Of a stretch of 64,000 nucleotides of DNA, positions 1-64,000 are shown piece by piece (the stretch's first letter is position 1; each line of letters starts with the position of its first letter). The stretch lies in NCBI GenBank assembly GCA_963816145.1, contig CAWFJP010000005.1, positions 288,001-352,000 on the forward strand, read 5' to 3'. This DNA comes from an uncultured delta proteobacterium. GTDB lineage: Bacteria > Desulfobacterota > Binatia > UBA9968. The notes beneath the pieces were generated by a model that had not been told where the DNA came from, searched no databases, and worked only from the letters and a program-made list of their open reading frames with translations. A program made the position numbers and the translations under genes.

Positions 1-246
1 CACCCGGTCGGCGTGAGCCTGCTTCTTGGCGCGGTCGATCTCGAGATCGCTCATGACGATGTGGCGATGGTTCTTGTGCTCAAAGAAAATAAACGGATCG
101 GGCACGAAGAAGCCGGTGGCGTAAAGCATGTTGGCGTCGCCTTCGCTGGCGGCGTAAAGCAAGATCGCCTGATTCGGTTTAAGCTGGATCGGTTGCAGCA
201 CCGGCCCGCTCGAGATGTTTTGCGGCTTTGGATTCGCTTCGAGCAT
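1..246 (-). CDS. Xaa-Pro aminopeptidase (M24) family protein, N-terminal part (runs off window)
   Basis: Manual translation from ATG at 246: ...AILLYAASEGDANMLYATGFFVPDPFIFFEHKNHRHIVMSDLEIDRAKKQAHADRV, resembling the creatinase/aminopeptidase P N-domain. Not in the ORF track because its stop lies outside the window. Confidence 0.7.
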   Translation of the reverse strand, partial: MLEANPKPQNISSGPVLQPIQLKPNQAILLYAASEGDANMLYATGFFVPDPFIFFEHKNHRHIVMSDLEIDRAKKQAHADRV

Positions 247-357
247 GATAGTTGTCGCGCCTCGATTCGTCGTGGTTATGATTTTCTTGCGGCTTCATCA
301 CGCTAACAAGTTGATGCTGGAACTGCAAGTTTTTCCCCGTGAATTCGCGCGATTGAG

Positions 358-385
358 TTGACAGTCAGACGACTTTTGTTATGAT
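358..385 (+). promoter_or_regulatory. sigma70-type promoter of the acyl-CoA carboxylase operon
   Basis: TTGACA (358-363), 16-nt spacer, TG-n-TATGAT (380-385). Confidence 0.6.
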
Positions 386-439
386 GCCGCCACTCGCTGG
401 CGAAACTATTTTGCTTTCGCGCCTAAGGAATTTCTCTCG

Positions 440-1990
440 ATGACGATAGCCAACAATCTCGACAAGCTCCGCGAACTCAACGACAAGGCCGAAGCCGGCG
501 GCGGCGCCGAACGGGCGCGCCGGCAGCATGAACAGGGCAAGCTTTTGGCGCGCGAGCGTCTCGACATTCTGCTTGACAGCGGCAGTTTTGTCGAGATCGA
601 CCGTTTGCGCACGCACCACAGCACCGACTTCGGTCTCGATAAACAAAAATTTTTAGGCGACGCTGTCGTCACCGGCTATGGCGCTATCGACGGACGGCTC
701 GTCTATGCTTACTCGCAGGACTTCACCGTCTTCGGAGGCAGCTTGAGCCGGGTGGTTGCCGACAAAATCTGCAAGGTCATGGACATGGCGGTGAAGAATG
801 GCGCACCGCTCATCGGTATCAACGACTCCGGCGGCGCGCGCATTCAAGAAGGTGTCGATAGTCTTGCCGGTTACGGCGATATTTTCCAGCGCAACGTCAT
901 GGCATCCGGCGTCGTGCCGCAAATCACAGCGATCATGGGACCGTGCGCCGGCGGCGCCGTCTATTCGCCGGCGATCACCGACTTTATCTTTATGTGCAAG
1001 ACGAACAGCTACATGTTCATTACCGGTCCGGACGTGATCAAGACGGTGACCCATGAAGAGGTGACCAAAGAAGATCTGGGCGGTGCGGAAACCCACACGG
1101 GGAAGAGCGGCGTGGCCCATTTCACCGCCAATACGGAAAAGGACTGCTTGCTGATGATCCGTGAGTTGGTCAGCTTTCTGCCCAGCAATAATCAGGAAGA
1201 TCCGCCGTTCCGGCCGACCCATGACGATCCGCTGCGGCGCGACAAGCGGCTCAAAGACATTATCCCCGACAATCCCAACCGTCCCTACGACATGAAAGAG
1301 TTGATCGCCGCGGTGGTGGACGAGGGGTATTTCTACGAGGTTCAACCGGAGTTCGCTCGCAATATCCTCATCGGTTTCGCCCATGTCGGCGGGCGATCCA
1401 TCGGCATTGTCGCTAATCAGCCGAATCACTTGGCCGGCTGTTTGGATATCAACGCTTCGGTGAAGGCGGCGCGCTTCATTCGCTTCTGCGATTGTTTCAA
1501 TATTCCGATCGTCACTTTTGTCGACGTGCCGGGTTTCTTGCCAGGAACCGAGCAGGAATATCACGGGATTATCCGTCATGGCGCGAAGTTACTTTACGCC
1601 TACGCCGAAGCGACTGTGCCCAAGGTTACCATCGTCACGCGTAAAGCCTATGGCGGTGGCTACATCGTCATGGCGAGCAAGCATCTGCGCGGCGATGTCA
1701 ATTTAGTTTATCCCACCGGCGAGATCGCCGTCATGGGTCCGGATGGAGCGATTAACATCGTTTTCCGCGATGCTCTCCTGAAATCGGCCGATACGGCCAG
1801 GACCCGCGACGAGTTGGTGAACAATTATCGCGAAACCTTCGCCAATCCTTTCAAAGCCGCGGAGTCAGGCTACGTCGATGGGATCGTTTACCCCGAAGAG
1901 ACCCGGCCGACATTGATCCGCGCCTTGGAAATGCTTAAGAACAAGCAAGATCACAATCCGCCCAAAAAACATGGGAATATTCCACTTTAA
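440..1990 (+). CDS. pccB: acyl-CoA (propionyl-CoA) carboxylase carboxyltransferase beta subunit
   Basis: Motifs [47 protein letters not shown] and C-terminal KKHGNIPL. Confidence 0.93.
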
Positions 1991-1993
1991 AGA

Positions 1994-2091
1994 AGGCACG
2001 AGGCTTGAGGCGCGAGTAAGAATATTAGGAGCACGGATTTTTTCCGATTTATCTTACTCACGCCTTACGCCTCTCGACTCATGCCTAGCCT
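1994..2091. repeat. 7-nt-periodic inverted repeat element (AGGCNNG)n...(CNNGCCT)n
   Basis: aggcacg aggcttg aggcgcg agtaaga ... tcttact cacgcct tacgcct ctcgact catgcct, between pccB and accC. Confidence 0.65.
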
Positions 2092-2094
2092 CTA

Positions 2095-3627
2095 ATGTTT
2101 AAGCGAATCCTCATTGCCAATCGTGGCGAGATCGCAGTGCGCATTGCGCGGGCTTGCCGCGAGCTCGATATTGAATCGATCGCGGTTTATTCGGAAGCCG
2201 ATCGCGAGTCGCTGCATGTCAAATACGCCGACTATGCTTACGCCATAGGCCCGGCGCCGTCGGTGCAGAGTTATCTGGTCATCGATCGGATCATCGATGT
2301 CTGCAAGACGAGCGGCGCCGAGGCTGTGCATCCGGGATACGGATTCTTGGCGGAGAATGCGAAGTTCGCGCAACGCTGCAAAGACGAAGGCATCGTCTTC
2401 ATCGGTCCGTCGCCCGAAGTCATCGATCAAATGGGCGACAAGGTCAAAGCCCGCCAAATCATGAAAGCCGCCGGCGTGCCCGTCGTGCCGGGTTCCGACG
2501 GCATTCTGACTTCCGAAGAGGAAGTGCTCCAGACCATGGAAGCGATCGGCTATCCCTGCATGTTGAAAGCGGTGGCCGGCGGCGGCGGTAAAGGGCTCCG
2601 ATTGGTGCGCTCGCGGCGCGAGGTGTCGTCGGCCTATCGCGCGGTTGGCTCGGAAGCCAAATCTTCCTTCGGCGATGCTCGCCTCTACGTTGAAAAATTC
2701 ATCGTCAAGCCGCGTCACGTTGAGATCCAAGTCCTGGCCGACAGTTATGGCCGCGTTATCCACCTTTACGACCGCGAGTGTTCGATCCAGCGGCGCCACC
2801 AAAAAGTCATCGAAGAATCGCCCGCCCCAGGGCTGGAAGACCGCACGCGGCGGCGCATCGACCGGATCGCCATTCAAGGCGCCCGCGCGGTCGGTTATGT
2901 CGGCGCTGGGACGCTGGAGTTCCTCCTCGATAGCGAGCAGAATTTTTATTTCTTGGAAATGAACACCCGGCTGCAAGTCGAGCATGCGGTGACTGAGCGG
3001 GTGGTCGGTATCGACTTGGTCAAGGCGCAGATCGAAATAGCCGCCGGCGGCTATTTGCCTTGGCGCCAGCGCCATATTACTCAGACCGGCCACGCCATCG
3101 AATGCCGGATTTACGCCGAAGACCCCGAGCGCGATTTCATGCCATGCCCTGGCCGCATCGAAGGTTTGCGTCTGCCCGAAGGGCTGGGTTTGCGCAACGA
3201 CAACGGTGTCTATGAAGGCGCCGAGGTGTCGATCTATTACGATCCGATGATCGCTAAGCTGATTACCTGGGGTGAGAATCGCGTCGAAGCAATTCTGCGC
3301 ATGCGCCGGGCGCTGCGCGAATATCAAGTGCGCGGCATCAAAACCAACATCTCGTTTCTTCAGTGGATCTTGCGCCATCCCCGGTTTATGTCCGGTGACT
3401 TCAATACCGGGTTTATCGACGAAGAGTTCAATCCCAAGGCCAACGAAGAGGTCTATCCACATAAGGAGATCGCGCTCGCTTCGGCGGCGATCGCGGCGAT
3501 GCACAGCGAACATGAACGTACCTTGGGTTTGCTCGCAAAAGGCGCAGCCGAACCGTCCAAGTGGCGCCAGCAGCGCGCTTCGTTGCGCCGTTTCGCCGCG
3601 CCGGGCAACCGCGGTTGGCGGCGTTAG
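2095..3627 (+). CDS. accC: biotin carboxylase subunit (AccC/PccA N-part)
   Basis: Motifs ILIANRGEIA, HPGYGFLAEN, GGGGKG, RECSIQRRHQK, FLEMNTRLQVEH, YDPMIAKL. Confidence 0.93.
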   Translation: MFKRILIANRGEIAVRIARACRELDIESIAVYSEADRESLHVKYADYAYAIGPAPSVQSYLVIDRIIDVCKTSGAEAVHPGYGFLAENAKFAQRCKDEGIVFIGPSPEVIDQMGDKVKARQIMKAAGVPVVPGSDGILTSEEEVLQTMEAIGYPCMLKAVAGGGGKGLRLVRSRREVSSAYRAVGSEAKSSFGDARLYVEKFIVKPRHVEIQVLADSYGRVIHLYDRECSIQRRHQKVIEESPAPGLEDRTRRRIDRIAIQGARAVGYVGAGTLEFLLDSEQNFYFLEMNTRLQVEHAVTERVVGIDLVKAQIEIAAGGYLPWRQRHITQTGHAIECRIYAEDPERDFMPCPGRIEGLRLPEGLGLRNDNGVYEGAEVSIYYDPMIAKLITWGENRVEAILRMRRALREYQVRGIKTNISFLQWILRHPRFMSGDFNTGFIDEEFNPKANEEVYPHKEIALASAAIAAMHSEHERTLGLLAKGAAEPSKWRQQRASLRRFAAPGNRGWRR

Positions 3628-3638
3628 AGTTTGAGACC

Positions 3639-4142
3639 ATGGCGTTTATCGGCAAGCTCGGCGATCAAAGCTTTACCGTAGAAATCGAGGAAACCGGCAA
3701 GTCAGTCTACCGGGTATCGGTGGACGGCAATGAGTTCGTCGTCGACGGCAAAAAAACCGGCCGAACTAATTATTCGCTGATCGTCGGCAGCCGCTCCTTC
3801 GAGATCGAGGTCGACAACACCGACGATGAGTACCGGGTGCTTGTCGACGGGCGCAATTACCATATTAACCTCGTCGATGAGCGGCGTATGCGCGTCGGCG
3901 GCACCCAGGGCGGCCTTGAACTCCAAGGCCGGCAAAAGGTTTCGGTGCCGATGCCAGGCAAAGTGATCGCCGTCTTGGTCTCCGAGGGCGACCAAGTTGA
4001 AAAGGGCCAGGGACTGGTGATCGTCGAAGCGATGAAGATGGAAAACGAAGTGCATAGTCCCATCGCTGGCGAAATCAAAGAGATCAAGGTGAAGCCGGGG
4101 GATACCGTTGAAGGTGGCGCGCTGCTGGTTGTTGTGGAGTAG
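3639..4142 (+). CDS. biotin carboxyl carrier protein with N-terminal BT-like domain
   Basis: EAMKM biotinylation motif and PMPGKV. Start chosen at ATG 3639 (MAFIGK), after the accC stop. Confidence 0.9.
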   Translation: MAFIGKLGDQSFTVEIEETGKSVYRVSVDGNEFVVDGKKTGRTNYSLIVGSRSFEIEVDNTDDEYRVLVDGRNYHINLVDERRMRVGGTQGGLELQGRQKVSVPMPGKVIAVLVSEGDQVEKGQGLVIVEAMKMENEVHSPIAGEIKEIKVKPGDTVEGGALLVVVE

Positions 4143-4212
4143 TCAGGATCTCACGTAAATTCCCCCGAGTGAATCTTGTCAGCTTAAAACTTTCGTGTTA
4201 TAGCAGCGCACG

Positions 4213-4764
4213 ATGATTCCGAAAAAGTGTTTTTTTACCAAAGGTGTCGGCGTCCACAAAGAAAAGTTGGCGTCGTTCGAGTTGGCGTTGCGGCAAGCCG
4301 GTCTGGCTTATTGCAACTTGGTATTGGTGTCGAGCATCTTTCCGCCTTACTGCAAACGGCTTTCCAAGGAAGAAGGGGCGAAGCTGCTCCGACCCGGTGA
4401 GGTTGTGTTCAGCGTCTACGACCGCGAGAGCACCAACGAGCCCAATCGCCTGGTGGCCGCCTCGGTGGGTGTGGCGATTCCGTCGGATGAGAGCCAATAC
4501 GGTTATCTGTCGGAGCATCACTCTTTCGGCGAGACCGACGAAAAGGCGGGCGACTATGCCGAGGATCTCGCCGCCAGCATGTTGGCGACGACTCTGGGTA
4601 TCGAGTTCAATCCCGACACCGCCTGGGACGAGCGCGAGCAGCTTTTCAAAATGTCTGAGAAAATCGTCCGTACTTCCAACATCACGCAATCCGCCATCGG
4701 CAACAAAGACGGCTTGTGGACCACCGTGTTTGCCGCCTGCGCGTTTATCAACGACGATAACTAG
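4213..4764 (+). CDS. pdaD: pyruvoyl-dependent arginine decarboxylase (PdaD/AaxB family)
   Basis: [21 protein letters not shown] (Ser-Ser autocleavage site), [22 protein letters not shown]. Confidence 0.9.
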
Positions 4765-4791
4765 ACTTAAATTCTGACTCTGAAAGAAAGC

Positions 4792-4822
4792 AGGGCGCTC
4801 CCTTTGGAGTCGCCCTTTTTTG
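4792..4822 (+). terminator. rho-independent terminator after pdaD
   Basis: agggcgctcc-cttt-ggagtcgccct hairpin followed by a T-run. Confidence 0.7.
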
Positions 4823-5061
4823 TTTTCCATTCCGCAACTGGCAGTCTGCGGCGGTGCGAGACGCCATCTGTCTGTCGGGAAGACAATAACTAGTTGGTGC
4901 CCCGAAGCAAAAGAACGCTCAGCGTTGCTATGCGACCCTTTTCGAATGAAGAGCACGGCGGTGCCAAGCGCAGCGATAGACTTTGCAACCGCAGGGATGG
5001 GTGGCTTATCGATTCGCGCCGCGCGCGGCCGGTGGTGATTCTGCAATTGCAGAAGTGGAGC

Positions 5062-5835
5062 TTATTTCGCCGCCCGTTCCAACCGGTTCATCCGAAAGCG
5101 CGCCAAGTAGGCGACGGCGATACTCAAGAGATAGAGTCCAAACAACGGCACCATCAGCAAGATTTGCGAGACTAGGTCGGGCGGTGTCAGGATCGCCGCT
5201 AGGAGCGCGATGGCGATCAGAGCGTAGCGGCTGTGACGGATCAAGAAGCGATGGTCGATCAGGCCGACCCGTGCGGTGAAAAACGCGACCACCGGCAGTT
5301 CGAACATGGCGCCGGTCACCAACACCATGCGCGATACCGTCGACAGGTAATCGCCGACTTGCAGCATCGGCTTGACGCCGATGACCTCGTAGCGGTGCAG
5401 CATGAAGCTCAATCCTTGTTGGATCAATATGACATAACAAAAGGCCACGCCGGCGCAGAAGAATAGCGAGCCGGCAAAGACGAAGCTACGCGTGTAGCGC
5501 TTCTCATGTTCATAGAGACCGGGAGCGACGAATTGCCAGCCCTGCCACAGGAGCACCGGCAGAGCGACGACCAAGGCGGCGACGAAACCAATTTTCATTT
5601 TGGTAAAGAATGCCTCGGTCACCGCGGTGCCGATCAAGGTCAGTCCCTCGATCTTTAGTCGGCGCAGCGGCGCCGCGAGCACCGCAAAGATCGCATCGAC
5701 GTAGTAGAAGCAGCCGAGGAAAGCGATGGCGACGGCGAGAACGGATTTGATTAACCGCGCGCGCAACTCTCCCAGGTGGGAGGTGAAGGGCATTTGAACG
5801 TCGGCGGGCTGCCCATTGCCTTCTGGCATCGTCAC
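5062..5835 (-). CDS. tatC: twin-arginine translocase subunit TatC
   Basis: [39 protein letters not shown] and multiple TM helices. Confidence 0.95.
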
Positions 5836-6110
5836 TTTTTCTCTGCGGTGTCGGGATTCGCATCCGGCGGGGATGTTCCCGGGGCTTGAGCGACCCGGGA
5901 ATCCTCTGTTGGTGGAATAGTCGGGGATTCAGGATTGTCGAGATCCGCCTCGACTTTGCGAAACTCATCTTTGAGCTCATCGGTGGCGCGGCGAAATTCG
6001 GCCAACCCTTTGCCCAAAGTCTTGGCGAGCTCGGGCAGCTTCTTGGGGCCCAGGACGATCAAGGCCAGTCCCAAGATCAATAGTAATTCCGGCATGCCGA
6101 TGCCAAACAT
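5832..6110 (-). CDS. twin-arginine translocase TatA/TatB family subunit
   Basis: [42 protein letters not shown], overlapping the tatC start. Confidence 0.92.
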
Positions 6111-6330
6111 ATAGCTAAACTAAGCGATTTCACGCAGCTCCGCAAGATTGCGCTATGGTTAACGTTAGCTTCGACCTGGTGCACAGAGCAGGGCGTGCTT
6201 TCTTGCCGCGCTCGAATTGACAGGTAGATGATAGTGCCTTGTCATCCCGAGTGGAGCGACAGGTCCCGGCCGCGAGGAGTCACGTTCAAATCGCTTTGCA
6301 GCGCCTCGGCGTCGGTGTTAGGTTCTCCCT

Positions 6331-7359
6331 ATGGCTAAGACGGCGGTCGTGGTCGATAAAGAGTATTTGAAGCACCAGCCGGGAGATGCTCATCCGGAGA
6401 GGCCCGAGCGGATCAAAGTCTTGCTGGATTTGGCCGAGAGTCTCGATCCCGCCAGGTTCCAATTATTGCCGCCGATGCCGGCTCAACGTGCCGACATCGA
6501 AGCAACCCATGGCAAAGATCACGTCAAGTTGATCGAATCGACGGCGCGACATAATCGCTACGCCTTGGACGGCGACACCATCACTTGCCGCGATTCGTTT
6601 GCTGTCAGCTTGCTCGCGGTGGGAGGATTCATTCGTTTGCTCGATGCCGTCGCCGTACAGGATTGCCGGAACGGTTTTGCTCTGGTGCGACCGCCGGGCC
6701 ATCACGCGTTGCGCAACCGCGCCATGGGATTTTGTCTGTTTAACACGATGGCGATCGGCGCCGAGTATTTGAAGCGCGCTCATGGCGTCAAGAAAATTCT
6801 CATCATGGATTGGGATGTGCACCACGGTAACGGCACTCAAGATGCTTTTTACGCCGATCCTTCGGTGATGTTCATTTCGACCCATCAGTATCCTTTCTAT
6901 CCCGGCAGCGGCGCGGCCAACGAAACCGGCAGCGGCGCCGGCGAAGGCGTTACCATCAATATCCCGCTGCCCGCTGGTTGCGCCGATGCCGAGTATGCCC
7001 AGGTGTTTCACGATATCATTGTGCCGGCGGCGGAAAAATTTGTGCCGGATTGGATCCTGGTTTCCGCCGGTTTCGATCCGCACCGGCGCGATCCGCTGGG
7101 CGGCATGGGCGTCACCGACGAAGGGTTCGCACTGATGGCGCGCCGTTTACTCGCGCTCGCCGAGAAATTCACTGATGCCAAGATCGCTTTTCTGCTCGAA
7201 GGCGGGTACGATCTTGCCGGCCTGCGCGGTTCGGTGGCGGCGGTGCTCGATACTATGCAATCGGGGGGAGCGGCGGCGCCCGACGCGCCCAGGTTGAACG
7301 ACAGTCGGATCGCGCCGCTAATTCGCCACATTCAACAGCTTCATGAACGATATCGATAG
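6331..7359 (+). CDS. histone deacetylase family (Zn-dependent amidohydrolase) protein
   Basis: Motifs HPERPER, RPPGHHA, GFCLFN, DWDVHHGNGTQ, SAGFD, LEGGY. Confidence 0.93.
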   Translation: MAKTAVVVDKEYLKHQPGDAHPERPERIKVLLDLAESLDPARFQLLPPMPAQRADIEATHGKDHVKLIESTARHNRYALDGDTITCRDSFAVSLLAVGGFIRLLDAVAVQDCRNGFALVRPPGHHALRNRAMGFCLFNTMAIGAEYLKRAHGVKKILIMDWDVHHGNGTQDAFYADPSVMFISTHQYPFYPGSGAANETGSGAGEGVTINIPLPAGCADAEYAQVFHDIIVPAAEKFVPDWILVSAGFDPHRRDPLGGMGVTDEGFALMARRLLALAEKFTDAKIAFLLEGGYDLAGLRGSVAAVLDTMQSGGAAAPDAPRLNDSRIAPLIRHIQQLHERYR

Positions 7360-7436
7360 CTTGGATATCCTATTGATTCACCGGAAACTCTCCATTATCG
7401 TGAAGTTTCAAATCCTTCAAAGATTGGTTAAGCATC

Positions 7437-8687
7437 GTGAATACAACTGAACCACACAGAGTTGTTGTGACCGGCATTGGTCTGGTCACGCCATTGGGAA
7501 CCGGAGTCGACAAGAACTGGGACGCCTTGATGGCGGGCCGCTCCGGCATTCGCAAGATCAGCCGTTTTAACGCCGAGGCTTTTGCGTCACGTATTGCCGG
7601 CGAAGTGCCGGACTTCAAAGCCGACGATTACATCGAACCGAAAGAGATCAAGAAAATGGATCTCTTCATTCAGTACGCCATGGGCGCCACGGCGCAGGCG
7701 ATGGCCGACAGCGGTCTCAAAATCGAGGGCGAATTCGCCGAGAACGTCGGCGTCATCATCGGTGTCGGCATGAATGGCCTCGATACCCTTGAAACTACTA
7801 AAGAGGCGCTGATGGCGGGCGGGCCGCGCAAGATATCGCCGTTTTTCATTCCGAAAGTTATCTCGAACCTCGCCCCCGGCCATGTGGCGATTCGTTACGG
7901 CGCCAAGGGCATCAATTTCACGCCAACTTCGGCTTGCGCTTCGGGCAACCACGCGATCGGCGAGGCCTATCACATGATTCGCCGCGGTTTGCAGGACGCA
8001 GTGATCGCCGGCGGCGCTGAGGCGGCGATCACGCCTTTGGGGGTGGGCGGTTTCGCCGCCATGAAAGCGCTCTCGACGCGCAACGACGAGCCCGAGCGTG
8101 CCAGCCGGCCGTTCGATAAAGAACGCGATGGTTTTGTCATCGGCGAGGGTTCCGGCATCTTGATTCTCGAAGAGCGCGAGCACGCGCTCCAGCGCGGCGC
8201 CAAGATCTACGCCGAAGTGATCGGTTACGCGGCCAACGGCGATGCGCATCATATGACCGCGCCAGCGCCCAACGGCGAAGGCGCGGCGCGCTGCATGCGC
8301 TTGGCCTTGAAAGACGCCGGCATCGCGCCGAGCGGTGTGAGTTACATCAACGCCCATGGCACCTCCACGGAATATAACGACGCCAACGAAACCACGGCGA
8401 TCAAGACGGTCTTTGGCGAGGCGGCGGCCAAGCTGGCGGTGAGCTCGACCAAATCGATGACCGGACATTTGCTCGGTGCCGCCGGGGCGGTGGAAGGCGT
8501 CTTCTCGACGCTGGCGCTGCATCACGGCATGCTGCCGCCGACGATCAATTATGAAAATCCCGATCCCGCTTGCGATCTGGACTATGTCCCCAATCAGGCC
8601 CGCAAGGCCGATGTGAAAGTGGTATTGTCCAACTCCTTCGGATTTGGCGGCACCAATGCTTGTGTGATTTTCGGGAGGTGTGCATGA
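7437..8687 (+). CDS. fabF: beta-ketoacyl-ACP synthase II
   Basis: Motifs VVVTGIG, SACASG (catalytic Cys), [29 protein letters not shown]. Confidence 0.95.
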
Positions 8688-9676
8688 GCCGCTCCGAACG
8701 CCGCAGCGTGATTCTCGGTACCGGCTCCGAGATGCCGTCCAAGATTATCACCAACCATGATTTGGAGAAGGTGGTCGACACCAGCGATGAGTGGATCACC
8801 GTGCGCACCGGCATAAAAGAGCGGCGCGTCCTCGAAGACGGCAAGGGCAACGCCGACATGGCCTATGAAGCGGCAAAACGCGCCCTTGACGACGCCCATG
8901 TCGATGCCAAGGATCTCGACGCCATCATTATGGGCACGGTTTCCGCGGACTATCCGTTTCCGAGTTCCGCTTGTGTGCTCGAAGACAAGCTTGGGGCGCG
9001 CAACGCATTTTCCTTCGACGTCGGCGCGGCATGTTCGGGTTTTATCAATGCGCTTGCGGTCGGCGATCTATACATTCGCAGCGGCAAGGTCAACAAAGCG
9101 CTCGTCGTTGGCTCCGATGTCTTGAGCCGCATGCTCAACTGGAAGGATCGCGGCACGTGCATACTCTTCGGCGACGGTGCCGGGGCGGTGGTGCTCGGCG
9201 CGTCCGAGAACGGTTCCGGGGTGCTGAGCACGAAGCTCCGTACCGACGGTTCGTACGCCAAGGCGCTTTACGTTCCCGCCGGCGGATCGCTCAAACCGCC
9301 CTGTCCGGAGACGGTTCGAAACAACGAGCACACGATCACGATGAACGGCAAAGAGGTGTTCAAGGTCGCCGTACGTTCCATGGAGGAGATCAGCCGGCAA
9401 GCCCTCGATGAAGCCGGCGTCACCATCGATCAAGTGGCGCTGGTCATCCCGCACCAAGCCAACAAGCGGATCATCGTCGCCCTCGCCGAGCGGCTCGGCG
9501 TGCCGATGGAAAAAGTGGTGGTCAATTTAGAAAAATACGGCAACACGTCCGCGGCATCGATCCCGGTCGCTCTCGATGAAGCCAAACGCGCCGGCCGCAT
9601 CCATCATGGCGATATTGTCCTGCTCAATGCCTTCGGCGCCGGATTCGCTTGGGGCGCGGCGGTGGTGAAGTTCTAA
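8684..9676 (+). CDS. fabH: beta-ketoacyl-ACP synthase III
   Basis: Motifs [45 protein letters not shown] overlap with the fabF stop. Confidence 0.95.
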
Positions 9677-9742
9677 ATGGCCGCCCTAGGGCTCAAACCA
9701 TACCGCGACTGATGTCGCCCGGCCTAAGTGCAAGTACGTTTC

Positions 9743-9820
9743 GTCATTCCGGCGCAGGCCGGAATCCATCTTCACTTTCCTGTAAATCCACGAACCTGGA
9801 TACCGCTTTCGCGGGTATGA
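9743..9820. repeat. palindromic intergenic repeat, GTCATTCCGGC..GCCGGAATCCA family (copy 1)
   Basis: gtcattccggcgcaggccggaatcca ... tggataccgctttcgcgggtatga. Related copies at 15207-15308 and 18354-18419. Confidence 0.75.
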
Positions 9821-9875
9821 TTTGAGCAAGAGTTGGCCATTGAGTGGCGTCTTGGTGTCCGGCGGGCGTTCCAAT

Positions 9876-11225
9876 TCAGGTCTTCTGTTTGATCGTCTCA
9901 CTCACCTGACGGTGTAACTCACGCAGCGCATCGCTGTATTCGACCGGGTAGGCGGCGGGATTGCGAATGTCTTTGACGGCGTCGTCGAGGCGGTAAAATT
10001 CCTCGAGAAATCTTTCCCGCGAGGTTGTCAACGGCGGCGATTTCAGTGCGCGGCCGTTGTCCATGACCTTTTCGAGCAGCGGTTCGCTATCTGCGAGTTT
10101 TTCATCGCGTCGGCTGAGCACATCTTGGCGCAACTGTAGGCGGTCATTCAAACGGCGAAACACCTGCTTCTTTCCGGGCCAGGAAGTTTTCCCAGTGCTG
10201 AGTTTCTGCACGGGGCGGCCGGCGTATTCGACCATCTTGTAAGACATGTCGGTCCACGGTGCGTCGGCTGAGGTGCCCATCTTGGTGCCGACGCCGTAGC
10301 TGTCGAAGGGGATTTGCGCGGCGGAGAAGTCGGCGAGATCGTATTCATCTAGGCCGCCGCTGCCGAGAATTTTGACTTGTTGCAGCCCGGCATCGTCGAG
10401 GATTTGACGCACGGCGCGTGCCTGTGCCGGTAGATGGCCGCTATCGATACGCACGCCGATGAGCTTCTCGCCGCGCTCGGCTAGTTCCTTGCCGACGGTC
10501 GCGGCGTTACGCGCGCCAGCCACTGTGTCGTAGGTATCGATCAACAGGGTCGTGGCGCGCGGAAAGCTCTCGGCGTAGGCGCGGAAGGCGTCGATTTCAC
10601 GTTCGAAGCTCATGACGAACGAATGCGCCATGGTGCCGACGATGGGGACGGCGTAATTTTTTCCAGCCAAGACATTGCTTGTGCCCGCGAAGCCGGCGAG
10701 ATAGCTGGCGCGAGCCACTTTCATGCCGGCGTCGGTGCCGTGCGTCCGGCGCAGGGCGAAGTCGACGACCGGCCTGCCGGCGGCGGCATGGAGGCAACGA
10801 GCGGCTTTGGTGGCGATCAAGCTTTGCAGATGGATTTGATTAATGATGAAGGTTTCCGCGATCTGCGCTTGGATTACCGGCGCGGTGATCTCGAGCACCG
10901 GCTCGTCTATGAAAAACAACCGTCCTTCGGGGATCGCCCACACTTCGCCGGTGAATCTCACATCAACCAGGTAATGGAGAAAATCGTCGGTGAAAATCTT
11001 CTGCGCCGCAAGATAGTCGAGGGCCGCGTTATCGAAGGAGAAATTTTCCAAATAATCGAGCACATCAGACAGTCCGGCGGCGACGAAGTAGCCGCGGTTG
11101 GGCGGATAACTGCGGATGAATAGGCTGAAAGTCGCCTCGCTGAGCCGTTGCTCGCGGAAGTAGCCTTGAGCCATGGTGAGCTGGTAGAGGTCGGTGAGTA
11201 AGGTTAGATTTGCCTGGCCTTGCAT
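9876..11225 (-). CDS. pncB: nicotinate phosphoribosyltransferase
   Basis: Motifs LLTDLYQLTMAQGY, DFALRR, GTMAHSFV (phospho-His), LIDTYD, VRIDSG, GVGT. Start at MQGQAN. Confidence 0.93.
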   Translation of the reverse strand: MQGQANLTLLTDLYQLTMAQGYFREQRLSEATFSLFIRSYPPNRGYFVAAGLSDVLDYLENFSFDNAALDYLAAQKIFTDDFLHYLVDVRFTGEVWAIPEGRLFFIDEPVLEITAPVIQAQIAETFIINQIHLQSLIATKAARCLHAAAGRPVVDFALRRTHGTDAGMKVARASYLAGFAGTSNVLAGKNYAVPIVGTMAHSFVMSFEREIDAFRAYAESFPRATTLLIDTYDTVAGARNAATVGKELAERGEKLIGVRIDSGHLPAQARAVRQILDDAGLQQVKILGSGGLDEYDLADFSAAQIPFDSYGVGTKMGTSADAPWTDMSYKMVEYAGRPVQKLSTGKTSWPGKKQVFRRLNDRLQLRQDVLSRRDEKLADSEPLLEKVMDNGRALKSPPLTTSRERFLEEFYRLDDAVKDIRNPAAYPVEYSDALRELHRQVSETIKQKT

Positions 11226-11372
11226 AAATCTGATTCGCCTGCGATCGCTAGGCAATTCAATACCGGGATCGCGCCTCGCAGGCAAGCTACTCCTGTTGAT
11301 TTGTCGGGACTGTTTTGTTAAGAATTTCGTATAGGTTACAACTAATTAGCCATCGATTAGGAGGCATTATTA

Positions 11373-12095
11373 ATGTTTACCGATAAGGTCGATTTGAAGG
11401 ACTTTGAAAAGCAGGATCCGGAATACCAGGACTTGCTCCGGCGTGTTCTGTCGATCCAGGCGGATTGTGAGATCGGCGGTCCCAATCTCTACGTGAAAGA
11501 CATTTTGCCGAATGCGCCGACCAAGCTCGATCAGCTGATCGTCGCGCGCACGGCGGCGGAAGAGATGGACCATTATCGCAAGATCGCCAAGCTTGCCGGC
11601 GATATCGGCGTCGATGTTTCCTTCGTCCTCAGCCGTCCCAATAAAGATCGCTATGTCGAGGCGTTTCGCGGTGAAATTAAAACCTGGGAAGACTACGCGG
11701 TGTTCGGTTTCTTGATCGACCGCGTCGGTCGCTTTCAGCTGGAAGAATTTATCGGATGCACTTACTTGCCGCTGGCCCGCGTGGTTGAAGATCCTGATAT
11801 GATCCGCGAAGAAGAAGGGCATATCGATTTCGGCGTCAATGCAAGCGCGGAGTGGGCGGCCAAAGGTGGTGAAACGAAAGCGAGAATTCAGAAGGCGGTC
11901 AACTACTGGTACGTCAAGGGACTCGATATGTTCGGCAACAGCAAGTCGTACCGTTCCGAACGGTACATGCATTGGGGTTTGAAGCGCCGCACCAACGCCG
12001 AGGCTCGCGCGATATACAAGGAAGAAATCGATGGCTTGCTAAAAAAAATGGATCTAGAGATTCCCGATCCAAATAAGGGCCGGCTCTATACCTAG
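11373..12095 (+). CDS. ferritin-like diiron protein, PaaA/PaaC (aryl-CoA epoxidase)-like family
   Basis: ADCE..., EEMDH, FLIDRVG, EEEGH and downstream NYWY..LDMFG match PaaA-type ligand spacing. RBS aggagg. Confidence 0.78.
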   Translation: MFTDKVDLKDFEKQDPEYQDLLRRVLSIQADCEIGGPNLYVKDILPNAPTKLDQLIVARTAAEEMDHYRKIAKLAGDIGVDVSFVLSRPNKDRYVEAFRGEIKTWEDYAVFGFLIDRVGRFQLEEFIGCTYLPLARVVEDPDMIREEEGHIDFGVNASAEWAAKGGETKARIQKAVNYWYVKGLDMFGNSKSYRSERYMHWGLKRRTNAEARAIYKEEIDGLLKKMDLEIPDPNKGRLYT

Positions 12096-12112
12096 TTCGA
12101 AGGAAAAAACTC

Positions 12113-12304
12113 ATGGAAGCAGCACCAAATACTGATGCATTGGACCAGCAGTTCAAAGAGTTCATTCAAGCATTGAAAAAAGCCGTAGGCACCGGCATTC
12201 CCCATCTCAAAGACGATCCAAAAGTCGTTGACCAGGCGATCACCGATTGCAAGGAAATCTTGGATGTGGTGATGGAGGGAAATGTCAAGGAGTGGATCTC
12301 CTAA
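12113..12304 (+). CDS. small acidic helical hypothetical protein (63 aa)
   Basis: RBS-like aagga, 17 nt after the diiron gene stop, same strand, plausible amphipathic helices. Confidence 0.65.
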   Translation: MEAAPNTDALDQQFKEFIQALKKAVGTGIPHLKDDPKVVDQAITDCKEILDVVMEGNVKEWIS

Positions 12305-12419
12305 ACATCGGTTCCTCGCTCATTTCCGACGAATTAAGCTTCATGACAAGGCGCCTGGATGGAACGGGCGCCTTTGTCGTATCTATAACCAGTAAATCTA
12401 AGCACGGGAGAACGGGACA

Positions 12420-13199
12420 TTGAACGTTATCGTATGCGGCAAGGTTATCCCCGCCAGCACGGTCACCATCGAGATCGATGCTAATACCAATCGGCTGGTC
12501 CGCAAGGGCGTACCGCACGAGCTCGATCCAGCCGCGGCGAGCGCGGTCGAAGAGGGGTTGCGCCTGACCGAAAAGCACGGCGGCACGGTGGTGCTGGTGA
12601 CCATGGGGACCAGCGATGCCACCATCGGCATTCGCAATGCTCTCGCCATGGGCGTTACTTCGGCGGTGCATATTCTCGACGACTCAGTGGCCGGCTCCGA
12701 TACCCTCGGTACGGCCAAGCTTCTCGCCGCTGCGATCAAGAAACAGGAATACGATCTGGTACTTTGCGCGACCGAAAGCGGCGACAGCTACTCCGGCATC
12801 GTCCATGGACAGATCGCCCAGCTTCTCGGACTGCCGCCGCTCACCTTCGCCAAGGAAGTCTCTGTCGAGGGCGGCAAGATCACGATCAAACGCCAGAGTG
12901 AATCGGGTTTCGATACCGTCGAGTCGACCTTGCCGGCGTTGGTGGCGTGCAGCAGCGGTATCAACGAACCGCGCTATCCGCAGTTGAAGGGCATCATGGC
13001 GGCGAAGAAAAAAGAGATCAAAGTCTACAGCGCCGCCGATCTCGGTTTGTCGCCGGATCAAGTGGGTGAAAAAGGCGCGCGCGAAAAAGTTCTAACCATT
13101 GGCCGGCCGCCCAAACGGCAAGCCGGCAAAGCGGTAACCGACGAAGGGGAAGGCGGCAAGCAGATCGCGGATTTTCTTGCTGAAATCAAGGTGATCTAA
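12420..13199 (+). CDS. etfB: electron transfer flavoprotein beta subunit
   Basis: VIVCGKVIP, ALAMG, GSDTLGTAKLLAAAI, INEPRYP.LKGIMAAKKK. TTG start. Confidence 0.92.
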   Translation: MNVIVCGKVIPASTVTIEIDANTNRLVRKGVPHELDPAAASAVEEGLRLTEKHGGTVVLVTMGTSDATIGIRNALAMGVTSAVHILDDSVAGSDTLGTAKLLAAAIKKQEYDLVLCATESGDSYSGIVHGQIAQLLGLPPLTFAKEVSVEGGKITIKRQSESGFDTVESTLPALVACSSGINEPRYPQLKGIMAAKKKEIKVYSAADLGLSPDQVGEKGAREKVLTIGRPPKRQAGKAVTDEGEGGKQIADFLAEIKVI

Positions 13200-14168
13200 G
13201 TGGCGGACACAATCTGGGTATACGCGGAAATTAGCGACGATAAGATAACCACCACGTCGTTGGAGATGTTAGCCAAGGCCGCCGAAGTCGGCAAGGCCGA
13301 GGCAGTCCTGCTCGGACCGGCGCCGGACGAAGCCGTGCAGACATTGGCGAATCACGGCGCCAGCAAGATCTTCCGCTCGGCGGACGCTGTCTACAAAGAT
13401 TATCTGACTTTGCCTGCGGCGGAGACCGTCGCGGGTTTGATTCAGGAGCATAATCCGGCGGTGATGTTGTTCGCATCGAGCTATGCTGGACGCGACTTAG
13501 TCGCCAACTTGAGCGCCCGGCTCGACTGCGGCGCGATCACCGATGTCGGTGATTTCGAGCTCAAAGACGGCAGTGTCGTTGCCAGCATTCCTGCGCTTGG
13601 CGCGAGCTATCAGAACACCAGCACATTGCTCAATCAAGGAACCAAGCTTCTAGTCGTGCGGCCGAAGTCGTTTGAACCGAAAGAAAATCAGCAAGCCCTG
13701 GCGGTAGTAGAGTTGCCGGCGGCGGCGGGCGATGGCTTGCGCAAAGTTCACATTAAAGAGCGGGTCGTCGTCAAACGTGAGGGGCCGTCGCTCGAAGGCG
13801 CCAAGATCGTCGTATCAGGTGGCCGCGGCCTCAAGGGAGAAGAGCAATTCAGCTTGCTGAAAGATCTTGCCGATGTGCTCGGCGGCGCCGTGGGCGCGAG
13901 CCGTGCCGCGGTCGATGCCGGCTGGGTGCCCTACGCCATGCAGATCGGCCAAACCGGTAAGACCGTCAAGCCGGACATTTATTTTGCAGTCGGCATTTCC
14001 GGCGCCGTGCAGCATCTCTCGGGAATGAAGACGTCCAAATACATCATCACCATCAACAAAGATCCCGATGCGCCGATTTTCCAGTACTCCGACTTCGGCG
14101 TCGTCGGCGATCTCTTCAAAATCGTGCCGCAGTTGATCGAAGAGCTGAAGAAGCGCAAAGGCGCTTAG
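13200..14168 (+). CDS. etfA: electron transfer flavoprotein alpha subunit
   Basis: [52 protein letters not shown]. Confidence 0.94.
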
Positions 14169-14213
14169 CTTTCAGAACTATTCACCGCAAATAACGCAGA
14201 GTACGAAAAGTAA

Positions 14214-14242
14214 AGGGGCGGGTCTTGGACCCGCCTTTTTTT
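14214..14242 (+). terminator. rho-independent terminator after etfA
   Basis: ggcgggtc-ttg-gacccgcc followed by T7. Confidence 0.8.
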
Positions 14243-14280
14243 CTTGCATCGTTGTTTTTGCCAAAATACTATCGTGCTCA

Positions 14281-14811
14281 ATGGGTACCCGCGAAAAAAA
14301 ACAGCCGCTTTGCATTGTAATCGCGGGTCCGAACGGCGCGGGCAAAACTACATTTGCACGCGATTATTTACCGCGAACCGCTCGTGTCGTCCATTTTGTC
14401 AACGCTGACCTAATTGCCAGTGGACTATCGCCGCTCCGACCGGATCTAGCGGCGTTAGCCGCCGGGCGTCTCGTTCTTAAAGAAGTTGACCGTCTCGCCA
14501 AGGCCAGGAGCAATTTTTCTTTCGAAAGCACTTTGAGTGGCTTGGTTTATTTGCGTCGGTTGAAACGTTGGAAGGCGGCCGGTTACCGGATTGAGATTAT
14601 TTATCTCTATCTTTCGTCGCCTCAATTGGCGCTGCGCCGTATAACTGCGCGCGTTAAGCAGGGCGGGCACGCCGTGCCGCCGGCGGACGTGCTGCGTCGT
14701 TTTTCACGGAGCTGGGTGAACTTTCAAAACTCTTATTGTCTTTTAGCTGATGAGTGGACGGTGTATGATAACTCTGGTGATAAGCCGCGTATGTTGGCGC
14801 AACGATTATGA
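14281..14811 (+). CDS. zeta-toxin-like P-loop ATPase/kinase (COG4185-like)
   Basis: IAGPNGAGKTT Walker A, FVNADLIA, FESTLSG, RVKQGGH.VP, YDNS. Confidence 0.85.
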   Translation: MGTREKKQPLCIVIAGPNGAGKTTFARDYLPRTARVVHFVNADLIASGLSPLRPDLAALAAGRLVLKEVDRLAKARSNFSFESTLSGLVYLRRLKRWKAAGYRIEIIYLYLSSPQLALRRITARVKQGGHAVPPADVLRRFSRSWVNFQNSYCLLADEWTVYDNSGDKPRMLAQRL

Positions 14812-14966
14812 AAAAAAACGATAAGAAACCGAGTCCATCAAGGTTTTCCATTGCCGTCGGACGATCGCTGCGCCGCGCGGCCAAGGCCGCGCGCAAGACA
14901 GCGCGCATGCACGGAACTCCGATTTACTTATGGAAGGACGGTAAAGTCGTCGCTGAGAAACCGTGA
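14808..14966 (+). CDS. small basic hypothetical protein (52 aa), partner of the zeta-like ATPase
   Basis: Manual translation MKKNDKKPSPSRFSIAVGRSLRRAAKAARKTARMHGTPIYLWKDGKVVAEKP. ATGA overlap with the ATPase stop; below the ORF-track size cutoff. Confidence 0.75.
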   Translation: MKKNDKKPSPSRFSIAVGRSLRRAAKAARKTARMHGTPIYLWKDGKVVAEKP

Positions 14967-15000
14967 TAAACTCTACCGAGGCGACGGCGGCGTCAATTTG

Positions 15001-15075
15001 GCACCGCAATTGATCAAAGATATCAAAAAAGGCAAGGGCGCGTAGTAGGGGCGGGTCTAAGACCTGCCCTTTTTT
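15001..15075 (+). repeat. degenerate duplicate of the etfA 3' end and its terminator
   Basis: 15001-15045 encodes APQLIKDIKKGKGA* versus etf[15 protein letters not shown] (33/45 nt identical), followed by aggggcgggtc-taa-gacctgccc-T6, matching 14214-14242. Confidence 0.7.
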
Positions 15076-15206
15076 GTATTCGTGGACTGAGAGCGTGCGG
15101 AGATTTTTGGCGTTGCCGTAAGGTCGTTGTGCCTCCGTGTTGCTACTGGTGATTCCTCACCTCCGTGCCCAGGTCCCTGAATCTGTCGACTCTCAATTGA
15201 CTTACC

Positions 15207-15308
15207 ATCCGTCATTCCGGCGGACGCCGGAATCCAGGTTTCCTCAACGGTAGAGAAGTATCTATCGATCAAAGATACTGGATGCCGGCTTGCGCCGGCA
15301 TGACGGAT
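15207..15308. repeat. palindromic intergenic repeat, GTCATTCCGGC family (copy 2)
   Basis: atccgtcattccggcggacgccggaatcca ... tggatgccggcttgcgccggcatgacggat. Confidence 0.78.
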
Positions 15309-15329
15309 CTTCACTTCGCCTAATGGCGG

Positions 15330-15909
15330 CTAACCTTTAAGCACACCAGTAGCTCTCGCCGTGTGCGTGGCGATGGCGTCCATCAGACGCCGGCGACAGG
15401 CAGTCGTAGGGCTCCAGCTTCAACTCTTTCAGCCGCGCTCTCACGGCGCCCATGTTGGCGGGATCGGCGCCGGACTCGATGATCGACGAGACAAACGCGG
15501 CGAACTCCGGCGGCGCCCAACCTGGTTCCGAAGAAAGCTCCGTGTGGATGAAATCGAAGCCGTAGAAGGGATGCTTGGCGTTGTCGATGCGGCCGTACAT
15601 ATGCACGCCGCAGCCGCTGCAAGCGTAGCGTTTGATCGCTGCGTTGGCGTCGACGACTTTCAGCTTGTCGCCGTTGGCGGTCACCGAGAGATTGTCGCGG
15701 CTGACCACGGCGACCTGGGAAAACAGCGCACCAGCCGGTTTCCAGCATTTGGTGCAACCGCAGACATGATTGTGCGCGCATTGGCCATTGATGGTAACCG
15801 CGACTTTCTTGTCGGCGCAGCGGCACAGTAGGGTGCCACCGGCGAAATTCGCCGCAGCTGGCTTTACGCCCTGATCGACCGCTGGGTGAATCGAGATTGG
15901 GGATGTCAT
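15330..15909 (-). CDS. gfa: S-(hydroxymethyl)glutathione synthase (glutathione-dependent formaldehyde-activating enzyme), apparent 1-nt insertion near the C-terminus
   Basis: [53 protein letters not shown]. Removing one base at ~15387 restores the canonical tail [19 protein letters not shown]. Confidence 0.88.
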
Positions 15910-16088
15910 GTTGGATTCCTCCTGGCGAAATCTTGATCGATTAGTCTTAACGCAATACCGTGGATCGACGCAAGCTTGATCTTCATCGCCTGTGTTAAGT
16001 TGACGATTGTGTCGAACCAGTAGTAGAAGAGCAATGCATCGGCGCATCATAATTCCAACCGATGCATTCGTTTGCGGAGAGTTGAGTC

Positions 16089-17135
16089 ATGAAAAGATCA
16101 TTCCCCGTCATCGATGCCGACGGCCACATTCTCGAAAAGGATCACGAGCTGCGCGAGTATCTCCCGCCTGAGTTTCGCGCTGTGCCGGGGAAGCGCGAGT
16201 ATCCGTTGTTTTCCTGGGATGGCTGGGCGCGCGGTGCGCTATCGCCGACCAAGCGGGAGCATCCGAGCGTCGAGCTATGGATGCGTTTTCTCGATGCGAC
16301 GGAGATTGCGCTCACCGTTCTTTATCCTAACGAAGGACTGAATATCGGTTTGCAGCGCGATCGCGATTGGGCCGTCGGTTTGGCGCGGGCGTACAACGAC
16401 TGGCTGCATCATGATTTTCTGAGCGTCAGCCCGCGTTTCCAGGGTGTGGCGCTGTTGGCGCCCCAAGAGCCCCAGGAGGCCGCCAAAGAATTGAAACGCG
16501 CGGTGCGCGAGCGCGGCATGGTCGCCGGTATGTTGCCCGGCGTGATGAGCCCGATGAAGGGACTGGGTTTGCCGGAGTTCGATCCGATCTACGCGATGGC
16601 GGAAAAGCTCGACGTGCCGCTCGCCGTTCATAGCGGCCCGGCGGTGGAGCTGGGCTTGGAGCATATGCAATCTTTCGCCGGCGTTTATCCGCTCAGCCAT
16701 CCGTTTGCGCAGATGCAGCAATTGACCAGCATGATGATCTACGGCGTGTTCGAACGGTTCCCCAAGCTGCGCGTCGCATTCCTCGAATCTGGCTGTGGCT
16801 GGGTGCCGTATATGGCGGATCGATTGGACGAGAGCTGGGAGCACCGGCGCAACCGCTGGCCACACCCAACCAAGCGATCGCCGAGCGAGATCATGAGCGG
16901 CGGTAATTTATACTACGCTTGCGAGCGGGAAGAGCGCACCTTGGCCACGGTGGCAGATATGATCGGCGCGGGGCAGCTTTTATGGGCGTCCGATTTTCCC
17001 CACGAGAGGCCTTGGGATGAGTTCAGCGGTGATATCGATACGCTGGTTAACCGGAAGGATTTGCCGGAGGGGCTACCGCGGAAAATTTTGTTTGATAACC
17101 CCAGGCGGTTTTATAAGTTGAAACTGGACGGGTAA
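16089..17135 (+). CDS. amidohydrolase_2 family protein (ACMSD/LigW/LigJ-like TIM barrel)
   Basis: IDADGH, ARAYNDW, AVHSG, RVAFLESGCGW, ASDFPH. Confidence 0.88.
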   Translation: MKRSFPVIDADGHILEKDHELREYLPPEFRAVPGKREYPLFSWDGWARGALSPTKREHPSVELWMRFLDATEIALTVLYPNEGLNIGLQRDRDWAVGLARAYNDWLHHDFLSVSPRFQGVALLAPQEPQEAAKELKRAVRERGMVAGMLPGVMSPMKGLGLPEFDPIYAMAEKLDVPLAVHSGPAVELGLEHMQSFAGVYPLSHPFAQMQQLTSMMIYGVFERFPKLRVAFLESGCGWVPYMADRLDESWEHRRNRWPHPTKRSPSEIMSGGNLYYACEREERTLATVADMIGAGQLLWASDFPHERPWDEFSGDIDTLVNRKDLPEGLPRKILFDNPRRFYKLKLDG

Positions 17136-17140
17136 CGGAT

Positions 17141-17214
17141 CGTTCAAAGGTTCAAATGTTCAACGACAGAATCCGGATCCGACCTTGAACCCTTGAACTT
17201 TTGAACCTTGAACG
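17141..17214. repeat. (GTTCAA)n...(TTGAAC)n periodic inverted repeat
   Basis: cgttcaaaggttcaaatgttcaa ... ttgaacccttgaacttttgaaccttgaac. Confidence 0.7.
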
Positions 17215-17236
17215 GGCTTCGATACAGAGGTTAGCA

Positions 17237-18151
17237 ATGCGCGTACTGATAACCGGCGCCGGCCTAATAGGTACTCACACCGCTAAAGAGCTATTGGACC
17301 GCGGCGATGAGGTGACGTTTTTCGATTTCGCACCACGGCCGGATTATATCCGGCAAGTGACCGGCAAGGACGTGCCAGTGCTGCGCGGCGACATCCGCGA
17401 TTTAGCAGCGCTGGTGGATGCCTTTCAGACAGCGCGGCCGGAATGCGTGATTCATTTGGCCGCGTCGGTGGGCGAGGCCAATATCAACAACGTCTACACT
17501 GGGTTCCAAATAAACTTAGTCGCTGCCATCAACGTCGCCGAGGCGGTGCGCCTGGCGGGAGTGCGCAGGCTGGTGCACGCGAGCACGCAGGCGGTCTATT
17601 CCGGCGAGGATCCGAAAGAGCTGCTGCGCGAGGACTCGCCGATCGACTGCCGCGAGCGGGTGTACAATGCTTCGAAGATCGGCTGCGAACATGTGCTGCG
17701 CACCTACTCGGCGAAACACAAGATCGAGCTGGCGCTACTGCGTTTTGCCGGTGTCTACGGCTATCATTCGGTCTCCGGCGGTCCCGGTGTAGCGGTGCAG
17801 CAGGCAGTGTGGGACGCCATGGCGGGCAGGCCGGTGGTGCTCAATGTCTATGAAACCGTCGATTTCATTTATGTTAAGGATTTGGCGCACGGAATCGCCC
17901 TGGCCGTGCACACTTCGCCGTTGCCGCATAACGTGTATAACCTGGGCAGCGGCAGGTTGACGACCGTGGAAGATGTCGAAGCCTCGCTGACGGCGATCTT
18001 TCCCGGCATAAACATGAGACGGGGCAAGCTGACGCTGGCGCGCCCGCGCATGGATATCACAAGAGCGCAGACGGAATTGGGCTACAAACCGGAGTACAAG
18101 CTGGAAGCCGGACTGCGCGATTACATCGCCGAGTTGAAGAAGGGAAGTTAA
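17237..18151 (+). CDS. NAD-dependent epimerase/dehydratase (extended SDR)
   Basis: [22 protein letters not shown] (YxxxK), DFIYVKDLA. Confidence 0.85.
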
Positions 18152-18171
18152 CCACAAAGGGCATTCGGTCA

Positions 18172-18547
18172 CCCCCAGCTTCATCCTCCCCCGCATCGCG
18201 GGGGAGGAAAGAGGAGGGGGATTGGTCGCAGAGAACGCAAAGCACACAAAGGTAGGAGATTGCAATTCACCACGAAGTGTCCATGAGCTTACGCTCGTCT
18301 ACAGAGTATGAAATTGCAGCCCTCCCAGCACCACAGGGTTGCTCCCTTGATTTGTCATGCCGGCGAAGGTCGGCATCCAGGGGCGGGAGGGGATGGATAC
18401 CGGCTTTCGTCGGTATGACGGAAGCCTCATGCCAATTCGTCGCCCAGATCGTACCTGCACATGCATTTTCTGAGGAGGACACGAAGAGCACAAATTCCGA
18501 AGAATAGTTATCCGAAACCTTCGTGTCCTTCGTGATCTTCGTGGTGA
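18172..18547. repeat. mosaic of intergenic palindromic repeats (three families, one nested)
   Basis: 18172-18220 ccccc..cctcccccgc-atc-gcgggggagg..ggggg. 18266-18547 ttcaccacgaag...cttcgtggtga enclosing a GTCATGCCGGC-family palindrome at 18354-18419. Confidence 0.7.
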
Positions 18548-18580
18548 GTAAGAATTGCACAATCATAGGAGACACTCACG

Positions 18581-19636
18581 GTGAAACGAGACTTTCCGAT
18601 CATCGATGCGGACGGGCATGTCATTGAGGACGTCCAGCAGTTGCGCGAGTTTTTGCCCGGCTCGTACCAGAAGGAAGCGGGCAAACGCGAGTACGTGTTG
18701 TTGCCGCGCGACGGTTGGATGCGCGGCGCGCTGACGCCGCGCAAGCGCGAAGATCCCGATCCGAAACGCTGGATCAGCTTTCTCGACGCCTGCGGCATAT
18801 CGACCACAGTGCTGTACACCAGCGCCGGTCTGAGCATCGGTCTGGTTCATGATAGCGACTGGGCCGTGGTCGTGGCGCGGGCCTACAATGACTGGTTGCA
18901 TGAGCATTTTCTCCGTGTCAGTCCGCGCTTCAAAGGCGTGGCGCTGCTGGCGGTGCAGGAGCCGGCCGAGGCGGCCAAAGAGCTTGAGCGCTGCGTGCGC
19001 GACCTTGGCATGGTCGGTGGCATGCTGGCGGCGGTGATGAATCCCATGCGCGGCTTCGGCTTGCCTCAGTTCGATCCGATCTTCGCAGCGGCGGAGCATT
19101 TGAACGTGCCGCTCGGCGTCCACGCCGGTTCTGCCGCCGAGTTGGGGCTCGATCATTTCACCAGTTTTGCCGGCGTCTATCCCTTGAGCCATCCGTTCGC
19201 CCAGATGCAGCAGCTGACCAGCATGATGATTCACGGCGTCTTCGAGCGCTTCCCGAAGCTGCGCGTGGCGTTTCTTGAGTCCGGCTGCGGCTGGGTTCCC
19301 TATTTGATGGACCGTCTCGAAGAGAGTTACGAGCATCGCTACAATCGTTGGCCCTACAAAGCCAAGAAATCGCCGCGCGAAATCATGCGCGGCGGCAATC
19401 TTTACTATTCCTGCGAAGTCGGCGAGTCAACATTGAGCTCGGTGGCAGCATTGATGGGCAGCAGCCAAATAATCTGGCCCTCGGATTTTCCCCATGAGCG
19501 GCCATGGGACGAGTTCTCCGGCGACCTCGACCGATTCATCGCCCGCGAGGATTTGACCGGGAGCGCGACGAGGCAGATTCTGCTCGACAACCCGTGCCGG
19601 CTGTATGGGCTCAAGCCCGAAGAACTGGCTAGATGA
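18581..19636 (+). CDS. amidohydrolase_2 family protein, close paralog of 16089-17135
   Basis: IDADGH, SFAGVYPLSHPFAQMQQLTSMMI, SDFPHERPWDEFSGD shared with the upstream copy. RBS aggag. Confidence 0.88.
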   Translation: MKRDFPIIDADGHVIEDVQQLREFLPGSYQKEAGKREYVLLPRDGWMRGALTPRKREDPDPKRWISFLDACGISTTVLYTSAGLSIGLVHDSDWAVVVARAYNDWLHEHFLRVSPRFKGVALLAVQEPAEAAKELERCVRDLGMVGGMLAAVMNPMRGFGLPQFDPIFAAAEHLNVPLGVHAGSAAELGLDHFTSFAGVYPLSHPFAQMQQLTSMMIHGVFERFPKLRVAFLESGCGWVPYLMDRLEESYEHRYNRWPYKAKKSPREIMRGGNLYYSCEVGESTLSSVAALMGSSQIIWPSDFPHERPWDEFSGDLDRFIAREDLTGSATRQILLDNPCRLYGLKPEELAR

Positions 19637-19695
19637 ATTCCGAATTAGAGAATTAACCGCAAAGAGCGCAAAATGCGCAAAAAGGAAATGCACCC

Positions 19696-20667
19696 ATGAA
19701 AATCGCAGTGATCGATGATTACCAGAATGCGTTCAAAACTTTAAAATGTTTTCCCAAACTCGCCGGTCATGAGGTGGTGGTGTTTACCGACACCGCCAAT
19801 GACGTGGCGAGCCTGGCGGGGAAATTGAAAGACGCGGACGCCGTGGTGTTGACGCAGCAGCGTTCCTACTTTCCGCGCGAGCTGATCGAGAAGCTGCCTA
19901 AACTGAAGCTCATCGGTCAGACCGGTAGGGCCGCGACCCATGTCGATTTGGAGGCGTGCACGGAAAAAGGCGTCATCGTTTCTGCGGGCGGATCGGGGAA
20001 TCCCAACGCCACCGCGGAGCTTACCTGGGGATTGATCCTGTCGTCGCTGCGCAGTTTGCCGCGTGAAGTGACCCGACTTAGAGACGGCCAATGGCAATCG
20101 ACATTAGGTATCGGTGTCAGCGGCAAAACCATCGGCATCTACGCCTACGGCAAGATCGGCAGCATCGTTGCCGCGGTGGGCAAAGCCTTTGGCGCTCGTG
20201 TGGTTTGCTGGGGGCGTGAGGGTTCGACGGGCCGAGCGAAGGCCGCTGGATTCGAGGTTGCCAAGAGCCGCGAGGACTTCTTCGCCGAAGCCGATATTAT
20301 CAGCCTGCATTTGCCATTGAACAAAGATACTCGCGGCATCGTGACCGCCAGCGATTTGGCGCGCATGAAGCCGACGGCGTTGATCGTCAATGCCAGCCGT
20401 TCCGGCTTGATCGCCAAGGGGGCATTGGTCGAGGCTTTGAAGGCCGGGCGGCCAGGCTTTGCGGCAGTCGATGTTTACGACAAGGAACCGGTCGGCGCCG
20501 ATGAGCCGTTGATCAAGATGGGCAACGTCACATGTACACCGCATTTGGGCTACGTGACGCGTGAAAGCTATGAAGAGTATTACGCTGTGGTGGTCGACGA
20601 CATCGTCAACTTCGCCGCCGGCAAGCCGAGCCATGTTTTGAATCCGGATGCGCTTGGGAAAGCCTGA
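19696..20667 (+). CDS. D-isomer-specific 2-hydroxyacid dehydrogenase family protein
   Basis: MKIAVIDDYQ, GKTIGIYAYGKIG, SLHLPL, VNASR, AVDVYDKEP, TPHLGYVT. Confidence 0.9.
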   Translation: MKIAVIDDYQNAFKTLKCFPKLAGHEVVVFTDTANDVASLAGKLKDADAVVLTQQRSYFPRELIEKLPKLKLIGQTGRAATHVDLEACTEKGVIVSAGGSGNPNATAELTWGLILSSLRSLPREVTRLRDGQWQSTLGIGVSGKTIGIYAYGKIGSIVAAVGKAFGARVVCWGREGSTGRAKAAGFEVAKSREDFFAEADIISLHLPLNKDTRGIVTASDLARMKPTALIVNASRSGLIAKGALVEALKAGRPGFAAVDVYDKEPVGADEPLIKMGNVTCTPHLGYVTRESYEEYYAVVVDDIVNFAAGKPSHVLNPDALGKA

Positions 20668-21426
20668 TCAATGAGTTTGTGTAGCCGCCTTTTGCTCGAA
20701 CATTGCGACGCAAAACATCATGAATATGAGGAGTACCGCCGATGCGGAATAGCGGCTTAATGCCAATCCACCGCCGCTGTGAGGCTTGTCAAGAAAGTCC
20801 CCTAATACTGCGCCAAGCGGTCGCGTGAGAATGAATGCCGCCCAGAACAGTAGGGTCCGAGAAAGGTTTGTCCAGTAGTAGGCTACGACGACGAATGCCA
20901 GTTGTCCGCCGAATATCATCATGCCTCCGAGATATCCAAGCCCCGCTGTGTCAGCCGTCCAATCGCCCAGCGCTGTGCCCAAGGTCTGAGAAAACATAAT
21001 CGTCACCCAATAGAACATCTCCGCCTTTGGAGAACTGATCGCATCGACGGATACCGTGCCCTGCGAACGATGCCAGATGGCCAAAGATGCCATCAGCAGG
21101 GCGAACAATATGGAAGATCCGCCTGCATAGCCGATCCCAAGAGAGCGGTCGGTGAAATCCGCTAACGTTGTCCCGACCGTTGTGGTTGCAATGATGGTTG
21201 CCCAGTAAAGCGATGGGTTAAAGCCCTTTGCCTTAATTTGCGCGACTACGGTGACTAGAAAGATTGCTGCGAAAATCACCGTTCCAACAAGATAGCCAAG
21301 ATCCATTGACATGGACACTGCATCGCCAGCAGTTTCACCCAGAGTCGTCGCAGCGATTTTGATGATCCAAAAGATCAACGTAATTTCTGGGACCTTGGTT
21401 AAAGTACGTTCGGTAGGACTATTCAC
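20668..21426 (-). CDS. COG4705/DUF347-repeat membrane protein
   Basis: TKVPEITLIFWIIKIAATTLGETAGD, repeated T.GT..AD helices, FWAAFILTRPLGA..GD. Confidence 0.85.
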   Translation of the reverse strand: MNSPTERTLTKVPEITLIFWIIKIAATTLGETAGDAVSMSMDLGYLVGTVIFAAIFLVTVVAQIKAKGFNPSLYWATIIATTTVGTTLADFTDRSLGIGYAGGSSILFALLMASLAIWHRSQGTVSVDAISSPKAEMFYWVTIMFSQTLGTALGDWTADTAGLGYLGGMMIFGGQLAFVVVAYYWTNLSRTLLFWAAFILTRPLGAVLGDFLDKPHSGGGLALSRYSASAVLLIFMMFCVAMFEQKAATQTH

Positions 21427-21548
21427 GCGACTCTCCTTTTTGTTCCAGGCAATTTTCTGCCAGCGGTCATCAAATCACAACCGAATGTCGAAGCTGCGGC
21501 GACAAAGTGTAATTCATGGATACGCGGGAGTCGCGTTTTTGCCTAAAG

Positions 21549-21563
21549 CTTTCACAAATGTAA
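21549..21563. promoter_or_regulatory. putative OmpR/CopR-type binding site CTTTCA-N4-TGTAA (copy 1)
   Basis: ctttcacaaatgtaa in the divergent promoter region; the same motif recurs at 23790-23804. Confidence 0.45.
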
Positions 21564-21719
21564 CGCTGCCGAAAGGTTTTGGTAAGCCTTGTCAGTGAAT
21601 CGTCGAAGCTTGACCATTTCGCCGGGTTCGACCCCTCTCTGGTTCAGTGGTCGACGTGACTTGAGTTTGCTGCGACTTTGAATTTAACTACCAATTGAAC
21701 TAATTTCATTGAATCAACT

Positions 21720-22394
21720 ATGCGCATCCTAGTCGTCGAAGACGATAAGAAAATCGCCTCGTTTATCGTCAACGGTCTCAAACAGGGCGGCTTTACCGTC
21801 GATCACGCCGATAATGGGCAAACCGGTATGGAGTTGGCGCTCGCATCTACTTACGATGCGGCGGTGATCGATGTGATGCTGCCACAGCTAGATGGCTTGA
21901 GCCTCATAGAACGACTACGCCAGCACAAGGTGCAGACACCGGTCATCATCCTGAGCGCCAAGCGATCGGTCGACGATCGCATCAAAGGGCTTCAGCGTGG
22001 CGGCGACGACTATCTGACCAAGCCGTTTTCCTTCGCCGAGCTTTTGGCGCGGCTGCATGCGCTGATCCGACGGACGAATCATGAAAGCGACCCGACGCGA
22101 TTTGCCGTCGGCGATCTGGCGCTCGATTTATTAACACGGGAAGTTTCGCGCGGCGACGTCAAAATCGATTTGCAGCCGCGTGAATTCGCTTTGCTGGAAT
22201 TGCTGATGCGCCACAAAGGTCAAGTGATATCGAAAACCATGATCATCGAGCAAGTTTGGGGTTATAGCTACGATCCGATGACCAACATCGTCGACGTTCT
22301 GGTGTCGCGGCTGCGCAATAAAATCGACCGAGACTTCGACGCTAAGTTGATTCAAACCTACCGGGGAGTGGGCTATGCCCTCAAGCTTCCTTAG
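21720..22394 (+). CDS. OmpR-family (CusR/CopR-like) response regulator
   Basis: MRILVVEDD, IDVMLP, GGDDYLTKPF, TNIVDVLVSRLRNKID, RGVGY. Confidence 0.93.
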   Translation: MRILVVEDDKKIASFIVNGLKQGGFTVDHADNGQTGMELALASTYDAAVIDVMLPQLDGLSLIERLRQHKVQTPVIILSAKRSVDDRIKGLQRGGDDYLTKPFSFAELLARLHALIRRTNHESDPTRFAVGDLALDLLTREVSRGDVKIDLQPREFALLELLMRHKGQVISKTMIIEQVWGYSYDPMTNIVDVLVSRLRNKIDRDFDAKLIQTYRGVGYALKLP

Positions 22395-23775
22395 CCAATT
22401 GCGCAGATCGCTGGCGTTTCGCTTGACGATTTGGTACGCGGCTAGCTTTATCGTCATCGGCTGTGCGATTTCACTGATCTCGTATTTTTACCTTGCTTCG
22501 GCGGTGCGTGATAACCGCAAGCTCATCCAATCGAAGCTCAAGGAAGTCGCGAGCGCCGCGCAAACCGACGGGGCCGAGGCGCTGGGCCGCTCGGTGATCG
22601 TGGATTATCCTGTCCATGGCGGAAGGACGGTTTTTATTCGCCTGCTGGATAGCCAAGGGAATGTCCGTTTTCAGAGCTATCCGGAAATCTGGGATGAATT
22701 TCCCTCCGCGCCGCGAGGCGCGGTCGCGGTCGGTGTGTGGCACTACGTGCCGTCAACGAAAGACCGCGACGTGCTCGAATTGACCACGGTGCGATTGCCC
22801 AACGGTGATTTGTTGCAAGCGGGCAAAGAGATTCAAGACCGCAAAGAAATCCTTGAGCGGTACCGCGAAACGATCATCGGTGTGACTTGCGGCATGATTC
22901 TGATTGGCCTGGCGGGTGGCGCGTGGTTGGCGTATCGCGCGCTCAAGCCGGTGCGTGACATCACGGCGGCAACGCGCTCGATCGTCGCCACAGGAAACGT
23001 CGAGGCGCGGGTTCCCGAGCGCGGCCGCGGTGACGAACTTGACGGCCTGACGGTTTTATTCAATCAAATGCTCGCGCGCATCGACGCTCTCATCACAGGC
23101 ATGCGCAATGCGTTGGACAATGTCGCCCACGATCTGCGCACACCGTTGACCCGGTTGCGTGGCATTGCCGAAATGGCGTTGCGTAGCGAAGAGAGCGCCG
23201 AGCCGCAGCGCGATGCTCTGGTGTCGTGCATCGAGGAGTCCGATCGCATTCTCGCTTTATTGAATAGGCTTATGGACATATCCGAAGCGGAAACCGGCTC
23301 CATGCGTCTCAACATCGCGCCCATCGATGTCGCCAGTCTCATCGATGAATCTGTCGGCCTTTACGAATCGGTCGCCGAAGAGAAACAGATTGCCATCGCC
23401 GTGGATTGTCCGCCAGAAGTTCACATCGCCGGCGACCACGCGCGCATGCGTCAAGTGGTCGCCAACCTGCTCGACAACGCGATTAAATACACCGATGCCG
23501 GCGGTCATGTTTGGATCAATGCTAGTCGACAGAACACCGGGGTGTCGATCTCCGTGCGCGACGATGGTTGCGGTATTTTGCCTGAAGAGCGGCCACGGAT
23601 TTGGGATCGGCTCCACCGCGGCGATCGCAGCCGATCGCAACCGGGCTTAGGGTTGGGCCTTAGTTTGGTGCGCGCCATAGTGAGCGCGCACAAGGGCCAT
23701 GTCGAAGTGCAAAGCGCCCCGGGACAGGGCGCCATTTTCACCGTGTTGTTACCCGTGCATCCCACAATGGCATAA
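22375..23775 (+). CDS. HAMP-domain sensor histidine kinase
   Basis: Two TM helices, HAMP, AHDLRTPL (H-box), NLLDNAIKY, DDGCGI, GLGLGL. Confidence 0.92.
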   Translation: MPSSFLSQLRRSLAFRLTIWYAASFIVIGCAISLISYFYLASAVRDNRKLIQSKLKEVASAAQTDGAEALGRSVIVDYPVHGGRTVFIRLLDSQGNVRFQSYPEIWDEFPSAPRGAVAVGVWHYVPSTKDRDVLELTTVRLPNGDLLQAGKEIQDRKEILERYRETIIGVTCGMILIGLAGGAWLAYRALKPVRDITAATRSIVATGNVEARVPERGRGDELDGLTVLFNQMLARIDALITGMRNALDNVAHDLRTPLTRLRGIAEMALRSEESAEPQRDALVSCIEESDRILALLNRLMDISEAETGSMRLNIAPIDVASLIDESVGLYESVAEEKQIAIAVDCPPEVHIAGDHARMRQVVANLLDNAIKYTDAGGHVWINASRQNTGVSISVRDDGCGILPEERPRIWDRLHRGDRSRSQPGLGLGLSLVRAIVSAHKGHVEVQSAPGQGAIFTVLLPVHPTMA

Positions 23776-23789
23776 CGCCAACTCCGCAC

Positions 23790-23804
23790 CTTTCAATTTT
23801 GTAA
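23790..23804. promoter_or_regulatory. putative OmpR/CopR-type binding site CTTTCA-N4-TGTAA (copy 2)
   Basis: ctttcaattttgtaa, upstream of the DegT/GT9/ArnT genes. Confidence 0.45.
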
Positions 23805-24051
23805 TGTTCTAGACAGATTCCAGCAAGGTTTCCGATTCTGTTTTTTGTTTTCCGTGTTAGCTTCGTAACCATCGTGGTTGCTGCAAATAATTTGTTGTGC
23901 CGCGCCAACTTGACGGCTGCGATAGAGGAACAACGTGTTGTCTGAACAATCGATGGAAGCTGCAGTTAAGGAGAAGGCTGCTAAAAAGCGGTCTCTCAAA
24001 CGAAGCGCGACAAAGGATGCAAAGCTAAGCGGGCCGGTAACCGCGTCGGCG

Positions 24052-24666
24052 ATGAAAATCCCGCTGCTTGATCTCACGCCAAAGTTTCATTCCATCGAAG
24101 CCGAGCTGCATCAGCCCTGGGAGCAGATTTTCTCGTTTATGCGGCTGCTCAACGGCGCAAATCTACTGGCCTTTGAAAAAGAATTTGCCAAGTTCTGCGG
24201 CGTCAAGCACGCGCTCGGAATGGCCTGCGGTACCGATACTATTCCCCTGTCTTTGCGTGCAATGAATATCGCGCCGGGCGACGAGAATGTCTTGGCGGCG
24301 CATGCGCCGGCGCCGGTCATTGAACGGGTTATCCACATAGGTGCTGTGCCTGTACTGATCGACAAAGCCAACGCGGATTATGGCCCCGACTTGGACGGTT
24401 TATCGGCAGCCATAAGCACGACAACCAAGGCCCTGATCACCGTGCATTTTTTGGGTTTGCCCTGCGCCATGGATGACATCAATCGCATTGCCGCCGACCG
24501 CGGTGTCGCGGTAATCGAAGATGCGTCGCAAGCCCAAGGCGCGTTTTACCGCGGGAAGCGGGCTGCAGGCCTGGGAACGATCACCCCGATGAGCTTGGGG
24601 CCGGTAAAAAATCTAGCCTGTTACGGCGACGGCGATTCGCAGTGTTCCCCAACCGCTTCGGCTTGA
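24052..24666 (+). pseudogene. truncated DegT/DnrJ/EryC1/StrS (ArnB-like) PLP sugar aminotransferase
   Basis: MKIPLLDL, FEKEFAKFCGVKHA, IEDASQAQGA, PVKNLACYGDG, then similarity stops; the C-terminal domain is absent in all frames. Confidence 0.7.
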
Positions 24667-24699
24667 ACGCCGCCGGGTCACAATTTTAAGTGAACGTCA

Positions 24700-25863
24700 T
24701 TGAGTCGTATTAATCCGGCAACTATGAGTCAATCCGCGGTTCAGCAGCGGGCCTTCCGCTACCAGTTAGATCGACGCATTCGCGCAGCGGCGATGTTTGT
24801 AATGACCCGGATTATGCCCAGAACCGCGCCTGCGACCGTCGATCTGCGGCGCGAGAAAATTGAAAGGATTCTTTTAGTCCGCGGTGCGTTTCGTTTGGGC
24901 AATGCAATTCTGGCGACGCCGGCGATCCTACTGTTCCGCCAGAATTTTCCCAACGCTAGGATTGACTTCGTTGGCGGCAGCGCCGCTAAAGCGCTATTCA
25001 TTAACTTGCCGATCGATCACTTTTACAGCGTCTATCATAATTATTTAAAAGCTAGTTGGAGTTATCTATTCCTGCTCAAGGAGCTGCGCGGGCAAAAGTA
25101 TGATTTGGCGGTCGATGTGAGCGGATCGAGCACGGCGATGGGGGCTTTACTTGTCGGTGCGTCGGGCGCCCGGCTGCGCGCTGGACTGGCAGGGAAATGG
25201 GACCGTTGGTTCAATCTGCGAATTCGCCGCGCCGGCGCGCGGAACAAGTACGATAGTATGAGTCATTTGATTGGCGAGATGGGATTGGAAGGCGCCATCT
25301 GTTATCCGCGGGTGATTCTTTCGCCGTATGAGTTGGCGCGCGGACGGCAGCGAGTTCGCACAACGTTTGGCGAATCCGCAGGCCCGGTGGTGGGTTTGTT
25401 TGTCGGCGGGCGCAAGGCCCGCGGAAAGCGCTGGTCCAAGGAGAATTTCCTCCAACTCGCCTTAACGCTCAATGGTCGTGGTACACGGGTTATAATATTC
25501 GTCGGGCCGGAGGAACGGGAACTGGTCGCATATTTTCACGGCGAAGTCGGCCACCGCACCAAGGTTGTTTTTGACCCGGATCTGCGCCGAGTCGCCGCGC
25601 TGATCTCAGCCTGTGATTTGTTCGTTGCCTGCGATAGCGGCCCGGTCCATCTCGCCTGCGCGCTCCGGGTGCGCACCGTAGCGATTTTTCTGCATGATGA
25701 CTTCGCTCGCTGGGGTCCACCTTCTGAGTTGGCGCGAATCGTTTATGACGCAAATGGCGTGTCTGCTGAGGCCGTTTTCGATGCTTGTCGTCAGGAACTA
25801 TCGCCGAATAGTGCTATTACAGTCGATGAGAATCGCGCCGAGAGCGGTATTGCAGCAGGGTGA
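24700..25863 (+). CDS. glycosyltransferase family 9 (ADP-heptose:LPS heptosyltransferase-like)
   Basis: ILLVR...LGNAILATP, KRWSKENF, FVACDSGPVHLACAL. Alternative start ATG 24724. Confidence 0.85.
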   Translation: MSRINPATMSQSAVQQRAFRYQLDRRIRAAAMFVMTRIMPRTAPATVDLRREKIERILLVRGAFRLGNAILATPAILLFRQNFPNARIDFVGGSAAKALFINLPIDHFYSVYHNYLKASWSYLFLLKELRGQKYDLAVDVSGSSTAMGALLVGASGARLRAGLAGKWDRWFNLRIRRAGARNKYDSMSHLIGEMGLEGAICYPRVILSPYELARGRQRVRTTFGESAGPVVGLFVGGRKARGKRWSKENFLQLALTLNGRGTRVIIFVGPEERELVAYFHGEVGHRTKVVFDPDLRRVAALISACDLFVACDSGPVHLACALRVRTVAIFLHDDFARWGPPSELARIVYDANGVSAEAVFDACRQELSPNSAITVDENRAESGIAAG

Positions 25864-26024
25864 CCGCCGTCATTGAGAAGCGGAATGATGGCCTTCCCGC
25901 GCAAGGGTATTCTCGGTACGTGACGTTGGACAAGCCTCCGTTCCCTGTCTTGAGTTTTACCTGCTCACTTTAATAATCGGATCAGAGTCATGGGTGACAA
26001 GATAACCGACAACAGGATGTCGCA

Positions 26025-27521
26025 TTGAACGCCGCTGATAGACTCACAAACGGCGATAAATTATTGTTTGGGTTGATCTTTGCCGGTCTGCTTCTTTGCC
26101 TGCTGTTTGCGCCGCCGATCTGGAATCGAGGAGAAGCCCGGGAGGGCTTGGTTGTGCAGGGGATTGTCCACAACCAGCAATGGATATTGCCATTTCGCAA
26201 TGGCGAATTGCCTTCTAAGCCGCCACTCTTTCACTGGATCGCCGCGAGTGGGGCGTCGGTTCTCGGCGAAAGCGATTTTGCTCTGAGACTGCCTTCGGCT
26301 ATCGGCGCGGGCGTAATGATCTTATTTACCTTTTTGCTCGGTCGCGCAATGGGCGGTAGACTGACAGGGTGGCTTGCCGTTGGGGCGCTCTTGGGTATGT
26401 ATGATTTTTGGCATGCCGCGTGGCAGGCCCGCGTGGACATGATATTTAGTGCCTGTGTAACAGCCGCGATTGCCGGCTTTTATTTTTGGTATCGAAATCG
26501 GTCTGACAGGGCGCGCACGAGTTGCTATCTCGCGACGGTTTGTGCCGTGCTTGCTAAGGGGCCGCTTGGTATCGCGCTGGTTGGTTTAGTAATCCTTGGC
26601 TTCTTGGTTGTCGAGAAGCGGCCTCGTTTGTTGTGGACATTTTGGTCCTGGCCGCTGGTTGGCTTGGCGTTGGTCGTCATCGGCGGGTGGTACGGCTGGG
26701 CCTATGCCATCGGCGGGCAAAAGTTTTTAGCGTTGCAAATCGGTATTGAAAACGTCGAGAGGCTTGTCGGTGGTGAGGCGTTTCCGAGGCGACCCGTGTA
26801 TCTCGATACGGCGATTTGGTTGGGCACCCGAACGTTGCCCTGGAACCTCGTCCTTCTCTGGTCGCTGGTTCGATGGCGGCGCGGCACGCGTGAAAATAGC
26901 GACGGTCACCTGTTGCACGTCTGGTGGCTGGCGATGTTTTGTTTGTTTTCCGTGGCGGCGTTCGCGCGCTCGGTGTATTTTCTTCCGATGCTTCCGGCGA
27001 TCGCTTTGCTCGCCGCACGGGCTTTGAGCGCCGCGATGCCGCAACCTAGCGCGGCAAGTGACACCGGAGACGCTAAAACCACGGTATTATATTGGCGGAG
27101 TCCGGCAACCTGGATAGGCATCGGCGTCATAGTGTGCGACTTGATATTCATGTTCGTGAGTTACGGCAGATGGCGCGATGATAGTCAGCTCAAGGCGAGA
27201 TTGGCGTTTGAAAAGAATCTCAGGGTCTTGATACCTATGGAAGCCCCGCTTTTTGCTACTCCGGGGCTTGACGTCGACGAAGTCATGGTCCTGGCCTATC
27301 GCCTAAAGCGGGAGATCGACCGCAGACCGCTGGCCTGCGCGAAGCGAGATGACTATTTTTTGGCGCCCACTGACAAACTGGCGGCCGGACAAGCGCAGGT
27401 CCTCGCATTGTTGGATCGCAGCAAGGTTGCGCTCGTCCGAGTGGTTGATGAAACCCATTCTGCTAACGGGGAAGCTTGCAAAAATGATTCTTTTCAGAAT
27501 TCTGATGGCGGAGACGTTTGA
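26025..27521 (+). CDS. ArnT/PMT-like (GT39/GT83) polytopic glycosyltransferase
   Basis: GEARE, SKPPLFHW, RLPSA, ARVDM, LAKGPLG, YFLPMLPA and many TM helices. Confidence 0.85.
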   Translation: MNAADRLTNGDKLLFGLIFAGLLLCLLFAPPIWNRGEAREGLVVQGIVHNQQWILPFRNGELPSKPPLFHWIAASGASVLGESDFALRLPSAIGAGVMILFTFLLGRAMGGRLTGWLAVGALLGMYDFWHAAWQARVDMIFSACVTAAIAGFYFWYRNRSDRARTSCYLATVCAVLAKGPLGIALVGLVILGFLVVEKRPRLLWTFWSWPLVGLALVVIGGWYGWAYAIGGQKFLALQIGIENVERLVGGEAFPRRPVYLDTAIWLGTRTLPWNLVLLWSLVRWRRGTRENSDGHLLHVWWLAMFCLFSVAAFARSVYFLPMLPAIALLAARALSAAMPQPSAASDTGDAKTTVLYWRSPATWIGIGVIVCDLIFMFVSYGRWRDDSQLKARLAFEKNLRVLIPMEAPLFATPGLDVDEVMVLAYRLKREIDRRPLACAKRDDYFLAPTDKLAAGQAQVLALLDRSKVALVRVVDETHSANGEACKNDSFQNSDGGDV

Positions 27522-29268
27522 TGCCCGCGGCCAGTGAACAACCAGACCTCGCTATGGACCGTGCACAAGGAAATCGTTGGCTGCATATGGTTTTACTTGT
27601 CGCGCTGTGCGGCGTTCTCTACTTTCCCTACCTCGGCAGCACGCCGGTCTTCGATAAGGGCGAGCCGCGTGAAGGCCTCGCGGTGCAGGATATCGTCCAG
27701 CGCGGCGAGTGGCTGTTTCCACTCAAGCGCGCCGCGGCGATCCCGTCCAAGCCGCCGATGTTTCACTGGACGGCGGCATTGACCTATCAATTCACAGGTG
27801 TGCTGGACGAGGCAACCCTGCGTTTCCCGTCGGCGCTTTATGCGACGCTCGGGGTGATTTTTCTCTATCTCCTTGGCGCCAGGCTGTTTGGCGCTCAGGT
27901 CGGTCTGTTGGGCGGGGCGATTCTGGCGACGACGATGATCTATCAGACCCAGGCGGTGAACGCTCGCGTCGATATGACTTTATGTTTCTTCGTCACGCTC
28001 AGCTTGATTCTGTTCTACAGCATTTACCGCGGTTTCTTGAACCATCCGCTTTGGCCTTACGCGATGTATCTGCTGGTAGGCTTGGCGACCCTATCGAAGG
28101 GGCCGTTGGGGATAGTTTTGCCGGGGCTGGTGATCGCAGTTTTTCTCGCGCTCAAACGTAATTGGCAGCAGTTTTTCAAATTCGCTTTGCATCCAGGTGT
28201 GCTGATCGCGCTGGTCCTCGTGGTGGGCTGGTATGGGCTGGCAATCAGCCGCGGCGGCGAGGGCTTCGTCAACCGCCAACTCCTGTCGGAGAATCTCGGC
28301 CGCTTTTTCGGCGGCTCGGGCCACAGCCATCCAATTTACTATTACCTGGGTTATCTCTTTAGTCTCGCCATTCCATGGTGTTTGTTTTATCCATTCATGT
28401 TTTGGGATTGGGCCAAAGAGCGCGGTAGCGCCGATGACGATCTGCGGTTTCTGCAAACCTGGTTTGGCGTCATGCTGATTTTTTTCTCGTTATCGTCCGG
28501 CAAGCGTGCGGTCTACCTCTTGCCCATGTATCCGGCGTTGGCGCTGCTCTTGGCGGTCTGGTGCCGTCGTCAAACGTCGTTGGGCGTTTTTCGCACTTGG
28601 TTTCTCCGGATCGTTTCCGCGATCGCAGTCGTGAGTGCTTTTGTCATGTTGTTCGTCGCGCTGGGTGATCTCTGGACCCATGATCCGTCACGGCTATTCG
28701 CGCCCATTGAGAAAATGCTCAAACCGAAGGACCGTGCCAATTTCTCGGTGATCGTTAACCAAATCGCCGGCTTCGGCTGGATGTTCGATGCCGCGGCGCT
28801 GGCGTGGGCCGCTCTCTGGTCGCTGTTCGGTTACTACCTCTGGCGTGGCCGCATGGTTGCAGCCGGTGGCGCTCTGGTTGCACTGTCGATTATCTTGGCA
28901 TTCTTTAGCCGCGGCTTGGTGGAAGCGAAGATCGCCGAGACTAAGAGCTACCGGGATTTCATGATCGAAGTGAATCGTCTGGTCCAACCGGCGGAAAGGT
29001 TGGTTTTGTACGGCGGATTCAACAGCGATGCGGTGGTATTCTATCGCGGCGGACCGGTCGACGTCGCTGAACGGCCCGCTCGACGATGGATCGGCTCGGA
29101 TCGCCGACGGCGCATGGTTACATCATTACCACTGAAAAAACCTGGAACCGGCTTCAGCAGGCACAACCGAAGTTAGCGCCACCGTTGTTGCGCAGCCGCG
29201 GAACAGGGCCCGAAGGCGACGCGCCACTGGTGCTGTTGCATGCGGTCACTTCAGTAACCGCTACTTAA
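27518..29268 (+). CDS. ArnT/PMT-like glycosyltransferase with C-terminal frameshift (~29070-29110)
   Basis: GEPRE, SKPPMFHW, RFPSA, ARVDM, LSKGPLG, KRAVYLLPMYPA. The called ORF ends at 29176 with an Arg-rich off-frame tail; a plausible true tail GYIITTEKTW...GDAPLVLL lies in another frame ending at 29268. Confidence 0.8.
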
Positions 29269-30244
29269 AGAATCCCTCTTTCTCCAGCTCGCGCAGGGCG
29301 CGCAGAGTCGACGAAGTCGTCGAATTTCCAGGCCTTGGTTTTGGTCTCTTTACCCAGTTCGTCGAGCACCGTTTGGATGCCTCCAGGGGTCGGAAACGGC
29401 CGGCGGTCCAACACCTGGACGCTGCGCGCGAGAGCGTAGTCGATCGTCGCCGCGTCATCGGTGCGCAGGGAGACGCGGATCACCGCTCTTGCGCGTGGTC
29501 GCGTCACTTTGCAGCGCGCGAATCGATTCGGACATGCTTTTGATCAGCGCTTTGACGGTCTTCTGGTTGCGATCGAGATAGCTGCCGACAAAATTGAGCG
29601 ACAAGGAACGGGTACTCGATCTTGGTGTCGGCCAGGTCGGTGAGGACGTTGAAGCCTTCTCGCTTGGCCCGTGGCACGAAGTCGGCTGCCATGATCGTGC
29701 CGTCGACGACGCCGCTCAGGATCGCCGTGATGCGCGCGCCGGAATTGCCGATCTGCAGGACGGTGACATCTTTTTCCGAATCTAGCCCGCCTTCTTTGAG
29801 CGCCAAGTTGGTCTGGAAGTGGGAGCCGGAACCGAAGCGGCTGACGGCGACTTTTTTGCCTTTCAGTTGCTTGATCGAGGTGATCGACGGCGCGGCGAGA
29901 TAGACATGGTTGAAGCGGTTGGCGACCACGGCGGCGATGCGCACGTCGGCGCCGCGAATCTTCGCCACCATCGCCTCAGAGCCCTGGGAAAACGACAAAT
30001 CGAAAGTGCCGGCGATAAGCGCCTGGCTGAGCAGCGAACCGCTATTGACGTAAACCACCTCGACGTCGAGCCCGTTTTTCTTGAAAATGCCGGCGCGTTT
30101 GCCCATTTCGAGAACATAGTTGTTGATGCCCGTGCCGCTGTAACCCAAGCGCATTTTGTCCACAATCTGCGCTCTAGCGGCTTGGGTTCCAATCAAAGAC
30201 AGGAGAAACGCCGTCAGCCCGATTCGCGTTATGCCCTTCATCAT
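29261..30244 (-). pseudogene. NMT1/THI5-like ABC substrate-binding protein with three apparent 1-nt insertions
   Basis: Signal peptide, GIFKKNGLDVE, LKGKKVAVSRFGSGS. Removing single bases at ~29605, ~29492 and ~29307 gives a continuous protein ending FVDLRALRELEKEGFFK*. May be a sequencing artefact. Confidence 0.72.
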
Positions 30245-30398
30245 TCCGAATCTCTCTTTCCGATAAGTTGAAACGCTCGCATCGTAATGCCGGCGAAAAG
30301 CCAGCACAAGAGAAAAACCGCATTGGCGCGAATCGCGCTCATCTTGATAGGGGTGATTATAGTTGTTAGATGGTGCTGGCGAGCGACAAGGAGAGCCC

Positions 30399-31325
30399 AT
30401 GGACTTAAGTCGTAGAAGCGTCATCAAATCCGGATTGGCAATGGGTACGTCATTGCTGCTGCTGCCGAGGCAGACGGCGGCGCAGAGCCAGCCGTTGATT
30501 CAGAAAAAGATCCCGTCGTCGGGCGAAGCGATTCCGATCATTGGCATCGGCACGGCGCGCCGTTATGAGGACGTCAAGAACGATGCCGAGAAAGTGCCGC
30601 TGCGCGAAACCATTCGGCAGTTCCAAGTCCTGGGTGGGAAGGTAATCGACAGTTCGCCCTCCTACGGCACGGCGGAAGCGGTGGTCGGTGAATTGGTCGA
30701 AGGTCTTAAAATACGCGACTCGCTGTTTCTCGCCACCAAGGTGAGTTTGCGCAAAGGGGGCAGGGATGAGGGTGTGGCGCAGATTGAAGCCTCGTTCAAA
30801 CGATATCGTACCAACAAAATCGACCTGCTCGCCGTGCACAATCTGCTGGACACCGACACCCAGCTCAAAACGATCCGCGACCTCAAGGCAGCGGGGCGGG
30901 TGCGTTACGTCGGTATCACGACATCGTTCGACAACCAGTACCGCGACTTTGAGCAAGTGATGAAGAAGGAGACCCTGGACTTTATTCAAGTCGATTACGC
31001 CCTCGACAACCGCGATGCCGGTGACCGGCTGATTCCGCTCGCCGGCGACCGCGGCATGGCGGTGATGATCAATCTGCCGTTCGGACGTGGCCGGCTGTTC
31101 AGCGCCGTGCAAGGAAAGAAGTTGCCGGAGTGGTCGAGCGAATTCGACTGCGCGAGTTGGGCGCAGTTCTTATTGAAATATATCGTCTCGCATCCCGCCA
31201 TCACTTGCGCTGTGCCGGGCATGGCCAGGCCTGAATATGTCGTCGATAATCTCGGCGCGGCGCGCGGTCGCTTGCCGGACGCGGCGACGCGCAAGCGCAT
31301 GGAGCAGTTCATTGATAACGTCTAG
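30399..31325 (+). CDS. aldo/keto reductase with twin-arginine signal peptide
   Basis: MDLSRRSVIK Tat motif; IDSSPSYG, LATKV, AVHN catalytic tetrad; RBS aaggag. Confidence 0.88.
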   Translation: MDLSRRSVIKSGLAMGTSLLLLPRQTAAQSQPLIQKKIPSSGEAIPIIGIGTARRYEDVKNDAEKVPLRETIRQFQVLGGKVIDSSPSYGTAEAVVGELVEGLKIRDSLFLATKVSLRKGGRDEGVAQIEASFKRYRTNKIDLLAVHNLLDTDTQLKTIRDLKAAGRVRYVGITTSFDNQYRDFEQVMKKETLDFIQVDYALDNRDAGDRLIPLAGDRGMAVMINLPFGRGRLFSAVQGKKLPEWSSEFDCASWAQFLLKYIVSHPAITCAVPGMARPEYVVDNLGAARGRLPDAATRKRMEQFIDNV

Positions 31326-31357
31326 GCCGTTAACGGGCGCAGGGCGAGGGGATAGGC

Positions 31358-32680
31358 GTGGGGAGTGACTCTATTCGACAATCGGCTGCGCAAGATGGCA
31401 TCGTCTATCGGCTCCTGAGACGCGCGATCGATGTCCGGCCGGCGGAGCTGCGGGCGCTCGGTTGGTCGTGGCTTTATATCATTTCGCTGTTTGTTTCCTA
31501 CTACATTCTCAGGCCAATCCGCGATGAGATGGGTGTGGCCGGCGGGGTGGAGAATCTCCCATGGTTGTTCACCGGCACGTTAGTCGGCATGATCGTGGTC
31601 AATCCGCCCTTCGCGGCCTTAGTCGCGAAGCTGCCGCGGGTGAAGTTCATCGGTCTTAGCTATCGTTTCTTCGCCGTTAACCTTTTGTGCTTTGTCGTGC
31701 TCTTGCGGATGGCTTCGGGCCAAGAGATTATCTGGATCGGCCGGTTGTTTTTTATCTGGACATCGATTTTCAATCTATTCGTCGTCTCGGTGTTTTGGGC
31801 GCTGATGGTCGACGTCTTCGACACCGAACAGGGCAAGCGGCTGTTCGGCTTCATCGCCGCCGGCGCGACCATCGGCGGAATCATGGGCGCTAGCATCACC
31901 GCCTCGCTCGCCAAGCAGGTGCCGGCAGCCTATCTACTATTGGCTTCCGCAACATTGTTGGAAGTCGCGGTCTTCTGCGTCGGCAGCTTGTCGCGTCTGT
32001 CTTCGTCCTTGAGCGCGCGGCCAACGGCCCGGCGCGATGAGGCACCGATCGGCGGCTCAATTCTGAGCGGTTTCTCGCATGCGGTCAAATCGCCTTATCT
32101 AGTCAACGTCAGTTGCTTTCTCTTGCTGTTCGCGATCACTTCGACGTTTCTATACTTCCAGCAGGCAGAGATCGCCAGAAAGTATTTCGCCGACCGGGGC
32201 GCGCGCACAGCGTTTTTTGCCAGCATCGATCTGTGGGTGAATATTTTAACTCTCGGTGCGCAGTTATTCGTTACCGGGAGAACTATCAAGCGCATCGGCG
32301 TGGCGCTGACCTTGTCGTTGCTGCCGCTGCTAAGTATTTTCGGCTTCGGCACTTTGGCTTGGGCGCCGACGATCAGCGCGCTCGTGGTTTTTCAAGTGAT
32401 CCGCCGTGCTGGGAATTTCGCCTTCGCCCGGCCGTCCCGTGAAGTGCTGTTTACCGTGTTGCCGCGGGAGGACAAGTACAAAGCCAAGAGTTTTATCGAC
32501 ACGGTGGTCTATCGCTTGGGCGATCAGGTGGGCGCCTGGTCCTACGCCGGCTTGGGTGGGCTCGGACTGGCGATGACCGGGGTGGCGATTGTCGCCGTGC
32601 CGATTTCAGTTGTTTGGTTGGTTAATAGTTTGTGGCTGGGGCGCAAGCAGAAATCGCTTGAAGCGGTAGCCATTGGATAG
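31358..32680 (+). CDS. MFS transporter, ATP/ADP translocase-like (COG3202)
   Basis: YYILRPIRD, FNLFVVSVFW, KRLFGFIAAG, RPSREVLFT, KYKAKSFIDTVVYR.GD. Confidence 0.85.
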   Translation: MGSDSIRQSAAQDGIVYRLLRRAIDVRPAELRALGWSWLYIISLFVSYYILRPIRDEMGVAGGVENLPWLFTGTLVGMIVVNPPFAALVAKLPRVKFIGLSYRFFAVNLLCFVVLLRMASGQEIIWIGRLFFIWTSIFNLFVVSVFWALMVDVFDTEQGKRLFGFIAAGATIGGIMGASITASLAKQVPAAYLLLASATLLEVAVFCVGSLSRLSSSLSARPTARRDEAPIGGSILSGFSHAVKSPYLVNVSCFLLLFAITSTFLYFQQAEIARKYFADRGARTAFFASIDLWVNILTLGAQLFVTGRTIKRIGVALTLSLLPLLSIFGFGTLAWAPTISALVVFQVIRRAGNFAFARPSREVLFTVLPREDKYKAKSFIDTVVYRLGDQVGAWSYAGLGGLGLAMTGVAIVAVPISVVWLVNSLWLGRKQKSLEAVAIG

Positions 32681-32780
32681 TTCCAAAGGTTCCAGGGGGT
32701 TCCAATGGTTCCAACACGGCGAATGATTCTGTGACTTTCCCGGCCATTGGAACCACGGGAACGTCTGGAACTATTGGAAC
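32680..32780. repeat. (GTTCCA)n...(TGGAAC)n periodic inverted repeat between convergent genes
   Basis: gttccaaaggttccagggggttccaatggttccaa ... ttggaaccacgggaacgtctggaactattggaac. Confidence 0.7.
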
Positions 32781-32789
32781 CGGCTTCGT

Positions 32790-33326
32790 TCAGCTTTTCG
32801 CCGCGGTCAAATCGATATCGATATTTTCCTGCCGCTGTATTTCACTAAAACGTTCGCGTAGTTCGGCGATATTGGTCCTTGTCGGTACGGCCAAGTCCGC
32901 TTCGAGCTGGAAGATTGGCGTGCCGCTGATCGGTGCGGCGTAGGTCTTGGTTTCCATTGACTCGATGTTGACGGCCATGCCGCTAAGCACGTTGCTGATC
33001 TGGTAAACGATCCCTGGATGATCCATGCAGGAGGCGGTGAGTTTGTAGGGCAAGAACGACTCGGCGGCGCTGCGCATGGTTGGCGTCTTGATCGAAATGG
33101 TCAAGCCGGTTTCGCTTTCGATCTCGCGATAATCGCGGCCGATCTTGACCAGATCGTTGCCCGCGCCGGTGATTAAGACGATGACGGCGAACTCGCCGCA
33201 AAATACCGCCATCTTGCTGTCTTCAATGTTGCAGTCATGGCGGGCGATGAACGCGGCGATCTTTTCGACGAGACCGACGCGGTCGGGACCGACGGCGGTG
33301 AGAATGAGATGGTTGGAGTCTGGCAT
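32790..33326 (-). CDS. double-ACT-domain protein, GcvR-like
   Basis: LTAVGPDRVGLV...CNIEDSKM and DHPGIVYQIS...NIESMET. Confidence 0.85.
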   Translation of the reverse strand: MPDSNHLILTAVGPDRVGLVEKIAAFIARHDCNIEDSKMAVFCGEFAVIVLITGAGNDLVKIGRDYREIESETGLTISIKTPTMRSAAESFLPYKLTASCMDHPGIVYQISNVLSGMAVNIESMETKTYAAPISGTPIFQLEADLAVPTRTNIAELRERFSEIQRQENIDIDLTAAKS

Positions 33327-33345
33327 GGGTTCACGTTAATGAATT

Positions 33346-33486
33346 CGTTCAAACAGTTCAAATCGTTCAAGGCGTTCAAAACGTCGCAACGCCGAAATTC
33401 AATCTCACCACGAAGATCACGAAGGACACGAAGGTTACGGTTGATCAACTTTCCGAACTTCGTGCACTTCGTGTCCTTCGTGCTGA
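33346..33486. repeat. GTTCAA-periodic repeat followed by a CACGAAG-family inverted repeat
   Basis: cgttcaaacagttcaaatcgttcaaggcgttcaaa; tcaccacgaagatcacgaaggacacgaagg ... cttcgtgcacttcgtgtccttcgtg. Confidence 0.72.
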
Positions 33487-33530
33487 ATAGTATCTTGGCT
33501 TCCTAGCTTAGAGAATGGTAATCGTGCTCC

Positions 33531-34820
33531 CTAGAGGAAGAAGCCGTTCATGATCGCGTCGCGCCAGAGCTTGGCAACCGGAGGCACGATGCCTTGCGGC
33601 AGTTTGTCGTCGCTCCAGCCCCACGAATGAATGCCGGCGCCAAGGGAGACCGGGCGGACCTTCGGCGGCGGATCGAGTTTGGCGAACAAGGGTAGCGAGC
33701 GTTCGCAGCGTTTTAGCGTTACGGTGTCGTCGTTGACGCCGTGGATCGACAAAAAGTTGGGTACTGGTTTAACGCCGTGACCCGACAATTCTTTGGTGTA
33801 GCCGAGGTAGCGCCGGACCAGGGCGTCGGTTTCTTGATGCGATAGCTTGAGCCGAGCTGCGCTGGCGCGGGCGGCGGATTCCAGGGCTTTAGTCGAATTT
33901 TTGTGTATGAAGTCCTCGGCTTTGAAGTTGGGCCGTTTCTTGGCGCTTTCCCAGCGCTCGAAAGTCAGCTCGATTAACATCGGCAGGCCGATTTCTTGAT
34001 TCTTCATGCCTTCGTACATATAACGCGCGGTGTCGCGCCAGGTGCGCAGACGCAGTTGATTGAATGGAAAATTCCAATCGTCGCCGCTGATGAGAGGGTA
34101 CATCCAGCCAAACGGCGAACTGCCCCAACCGAGCAGGCCGGCGATATTGGCGACGCGCTGCGATGCCATCATCGCGAACGGCCCGCCGGTAGAGTGGCCG
34201 TGAATGTAGATCGAGTACTCTCCCTCGGGAAACTGCCGGCGCGCCGTTTCCTTGACCGCTTGTTCGAAAGCGACGGGCCAGGCGGCCATGCGGTGATAAA
34301 ATTCTGTGCCTTCTTTCGCCGACAACGAAACCAGCGTGCCGTATTCTGCACGCTTCGAAGCGTCCTTGACGATGGTGTACTGATCCGGGATGATCTTGGT
34401 TTCCTTGCTCCAAAGCGGTGTGCGTGCCGAGCCGTCGGGATTTTCGACATCACCGGGCCAGTCACGGTTGGCATCGTGGAAATAGAAACGTCCGGGAAAA
34501 GTCATCGTTGCCACCGGAATGCCGAACTTCTCGGGTAAGAGCTTGGCAATCCGTTCCACCGACTTGAAGTCCGAGACGCCGCCGTGCAGGAGCAACACGC
34601 CGACCTTCTTTCCGTCGGCTCCGTTGGGGATACGTGACTTTTCTTTCGGATCGTAGCGCACGACGCCGATGTCCCAATCCATAGCCAATTCGTGGATGCG
34701 AAAGATGTCCTCGGTGATTTCGATGGGCGCTCCGGCTTTGGCTGTGATTTCGTCGTTGAGTTTGAGGACTTCGTCGAAAGAAACTAACGTCGGCGGCTCC
34801 CAGGCAGAATGCGCTGTCAT
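33531..34820 (-). CDS. uncharacterised alpha/beta-hydrolase-fold protein
   Basis: LLLHGG oxyanion motif, GHSTGG nucleophile elbow, IHGVNDDTV, GIHSW; RBS aggag. Confidence 0.7.
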   Translation of the reverse strand: MTAHSAWEPPTLVSFDEVLKLNDEITAKAGAPIEITEDIFRIHELAMDWDIGVVRYDPKEKSRIPNGADGKKVGVLLLHGGVSDFKSVERIAKLLPEKFGIPVATMTFPGRFYFHDANRDWPGDVENPDGSARTPLWSKETKIIPDQYTIVKDASKRAEYGTLVSLSAKEGTEFYHRMAAWPVAFEQAVKETARRQFPEGEYSIYIHGHSTGGPFAMMASQRVANIAGLLGWGSSPFGWMYPLISGDDWNFPFNQLRLRTWRDTARYMYEGMKNQEIGLPMLIELTFERWESAKKRPNFKAEDFIHKNSTKALESAARASAARLKLSHQETDALVRRYLGYTKELSGHGVKPVPNFLSIHGVNDDTVTLKRCERSLPLFAKLDPPPKVRPVSLGAGIHSWGWSDDKLPQGIVPPVAKLWRDAIMNGFFL

Positions 34821-34878
34821 TTTTGCTCCTAACCGCGGAAGATCGCTGCGATGAAACTATGGAATCGGGCCGATGAGG

Positions 34879-36795
34879 TCAACGCGAGCTTTCGGTAAAC
34901 GCTTCGTAGAGTGCTTTGCCGGTGGCGTCTTTGGGTTGCGGCAAGCCTAATAGCCAGGCGAGGGTCGGGGCGAAGTCGATAATGCGCACATTGGCTAATT
35001 TCTGCCCGGCACGAACGCCGGGACCGTTGAATACCATGAGCGTGCGCATGGATGCTTGTTCGGGATTGGCGCCATGGGTGCCGAAGGGTTCGGCATTGCT
35101 AATCACAAGACCGGGGCCAATGCGCGGGTCAAAATCGTATCCCGGCGCGAGTTCAATATAGAGCTGGCCGCCGACTTCGCCGCCGATGCCTTTGGCTTCG
35201 CCGTCGCGGTCCGCGTCGAATACCGCCGTGACTATTTGGCGTTCACCATCGCGAATCGAAAATAGCAGCTCGCTAATTTTCCGCACCAGCTCAGCGCGCT
35301 CTTCCTGGCCGACAATGCCGCTCTTGCGATCCGTAGAATTGATTAACAAATAACCGTTGTTGACGGCCGGGTATAGCACTTTGGTTTTACTGAGATCGAC
35401 GCGCCCTTGGGCATCAACCGAGAGCAGCACTCCCTGCTGCAATACTTGATTGACCGCCACGCGCTTGTTTGCTCCCTGCATGCCATGATCGGACACGAGC
35501 GCGAATAGCCCGCCGCTAGGCCGATTGGCCAGCAGCAATCCAAGGTGCTCGTCGCAGCTGACATAGACCTGTTCGAGAAACGGACGAATCCTATCGGCGA
35601 TCTCCTGGCGAAAATTGGGCAGGGTGTTGTCGAGCCAGCCACGCCAGACATGCTCCGCTTCGTCTGGGAAGGGAGTGTAGGCGACATAGAGATCCCATGG
35701 CAAATGTGTCATCGCCCATCGGTTAGTTTCCATCAATTGATGCTGAGCGAAAAGAATAGTTTCCAGATAGCGGGCCTCAGCGTTGCCATCGCCGCCGTTG
35801 CCGATGGTGCGGCCGAGGCCGCCATTTTGATAAAGAAAACTCGCGCCGTTGCCGATAAAGGCGCGCACAACCGGGCTGGCCTCGGCCACCGATCCAAGCG
35901 CGAGTTCACGGGCGGGGCGGGAGAAATAGAGAAAGAAATCGCTGCCGTCAGGCTTGAGGTCAAACAGACGGAAATAACTCTGGGCTTCTTGACCACTGGC
36001 CGTTTTGACGCTTACGGGCAAGCTCCAGAAAAACTTGCCGCTGACGCTCGGGCTCGCCGGCTTTAATCGAACCGTCACGTCGTTGCCATTTCGCGCGGTG
36101 GCGATGGCAAGGGTGTCATAACCGATCTGCGGGTCGATTGGGTCATCGATCAGCAACCCGACAAAATGGTTTTCGCCGACGGTAAAGGAGATTTCGATCG
36201 GCACGGCATCGCTCAGCGGCGGATTGTCCCACGGCCTACTGGGCTCCTTTTGCACGGCGCGCTTGGTGACGATACCATCGCGGCCGGCGATGAGATTGTA
36301 ACCGGAAAATCGCACGATTTGTTCGGCGCGCTCTTCGGCGAAGGTTGGGATATGCGATACGATAATTTTCATGCCGCCTCTTTGGGCGGCCGCCCAAATC
36401 GGTTCAGCTCGCAATGGAGCGCCGGAAAAACCGGCGAGACTGTCGAGGATTGTAAACTGATCGCGCGGCGCGCGCGGCACTCGATTGCCGCTGATACCCG
36501 TCAAACGAGGCGGCGCGCCGGTCATCAGCGAGGCGAAGCCCGGTGCGGTTTTGGATGGAAATCCAGCCATGACATCGTCCGCAAATGCGCCCCCTTCGAT
36601 GAGCTTGGCGAGGTTGGGAAGTTTTCCGGCGCGCAGGAGTTGCTGGGCAAATAATGACACGGTGCCGTCCCAGGCCATGACGACGGCCTTTTGCGCGCTT
36701 TCAGCGGCGAAGCAACGCGGCGACGCCCAGCTTAGGACCAACAGTACGCTAAATAGAACGGGGACAATACTTGCTCGTTTGCTCATAAATGGCAT
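34879..36795 (-). CDS. alkaline phosphatase superfamily nucleotide pyrophosphatase/phosphodiesterase
   Basis: Signal peptide, VMAWDG, PSKTAPGF (Thr nucleophile), DEAEH, VSDHG, GTHG, DFAPT. Confidence 0.85.
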   Translation of the reverse strand: MPFMSKRASIVPVLFSVLLVLSWASPRCFAAESAQKAVVMAWDGTVSLFAQQLLRAGKLPNLAKLIEGGAFADDVMAGFPSKTAPGFASLMTGAPPRLTGISGNRVPRAPRDQFTILDSLAGFSGAPLRAEPIWAAAQRGGMKIIVSHIPTFAEERAEQIVRFSGYNLIAGRDGIVTKRAVQKEPSRPWDNPPLSDAVPIEISFTVGENHFVGLLIDDPIDPQIGYDTLAIATARNGNDVTVRLKPASPSVSGKFFWSLPVSVKTASGQEAQSYFRLFDLKPDGSDFFLYFSRPARELALGSVAEASPVVRAFIGNGASFLYQNGGLGRTIGNGGDGNAEARYLETILFAQHQLMETNRWAMTHLPWDLYVAYTPFPDEAEHVWRGWLDNTLPNFRQEIADRIRPFLEQVYVSCDEHLGLLLANRPSGGLFALVSDHGMQGANKRVAVNQVLQQGVLLSVDAQGRVDLSKTKVLYPAVNNGYLLINSTDRKSGIVGQEERAELVRKISELLFSIRDGERQIVTAVFDADRDGEAKGIGGEVGGQLYIELAPGYDFDPRIGPGLVISNAEPFGTHGANPEQASMRTLMVFNGPGVRAGQKLANVRIIDFAPTLAWLLGLPQPKDATGKALYEAFTESSR

Positions 36796-36801
36796 GCAGA
36801 G

Positions 36802-37785
36802 TTACTGCAGCGTCCGGCGCGCTTCGGCGAGGTAGCTCATGTCGACATACTTATCGGTCTTGGGCAACGGTTGAACTAAGGTACCGTCTTCGACCAGCAA
36901 TTGCATAACCTTGTCCATCCCCTTGGGATTGATCTCGCCGTCTTTGGGAATCGCGTTGGTGTTGATGTAATAGCGCCAACTCGCTTCCGAGTGTTTCTCG
37001 CTAAACTTGAGCCGCTTCATGATGATGCGCACGGTGTCTTCCTTCTGGTTGTGAATCCACTGGTCGCCGCGCAGGATAGCGCGCAGGAAGCGCACCAGCA
37101 GCGGCTTTTTGTCTTGGGCGAAGTCGGCGCGGACGTTGAAGACGGTCTGGACAAAGTTCGGCGTGTATTTGGCCGTGGAGCCGAGATTGACCAGACCCAT
37201 ATCGTCGGCGCCGAAGGTGTATGGCGGGCTCAAAATCGCCGCGGCGATGCTGCCGGTCTGCATCGCCAGTAAACGGTCCGGCATGATGCCCATGGCGCGC
37301 AGCCCATAATCGCGCGGGTATTCCAAACCGTTGGCCTTGAGCATTTCCTTCATGATTATCGTATCGCTGGTAATCAAGCCTGAAACGCCGATGGTGGCGC
37401 CTTTGAGATCCTTAAAGGTCTTATATTTAGGATTGGCGTAGAGATCGTACACCGGCGCGTTGGTCAGACCGCCGACGATCTTGAGCGCCGCGCCTTTCTC
37501 GACCGCCCGGATGGTGGTCATCGCCGACGATGCCGAAACTTGGGTCGAGCCGGCGATCAGCACCGGGATCGCCAGCGTGCTGGCGTTCAGCACCACGGCT
37601 TCGAAAAAAATGTTTTCTTTGGTGAAAAAGCCTTTTTCCTGGGCGACGTAGACCGGCAAGTAATTCATCGAAATGGAGATCGTGCTGAGGGTGATTTTGT
37701 CCGGAGCTATTTGGGCATGCAGCGGCGCCCTCGATCCGGCGATCGTCAGCCAGAGGGTCAGGGCAACTATTTTCCATTGAGGCAT
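36802..37785 (-). CDS. NMT1/SsuA-like ABC substrate-binding protein
   Basis: Signal peptide, PVYVAQEKGFF, DLKGATIGV, FLRAI; RBS ggagga before ATG 37785. Confidence 0.85.
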   Translation of the reverse strand: MPQWKIVALTLWLTIAGSRAPLHAQIAPDKITLSTISISMNYLPVYVAQEKGFFTKENIFFEAVVLNASTLAIPVLIAGSTQVSASSAMTTIRAVEKGAALKIVGGLTNAPVYDLYANPKYKTFKDLKGATIGVSGLITSDTIIMKEMLKANGLEYPRDYGLRAMGIMPDRLLAMQTGSIAAAILSPPYTFGADDMGLVNLGSTAKYTPNFVQTVFNVRADFAQDKKPLLVRFLRAILRGDQWIHNQKEDTVRIIMKRLKFSEKHSEASWRYYINTNAIPKDGEINPKGMDKVMQLLVEDGTLVQPLPKTDKYVDMSYLAEARRTLQ

Positions 37786-37817
37786 CGTTCCTCCAAATCC
37801 GCTCTTCTCGCCCATTG

Positions 37818-37847
37818 ACAGTAGCTGATTGCAATTCGGCGTGTCAA
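37818..37847 (-). promoter_or_regulatory. sigma70-type promoter
   Basis: Minus strand TTGACA, 18-nt spacer, TACTGT upstream of the SBP gene. Confidence 0.5.
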
Positions 37848-37908
37848 CGCGGGCGCGTTCATCCCCGTGCAGATAGCATAGCGAGGTAAATTCAGTGTGT
37901 GCTCCTCG

Positions 37909-39189
37909 TTACAAAAGCTCAAGGGCGTGGAGCGCCAAGCCTTCAGCCACCGAGGTAAATTCTTGACCGGCGCGGACTGCTGCGTGAGGAAATTTGTTAT
38001 CGAAGATGCCGCGGATGGCTGGCACAAAAGACGATCCGCCGGTCATGAAGATCGCGTCGACGTTTGCGGCGGCAACGTTACAGGTGGCGAGCAGCCGGTC
38101 GACGCAGGCTGTGATGGCGCCAATTTCGGGCGCGATCCACTGCTCGAAGTCGCTGCGCGCGACGGTTCGCTCGATGGCGATCGTAGCTTCGCTGAAATCA
38201 AATTGGCTATGCGCCTGTTCCGATAGACTGTATTTGACCGACTCGATCGCTTGGTACAGGCGATAGCCGAGATCATGGTCGACCAGCTCGATGAGCGCGT
38301 CAAGCTTTTCCCGCGCTACGGCTTGGAAGCGAATCTGCTTGAGCAGCTCCATGTTTTTCCGAGTCTTGAGAAACGACAGGTAGTGCCAACGTTCCAAATG
38401 CTCGTACAGCCAATTGGGCACAGGTAACAGTTTGCCGAACTGCGATTTATACTCCGAGCCCAAGCCTAGTAGCGGCGCCACCAGATGGCGCACGAGTTTG
38501 CTGTCGAAAGTGTCGCCGGCAATACCGACGCCGTCATTGCCGATGACTTGATCGCTCAGTTCGGTTGTCGAAGCTTGTGTCGATTTCAATTGGACCAGGG
38601 AGAAATCGCTGGTGCCGCCGCCAAAGTCGGCGATCAGCACAAGCTCGTCATGGTCGAGGCGCTGGTGGTATTTATAAGCGGCGGCGACCGGCTCGGGAAG
38701 GAAGTGGACCTCGTCGAAACCGGCGTTAGCGAATGCTTTACGCAAGCGCTCGACCGCGAAGTCATCGTCGGCCTGATTTTTAGTGCCGCTAAAATGAACT
38801 GGCCGGCCGACCACCAGCTTGGCGCCGAGTTCGCCGAACTGGGATTCGGCGGATTTACGCAAATAGCGAAGCAAGATCCCGATCAGCTCTTCCAGAGAGA
38901 AAGTTTGATTGAAGATTTGGGTTTGGTTGAATAGCCGGCTGGCGAGATAGGACTTGGTCGATTGAATCAGCCGTCCCGGCATGCGCGCATTTAAATAGCT
39001 TTGGATCGCATCGGGCCCGGCGACCACATGCAGCTTGCCGCTCCTCGACGCCTCGTCTTGTTCAAAATAAAGGATCGAACGAAACGTCGAGCCGGCGCCG
39101 AACTCCGCGAGATCGACGGCGCGGTTCGCATGAGCGAGCGCCAAGGAGCTATTGGTGGTACCGAAGTCAAGTCCAAAGGCTTTAGGCAA
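37909..39189 (-). CDS. yegD: Hsp70-family protein, YegD-like
   Basis: GLDFGTTNS, VVGRPVHF, PEPVAAA, ADFGGGTSDF, TGGSS, SVAEGLA; no substrate-binding domain. Confidence 0.85.
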   Translation of the reverse strand: MPKAFGLDFGTTNSSLALAHANRAVDLAEFGAGSTFRSILYFEQDEASRSGKLHVVAGPDAIQSYLNARMPGRLIQSTKSYLASRLFNQTQIFNQTFSLEELIGILLRYLRKSAESQFGELGAKLVVGRPVHFSGTKNQADDDFAVERLRKAFANAGFDEVHFLPEPVAAAYKYHQRLDHDELVLIADFGGGTSDFSLVQLKSTQASTTELSDQVIGNDGVGIAGDTFDSKLVRHLVAPLLGLGSEYKSQFGKLLPVPNWLYEHLERWHYLSFLKTRKNMELLKQIRFQAVAREKLDALIELVDHDLGYRLYQAIESVKYSLSEQAHSQFDFSEATIAIERTVARSDFEQWIAPEIGAITACVDRLLATCNVAAANVDAIFMTGGSSFVPAIRGIFDNKFPHAAVRAGQEFTSVAEGLALHALELL

Positions 39190-39580
39190 GGAAAATGCTG
39201 ACCTTTCCAGTGTTGAAATCAGGGATTTGCGGCGAAGAGAATAGTTCTTTCGCCAATTCTATCATCGTCGGCAAAATTACCAAGCATGAGACCTTGAACT
39301 GATTGTGTCATCGGCTCGGGTCGATTGTGCCAGACGAAGAATTTTGATGACGCATTGTGCCAGTCACACGAGTCCAACACATGCGGTGGATTTACCTGGA
39401 TTTCCGGTAATCTCTCGAAACTACAAACCTGGTAGACAATGCCGTGGATGGCATCATGATTGCTCAGAAAAGCATGAAAAATTCCGCGGCTACCTCATTG
39501 CTTGTTTGGTTTCCAGTGCGAAATGGCGGGGAACTCTTGCGGACCCAATACAACAAGGATCGGGTAGGTTTTTGTTAAAC

Positions 39581-42500
39581 ATGCGACTCCGACTCAATCT
39601 TAGCCTGCGTGTGCGGTTGTTCGAACTGGTAGCGATTGCGCTCCTGCCGGCGTTCGGCCTGATTGTTTACCACGCGGAGGAACAGCGTCACCAGGCCATC
39701 GCTGACGCCGCTAACGCCGCGCAGCGTTACGCGCGCTTCGTTGCATCGGATATTCATCGCGTGATCGATAGCTCCGGTCATTTGCTGATGGCGTTAGCGC
39801 AGCTTCCTGAGGTGCAAAACGCCGATCATGGCGCCTGCAATCGAGTTTTTGCCAAAATAATTAAAGAGTATCGAGTCTATCGCGACTTCGGTGTTGCTGA
39901 TCAAGATGGTCGGATCCTTTGCAGCGCGTCGCCGCCCGCGGGGCGGCCGCCGATCGGCGATCTCGTAGGCTCTAACGGTACTAATGCGCCACATCAACTT
40001 GTGGTTGGCAACTACCACATTTCTCAACCCTCAGGCCGGGCGGGCTTGAATCTTGGTTTCCCGATTCGTCGGGAAGGCAGTGTCGTGGGACTTGTGTATC
40101 TGGAGCTCGACTTGGCATGGCTAGGTCAGATTGCCAAGGTCGCTGACTTGCCCGAGGGATCAACGGTCACCCTCTTGGATCGGAACAGCACGATCCTTTC
40201 TCATTTCCCGAATAATCCGGGGTTTGCCGGGCGAAAAGTGACTACAGCCGCAATATCAAATGCGACAATTGACAATGGCAAACGAATTTCCCAAGGGATG
40301 TGGCTGGATGGGCAGGATCGCCTCTTCGGTTTATGGTCGGTGGGTGGAGCGTCCCAGGAGCCATGGGTCATGACTCAAGTGGGCTTGCTCAAAGAAGTCG
40401 CGCTTGCCGATGCCGAATGGTACTTCAAGCGTAACCTTGTGGCGTTATCATTGGTCGCAATTCTGGCACTCTTAATCGCTTGGTATGTCGGAGATATATT
40501 ATTCGTACGCCAGCTCAAGTCCTTGGCCAAAACGACGGCCAAGATCGGTGCGGGCGACTTTAACGTTCGCACGGGGCTGAGCCGTCGCAACAACGAATTA
40601 GACCGCTTTGCGCGGTCACTGGATTCGATGGCCGAGTTGCTGCAGCAGCGCGATCATGAGGCGAAAGTCGCCAAGGAGCGTTCACAACGACAGCTTGAGC
40701 GGATCAATGCCTTGCGTGAAATCGATATGGCGATTTCGTCGACCCTGGACCTACGCGCAGTTCTGAGCGTGCTCTTGGAAAAAATTGAATTGGTACTTAC
40801 TGCCGCCGCGGCGACAATTCGATTGGTGAACCAGCAGACGGGGGCATTGGAGCCATTCGTTTGCCGCAATGTCGATAACGCGGCTTGGCGTGCTGGATCG
40901 CGGACAGACTTGAGCGGCTTGGCGAAGACGGTTTTGGAGAATCGGATTCCGTTAACCGTGGCGAATGTTCAAACCGATCCACGTTCGACGGAAGCAGAGC
41001 TCGACAGAAAACTGGGGTTTGTGTCTTACTTGGGAGTGCCGTTGGTCGTGGCGCGTGAATCGCTCGGCGTGATCGAATTCTATACCCGGGAGGAACATGC
41101 CTTCAACGACGATGAAATCGAGTACCTCGCCGCCCTCGCCGGCCAGTCTGCGGTAGCGATTCATAATGCCCGATTGTTCGAAGAAACACGCCGACGCGAG
41201 CGCGAAGCTTCTGCATTGCACGGTGTTGCGGCTGCAGCTTCGCAGTCCTTGGATCTCGATGTGATTCTTAACGAAGTGATCAGCAAGATCTCAGCTAACT
41301 TCGCCTTTGACTCCGGCCATATATTACTTTTCAATTCCGAGACCTCTTTGTTGGAGTTGCGAGCGACGCATCCGGAAGCGGCGGCAAGCCCGCTCGATGA
41401 AGCTCTTTGGCGACAAGAGGAATCCTTCATACATCGCGTCGCAGCATCGGGGGAGGTTGTCGCGATTGAGGATGTCCTGGCCGATTCAGGTTGTCGAGGC
41501 CTCTGCGGGGTTAACGACGAGGAATCAAGCGGTAGGCGTTTTCTCGCTGTGTTTCCGGTCAAGACTAAACTAAAACATTGGGGCATCGCGGTGTTTAGCG
41601 GCCGCGAGCCAAGGCGGCTGAATGATAATGAAAGCCGTTTGCTCACGTCTATGACGCAACAGATCGGCGTCGCTGTGGAGAACGCGTTGCTGTACGAACA
41701 GACCGTGGCCAAAGCCAAAGAACTGGCGACGCTTTACTCCTTCACCACCCTTGCCAGCCAGTCGTTGGATATTCAGTTGCTGCTCCGTCGAACCACGGAA
41801 AAACTCCTCGAAATTTTCAAGTTCGACGCAGTCCGAGTATTCCTACGCGAAGGTGGCAGCGACGTAGTCGTCCTGGCTACACATTTCGGCTTGCCGTCAG
41901 GTTTCCCGCTTCGTGATCGCTATCATATCGGCGAGGGCCGCATTGGCGGGGTCATGAACAGCGGCAACCCGATGTTTGTTCCGGACCTGGCTAACGACCC
42001 TTCATATTGGACCACGGCACAGAATCAGGAGATGCGGAAACTAGGGTTTCGCAGTTCTTTCTTGATGCCAATTAACGCGGCCGGAAAATGTCTGGGTGTT
42101 ATGAATTTCCTTTGTCGCCAGCCTTATCGTTTCTCCGCCAGCGATGTCCAGTTGATCGAGGCTGCGGCGCACCATCTAGGGACCGCAGTGGGCAACGCCA
42201 ACCTGTTTTCCCAAATCCAGCGGAAGTCGCAGGAACTCGAGGTAGCCAACAAAGCCAAGGACGAGTTTCTCGGTGTGATCTCTCATGAATTGCGTACGCC
42301 GCTCAACATCATCAAGGGGTATGCCGATATTCTCAAACAAAGAATATTCGGCGACGTGAATAGCGAGCAGGCAACGGCGCTTGAAAAAATCATGACTCAA
42401 GCAACGGCGCTGACGGACATGATCAACGACGTATTGCAAGTGTCAGCGATCGAGGCGCAAAAAACCCGATTGAGTTGGGGGGATGTCGATCTGGTCTCTT

Positions 42501-43012
42501 TGCTGAGCGAACTGCGAGAAAGCTACGGTTTCGCTAACGACGCGTCGATCGAAGTCCGCTGGACCTTTGGCGATGATTTGCCGGTGATTCGTACCGACGC
42601 CGAGAAACTCAAAGCGATCGTGCAGAATCTCGTTAACAATGCGCTCAAATTCACTGAGACGGGAACCGTAAGCATAACGGCGAATGAATTTGTCGAGGGC
42701 GATGGCATTGAGTTGCGGGTGACGGATACCGGCATCGGTATTCCCGCGGATAAGATCGATACGATATTCGGGATGTTTCAGCAAGCCGATAATTCTTCTA
42801 CCCGAGGATATGGCGGCGTCGGACTGGGGTTATATATCGTAAAGAGCTTTACCGAACTCCTAGGCGGCCATGTGTCGGTATGCAGCGAAATTGGCAAAGG
42901 CACATGTTTTAGCGTTAATCTGCCACTCGATGCCGAAGCGAAGCTCGCGGCTCCTGGCGGCCTGGTTCCTACGCATGCCGCTCCCGCGGTTGAGCCGGCT
43001 GCAATAACTTAG
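39581..43012 (+). CDS. membrane sensor histidine kinase (Cache-HAMP-3xGAF-HisKA-HATPase)
   Basis: Two TMs around a periplasmic domain, HAMP, three GAF repeats ending AIHNARLFE / AVENALLYE / AVGNANLFS, SHELRTPL, NALKFT, DTGIGI, GVGLGL. Start uncertain. Confidence 0.88.
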   Translation: MRLRLNLSLRVRLFELVAIALLPAFGLIVYHAEEQRHQAIADAANAAQRYARFVASDIHRVIDSSGHLLMALAQLPEVQNADHGACNRVFAKIIKEYRVYRDFGVADQDGRILCSASPPAGRPPIGDLVGSNGTNAPHQLVVGNYHISQPSGRAGLNLGFPIRREGSVVGLVYLELDLAWLGQIAKVADLPEGSTVTLLDRNSTILSHFPNNPGFAGRKVTTAAISNATIDNGKRISQGMWLDGQDRLFGLWSVGGASQEPWVMTQVGLLKEVALADAEWYFKRNLVALSLVAILALLIAWYVGDILFVRQLKSLAKTTAKIGAGDFNVRTGLSRRNNELDRFARSLDSMAELLQQRDHEAKVAKERSQRQLERINALREIDMAISSTLDLRAVLSVLLEKIELVLTAAAATIRLVNQQTGALEPFVCRNVDNAAWRAGSRTDLSGLAKTVLENRIPLTVANVQTDPRSTEAELDRKLGFVSYLGVPLVVARESLGVIEFYTREEHAFNDDEIEYLAALAGQSAVAIHNARLFEETRRREREASALHGVAAAASQSLDLDVILNEVISKISANFAFDSGHILLFNSETSLLELRATHPEAAASPLDEALWRQEESFIHRVAASGEVVAIEDVLADSGCRGLCGVNDEESSGRRFLAVFPVKTKLKHWGIAVFSGREPRRLNDNESRLLTSMTQQIGVAVENALLYEQTVAKAKELATLYSFTTLASQSLDIQLLLRRTTEKLLEIFKFDAVRVFLREGGSDVVVLATHFGLPSGFPLRDRYHIGEGRIGGVMNSGNPMFVPDLANDPSYWTTAQNQEMRKLGFRSSFLMPINAAGKCLGVMNFLCRQPYRFSASDVQLIEAAAHHLGTAVGNANLFSQIQRKSQELEVANKAKDEFLGVISHELRTPLNIIKGYADILKQRIFGDVNSEQATALEKIMTQATALTDMINDVLQVSAIEAQKTRLSWGDVDLVSLLSELRESYGFANDASIEVRWTFGDDLPVIRTDAEKLKAIVQNLVNNALKFTETGTVSITANEFVEGDGIELRVTDTGIGIPADKIDTIFGMFQQADNSSTRGYGGVGLGLYIVKSFTELLGGHVSVCSEIGKGTCFSVNLPLDAEAKLAAPGGLVPTHAAPAVEPAAIT

Positions 43013-43060
43013 AGTAATTACTTCAGATTCCCGGAAGGGAATCCTCTGCGGCGCCCGTAA

Positions 43061-44041
43061 CTATCGTTTCGTGGCCAATTCTTTGGCGGCTACGGCGGAC
43101 AGTGAAAAATCGAAGATTGTCGCCGCTGGCAGGTCGGCGTTCAGCCCTGCGGTGGCGGCGAGCATGGCGATGTAGGCTTTGCTTTGTTCCGGTGTCGGCA
43201 CGCCGTCGCGGGAGTAGGTGTCTTTGACTGACTCATAGGCCTTGAGCGCTTGACCTGGAGTGAGCGCCATCCATTTGCCGATCAAGGCTGTGGCGTCCTC
43301 CCGCTGGTTGGCCGTGTATTGCAAACCATCGATGGCGGCCTTGAGCACTTCAATAACTTCGCCGCGGCTGGTTTTGATTTTTTCATCGGTGGCGGCGAGA
43401 CCGGCTTGGGGAATTTGCAGCAGGGTGCCCATTTGAATCAAGCGCTTGAGCCCCATCTCTTCGCCTTTGATATCGGCCGGGGCGGCGATGATGGCGGCCT
43501 CGGCAAGGCCTTTCTGCACGGCGATCAAACGGTCGATGGATGATGGCGCGTTAATGATCGTAGTCTTGGGGCCGAGTTTGTAGCGATCGATGAGGAACTG
43601 GATCTCATAAGCGACCAGATTACCGAAACCGCTGCCGGCGATTTTCTTTCCCGTCAAATCGGTCACCGCATTGACTTCAGGGCGCACTACTAAGCTGTGT
43701 TGCAGTTTCACCGAGGCGAAGTGAATGACTTTTGCCGGTGCGCCGCGGGCAGCCGCGGTGGCGATGGTGCTGGGAATGATCGTGTAATCCACCGAGCGGT
43801 TGAGCAGCGCCGCCGCCGTCAAGCTCGGGGCCATCTGAATCAGCTCGACGTCGAAACCGCGGCGAGCGAAGAAGCCTTTCTGCACCGCGGCGTAGATTGG
43901 AAAGTAACTGAGCGATGGAGCGGCGGTGGCGATGCGAATCTTGGTGCGCGGTGCATCGGCGGCGAAGAGCGATGATGTGGCCGGCGGAGCCGCGAAGAAG
44001 AATTGACCGGATAGGACCAAAAGGACCGCTAATCGAATCAT
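43061..44041 (-). CDS. NMT1/SsuA-like ABC substrate-binding protein
   Basis: Signal peptide, PIYAAVQKGFFARRGFDVEL, DLTGKKIA; RBS ggag. Confidence 0.83.
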   Translation of the reverse strand: MIRLAVLLVLSGQFFFAAPPATSSLFAADAPRTKIRIATAAPSLSYFPIYAAVQKGFFARRGFDVELIQMAPSLTAAALLNRSVDYTIIPSTIATAAARGAPAKVIHFASVKLQHSLVVRPEVNAVTDLTGKKIAGSGFGNLVAYEIQFLIDRYKLGPKTTIINAPSSIDRLIAVQKGLAEAAIIAAPADIKGEEMGLKRLIQMGTLLQIPQAGLAATDEKIKTSRGEVIEVLKAAIDGLQYTANQREDATALIGKWMALTPGQALKAYESVKDTYSRDGVPTPEQSKAYIAMLAATAGLNADLPAATIFDFSLSAVAAKELATKR

Positions 44042-44087
44042 ATTATCTCCAGAGGTCTTTATAGAAGCTTGGATCGGATAGTCGTAA

Positions 44088-45092
44088 TTAGCGAAACAGT
44101 TTCTGGAATTCTTGCCGTTTTTCGGCGTAAAACGATTCGCCGAGATCATCCATTTCGACGAACTTGATCTTGTCGGCGTCGGGTACCGGCGGGTAAACGC
44201 CTTTGCGGTTTACGAACTCGCCGGCCTTGGCCATGAGGTTCATGCTCTCATCGTCGAGGAAAAAGTCGATGAAGGCCCGGGCGGCATTAGGATGGGGCGC
44301 CTTGTGGAAGATCGACATGTAGCTGGCGTCACCCAAGAGCCGATAGTCGCCGCGCACGTAATCTACCGGCGCGCCTTTCTGGCCGTTCAAGAACACATAA
44401 TAGACGTAAGTGATACCGATAGGGGTTTCGCCGGTGGTGATGCGGTCGGCCGCGGGTCCGAAGGATTCGACGAGCACGGGCTTCATCGCCGCTAGGTCGC
44501 GGATGAATTTATCCGATCTGTCTTTGCCCATGAGCTTGGGCAAATTCGCTAGCCATTGAGCGGTCGTGGTATGCAGCGTCGGGTCGGCCATGACCAGCTT
44601 GCCGCGGAATTGCGGTTTGACCAAATCTTCCAATGACTTTGGCGCGTCGGCGGGTTTGATCGCGCTTTTGTTGTACATCACGCCGACGATGTGATTGCGC
44701 GCGCGCGGACCGAGCTGGGGATCGATGGCTTCTTTCGGAAAATCCTTGCTCATCGGTGACTCATATTTTGCCAGGATGCCTTCCTTGAGCATGATGCGTT
44801 GGGTGTCTTCGGTGGACATCACCAGATCGAAGAGCGCCTTGCCGGCGCGCGCTTCAGTCAAGGCGCGTTCCATCACTTTGGTCGCCGAGGTGCGCCAATA
44901 GTCGATGGCCACGCCGGTTCTTTTCTGAAAGGATTTTTGCAGCAGCTCAAAAATATCCGACTGCATCGTGCCGTAGACGATCAGCTTGCCGTCTTTCTTC
45001 GCGGCCTCGATGAGTTTGACGTCTTGGGCGAAGGCTGGAGTCAGCCACGGCAAGCAAAAAACCAATAGTGTCAGGTTGCGGAAACGCTTCAC
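44088..45092 (-). CDS. extracellular solute-binding protein (AfuA/SBP_bac_6-like)
   Basis: Signal peptide, AAKKDGKLIVY, MYNK, EDLVKPQFRGK, APHPNAARAFIDF. Confidence 0.85.
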   Translation of the reverse strand: MKRFRNLTLLVFCLPWLTPAFAQDVKLIEAAKKDGKLIVYGTMQSDIFELLQKSFQKRTGVAIDYWRTSATKVMERALTEARAGKALFDLVMSTEDTQRIMLKEGILAKYESPMSKDFPKEAIDPQLGPRARNHIVGVMYNKSAIKPADAPKSLEDLVKPQFRGKLVMADPTLHTTTAQWLANLPKLMGKDRSDKFIRDLAAMKPVLVESFGPAADRITTGETPIGITYVYYVFLNGQKGAPVDYVRGDYRLLGDASYMSIFHKAPHPNAARAFIDFFLDDESMNLMAKAGEFVNRKGVYPPVPDADKIKFVEMDDLGESFYAEKRQEFQKLFR

Positions 45093-45153
45093 TGCGACTC
45101 CTTTCGGGCCCTCCCCTAACCCGTTACCGCAAGCGGACGTGGGTATCGGAAGG

Positions 45154-46194
45154 TTAGATGCGGTAAAAGTCTTTGGCGTTGTCGTAAAGGATTTTCTGTT
45201 TTGTGGCGTCGGATAGCTCCGGCCGTTTGAGCAGCTCCGGTATGTCCTTCAAGAATTCGCCATAGACTCGCTCATGCGGGTAGTCGGAGGGGAACATGAT
45301 GCGGTCGTCGCCGACCACCTGGGCGACATGGGCGAGGGAAGTCTCTTCCGGTTCGCAGGTGACATAGACCGGGCAATCTTTCACGTAGTCGCTGGGCTTC
45401 TTTTTTAAATTCGGAAAGGAACGGGCGCCGCGGGTTTCGTATTCGTAGTCCAAGCGGTCCATCATGTAGGGCAGCCAGCCGCAGCCGGCTTCGAGAAAGG
45501 CGATTTTCAGTTCGGGAAATTGTTCGAGGACGCCGTCACAGATGATGCTGGTGAACTGAATCATCAGCGGGAAAGGATGTTCGAGAGCATGAACTTGCCC
45601 CTGATCTTCGAAAAAATCGAAACCGAAGCCGCGGCTGGGCGCACCGTGAATGCCTAGCGGCACGCCGAGGTCCTGGGCCGCCGCGAAGATCGGGCGAAAA
45701 TCAGGATGTCCGAAACCTTTGTTCATGACGGTGGCCGATGGCAGAAACGCGCCGACCATGTCGAGCTTCTCGACGGCGTAGCGCAACTCCGCAGCCGCGC
45801 CATGGGGATCTTGGATCGGCAGCACGGCGACGCCTTTCAAGCGCGAGTCTTTCTTGATGTAACGGGCATTGAACCAATTGTTGTAAGCGCGCGAGATCGA
45901 GCGGGACCAGTCTGGATCTTGCACCAAGCCGATGGCTAAAGCCGCCGTCGGATAGAGCACGGTGTAATCGACGCCTAGCGTCTCAACGAACTTGATCACG
46001 TCCTCGGGTTTGGTTTCAGTGACTTTATCCGGGCGGCCGGCGCCGAGGCCGCGCGGCCAGCCGTCGAGCGACGGAAATAGCGCATAGGCGCGAGCGCGGC
46101 GCATGCCGCGATATTTGCCTTCGAAGTATTCTTCGATCTCTTCGTGATTCTCATAAATATGGCCGTCGGCATCGATAACTTTGAGCTTTTGCAT
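45154..46194 (-). CDS. amidohydrolase_2 family protein
   Basis: IDADGH, SRAYNNW, GIHG, AFLEAGCGW, PSDYPH. Confidence 0.88.
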   Translation of the reverse strand: MQKLKVIDADGHIYENHEEIEEYFEGKYRGMRRARAYALFPSLDGWPRGLGAGRPDKVTETKPEDVIKFVETLGVDYTVLYPTAALAIGLVQDPDWSRSISRAYNNWFNARYIKKDSRLKGVAVLPIQDPHGAAAELRYAVEKLDMVGAFLPSATVMNKGFGHPDFRPIFAAAQDLGVPLGIHGAPSRGFGFDFFEDQGQVHALEHPFPLMIQFTSIICDGVLEQFPELKIAFLEAGCGWLPYMMDRLDYEYETRGARSFPNLKKKPSDYVKDCPVYVTCEPEETSLAHVAQVVGDDRIMFPSDYPHERVYGEFLKDIPELLKRPELSDATKQKILYDNAKDFYRI

Positions 46195-46578
46195 AATGAA
46201 AAATCCTTTCTGCTCCTGTCGCATCGGTATGCGCGAGGTTAGGCTGCGACTCGGTTTGCTGTCAAGTGGTGGTCAGCGCCGAAACCAAAACTCGGATGAT
46301 CTTTCGCAGAGGCGCGAAGGCGCAATGTTCGGTGGTTTTCATTTCGAACGGAGAGTGACATCTTTCATAGATCCCTCGCATTCGCTCGGGATGACCTCCC
46401 GCTGGCATGTCACTTAGCGCCTTTGCGCGTTGGCGAGCGATCATTCCAATCCGAGATTGACGCAAATTGGGCCAATCGCTTTTATGACCAGGGTTTTGAA
46501 CCGCCACGATACACGTTGATTGCGGCAGCCGTTTCGGGTTAGACAGGAAGAAATTACTTTTTCTTGGAGGGAAAAGTT

Positions 46579-47664
46579 ATGGCACGCAACGGAATCCCCG
46601 TCGTCGATGGCGACGGTCATGTGATGGAAGATTGGGACGGGCTTTTGCAATATATGCCGGAGCCGTACATCAAGAGCGGCCGCTTCAAGGGTCGGATTTT
46701 CCCGCCGCTGGATCATCTACATGGGGCGACGCTCTATACGCTGGTGCCCGGCGCGTTCCGTCCGGTGCGCGAAGATGGCTGGTTGGAGTTTATGGAAGAT
46801 GTCGGCATCGAGCGGGCGGTGCTGTACAGCACGGGTGGGCTGGCCTTTGGCAAGGTTATAACCCGTGAATTCGCCGTCGACGTGGCGCGGGCGTGGAACA
46901 ACTGGTTCGCCGACACTTACTTGAAAAAAAGCCCGCGCTTTCAGGGGCTGGCCTTGGTGCCGCTGCAAGAACCGGCGGAAGCGATTAAAGAAATGCGCCG
47001 CGCGGTCAATGAACTGAAATTCTGCGGCGTCATGCTGCCATCCACCGGCTTCAAGGGCCATTTGGGGGATAAGGAATACTGGCCGTTTTATGAAGAAGCG
47101 AGCAAACTCGGCTGCTGTATCGGTATTCATGGCGGCGCCCACGAGGGACTGGGAATGGATTGGCTTACGCCCTACGCACCGATCAATGGTTTGGGCCATG
47201 CGATTGGCCAGATGGTGGCGTTTGCCGGCTTGGTCTTTAACGGAATTTTTGAAAAGTATCCCAACGTCCGCGTCGGTTTCATGGAAGCCGGGGTGTCGTG
47301 GTTGCAAACATGCTTAGAGCGCTTCGACCGCGGCTGGGAAACCCATATCCAGTACGATCCGCGCGGCGAATATCTGCAGCTCAAGCCTGGCGAAAAAGTC
47401 AGCGACTATATCCGCCGCCATGTCGAAGCGGGGCGCATCTTCGTCGGCTGTGAAGGTACCGAGAAAGGGCTGCATCATTTAGTTGAGGCGGTTGGCAATA
47501 AGCCATTCATGTTCTCCAGCGACTTTCCCCATGAAGTGAATAACGAATACTGCAAGCACGAGATCGAAGAAATCATCGAGAACGAGCATCTCACCGATGA
47601 CGATAAGCATGCGGTGCTGCATCGCAACGCGGAACGGTTTTACGGTCTGAAGCCGCTGGGGTGA
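46579..47664 (+). CDS. amidohydrolase_2 family protein
   Basis: VDGDGH, ARAWNNW, GIHGG, GFMEAG, SSDFPH; RBS ggagg. Confidence 0.88.
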   Translation: MARNGIPVVDGDGHVMEDWDGLLQYMPEPYIKSGRFKGRIFPPLDHLHGATLYTLVPGAFRPVREDGWLEFMEDVGIERAVLYSTGGLAFGKVITREFAVDVARAWNNWFADTYLKKSPRFQGLALVPLQEPAEAIKEMRRAVNELKFCGVMLPSTGFKGHLGDKEYWPFYEEASKLGCCIGIHGGAHEGLGMDWLTPYAPINGLGHAIGQMVAFAGLVFNGIFEKYPNVRVGFMEAGVSWLQTCLERFDRGWETHIQYDPRGEYLQLKPGEKVSDYIRRHVEAGRIFVGCEGTEKGLHHLVEAVGNKPFMFSSDFPHEVNNEYCKHEIEEIIENEHLTDDDKHAVLHRNAERFYGLKPLG

Positions 47665-47838
47665 TACGGCGAGCGGAGTGAACCGTCTCTGAATCAATCC
47701 GTGCGGGGTTTTTGGATCTACCGGTCTGAGCCCCGCGCGGTTGCCTAACAATATTAATTCTCCGAGCCGCTCTTTAACTCCCCATCACTCCTGGTTAAAT
47801 TCATAGTCAGTCATAGCTCTATTTTCGGAGTTGAATTT

Positions 47839-48948
47839 ATGGACATGCCGATGTCCGGCGATATTTTCCCTGCCAGGCAAGCGATTGAGATGATCGACCA
47901 GGTCGATCTCTCTCTTCCCATTGAGATTCCCGCCGTGCCGCTGGAGTCCGACCCGGATAATGTGCCGCCCGCGGATCATCGCGCGCTGTTAGCGGAAGTT
48001 GCCGCGCTCAAGAAAGCAAAGAACGCTTATATTCTGGCCCATAATTATGCGCCGCGCGATATTCAGGATGTCGCCGATGCGGTGGGCGATTCGCTCTACC
48101 TGGCGCAGCAGGGTGCCCAGTCCGACGCCGACGTTTTGGTTGAAGCGTCGGTGCTGTTCATGAACCAGATCCTGGCGATTATGAAAAAACCGCGACAGCG
48201 GGTGTTGGCGCCGGATCCGGGTGCGCTCTGTTCCTTGGCGGCGCATGCCGACGCAGGTAAAATTCGCCAGTGGCGGCGCGATCACCCGGACGGCATTGTC
48301 ATCAGTTACGTGAATACGTACTTGGATGTAAAAGCGGAAAGCGACTACTGCTGTGCCTCGGCCAACGCGGCCAAAGTCGTGCTGTATGTCTTGGAACATT
48401 CGCGCCCGAGCCAACCGCTGCTGTTTCTTCCCGATCTCTATCTTGGTTTTTACGCGGCAAAGCTGTTGGAGCAACAGAAGCAGTCCGTTGACCGGCTCTG
48501 GCTGATGATGGGCGCTTGTCATGTGCATGACCGGATCCGGCCGTATCATGTCGAGCAGCAACGCAAGCTCTATCCCGATGCGGCGGTGGTGGTTCATCCC
48601 GAGTGTGGCTGCACCAGCGCCTGTATGCGCCAGATGGCGCAGGGTAAAACGCCGGCGGATATGATGCAGTTCCGCTCGACGCAGGGTATGGTGCAGTTCG
48701 TCCGCGACACACCGCAGCAAGTCGTGATCATGGCCACCGAGGTGGGTAACATTTATCCGTTGTCCAAAGCTGCGCCCGGGAAGACGATCGTGCCGGCGAG
48801 CGCTGAAGCGGTGTGCGCATTCATGAAGCAGAACACATTGCGCAAATTACGTGACTCGCTGCGCGATGGCGTGCACGAAATTAAAGTCGATGCCGAGTTG
48901 GCGGCGCGGGCGCGGCTGCCGATCGAGCGGATGTTGAGTATTTTGTAA
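47839..48948 (+). CDS. nadA: quinolinate synthase ([4Fe-4S])
   Basis: LAHNY, GDSL, CSLA, YVNT, GACHVH, HPEC, STQG, CAFMK: three cluster cysteines and catalytic residues present. Confidence 0.88.
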   Translation: MDMPMSGDIFPARQAIEMIDQVDLSLPIEIPAVPLESDPDNVPPADHRALLAEVAALKKAKNAYILAHNYAPRDIQDVADAVGDSLYLAQQGAQSDADVLVEASVLFMNQILAIMKKPRQRVLAPDPGALCSLAAHADAGKIRQWRRDHPDGIVISYVNTYLDVKAESDYCCASANAAKVVLYVLEHSRPSQPLLFLPDLYLGFYAAKLLEQQKQSVDRLWLMMGACHVHDRIRPYHVEQQRKLYPDAAVVVHPECGCTSACMRQMAQGKTPADMMQFRSTQGMVQFVRDTPQQVVIMATEVGNIYPLSKAAPGKTIVPASAEAVCAFMKQNTLRKLRDSLRDGVHEIKVDAELAARARLPIERMLSIL

Positions 48949-48995
48949 TCGTTACGGCGGCCGAACCCGCCCACACGGCGAGAGAAAGGTAATCG

Positions 48996-50630
48996 ATGAT
49001 GGAAGATCTCGTTGAAATCGTCAATCCGTTGGGTGTCCCGCGCAAGCAGGTGAGTAAACTGGCGCCGCGACGATACGACAGCCTGGAGGGCCGGCGGATT
49101 GGATTGCTCGATAACAACAAGCCCAACGCCGACACGTTCTTGCAAATCATCGGCGAATTACTCCGCGCGCGTCATGCCGATATCCAACTCGTTGCCAAAC
49201 GCAAGATGACGCGCATGGAATCGGACGGTCTGGCGCAGTTAGCCGGGGATTGCGATGTCGTCATCAACGCCTTTGCCGATTGAGGTTCGTGCACGTCGTG
49301 GAGTGTCCACGACTCGGTAAAGCTCGAAGGCGCGGGGATTGCCACCGTGACCGTGGTGAGCAGCGAGTTTTGGGCCCTAGCTCTGACAGAGGCGCAGGCG
49401 CGTGGTGTGAAAGATCTGCCGCTGGTCAAAGTGCCGCATCCGGTGGGCACGATAGCGTTTGATGCGCTGCGCTCGGTCGCCGAGTCGGCAGTCGATGCGA
49501 TTGTCAGTAAATTGGTTCGCGGCAATGATTCGGCCTCGTGCGGCGAGGGCATCTCTGCAGAGGCCGGTGAAGGCAGTGCCGCCGCCACGTTGTCCGTTCC
49601 GAGCGATCCCGAAGATTTGTTCAGTTTCTTTTTCGATCGCGGATGGACCGACGGCTTGCCGGTCTTGCCACCGACTTTAGCAGCGGTGCGAAAGATGGTT
49701 GCCGCTGGCGGCAAGAAAGCCGATGTGATTTTGGGCGTCATCCCGCCGCTGAATGGCGTTGCCACCGTTGAAAAGATCGCCGCCAATGCGGTGATGGCAG
49801 GCTGTTTGCCGGACTATTATCCGCTCGTGCTCGCGGCGGTGCGCGCCATCACCCGGCCGGGCTATAACCTTGACGGCTTGCAGACGACCACGGGAAATAT
49901 CGCGCCGCTGGCGATCGTTAACGGGCCTTGCCGCAATCGGTTGGCGATCAACTATGGTGCCAATGTGCTCGGTCAGGGCTGGCGCGCTAACGCCACCATC
50001 GGCCGGGCGATTCGTTTCGTCATGACCAATATCGGCGGTGCTCGGCCCGGCAGCTTCGATAAGTCGACGATGGGCCAGCCGGCGAAATACACTTTTTGTT
50101 TCGCTGAAAACGAAGAAGAGAGTCCGTGGCAACCGTTTCATGTCGAGCGCGGCCTGGCGCGCGATTGCGATACGATACATATGTTCGGCGCCAGCGGCGT
50201 TTACAGCGCCGTCGATATGGCCAGCCAATCGGCCAATGGATTGCTCAAGACTTTCGCGTTGACGATGACCGGCGGCTTGGCGAGCGGCGTGACTTCAACA
50301 GAAGTTCTCTGGGTGATTTGTCCCGAGCACGCGGCTATCCTGGCGCGGGATGGTTTTTCCAAAGAGAAGTTGCGTGTCGAGCTATTCGCTTTTGCACGCG
50401 TGCCCTTCGACAAGATCGCCGATGAAAACTTAGATCTGCTCGCCAAACGGCGACCTGGTTGGTTCAAGTCTGGCGCGGCGCGCGAGATTGGCGTGGTCGA
50501 CCGGCCCGAAGACATCTGGCTCGTGGTCGCCGGTGGCGCGGGCGCCAAGTCGGCATATATTCCGGGGCGGACGGGAACGCGGATGCAAACGGTGGCCGTG
50601 GAGGGACCCGAGTATGCAGTACTGGAGTGA
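48996..50630 (+). CDS. UGSC-family selenoprotein (Sec96, UxxC) fused to an uncharacterised ~350-aa GWTDGLP domain; 544 aa
   Basis: ORFs 48996-49283 and 49347-50630 are in the same frame, separated only by TGA 49281-49283. Read-through gives ...NAFAD-U-GSCTSWSVHDSVKLEGAGIATVTVVS...; a SECIS-like hairpin follows. Confidence 0.9.
49281..49313 (+). promoter_or_regulatory. bacterial SECIS element (Sec codon plus hairpin)
   Basis: TGA, 11-nt spacer, perfect stem gtcgtgga (49295-49302) / tccacgac (49306-49313) with G-starting loop GTG. Confidence 0.82.
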
Positions 50631-50637
50631 TGGCAAT

Positions 50638-51630
50638 ATGAGTTGGAATCGGCAAATCGTAATTGTGATGATCTATTTCTGCGTGTGGTTGGTGCCGTCG
50701 CTGGCCGATGCCCAAATCAAGTCGATCATCATCGGCGAAGGGGTGCGCGGCGCGATGTATTTGCCGGCGTACATCGCCGAGGAAAAAGGCTTCTTCAAGC
50801 GGCGTGAATTGGATACCCGCATGGTTACCTTCAGCCGCAGCAACGACATCAATGCCTTGGTGTCGGGAGATATACAGTTCGATCTGACGTCGCCGGACAA
50901 AGTTGTCCATAGCGCCTTGGGCGGATTCCCGGTGAAGATGGTGATGGGCACGGCACGCGGGCTGAACCTCGCCTTGACGGTGCATCCATCGATCCGCACG
51001 GCTACCGATTTGCGTGGCAAGTCGGTGGCGATCACCGGCTTTTCCGGTTTGCCCTATACCGGGCTGCTGCTCTGTTTACGCGAACTCGGCATGACCAAGG
51101 ATCAGGTGGTGCCGCTCAATATCGGCGGCAAGAGCGCGCGCTTCGAGGCCTTACTCGGCAATCGTGTGCCGGCGGCGATCCTCGATCCGCCCTATACAAC
51201 GCTGGCGGCCAAGGAAGGTTACCGCTTGCTAGTGGACTTGGCGCCGTTGGATGTTCCCTATCTGCGCAACATTGTCGCGGTGTCGGAGAAAACGCTGCGC
51301 GACGACAGCCGCACGGTCGCGCGCTTTGTCGCTGGGTTGGCGGAGGGCATGCAGTTTTATCGCAACAAGGTCAACAAAGAAGACAGCATGAAGATTCTGG
51401 CGAAGTATCTACGGCTGCCGTTGGAGAAAAATCGTCCGATGATCGAAGAAGGCTATGAAACCTATCGTGATATGATGCTGAAAAAACCTTACGCGGACCC
51501 CACTGCGATGAAGATTCTGCTGGAGATCATAGCCGAATCGAATCCCAAGGCGAAGTCGGTCAATCTCGCGGCGCTGATCGACTCGTCGTTCGTCGAAGGC
51601 TTGGATCGTGCGGGTATGTTCGACCGTTAG
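50638..51630 (+). CDS. NMT1/SsuA-like ABC substrate-binding protein
   Basis: Signal peptide, YLPAYIAEEKGFF, DLRGKSVAI, DPPY; starts 7 nt after the selenoprotein stop. Confidence 0.85.
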   Translation: MSWNRQIVIVMIYFCVWLVPSLADAQIKSIIIGEGVRGAMYLPAYIAEEKGFFKRRELDTRMVTFSRSNDINALVSGDIQFDLTSPDKVVHSALGGFPVKMVMGTARGLNLALTVHPSIRTATDLRGKSVAITGFSGLPYTGLLLCLRELGMTKDQVVPLNIGGKSARFEALLGNRVPAAILDPPYTTLAAKEGYRLLVDLAPLDVPYLRNIVAVSEKTLRDDSRTVARFVAGLAEGMQFYRNKVNKEDSMKILAKYLRLPLEKNRPMIEEGYETYRDMMLKKPYADPTAMKILLEIIAESNPKAKSVNLAALIDSSFVEGLDRAGMFDR

Positions 51631-51659
51631 CCCAGTTTGGCCACGGCGTTTGGTAATCG

Positions 51660-52559
51660 TTAAAGCGGGTCGTCCTGCAGGCGGCCGATCATGCGGCGCC
51701 AGACATTTTTGTCGGGCTGGGTTTGCGGCTTTTTGATCTCCAATTGGCCCATCATCCGGGTCTTTTCATGCAGCTCGACGCTCAGGTTCTCGCATTCTTG
51801 CGACAGGCGTTTGATCAGTTTGCCGATTTCCGCTTCCTTCGCCGCCGTCGCTTGGATGACGACTTCTTTGTCTTTGAGTTGAATCTCCTGCAGGTGCAAC
51901 TTGGATTCAGCATCCTTTAGACGGGTTTCGAGATCGATGATATTGGCGCGAAAATCTGCTTCGGCCTTTTTGAACATGTTGGCCTTCCCTTGCACCGCTT
52001 CGTCGCGTTGGCTCAGTTGGCTTTTGAGCGCGGCGATTTCTCGGTCGATGTCTGCGGTTTTTTTGGCGACTTCCTGTTCGAGCTGCTGCTCTGTGTAGCC
52101 GGGGGTAACCGGGCGGTTGGCCAGTTCGTTGATCTGGCGGTTCAACGAAGCGATTTCGGTTTCGCGTTCTTCGAGTTTTCGCTCGGTGCTGCGCAGGCGC
52201 TGTTCCAGGATCGCCAACTGGTCGCGCGTATTGTTTTCGAGCATGGTGAAGGCGAGATTGCGCTCCTGGAGCGCCAGGGTGCTTTGCTCGAGTTGATTGC
52301 GCAGAGTCGCGACTTCGGTCTGTCGGCTCTCCTCACTGCGCTGGGCGGTTTCGGTTTGGCGGATCGCCGTCACGCAGGCGCGATCGGCGAGGCTGCTCAA
52401 CTTGCTGATATAGTCGAGCAGCTGATTTGCCTGAGTCTCGATCTCGACCAAGCCGGAGGCATCGTCGAACGACAGATTGGGCATATCGTTTGGCGCTTCT
52501 CCAGCGTCAACTTCCGGTTGGTTGCGAACGATCGACAAGACATTTTCAGTGGCACGCAT
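51660..52559 (-). CDS. long coiled-coil hypothetical protein
   Basis: E/Q/K/L-rich heptads over ~230 aa; RBS ggagg; C-terminal VWRRMIGRL. Confidence 0.7.
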   Translation of the reverse strand: MRATENVLSIVRNQPEVDAGEAPNDMPNLSFDDASGLVEIETQANQLLDYISKLSSLADRACVTAIRQTETAQRSEESRQTEVATLRNQLEQSTLALQERNLAFTMLENNTRDQLAILEQRLRSTERKLEERETEIASLNRQINELANRPVTPGYTEQQLEQEVAKKTADIDREIAALKSQLSQRDEAVQGKANMFKKAEADFRANIIDLETRLKDAESKLHLQEIQLKDKEVVIQATAAKEAEIGKLIKRLSQECENLSVELHEKTRMMGQLEIKKPQTQPDKNVWRRMIGRLQDDPL

Positions 52560-52916
52560 TGCAAAATTTCCTCCGTCGATGCTGGCAAGACGGTCGTGGG
52601 AATTTTCAGCAATTTTTATACCACCTGGGGATCACTGGCGGCGATTCATAAATAGTTGAAAAGGCGAGCTTATTTTTAGATTAACAAGGCCGCGGTGGCG
52701 GTTAGCGTCGAAACTTGGACAATTATGGCCATGCTTCGTAAATAAGAGCAATCGAGTCGACGACAACTGGCGAAATCAGTTTCGAGGATCGCCGGGCCGA
52801 TTTTTAGCTACATCAGTGCGGCGAAAAGCAGTCGGTAATTTCCCCGTCGTTGCAGTTCAAGTTCAGCGTTTGAATTGCTACAAAGGAGTCGGTTGGGGGG
52901 GTAGGAAGCGGATCCG

Positions 52917-53532
52917 ATGAAGAAGCGGCAGCGGCGCTGGAGCGGATGGTTGATGGTTATGGGGATTCTTTTCGGATGCGATACGGCGTTTCAAGTCGGC
53001 ACCGCCGTGCAGTCGGGACGCCAAGCGCTGTTGCGTAAAGATCCTGCGCAAGCGGTGCCGCATTTTGAGGAAGCGGCGCGCAAAGATCCCGATTATGTTT
53101 ACCGTTCAGCGCATTTCAGCGAAGGCATCTGGGCCTCTGTCGGCCGCTTGCCAGTACGCCACCGGCAATTTCTCCCAAGCCCAACAATCCCTCAAACTGG
53201 CATTGACCAAAGACAAAGACGATCTTCTGGCCCGGCTGTATCTTGGCCTGACTCTGCTGCGCAACGGTCACGAGAGCCGTGGGCAAACTGAATTGCTAAA
53301 CGCCCGACAAAGTGTGCACGACTGGATCGAAAATATTTTGACCAGCCGTTCGGCGGAAGCTTATTGGGATCCCAATAAGCAGATCCGTTCGGAGATCAAG
53401 AAAACTCTCGAGCATCTGGCAGGGACGAGCAGGGATCGGACGCAGATTTTGACCAATGCCGAATGGCTGGGCGCCGAGGTCGAAGAAGAGATCGAACGGG
53501 TGCGGCGCGAGGAAAGCCAACGCAAAGGCTAA
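52917..53532 (+). CDS. TPR-like putative lipoprotein, apparent 1-nt insertion at ~53148
   Basis: Lipobox-like ILFGC. Removing one T in cgcttgccag joins EGIWASVGR to CQYATGNFSQAQQSL...ARLYLGL. Confidence 0.7.
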
Positions 53533-53662
53533 ATTCGCATGGTTGGATCGAGGGTTTGTCGATTGTTGCTTGTTTTGCGCTTGGAAAATAATGCCGATGC
53601 AGGTAGTCTTAGTTGAATGAGATTCGCACCTGCACCTGGGCATTGTATTTGTTTAAACCCCG

Positions 53663-54745
53663 ATGGCCGGAAATAAGCTAAAAGGGCTGGTCTTAAGCGG
53701 GGGCCGGGGAACTCGGCTGCGCCCGCTCACGCATACCGCGGCAAAACAGCTTGTGCCGGTGGCCAACCGGCCGATACTGTTTCACGTTCTCGACAATTTG
53801 CAAAAAGCCGCAGTCGACGACGTCGGGATCGTGATCTCGCCCGAGACCGGGCCGGCGATCCGCGAAGCGGTGGGCGACGGCAGCGCCTGGGGAATGAAAA
53901 TTTCTTTTATCGAGCAAACCGAACCGCTCGGCCTGGCTCACGCGGTCAAGGTGGCGCGGCCCTATTTGGGCGACGATCCCTTCGTCATGTATCTCGGCGA
54001 TAATCTGATCGGTTCGGGGATCGAAAGTTTTCGCGAGCAATTCGAAAAATCCGGCGCGGTTGCGTCGATCTTGCTCAAGGAAGTCGACAACCCGTCAAGT
54101 TTTGGTATCGCCGAAGTCGACGATCAACAGCGCGTGCTCGGCCTGGTAGAAAAGCCGCGGGAGCCGAAATCAAAATTAGCCTTGGTGGGTATTTATTTTT
54201 TTACTGCGAAGATTCATAGCGCCATCGACCAGATCGTGCCTTCCTGGCGCGGCGAGTTGGAGATCACCGACGCCATTCAACTGCTGCTCAGTCAAGGCGG
54301 CAAAGTGCTGAGCCATCGCATCGATGGTTGGTGGCTCGACACCGGCAAGAAGGACGATCTATTGACCGCCAACACCGTCGTCCTCGATGAGTGGGTGCAG
54401 CGGAAGATTGACGGTGAGATCGATGGCGCCAGCCACGTCACCGGACGTGTGCAGCTCGGCAAAGGCAGCCGTGTCGTCAATAGCACTGTGCGCGGTCCCG
54501 CAGTGATCGGCGATGAGGTGCTCGTCGAGAATTCTTTTGTCGGTCCGTTCACCTCCATCGGCAATGGCTGCCGCATCGTTTCTTCAATGCTGGAACACTG
54601 CTTATTGCTGGAAGGCGCGCGGGTGGAATGTGTGGACCGTCTCGAAGATAGCTTGCTCGGCAAAAACTCCGCTGTGGTGCGCGAGCAAAAGAGACACCAG
54701 GCCTACCGCTTGATGATCGGCGACGATTCCGAAGTGTTGCTCTGA
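53663..54745 (+). CDS. rfbA: glucose-1-phosphate thymidylyltransferase (long form)
   Basis: LSGGRGTRLRPLT, KQLVPVAN, QTEPLGLAHA, YLGDN, RGELEITDA, WLDTG, plus C-terminal hexapeptide region. Confidence 0.93.
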   Translation: MAGNKLKGLVLSGGRGTRLRPLTHTAAKQLVPVANRPILFHVLDNLQKAAVDDVGIVISPETGPAIREAVGDGSAWGMKISFIEQTEPLGLAHAVKVARPYLGDDPFVMYLGDNLIGSGIESFREQFEKSGAVASILLKEVDNPSSFGIAEVDDQQRVLGLVEKPREPKSKLALVGIYFFTAKIHSAIDQIVPSWRGELEITDAIQLLLSQGGKVLSHRIDGWWLDTGKKDDLLTANTVVLDEWVQRKIDGEIDGASHVTGRVQLGKGSRVVNSTVRGPAVIGDEVLVENSFVGPFTSIGNGCRIVSSMLEHCLLLEGARVECVDRLEDSLLGKNSAVVREQKRHQAYRLMIGDDSEVLL

Positions 54746-55308
54746 TGCCGTTTACTTTCTCGCCCACTAGAATTGCCGATGTGCTGGTCGTCGAGCCACG
54801 AATTTTTCCCGACGAGCGCGGCTTTTTCATGGAAACCTACAAGCGTTCGGAATTCGCCGCTCACGGAATCGGTGAGCCGTTTGTGCAATGTAATCAGTCA
54901 CGCTCGGCGCGCGGCATCTTGCGCGGTTTGCACTTTCAAAAGCCGCCGAAGGCTCAAGGTAAGCTAGTGCGCGTCATGAGCGGCGCGATCTTCGATGTGG
55001 CGGTCGATTTACGCAAGGGGGCGCCGACCTACGGCCAATGGGTCGGCGTGGAATTGACCGCGGCAAATAATAAGATGCTTTATGCGCCGGCGGGCTTCGC
55101 CCATGGCTTTTGCGTCGTCAGCGCCGAAGCGGATATCGCGTACATGACCAGCGACGAATATGCGCCGTCGCTGGAGTCCGGCATCGCCTGGGACGATGCG
55201 GATCTGAACATCACTTGGCCGGTCACAGTGCCGCAACTATCGGGGCGCGATCGTAAGTGGTCGCGCTTGCGCGACACCGATACGGGATTTGTCTATCGGG
55301 GAAGGTGA
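54745..55308 (+). CDS. rfbC: dTDP-4-dehydrorhamnose 3,5-epimerase
   Basis: DERGFFME, LRGLHFQ, QGKLVRV, DVAVDLR, GFAHGF. Confidence 0.95.
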   Translation: MPFTFSPTRIADVLVVEPRIFPDERGFFMETYKRSEFAAHGIGEPFVQCNQSRSARGILRGLHFQKPPKAQGKLVRVMSGAIFDVAVDLRKGAPTYGQWVGVELTAANNKMLYAPAGFAHGFCVVSAEADIAYMTSDEYAPSLESGIAWDDADLNITWPVTVPQLSGRDRKWSRLRDTDTGFVYRGR

Positions 55309-55332
55309 GCCCGGTTCGTTTCATTCGAAGAT

Positions 55333-56379
55333 ATGAAAACTATTTTTGTTACCGGCGGTTGCGGTTTCATCGGCAGTAATTTCGTGCGTCTGCTATCGAC
55401 GACCACGGATTACCGCATCGTCAATTTCGACAAGCTGACCTACGCCGGCAATTTGGAGAACGTCGCCGATATCAGCCCAGCGCGCATGCGCTTTGTCCAG
55501 GGCGATATTTGCGACCGCGAGTTCGTCGAGCGCATACTCGCCGAAGAGAAGCCCTGGGCGTTTGTCAACTTTGCCGCGGAGTCGCATGTCGATCGCAGCA
55601 TTCTCGACTCGGCGCCGTTTCTCCAGACCAATATCGGCGGTGTTCAATCGCTGCTCGAAGCCGTGCGGCGGGTGAGCGTCGAACGGTTCCTGCAGATCTC
55701 GACCGACGAAGTCTATGGCGACAAGGAAGGCAAGCCGTCGTCCACCGAAGATTCTCTTTTGGCGCCGAGCAGTCCTTACTCGGCGAGCAAAGCCGCCGCC
55801 GATCTGCTTTGCTTCTCCTATCGGCGCACCTATGGTTTGCCGATTCTGGTGACGCGCAGCTCCAACAACTACGGGCCGTATCAATTTCCCGAGAAACTCA
55901 TCCCGCTGCTCTTGCGCAACGGTCTCGGCGATCTTGATTTTCCTGTCTACGGTGACGGCCAGCAGATTCGCGATTGGATCCATGTCGAAGACAACTGCCG
56001 TGGGTTGTTGGCAGTTTTGGAAAACGGCGAGATCGGATCGATTTATAATATCGGCACGAGCGAAGAGCGCAGTAATCTGGCGGTCGTCGACGCGATCTGT
56101 GCCGCCATCGCGGCGCACAAAGGTGTCGATCTGGACCGACTCACAGCGCGCATTCGTTACGTCGCCGACCGTCCGGGCCATGACCGGCGCTACGCCCTCG
56201 ATACGACCAAGGTGCGTAATGAGCTCGGTTGGGCGCCGCGAGTGGATTTCCCGAGCGGTTTGCAACGGACGGTCGATTGGTATTTGAGTCATGCGGACTG
56301 GGTGGCGCGGGTGACGTCCGGCGAATATCGCCAATACTACGAATCAGTTTACGCCCAGAGCTGGGGCAAGACATCCTAA
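55333..56379 (+). CDS. rfbB: dTDP-glucose 4,6-dehydratase
   Basis: TGGCGFIGSNF, DKLTYAGN, FAAESHVDRSI, STDEVYG, YSASK, DRPGHDRRY. Confidence 0.95.
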   Translation: MKTIFVTGGCGFIGSNFVRLLSTTTDYRIVNFDKLTYAGNLENVADISPARMRFVQGDICDREFVERILAEEKPWAFVNFAAESHVDRSILDSAPFLQTNIGGVQSLLEAVRRVSVERFLQISTDEVYGDKEGKPSSTEDSLLAPSSPYSASKAAADLLCFSYRRTYGLPILVTRSSNNYGPYQFPEKLIPLLLRNGLGDLDFPVYGDGQQIRDWIHVEDNCRGLLAVLENGEIGSIYNIGTSEERSNLAVVDAICAAIAAHKGVDLDRLTARIRYVADRPGHDRRYALDTTKVRNELGWAPRVDFPSGLQRTVDWYLSHADWVARVTSGEYRQYYESVYAQSWGKTS

Positions 56380-57254
56380 TGGCTCGGGTCGGAGTCGTCG
56401 GCAGCACGGGACAGTTGGGCCATGACCTGGTCGAGGTGCTGCGTGGAGCCAATAATTTTGAAGTCGTTGCACTCGATCATAGTCAGATCGAGTGTGCCGA
56501 TTTGGACTCGGTGCGCGGGGTGTTGCTGCCGCTCAAGGCGCGGGCGGTGATCAATTGCGCTGCCTTTGTCCGGGTCGACGACTGTGAATCGCAGGCGCGC
56601 GAAGCGTTTGCCGTCAATGCGCTGGGCGCTCTTCATGTCGCCCGCGCCGCTGCCGAGAGCGGCGCCAAATGCGTTTACATCAGCACCGATTATGTTTTCG
56701 ACGGCGGTAAGGATTCTCCCTACATCGAGTCCGACGTTACTGCGCCGATCAACGTATATGGCGCGTCGAAGCTCGCGGGCGAGCATTTGGTTCGGCAGGC
56801 GGCGCCGGACTGGTTAATCGTCCGGGTGGCGAGTCTATTCGGCAAGACCGGCGCCCGCGGCAAAGGCGGTAATTTTATCGAAACGATTCTCGCTAAAGCG
56901 CGCAAAGGAGAGCCGCTGAAGGTTGTCGACGATATCCTCATTTCGCCGACCTACGCCTGGGATGCGTCGGAGGCGATCGCCCAACTGATCGCCGCCGATG
57001 CCACTGGTATCATTCACGCCGCCAATAGCGGCGCCTGTACATGGTATGAGTTCGCTAAAACGGCTTTGGAACTTTGTCAATTGACCGCCCCGATCGAGGC
57101 GGTGCCATCGTCCCAATTCCCCACGCTGGCGCGCCGGGCGAAGAACTCGGCGCTAGCGAGCGCGCGCTTGCTGCAAGAATTCAACATCACGATGCCCCTC
57201 TGGCGCGACGCTCTGCGCGCCTACCTGTTCGAAAAAGACCACCTGCGGGCCTAA
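56379..57254 (+). CDS. rfbD: dTDP-4-dehydrorhamnose reductase
   Basis: GSTGQLG, NCAAFVRVD, STDYVFDG, YGASK, VVDD..SPT. Confidence 0.93.
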   Translation: MARVGVVGSTGQLGHDLVEVLRGANNFEVVALDHSQIECADLDSVRGVLLPLKARAVINCAAFVRVDDCESQAREAFAVNALGALHVARAAAESGAKCVYISTDYVFDGGKDSPYIESDVTAPINVYGASKLAGEHLVRQAAPDWLIVRVASLFGKTGARGKGGNFIETILAKARKGEPLKVVDDILISPTYAWDASEAIAQLIAADATGIIHAANSGACTWYEFAKTALELCQLTAPIEAVPSSQFPTLARRAKNSALASARLLQEFNITMPLWRDALRAYLFEKDHLRA

Positions 57255-57341
57255 GCGGATTTCTTTCGCCGCAAGCCTTTGCGCCGCGGCCGGAGATCAT
57301 GCTAGTAACCTGAATAAATCTATTACCGTGAGGAAACCATC

Positions 57342-58103
57342 ATGCGCATAATCGAAAAACTATTTACCACCAAGCAGCATGGCGTTGCTGGATATTTGGC
57401 CGCTCCGGAACGCAGCGAACCTGGGCCGGCGTTGTACTTGATCCATCCTAAAGGCGGAATGGGCGAGTATATCAAGACAGAGACGCGTAAGTTCGCCCAG
57501 CTCGGTTACACGACTTTTGCCGTCAACGTATTTGAGCAATTGGGCTTTCCCGAAGAGACCCACATCGTCACCGGTGCGCAGATCCAGGCCAAGACTCCCG
57601 ACCCGGAATTCACTCGCGTGCTCACCGAGGGCTGGCGTTTCTTGCTCAAGCAGCCCAACGTCAACAAACAGCGCGTGGCTGTTTGCGGCTATTGCATGGG
57701 CGGGCGTATCGCGATTCATTTCGTCGCGTCAGTGCCAGAAGAAGTGCGCGCCTTTGTCGGTTACTATCCCACCGTGCGCGACGAGCCGGCTTCAGCGCTG
57801 CGGCCGATCCACCCAAGCGCCGCGGCGAAAAAATTCCGCTGTCCGTCGATCAATCTATACGGCGCCGACGATCTGACCACGGTGCTGCCGGTGCAAGAGG
57901 CGATGTATCAAGCCTTCAAAGAAAATGGCCAGCCGCTGGAGTGGCATTTCTTTCCCTTTGGCGGCCATGGTTACGTCGATCCAGGCGCGCCCGGATACAA
58001 CCCCCGCACCGCCGATCTGTCTTGGCCGCTGGTGGCCGATTTCTTGGAGCGCAACTTGAAATGGAGCTCTCCTGAGGTGCCAAATCCGAACGTGATTGTC
58101 TAA
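57342..58103 (+). CDS. dienelactone hydrolase family protein
   Basis: GYCMGG nucleophile, YGADD, GHGY. Confidence 0.85.
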   Translation: MRIIEKLFTTKQHGVAGYLAAPERSEPGPALYLIHPKGGMGEYIKTETRKFAQLGYTTFAVNVFEQLGFPEETHIVTGAQIQAKTPDPEFTRVLTEGWRFLLKQPNVNKQRVAVCGYCMGGRIAIHFVASVPEEVRAFVGYYPTVRDEPASALRPIHPSAAAKKFRCPSINLYGADDLTTVLPVQEAMYQAFKENGQPLEWHFFPFGGHGYVDPGAPGYNPRTADLSWPLVADFLERNLKWSSPEVPNPNVIV

Positions 58104-58125
58104 GATTTACCACGCTAGCTGAACG

Positions 58126-58166
58126 AAAACGCCGCCCTGGGTGATTTCCTAGGGCGGTGTTTTTTT
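58126..58166 (+). terminator. rho-independent (probably bidirectional) terminator
   Basis: aaaacgccgccctgg...ctagggcggtgttttttt between convergent genes. Confidence 0.75.
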
Positions 58167-58204
58167 GCGGAGGTGAGTAGCGAATCTGACTTCGCGGGTT
58201 CGGT

Positions 58205-58462
58205 TCATCCCCCTCCGCGCAAAGTCCCTTTGAACTCGTCGACGGTCATTTTGCCGGCGACCATCAGTTCCATGTCGGAGCCGCTGGTGTAGTGGCTCCA
58301 GTCGCCGATCGCTAGATCCCAGTGCATCACTTTGCTTATAGGCGGCAGGTTCGCGGGAAGTTGTTTGTCTTTGTGCGAGATCGGGATTTCCATGGCGCGG
58401 CCGATAGCGCGCACATCGGCCTTTTGTTTCTGGCACCAATCGAGTATTTCGGCAAACGTCAT
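58205..58462 (-). CDS. hypothetical protein (85 aa)
   Basis: Overlaps the cupin stop (ATGA-type), upstream ggag, protein-like composition. Confidence 0.65.
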   Translation of the reverse strand: MTFAEILDWCQKQKADVRAIGRAMEIPISHKDKQLPANLPPISKVMHWDLAIGDWSHYTSGSDMELMVAGKMTVDEFKGTLRGGG

Positions 58463-58908
58463 TGTTGCTGCTCCGCTGGTTTGTTCTCCGACTTGACCGG
58501 ATTGTATAGATGTTCTTTCAGCCCGGTGTGCACGCCGTAGATAACCTTACCGATCTTGGGTTTCTTCAAGGGCTCGGTGCTCACCTGGTAGAGGATCAGC
58601 CGTTCGGTACCGGTGTTGTTGAGCTGGTAGAAAAAACCTGGAGGGACATGGACGGCTTGGTGTTGTTTGAGATGATATTCTTCGCCGTCATGCAATCCCT
58701 TCATGGTGCACTCGCCCTGGACCACGAAAAACGTGTGATCGGAGCCGGGATGGCAGTGGAGCTCGTCGTTGACGCCGGGCTCGTAGCTGTTGAGCGCGAT
58801 ATGCAGCCGGTCGGTTTGGGTCGGACGCGCGTAGTTGCGGCCCGTGGGCTTGCCCCACTGAGCCTCCTTCACAACGTCGACTTTGGTAATCTTGGTAATC
58901 TTTTCCAT
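58459..58908 (-). CDS. cupin domain protein
   Basis: ELHCHPGSDHTFFVVQG...VHVPPG; RBS aggagg before ATG 58908. Confidence 0.82.
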   Translation of the reverse strand: MEKITKITKVDVVKEAQWGKPTGRNYARPTQTDRLHIALNSYEPGVNDELHCHPGSDHTFFVVQGECTMKGLHDGEEYHLKQHQAVHVPPGFFYQLNNTGTERLILYQVSTEPLKKPKIGKVIYGVHTGLKEHLYNPVKSENKPAEQQQ

Positions 58909-59138
58909 GGATATCCTCCTGGTAAGTTCGATCCCGCTAAATCTACAGGATGTTGGCAATCAAAAACAAGTGGTGCGCAAATCCTGGCTCTTCGTGTTGA
59001 CAGAATTGCTCGCCGACCATAGATTCGCGGCATGGCGATGTTTTCAGTCAAACTAAAAAAGCGGCTGGCTGCGATTTCCCTCATCGCTACAACGTTTAAG
59101 CTAGGTTAATACTGATAACACCCAAGGAAGACGCTTAC

Positions 59139-60188
59139 ATGAAGACATTATTCAGACTCATCGTGTCGTTGATCGTCACCGCTTCCGTTGACGTTTCGGC
59201 CCAGGGGGCCAAGCCGTCGACCCTCGCTGATCTCGTTAAATATCGTGGCGCCGATCGGGAGAAGATTCTTTACGAGGGCGCCAAGCGGGAAGGAAGTTTC
59301 GTTTGGTACACCTCCCTGGTGCCGCATAAGGAGATCAGCAAGGTTTTCATGAGCAAGTATCCCGGTGTCAGCATTGATATCTATCGCGCCGACGGGGTGA
59401 CCCTTGCGAATCGCGCTATGGCCGAGCATCAGGCGCGCCGTCACATTATGGACGCCATCGAAACCACGCCGCCGCCATTGATGCCGCTGCGCGATAACAA
59501 GTTGCTGATGCCGTACTGGTCCCCGCATCTGGCGGCTTATCCCGAAATTGCCAAGGAAAAGGCCGATGGCGATCTGGTGTGGTGGAGCACTGACCGCGAG
59601 TCGTTGATCGGCGTCGGCTACAACAAGAATACATTTCCCGCCGCCGATCTGCCGAAGCGTTTCGACGACCTGCTCAAGCCGGCGTTGAAGGGCAAAATGG
59701 GGGTGGCGAACAACGAGACCGGCGCCCGCGCCCTCGGCGGCATCATCAAGGCCAAGGGAGAGGAATTTGTCCGGCGGCTCAAAGATCAAGAAGCGCGCCC
59801 GCACGCGACAAGTGCCGCGGGGTTGGCCGATCTGATCATTCGTGGCGAGGTGCCGATCTCCTTTACCATGGTGCAAACCAATTTGACGCAGCCCGCTGCC
59901 ACGCGCGGCGCACCGGTGGGCTGGGTGCCGATGGAGGTCGTGCCGGTCAATGCCGGCGGCGCCGCGATTTCGGCCAATGCGGCCCATCCCCATGCGGCAT
60001 TGTTGTTCATCGATTTTCTGCTTGGTCCGGAAGGCCAGAAGATGTATGCCGACAAACTTTTCTATACCAGCGCGACGAGAAAAGTCAGCTATGAGAAATG
60101 GTATCCCGATAAAGGATTGACCACGGCGGAGTACGAAGAACGGGCCGACAAGTGGCTGAAGCTCCTGCGCGAGATTACCCGAAAGTAG
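59139..60188 (+). CDS. extracellular solute-binding protein (AfuA/SBP_bac_6-like)
   Basis: Signal peptide, GAKREG.FVWYTS, GYNK, DDLLKPALKGK, AAHPHAALLFIDFLL. Confidence 0.85.
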   Translation: MKTLFRLIVSLIVTASVDVSAQGAKPSTLADLVKYRGADREKILYEGAKREGSFVWYTSLVPHKEISKVFMSKYPGVSIDIYRADGVTLANRAMAEHQARRHIMDAIETTPPPLMPLRDNKLLMPYWSPHLAAYPEIAKEKADGDLVWWSTDRESLIGVGYNKNTFPAADLPKRFDDLLKPALKGKMGVANNETGARALGGIIKAKGEEFVRRLKDQEARPHATSAAGLADLIIRGEVPISFTMVQTNLTQPAATRGAPVGWVPMEVVPVNAGGAAISANAAHPHAALLFIDFLLGPEGQKMYADKLFYTSATRKVSYEKWYPDKGLTTAEYEERADKWLKLLREITRK

Positions 60189-60436
60189 CTTGCGGGGCGC
60201 TTATGTGGCTCAATTCCCTGTACGAATTCCCCTTATTTAACAGAAGGTTGCCACGACTTCAGAGTCTTTTCTTGAAGACTGCCTAGCTAAAATGGCCGGT
60301 TCGACCGGCATAATATTTTCAAGCCGCCGAAATTCAACGGGAAATACCCCTCGGCGAAGTGAATCCCGCACCCCCTCCCTTTGACGTCTAACTAACGAGT
60401 GATAAGCGTAGCTGCTCCAACTTAGGGGAGGGCATA

Positions 60437-60499
60437 ATGGCTGCAAAAATCGACTGCATGACCTGCCGGAAACGGCCGAGAAAAAAGACGCGGAAATAG
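60437..60499 (+). CDS. putative 20-aa CxxC basic micro-peptide MAAKIDCMTCRKRPRKKTRK
   Basis: Strong SD (aggggaggg) 4 nt before ATG, TTGACG -35 at 60381, terminator downstream. Confidence 0.4.
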   Translation: MAAKIDCMTCRKRPRKKTRK

Positions 60500-60559
60500 T
60501 GGATTGATAATCGAGGATAGAGGATCGAAGATCGAAAAACTCTCCGTTACCAATACCAA

Positions 60560-60605
60560 AAACAAAAAAGGGCCTGCGATAAACAACGCAGGCCCTTTTT
60601 TGTTT
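60560..60605. terminator. bidirectional rho-independent terminator
   Basis: Perfect 19-bp inverted repeat aaacaaaaaagggcctgcg / cgcaggcccttttttgttt. Confidence 0.88.
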
Positions 60606-60624
60606 AACGGGTGATCTTCTCGAT

Positions 60625-61461
60625 TTAGAAGAAAGCCAACGTCCGCATCTCGATGCTTTCGCGCGGCGGCACATTGGGCGGGGCCGTCGGGTCGTCAAAG
60701 GCGCAGTGGGCGGTCCAGCGGGCCCGGCCGTCTTTGAGCGAGTCGTAGCACTTGAACACCATGGCCTCGTTGCGCTGCATGTTGGGAAAGTAGCACCAGC
60801 GATGCGCCGGGTTATGGGTCATGTGGTAGACCTCGCCGCGCCGGTTCGGGTAAATGCGCGCGCTCGGGATCAGTTCACTGGTTCCAATGGACTGGGCGTC
60901 GGCGATGGCGAGATGGTCGTTTTGCACCGGCTGGTTGATCGGCCGCCAGGTTTGCACCACGGCGAAGCGCCGGCTGATGAGTTCTTCGGCTTCATCTGGC
61001 AGCAACTCGCGCACCCGCTGCGGTCCCGACCACTCCGTGTAGTCATTGTGCGCGTTGCGTACCGGGCTGCTTACCTGATTGGCCTCGCGGATGGCGCTGT
61101 CCGCGGCGCGCAACGTGTGATCGAACACCAGCACCCGTTTGGCGCCGGAGATTTGCTTTACCAGTTCCTCGGTTTCGTTGTAATAGATCGAGCGCACTTC
61201 ATCTTCGTCGTAGAAATTTTTCACCTGGGTGTCGTGACGGACGAGGACGAACCCCTCGCGCTCCAGTGACAGCCGATCGGCGATGTCCCGGCCATTGTAG
61301 ATCGGCATCTTGAACTCGGCGTACTTGCCCTTGCGCTTTTGGTCCGCTACCTCTTGCCGGACCCCGCCATAGCTCTCGGGTGTTTCGCTAGTATCGACGA
61401 GATAGTTCAAAATCGCTTCAAATGCCGGCGCGGGCTCGTTGATTTGTTCGGCTCGTGACAT
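60625..61461 (-). CDS. CmcJ/NvfI (AsaB-like) family oxidoreductase
   Basis: LEREGFVL, VLVFDHTLR, AHNDYT, QTWRPI, HRWCYFP.M, FKCYDS, HCAF. Confidence 0.8.
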   Translation of the reverse strand: MSRAEQINEPAPAFEAILNYLVDTSETPESYGGVRQEVADQKRKGKYAEFKMPIYNGRDIADRLSLEREGFVLVRHDTQVKNFYDEDEVRSIYYNETEELVKQISGAKRVLVFDHTLRAADSAIREANQVSSPVRNAHNDYTEWSGPQRVRELLPDEAEELISRRFAVVQTWRPINQPVQNDHLAIADAQSIGTSELIPSARIYPNRRGEVYHMTHNPAHRWCYFPNMQRNEAMVFKCYDSLKDGRARWTAHCAFDDPTAPPNVPPRESIEMRTLAFF

Positions 61462-61494
61462 AAGCGGTTTCCTTTGGGGGTAATCGAACAATGG

Positions 61495-61577
61495 TTCACC
61501 ACGAAGGCACGAAGGACACGAAGGTTTCGAACGATCTAACTTCCGAACTTCGCGCTTTTCGTGTCCTTCGTGGTGAA
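61495..61577. repeat. CACGAAG-family inverted repeat
   Basis: ttcaccacgaaggcacgaaggacacgaagg ... ttcgtgtccttcgtggtgaa; same family as 18266-18547 and 33405-33486. Confidence 0.78.
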
Positions 61578-61608
61578 CATGTCTTGGTCTTCGTGGCGCT
61601 GGCTATTC

Positions 61609-62247
61609 CTACTTCGGCATCATCTCGCAGGGTGTCTGCCTAGGGCCGAGGCTTTCGTAGTAGTCGTTGGTCTCCGGATTGTACCGGCCCTGGTTGAAGT
61701 CGCCGCCTTTTTGACTACGGATGATCACCGCCACGGTGCGTTCGCCGACGGTGAGCTCGGTGTGGATTTCATATGGCTTTACCAGATCGATGTCGCCCGG
61801 CCCGCAGAGCACGTTGCTCGATTCCTTGATCTGGGCAAAGTTGGGCTTGGAGCGGTCGTCGAGCCGGTCGTAGCGCACAACTTTTTCTCGGCCATCAATG
61901 ACGCCATAAAGCGTGTAGATATGCGCGTGATCGTGAATCCGCGCCGGCGCGCCCTGGCGCGCTTGGCCTTTGGTCAGGCCGTTGATGGCGAAGCCGTAGT
62001 CGGGGTCCTCGTAGAAAAGCAGGTTCTCGGCGCGGCCGTTGGCGGGCACGCAATCGGGCCAGGTCTTCGAGGCGGCGACCATATCGGGATCGGCCAAGAG
62101 TTCGGCTAAGATCGGCCGCAGGCCATTCCAGCGTTTGTCGAGATCGGCTTCCTTGGCGAACAGCTCGCGGGTCTTTCGGATGAAACGATCTTTAGCATTT
62201 TCGCTGCTCGTTTGTCTCGTCGTGGTGGTTGCAGTTTGGGTTTCCAT
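61609..62247 (-). CDS. cysteine/thiol dioxygenase-like cupin
   Basis: LLFYEDPDYGF, IHDHAHIYTLYGVIDG, EIHTE (possible 3-His site); RBS aggagga. Confidence 0.7.
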   Translation of the reverse strand: METQTATTTTRQTSSENAKDRFIRKTRELFAKEADLDKRWNGLRPILAELLADPDMVAASKTWPDCVPANGRAENLLFYEDPDYGFAINGLTKGQARQGAPARIHDHAHIYTLYGVIDGREKVVRYDRLDDRSKPNFAQIKESSNVLCGPGDIDLVKPYEIHTELTVGERTVAVIIRSQKGGDFNQGRYNPETNDYYESLGPRQTPCEMMPK

Positions 62248-62260
62248 GTTTCCTCCTGGT

Positions 62261-63433
62261 CTAGGGTTGGAGTTGTGGTTGCGGGTTTGAGGTTGAGCTG
62301 CTGCGCGATTCATATTCCCCCGCACCGTAGAAGCGCGCGCAGTTGTCCCAAAGGATCTTGCGCTTGTCGTCGTCGGAAAGTTTCAACTCAAGAAAGCTCT
62401 TGACGGCGTTGGGATACTTCGAGTCACCATGCGGATAGTCGGTGGAGAATACCAACTGATCGCAACCGAACTCTTCGATCGTGTAGCGTGCCGGCGCTTC
62501 ATCGGGCTCGATGGAGATCCAGCATTGGCGTTTGAAATACTCGCTGGGCGGCATCTTCAAATCCGACATGAAGACATCGCCTTCACGCTCGTAGCCTTCG
62601 TCCAGCCGCCATAACAGCCAGGGCAGCCAGGAACAGTTGGCTTCAAGAAAGGCGACGCGCATCTTGGGATGACGTTCCAAAATACCTCCGCCCAAGAAAG
62701 CGCCCATGCCCATCATCTGCTCGAACGGTTGGGCATAAACGCGGCGCAGACCGAAGTTGGGTTCGAAATGTTCCGCCGCCTGGCGCGAGCGCGATGCCGA
62801 AGCTTCGTGGAAGCCCAACGGCAAATTCAATTCTTCGAGCAATTCCCAGAGCGGCTCGTAGTGCGGGTCATACCAGTTCTTGCCGTTGATGATGTTGGAG
62901 CGCAGGAACACCGAGCGAAAACCATACTCTTCTTTGACCCGGCGGGTTTCGCGCAAAGCATCGTCGAGATCGTAGACCGAGATCATGCCGGCGCCGAGGA
63001 GCCGCTCGGGATCGGCGGAGCAAAAGTCATGCAGCCAATCGTTGTAGGCGCGCGCCATGGCGTCAGCGAAGCGCGGATCTTGGTCGGGGAAGGTGAGTAT
63101 GCCCAGTCCGCGAGTCGGGAACAGCACCGCGGTGTCGATGCCTTCGGTGTCCATCGCTTCCAACTGCACGTGACCGGTCCAGCCGCGCTCGGCGTGGCTG
63201 CGATAGATCTCCTGATTCTTATTGAAGTTGCTGCCGCGGTGCGGTGTGCCACCGGTGCGCCGGGTGTCTTTGGGCACTTTAGGAAAGATCGTGCCGAGAT
63301 CGCGGACGTTGTCCGAGGTCCGGCCGCGCGGCGCCTGATCGCGAAATTTGGGATCAATATAGCGCTCCCAAAGATCGGGCGGCTCCATGATATGCATGTC
63401 GCTGTCGAAAACTTTGAATCCATTTTTCGCCAT
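62261..63433 (-). CDS. amidohydrolase_2 family protein
   Basis: FDSDMH, ARAYNDW, GFHE, RVAFLEANCSW, STDYPH; start MAKNGF. Confidence 0.88.
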   Translation of the reverse strand: MAKNGFKVFDSDMHIMEPPDLWERYIDPKFRDQAPRGRTSDNVRDLGTIFPKVPKDTRRTGGTPHRGSNFNKNQEIYRSHAERGWTGHVQLEAMDTEGIDTAVLFPTRGLGILTFPDQDPRFADAMARAYNDWLHDFCSADPERLLGAGMISVYDLDDALRETRRVKEEYGFRSVFLRSNIINGKNWYDPHYEPLWELLEELNLPLGFHEASASRSRQAAEHFEPNFGLRRVYAQPFEQMMGMGAFLGGGILERHPKMRVAFLEANCSWLPWLLWRLDEGYEREGDVFMSDLKMPPSEYFKRQCWISIEPDEAPARYTIEEFGCDQLVFSTDYPHGDSKYPNAVKSFLELKLSDDDKRKILWDNCARFYGAGEYESRSSSTSNPQPQLQP

Positions 63434-63626
63434 GGTTCCCCCTTTGATTTGCCGAGCGTAATGCCGAGTTAGGGGAGATGTCAAGCAATGTTTACTTTGA
63501 GTTGTCGGCGGGTTGGATCGCCGCTCCAGCGCGCAGATTCGGCGGAGATTTCTCGCTGCCCTCGAAATGACTATTGATGATGAATTGACCATGTCACAGT
63601 TTGCGGTCTTTCAAGTGTCGCTAACG

Positions 63627-64000
63627 TCACGGCATGTTAACGCCGGTAGGAGCGAAGTACTCTGAGCCCGTTGTGCGGGATGCACCCCATGGCAGTTCGA
63701 GCTGGTTGCCCTCAGGAAAGAGAACTTGCGCCGTCCCTTCAATGCGCTCGCCACGCACTTTGCCGCTGAATTCATGACGGGTTAGGCCGATGCCTTCCAA
63801 CGTCATGACGAGGTTGAACGAGATGTTCTCGCCGTTGAGCTTCATGTCGCTCAGCACTTCACGGTTGGCGCCGGCGCGGACGACGCCTTCGGCGCTTTGG
63901 AATTGCTGTTCCAACACCGCGGCGTAGGCGATGCGCTGGCCGGCGAGGTTAAACTCCCAGCTCCAGTTGCCGGCAATGCGCGCCGGCACGATCCAGAGGT
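63627..64000 (-). CDS. C-terminal part of a probable class I SAM-dependent methyltransferase with beta-barrel extension (partial)
   Basis: Reads ...LWIVPARIAGNWSW...LEQQFQ...; the frame is open to the window edge. Confidence 0.55.
   Translation of the reverse strand, partial: LWIVPARIAGNWSWEFNLAGQRIAYAAVLEQQFQSAEGVVRAGANREVLSDMKLNGENISFNLVMTLEGIGLTRHEFSGKVRGERIEGTAQVLFPEGNQLELPWGASRTTGSEYFAPTGVNMP

What the first reader, a model, noticed from the sequence alone, without database searches (positions are those of the whole stretch)
48996..50630. Hidden 544-aa selenoprotein: UGSC (UxxC) domain fused to an uncharacterised ~350-aa domain
Seen in sequence: the 95-aa ORF at 48996 and the 427-aa ORF at 49347 share a frame, and the only stop between them is TGA at 49281-49283. 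Read-through gives DCDVVINAFAD-U-GSCTSWSVHDSVKLEGAGIATVTVVSSEF. A low-complexity linker (SASCGEGISAEAGEGSAAA) then leads into a second domain beginning RGWTDGLPVLPPT...EKIAANAVMAGC. Established knowledge: U-G-S-C defines the computationally described, functionally uncharacterised UGSC selenoprotein family, and the context resembles the Sec site of glycine/proline reductase selenoproteins GrdB/PrdB (U-x-x-C...E..GIP.V). Inference: the two domains, which I recall usually occurring as adjacent separate genes, are here one polypeptide. That would be Rosetta-stone evidence for a single Sec-dependent redox or reductive-cleavage enzyme. Standard gene callers would split and miss it.
Basis: partly seen in the sequence, partly recalled or inferred. 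Interest (0 to 1): 0.92.

Follow-up and report, generated by a model that had tools for sequence, protein, structure and literature searches.

The report
UGSC selenoprotein fused to unnamed partner
This is a real selenocysteine-containing gene that gene callers cut in two, joining a small selenium redox module to a large, unnamed, probably catalytic domain; the architecture is common and was noted before, but its function is still unknown.

Summary
Window 48996-50630 is one 544-codon frame interrupted only by TGA at 49281-49283. The TGA falls inside a UGSC-family domain (NF041046 137 bits, PF24696 157 bits) at the U-G-S-C motif. A conserved hairpin starts 11 nt downstream, with frozen synonymous sites and one compensatory pair. 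The genome has selA, selB, selD and tRNA-Sec.

Residues 201-544 belong to a large family with no Pfam or NCBIfam name (5028 cluster representatives) and no clear structural relative. The genome holds four UGSC+partner pairs, two fused and two split. Among 150 family representatives, 59 are UGSC fusions in either domain order, and 42 of these are cut exactly at the Sec codon. Others are fused to AhpC/Redoxin or thioredoxin-reductase-like modules.

UGSC models as a flavodoxin/Rossmann-like domain. Its Sec region aligns with the Sec module of GrdB/PrdB (hhalign E 2e-5).

Best reading: a Sec-dependent two-electron reductase in which U96/C99 feed a site in the partner domain. The substrate is unknown.

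A "UGSC/Unknown_1 fusion" was published in 2008, so this is a new member of a known, uncharacterised kind.

The parts
48985..48989 (+). Shine-Dalgarno-like AAAGG, 6 nt before the ATG
   Evidence: Read from the sequence.
48996..50630 (+). Whole coding sequence of the 544-aa selenoprotein (stop TGA at 50628-50630 included)
   Evidence: One frame with a single internal TGA. Orthologues at 62-85% identity cover query positions 1 to 536-539 with 1 TGA each.
49014..49517 (+). UGSC domain (residues 7-174), modelled as a flavodoxin/Rossmann-like alpha/beta fold
   Evidence: PF24696 157.1 bits (cut-off 25) and NF041046 137.1 bits (cut-off 125). AF2 pLDDT is mostly above 90. VIA Z 10-11.4 to generic alpha/beta sandwiches over residues 28-182.
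49281..49283 (+). Sec codon UGA (U96). In the model it sits between strand 88-94 and helix 97-112
   Evidence: TGA in 22 of 22 aligned UGSC genes. Cys stands at this position in 14 of 17 uninterrupted fused homologues.
49290..49292 (+). Cys99, the likely resolving Cys of U-G-S-C
   Evidence: Invariant in alignment A5. Aligns with the Cys position of the GRDB Sec module.
49295..49313 (+). SECIS-like hairpin: GUCGUGGA (49295-49302), loop GUG (49303-49305), UCCACGAC (49306-49313). It starts 11 nt after the UGA
   Evidence: Folding. Same hairpin in 30 of 31 UGSC genes listed, with one compensatory G-C to A-U. Synonymous sites are frozen in the stem codons.
49518..49595 (+). Low-complexity linker (residues about 175-200)
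   Evidence: pLDDT 55-74 for residue blocks 181-200. Not conserved among orthologues.
49596..50627 (+). Partner domain (residues 201-544) of an unnamed family. Near-invariant residues: D219-G-L-P, N264, G269, C270, T299, N332, R337, C368, E371, W378, G513-G514
   Evidence: No Pfam or NCBIfam hit at E<=10. 0 of 94 relatives match any NCBIfam model apart from UGSC remnants. 5028 representatives at E<=1e-3. Conservation. AF2 pLDDT 95.2.
49803..49805 (+). Cys270 (in NAVMAGC), near-invariant
   Evidence: Replaced by Ala in the C8-type paralogue.
50097..50099 (+). Cys368 (in F-C-x-A-E-N-E), near-invariant
   Evidence: Absent from the C8-type paralogue.
50638..51630 (+). NMT1/THI5-type solute-binding protein, starting 8 nt after the stop. 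A recurrent neighbour of UGSC-partner pairs
   Evidence: PF09084 66.6 bits. Conserved downstream of the fused orthologues and the split paralogues. The family has about 338 loci in this genome.
46564..47664 (+). Amidohydro_2 enzyme, a recurrent upstream neighbour
   Evidence: PF04909 113 bits. 90-96% identical copies sit directly upstream of the fusion in L015-L020. About 151 loci of the family in the genome.
47839..48948 (+). NadA (quinolinate synthase), 48 nt upstream. Probably housekeeping and only incidentally adjacent
   Evidence: PF02445 291 bits. Only one NadA locus in the genome. Adjacent in L021, L023, L024 and L027 but not in L015-L020.

Best explanation
Window 48996-50630 encodes one 544-residue selenoprotein. 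UGA-96 is recoded to selenocysteine by SelB and tRNA-Sec, directed by a hairpin that starts 11 nt downstream. The N-terminal UGSC domain carries U96-G-S-C99 at a strand-to-helix junction. I read it as a two-electron selenol/thiol redox centre that is evolutionarily related to the Sec module at the C-terminus of GrdB/PrdB. It is tethered by a flexible linker to a roughly 345-residue domain of an unnamed family, which I take to be the substrate-binding, catalytic part of a thiol/selenol-dependent reductase. U96/C99 deliver electrons into the partner's conserved pocket, either directly to a bound substrate or through the partner's own Cys270/Cys368 pair. The resulting selenenylsulfide is re-reduced by a thioredoxin-type system. 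Shown: the gene, the Sec recoding signals, the family membership, and the recurrent fusion and adjacency of the two modules. Inferred: electron flow, catalytic role, re-reduction. Unknown: the substrate. I put the identity as a Sec-containing fusion at about 0.93 and the reductase mechanism at about 0.5.
For: Gene and recoding: single in-frame TGA; the UGSC domain spans it; hairpin 11 nt downstream, shared by 30 of 31 UGSC genes with one compensatory pair. Mean codon entropy is 0.14 bits at five stem codons against 1.14 bits at 18 invariant residues elsewhere. selA, selB, selD (itself with a TGA) and tRNA-Sec are all on contig C30. The same gene ends with TGA as a stop, so the recoding is site-specific. 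Functional coupling: there are four UGSC+partner pairs in this genome, two fused and two split. Among 150 representatives of the partner family, 55 are UGSC-partner and 4 are partner-UGSC, so fusion arose at least twice. The full-length AF2 model has pLDDT 93.5 and pTM 0.93. Redox role: Cys replaces Sec in 14 of 17 uninterrupted fusions, 11 of them as CxxC. U96 lies between strand 88-94 and helix 97-112. The partner is also fused to AhpC-TSA/Redoxin (P0226) and to a Pyr_redox_2 flavoprotein with a CAVC motif (P0264, 141 bits). The C8-type paralogue keeps U-S-T-C but lacks both partner Cys, whereas forms whose UGSC domain has lost its redox residues keep C270 and C368. GrdB link: hhalign of UGSC against read-through GRDB gives probability 77%, E 2e-5, 64 columns, Sec on Sec; the control gives 0.46%.
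Against: No activity, cofactor or substrate is shown. I could not read the model's coordinates, so the distance from U96 to the partner's conserved residues is unknown, and the pTM is only indirect evidence for domain packing. The partner has no significant structural or sequence relative that would indicate chemistry. Three of 17 uninterrupted fusions have no redox residue in the UGSC domain, so that domain may also play a structural role. The GrdB homology is moderate only and rests on 6 GRDB paralogues from a single genome. The neighbour families are hugely expanded in this genome, and only Amidohydro_2 recurs in the more distant G038.
Confidence: 0.55

Rival explanations
1. PrdB/GrdB-like reductive cleavage. 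The Sec itself attacks a substrate that the partner domain binds and activates, so the partner is a functional analogue of PrdA/GrdE. This breaks a C-N or C-X bond and leaves a Se-S bond with C99. Cys270 and Cys368 are not part of the electron path. (This is a sharper variant of the best explanation rather than its opposite.)
For: The UGSC Sec region aligns with the GRDB Sec module. The C8-type fused paralogue keeps U-x-x-C but lacks both partner Cys, and it appears in 28 listed rows among relatives, 2 of them from the unpublished G005 and G035. The genome already uses six GRDB-type selenoproteins and a Sec-GrdA. The mechanism of PrdB is recalled, not taken from a call.
Against: The partner is unrelated to the GRDB body (probability 0.13%). 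No pyruvoyl-type processing site was tested. Fusions of the partner to TrxR-like and AhpC-like modules without UGSC suggest the partner accepts electrons on its own Cys pair. Forms lacking U/C in UGSC still keep C270/C368.
Confidence: 0.25
2. The partner holds a metal or Fe-S centre and is a hydro-lyase-like enzyme distantly related to class I fumarate hydratase. On this reading UGSC only protects or repairs that centre.
For: Foldseek's best hits for the partner are class I fumarate hydratases (7xky_A E 2.2e-4, probability 0.95). VIA gives Z 5.0-5.9 with 185-204 residues aligned at rmsd 4.9-6.0. There are two near-invariant Cys.
Against: The Z values are in the range the tool calls common for unrelated folds. 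The strongest matches (Z about 7, 80-88 residues) are to a generic chorismate-mutase/RidA-like lobe. hhalign against this genome's own class I fumarate hydratase gives probability 0.45%. No Pfam hit at E<=10. Only two conserved Cys are present, and both are missing in the C8-type paralogue.
Confidence: 0.07
3. The TGA is a true stop or an assembly error, and 48996-49283 and 49347-50630 are two separate genes or a pseudogene.
For: Standard gene calls in public databases do start after the TGA: the 120 best hits are 332-439 aa and cover 60-80% of the query.
Against: A stop here would cut one domain in half. TGA stands at this column in 22 of 22 genes and in orthologues from nine other assemblies. 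The hairpin shows RNA-level constraint. The Sec machinery is complete. Cys stands at the same position in uninterrupted homologues. A soil-metagenome contig (X1 record 2, 49097-49503) bridges the site with no difference listed at 49281-49283, although 19 differences are not shown in that output.
Confidence: 0.02

Closest known systems
UGSC-containing selenoprotein family (NCBIfam NF041046, Pfam PF24696), described computationally by Zhang and Gladyshev (PMC1976440 and PMC2398784, passages read)
   Same: Scores above both curated cut-offs, has the U-G-S-C motif at the family's Sec position, and has a SECIS-like hairpin. Like the family as a whole, its function is unknown (PMC13188914, passages read).
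   Different: Here the domain is the N-terminal third of a 544-aa protein. The papers call the family 'likely Trx-like fold', whereas the model's matches are flavodoxin/Rossmann-like alpha/beta sandwiches.
'UGSC/Unknown_1 fusion' from the Global Ocean Sampling selenoproteome (PMC2398784, text and the legend of Fig. S1A read)
   Same: [quoted passage not shown]
   Different: I could not see Fig. S1A because supplements are closed, so whether Unknown_1 is this partner family is likely but unverified.
Glycine/sarcosine/betaine and D-proline reductase selenoprotein B (GrdB/PrdB, Pfam PF07355 GRDB)
   Same: The strand - U-G-(S/T)-C - helix - 'E..GIP.V' - 'HP.G' module aligns with Sec on Sec (hhalign probability 77%, E 2e-5). 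Six GRDB genes of this genome have their TGA at the equivalent place.
   Different: No match to the 347-position GRDB body (probability 0.46%). The partner domain is unrelated to it. No pyruvoyl subunit or GrdA-type carrier is linked to this locus.
Modular thiol-redox fusions such as thioredoxin reductase joined to its acceptor (general principle, recalled, not from a call)
   Same: The partner family is found joined to UGSC (either order), to AhpC/Redoxin and to a TrxR-like flavoprotein. This is the pattern expected for an acceptor fed by interchangeable dithiol donors.
   Different: The acceptor here has no known fold or chemistry.
Class I (Fe-S) fumarate hydratase, N-terminal domain (PDB 7xky, 6mso, 5l2r)
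   Same: The only solved structures that align over most of the partner domain.
   Different: The scores are at background level, there is no sequence-profile similarity, and the partner has two conserved Cys, not three.

Membership tests
UGSC family (NF041046 / PF24696) | Profile score above the curated cut-off | tested here: met
   NF041046 137.1 bits against a cut-off of 125. PF24696 157.1 bits against 25.
UGSC family (NF041046 / PF24696) | U/C-G-S-C motif at the conserved position | tested here: met
   U96-G-S-C99. The column is invariant in A5, and Cys stands there in 14 of 17 uninterrupted homologues.
Bacterial selenoprotein (Sec recoding) | Stem-loop shortly downstream of the UGA with G/U in the apical loop (feature recalled from E. 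coli fdhF) | tested here: met
   An 8-bp stem starts 11 nt after the UGA, with loop GUG. It is conserved in 30 of 31 UGSC genes, and synonymous sites are frozen. No bulged U was seen. Rfam gave no hit.
Bacterial selenoprotein (Sec recoding) | selA, selB, selD and tRNA-Sec in the genome | tested here: met
   all four are on contig C30.
Bacterial selenoprotein (Sec recoding) | Selenium actually incorporated | not testable with these tools
   Needs 75Se labelling or mass spectrometry.
GrdB/PrdB (PF07355 GRDB) | Match to the GRDB body (347 positions) | tested here: not met
   No PF07355 hit at E<=10. UGSC against the GRDB body gives probability 0.46%, and the partner against GRDB gives 0.13%.
GrdB/PrdB (PF07355 GRDB) | Homologous Sec module (U-x-x-C after a beta strand, followed by a tail) | tested here: inconclusive
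   hhalign probability 77%, E 2e-5, 64 columns. Support is moderate, and the GRDB profile was built from only 6 paralogues.
GrdB/PrdB (PF07355 GRDB) | Works with a pyruvoyl proprotein (GrdE/PrdA) and, for Grd, with GrdA | not tested
   A GrdA gene exists elsewhere in the genome (C2). I did not search for GrdE/PrdA, and none is among the neighbours annotated.
Thioredoxin fold (as suggested for UGSC in PMC2398784) | Thioredoxin-like beta-alpha-beta fold carrying the redox motif | tested here: inconclusive
   The listed matches are flavodoxin, AzoR, receiver, periplasmic-binding and Rossmann-type domains, and I saw no thioredoxin entry among them. A family that is not listed is not thereby excluded.
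Class I fumarate hydratase / Fe-S hydro-lyase (PF05681) | Sequence-profile similarity | tested here: not met
   No Pfam hit at E<=10. hhalign probability 0.45% against this genome's own enzyme.
Class I fumarate hydratase / Fe-S hydro-lyase (PF05681) | Shared fold | tested here: inconclusive
   Foldseek E 2.2e-4, TM 0.29-0.34. VIA Z 4.7-5.9.
Class I fumarate hydratase / Fe-S hydro-lyase (PF05681) | Three conserved Cys ligands for a 4Fe-4S cluster (recalled) | tested here: not met
   Only C270 and C368 are near-invariant in the partner, and both are absent from the C8-type paralogue.

The most novel reading that the evidence does not exclude
UGSC and its partner together form a widespread, so far uncharacterised class of Sec-dependent reductases. 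A portable Sec module of GrdB/PrdB ancestry is plugged into a catalytic domain with a new fold. That domain can alternatively be fed by Trx-fold or TrxR-like modules. In soil and wetland bacteria the enzyme would act on small organic substrates handled by the neighbouring NMT1-type binding proteins and Amidohydro_2 enzymes. This would extend GrdB/PrdB-style selenium chemistry well beyond amino-acid-fermenting anaerobes.
Probability: 0.3. Interest if true: 0.75.

Novelty: new member of a known kind. Interest (0 to 1): 0.5.

Why it matters
UGSC is one of the most abundant selenoprotein families in aquatic metagenomes: 255 Sec sequences in GOS (PMC2398784). A 2026 review still lists its function as unknown (PMC13188914). 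This locus and its relatives tie UGSC firmly to one partner family of more than 5000 sequence clusters that has no name in Pfam or NCBIfam. They also suggest that the UGSC Sec module shares ancestry with GrdB/PrdB, and they show that the partner accepts interchangeable redox donors. That turns "unknown selenoprotein" into a concrete two-module enzyme that can be expressed (Cys forms exist), assayed and solved. A practical point follows too: 42 of 59 fused representatives in public protein sets are truncated at the Sec codon, so the family is systematically mis-annotated.

Tried and rejected
- **Rfam:** scanning 48500-51000 at E<=10 gave three unrelated sub-threshold hits and no SECIS family.
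- **Complex prediction:** I did not resend and dropped the test. Its stated code-11 rule also bars a Sec read-through chain. Binding in trans is therefore untested.
- **Model coordinates:** these are not available to scripts, so no Sec-to-Cys distances could be measured.
- **Full-length versus GRDB:** A1 against GRDB was uninformative because the UGSC columns fell out of the profile. I repeated the comparison with a UGSC-only alignment.
- **UGSC versus partner profile:** the 97.6% hit is an artefact of reverse-fusion rows inside A2.
- **Fumarate hydratase / Fe-S idea:** not supported.
- **NadA as a functional partner:** rejected. It is the genome's only copy and its adjacency varies.
- **PDB sequence searches:** partner, GRDB and UGSC profiles found nothing significant.
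- **ESM Atlas:** only unnamed clusters, plus one automatically named 'Thioredoxin family protein'.
- **Read laying:** X2's contigs break at the TGA/hairpin and do not bridge it. X4 and X17 gave mainly 33-49-nt pieces on 49275-49329 from other UGSC genes. One RNA-library contig (50316-50466, 1 difference) is no proof of transcription.
- **G038 context:** Pfam annotation gave an acyl-CoA-dehydrogenase-like neighbour but no clear pathway.
Full report
**1. The observation.**
The sequence at 48996-50630 is one reading frame. ORFs 48996-49283 (95 aa) and 49347-50630 (427 aa) share it. With TGA=U, the only non-standard steps are U96 (49281-49283) and the terminal TGA. An AAAGG lies 6 nt before the ATG.

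**2. It is a selenoprotein gene.**
- The read-through product matches NCBIfam NF041046 'UGSC family (seleno)protein' at 137.1 bits (cut-off 125, residues 31-173). It matches Pfam PF24696 at 157.1 bits (residues 7-174). So one domain spans the TGA.
- An 8-bp hairpin, GUCGUGGA-GUG-UCCACGAC, begins 11 nt after the UGA.
- A motif scan of all loci I held gave 32 hits, one of them spurious. Of the 31 UGSC genes, 30 carry this hairpin: 28 have the identical stem, one has a single A.C mismatch, and the copy on contig C9 has a compensatory G-C to A-U pair made of two synonymous changes. The C8-type copy has a different GC-rich hairpin (two of the rows come from the unpublished G005).
- In a 22-gene codon alignment the column is TGA in 22 of 22. 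Five stem codons (T100, S101, S103, H105, D106) have a mean codon entropy of 0.14 bits. Eighteen equally invariant residues outside the hairpin have 1.14 bits, and the spacer codon G97 varies freely at 1.65 bits. That is selection on the RNA.
- The genome (99.5% complete, 31 contigs) has selA, selB, selD (itself with one TGA) and tRNA-Sec, all on contig C30.
- The same gene ends in TGA, so the recoding is site-specific.
- Rfam returned nothing relevant.
- The features of bacterial SECIS elements that I compare against are recalled, not taken from a call.

**3. It is not an assembly error.**
Full-length orthologues (62-85% identity, query positions 1 to 536-539, each with exactly one TGA) occur in G021, G010, G002, G004, G007, G029, G025 and G017. 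G001 has one cut by a contig end. In G003, G018 and G027 the orthologue appears in two or three pieces, which I did not examine. Sixteen soil or wetland DNA runs hold at least half of the sampled words. One contig, X1 record 2 (49097-49503), bridges the codon with no difference listed there, although 19 differences are not shown in that output. X2's contigs stop at the TGA/hairpin and do not bridge it. Many short contigs, including some from an RNA library, pile up on 49275-49329, which reflects how conserved this stretch is across the family.

**4. The second domain.**
- Residues 201-544 hit nothing in Pfam or NCBIfam even at E<=10. Among 94 relatives, none matches any NCBIfam model other than UGSC remnants, which occur in 19.
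- An exhaustive HMMER search found 5028 cluster representatives at E<=1e-3, 3510 at <=1e-10 and 1283 at <=1e-30.
- Near-invariant residues are D219-G-L-P, N264, G269, C270, T299, N332, R337, C368, E371, W378 and G513-G514.
- AlphaFold2 models are confident: pLDDT 95.2 and pTM 0.93 for the domain alone, and pLDDT 93.5 and pTM 0.93 for the full protein, with only the linker low.
- No solved structure is a clear relative. The best VIA scores are Z about 7 over 79-88 residues, to a chorismate-mutase/RidA/encapsulin-type lobe that corresponds to residues about 400-525 of the full protein.
- Only class I fumarate hydratases align over most of the domain: Foldseek 7xky_A E 2.2e-4, and VIA Z 4.7-5.9 with 176-204 residues at rmsd 4.9-6.0. 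Those values are in the range the tool calls common for unrelated folds.
- hhalign against this genome's own class I fumarate hydratase gives probability 0.45%. A PDB profile search found nothing.

**5. The two modules belong together.**
- This genome has four UGSC+partner pairs. C5 (the window) is fused with U-G-S-C. C8 is fused with U-S-T-C. C3 has two genes about 200 nt apart. C9 has two genes with a small DUF559-like ORF between them; I recognised that ORF by eye.
- Among the 150 best representatives of the partner family, classified with HMMs built from my own alignments, 86 show the partner alone, 55 are UGSC-partner, 4 are partner-UGSC, and 5 have repeated partner stretches. Four of those five are true tandems of about 710-740 aa, and P0215 is one domain matched in two pieces.
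- Of the 55 UGSC-partner proteins, 38 begin at UGSC profile positions 104-144. All 4 reverse fusions end at position 98. Sec is position 99. So 42 of 59 fusions are gene calls cut at the Sec codon.
- The 120 closest database proteins are likewise 332-439 aa and cover 60-80% of the query. Where they are named, they are called 'hypothetical protein', from MAGs labelled Binatia, Deltaproteobacteria or Limnocylindria.
- Of the 17 uninterrupted fusions, 11 have CxxC at the site, 3 have Cys without a resolving Cys, and 3 have no redox residue.
- Among the 30 loci L014-L043, 27 show UGSC next to or fused with the partner. Two of the other three end at a contig edge. These loci were chosen by similarity to the whole fusion, so that count is biased.
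- In an even sample of the phylum, UGSC was found in 10 of 81 genomes including this one. There were 31 copies: 29 with one TGA and 24 in read-through frames of 545 aa or more. I did not verify the partner in the copies outside this genome. One genome (G091) has 14 copies.

**6. Clues to mechanism.**
- In the model, U96 lies between strand 88-94 and helix 97-112. That is a usual place for a redox-active CxxC-type motif (general knowledge).
- The UGSC domain's structural matches are flavodoxin, AzoR, receiver and Rossmann-type sandwiches: VIA Z 10-11.4 over residues 28-182, and Foldseek E about 4e-4. This does not agree with the 'likely Trx-like fold' of the 2008 paper.
- The genome has six GRDB-family genes, and each has a TGA directly after '...ILTST', giving U-G-(S/T)-(C/S/G)-(S/T)-R plus a tail of about 90 aa.
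- A UGSC-only profile aligns with the read-through GRDB profile at probability 77%, E 2e-5, over 64 columns, with Sec on Sec and the 'E..GIP.V' and 'HP.G' motifs in register. The control against the GRDB body alone gives 0.46%, and the partner against GRDB gives 0.13%.
- The partner family is also fused to an AhpC-TSA/Redoxin domain (P0226, 28.5 bits; P0211 has a CxxC but no Pfam hit). It is fused as well to a thioredoxin-reductase-type Pyr_redox_2 domain with a CAVC motif (P0264, 141 bits).
- The C8-type paralogue keeps U-x-x-C but has Ala and Thr in place of C270 and C368. Conversely, fusions whose UGSC has lost its redox residues keep both partner Cys.
- Together this points to a substrate site in the partner that is served by interchangeable two-electron donors. 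UGSC is the Sec-based donor, and C270/C368 are a likely second redox pair. Electron flow, catalysis and re-reduction by thioredoxin are inferences. The mechanisms of PrdB and GrdB that I compare with are recalled.

**7. Genomic context.**
- The order is Amidohydro_2 (46564-47664), NadA (47839-48948), the fusion, then an NMT1-type binding protein (50638-51630). A second Amidohydro_2 and two more binding proteins lie upstream on the other strand.
- Amidohydro_2 upstream and NMT1 downstream recur around the fused orthologues and around the roughly 45%-identical split paralogues (L036 comes from the unpublished G005).
- These families are enormous in this genome: about 151 Amidohydro_2 loci and about 338 NMT1 loci. 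The nearest NMT1 lies 11, 206, 327 and 2783 nt from the four pairs. The nearest Amidohydro_2 lies 1335, 125, 1238 and 47456 nt away. That is more than chance would give, but it is only moderate evidence.
- NadA is the genome's only copy and is not consistently adjacent, so it is probably incidental.
- In the more distant complete genome G038, the Sec-UGSC and partner genes are followed by an acyl-CoA-dehydrogenase-like gene, with Amidohydro_2 and TctA a few kb away.

**8. Comparison with what is known, and novelty.**
UGSC was named as a selenoprotein of unknown function in 2007 (PMC1976440, passages read). It was ranked among the most abundant GOS selenoprotein families in 2008, and the same paper reports a 'UGSC/Unknown_1 fusion' whose extra domain also occurs alone and has conserved Cys (PMC2398784, passages and the legend of Fig. 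S1A read). The figure is in a supplement that I could not open, so the identity of Unknown_1 with this partner is likely but unverified. Reviews from 2022 and 2026 still list UGSC as uncharacterised (PMC9312934; PMC13188914; passages only). Searches for 'UGSC' with 'selenoprotein' and for 'PF24696', 'NF041046', 'UGSC family' and 'UGSC-containing' found 9 and 8 papers respectively. In the passages I read, none assigns a function or links UGSC to GrdB.

The gene is therefore a new member of a known, uncharacterised kind.

**9. Verdict.**
Interest is 0.5. A specialist would not be surprised by a hidden UGSC selenoprotein. The partner link does, however, make an old open question, what UGSC does, directly testable.

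Noticed in passing
Genome contigs C27:56083, C5:355109 (about 3 kb beyond the window's end), C31:463379, C8:46673, C29:95029, C4:430353: Six GRDB-family (GrdB/PrdB-like) genes. Each has an in-frame TGA right after '...ILTST', giving U-G-(S/T)-x-(S/T)-R plus a tail of about 90 aa. They are probably six further selenoproteins that code-11 gene calling would truncate.
   Followed up: partly
Genome contig C2:212428-212859 and C30:565877-566803: A GrdA-family gene and selD each contain one in-frame TGA, so the genome is rich in selenoproteins.
   Followed up: no
Whole genome G000: Very large paralogue expansions by tblastn: about 338 NMT1/THI5-type binding-protein loci, about 151 Amidohydro_2 loci and about 121 SBP_bac-type loci in 7.8 Mb.
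   Followed up: partly
Genome contig C9, between about 84520 and 85170: A small ORF that looks like a DUF559-type endonuclease domain (recognised by eye) sits between the UGSC gene and its partner gene. It may be a mobile insertion that separates the pair.
   Followed up: no
G091 (same phylum): Fourteen UGSC matches in one 4.4-Mb genome, all in frames of 558-607 aa. Twelve have a TGA and two have none. This is a striking paralogue expansion of the long form.
   Followed up: no
window 39305-43012 (+): A 1235-aa ORF that looks like a multi-GAF sensor histidine kinase. Read by eye from the translation and not tested.
   Followed up: no
window 53663-57254 (+): Four consecutive ORFs that look like the dTDP-rhamnose pathway (RmlA-, RmlC-, RmlB- and RmlD-like). 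Read by eye from the translations and not tested.
   Followed up: no
P0132, P0156, P0212, P0249 (database proteins of about 710-740 aa): Tandem duplications of the partner domain within one polypeptide.
   Followed up: partly
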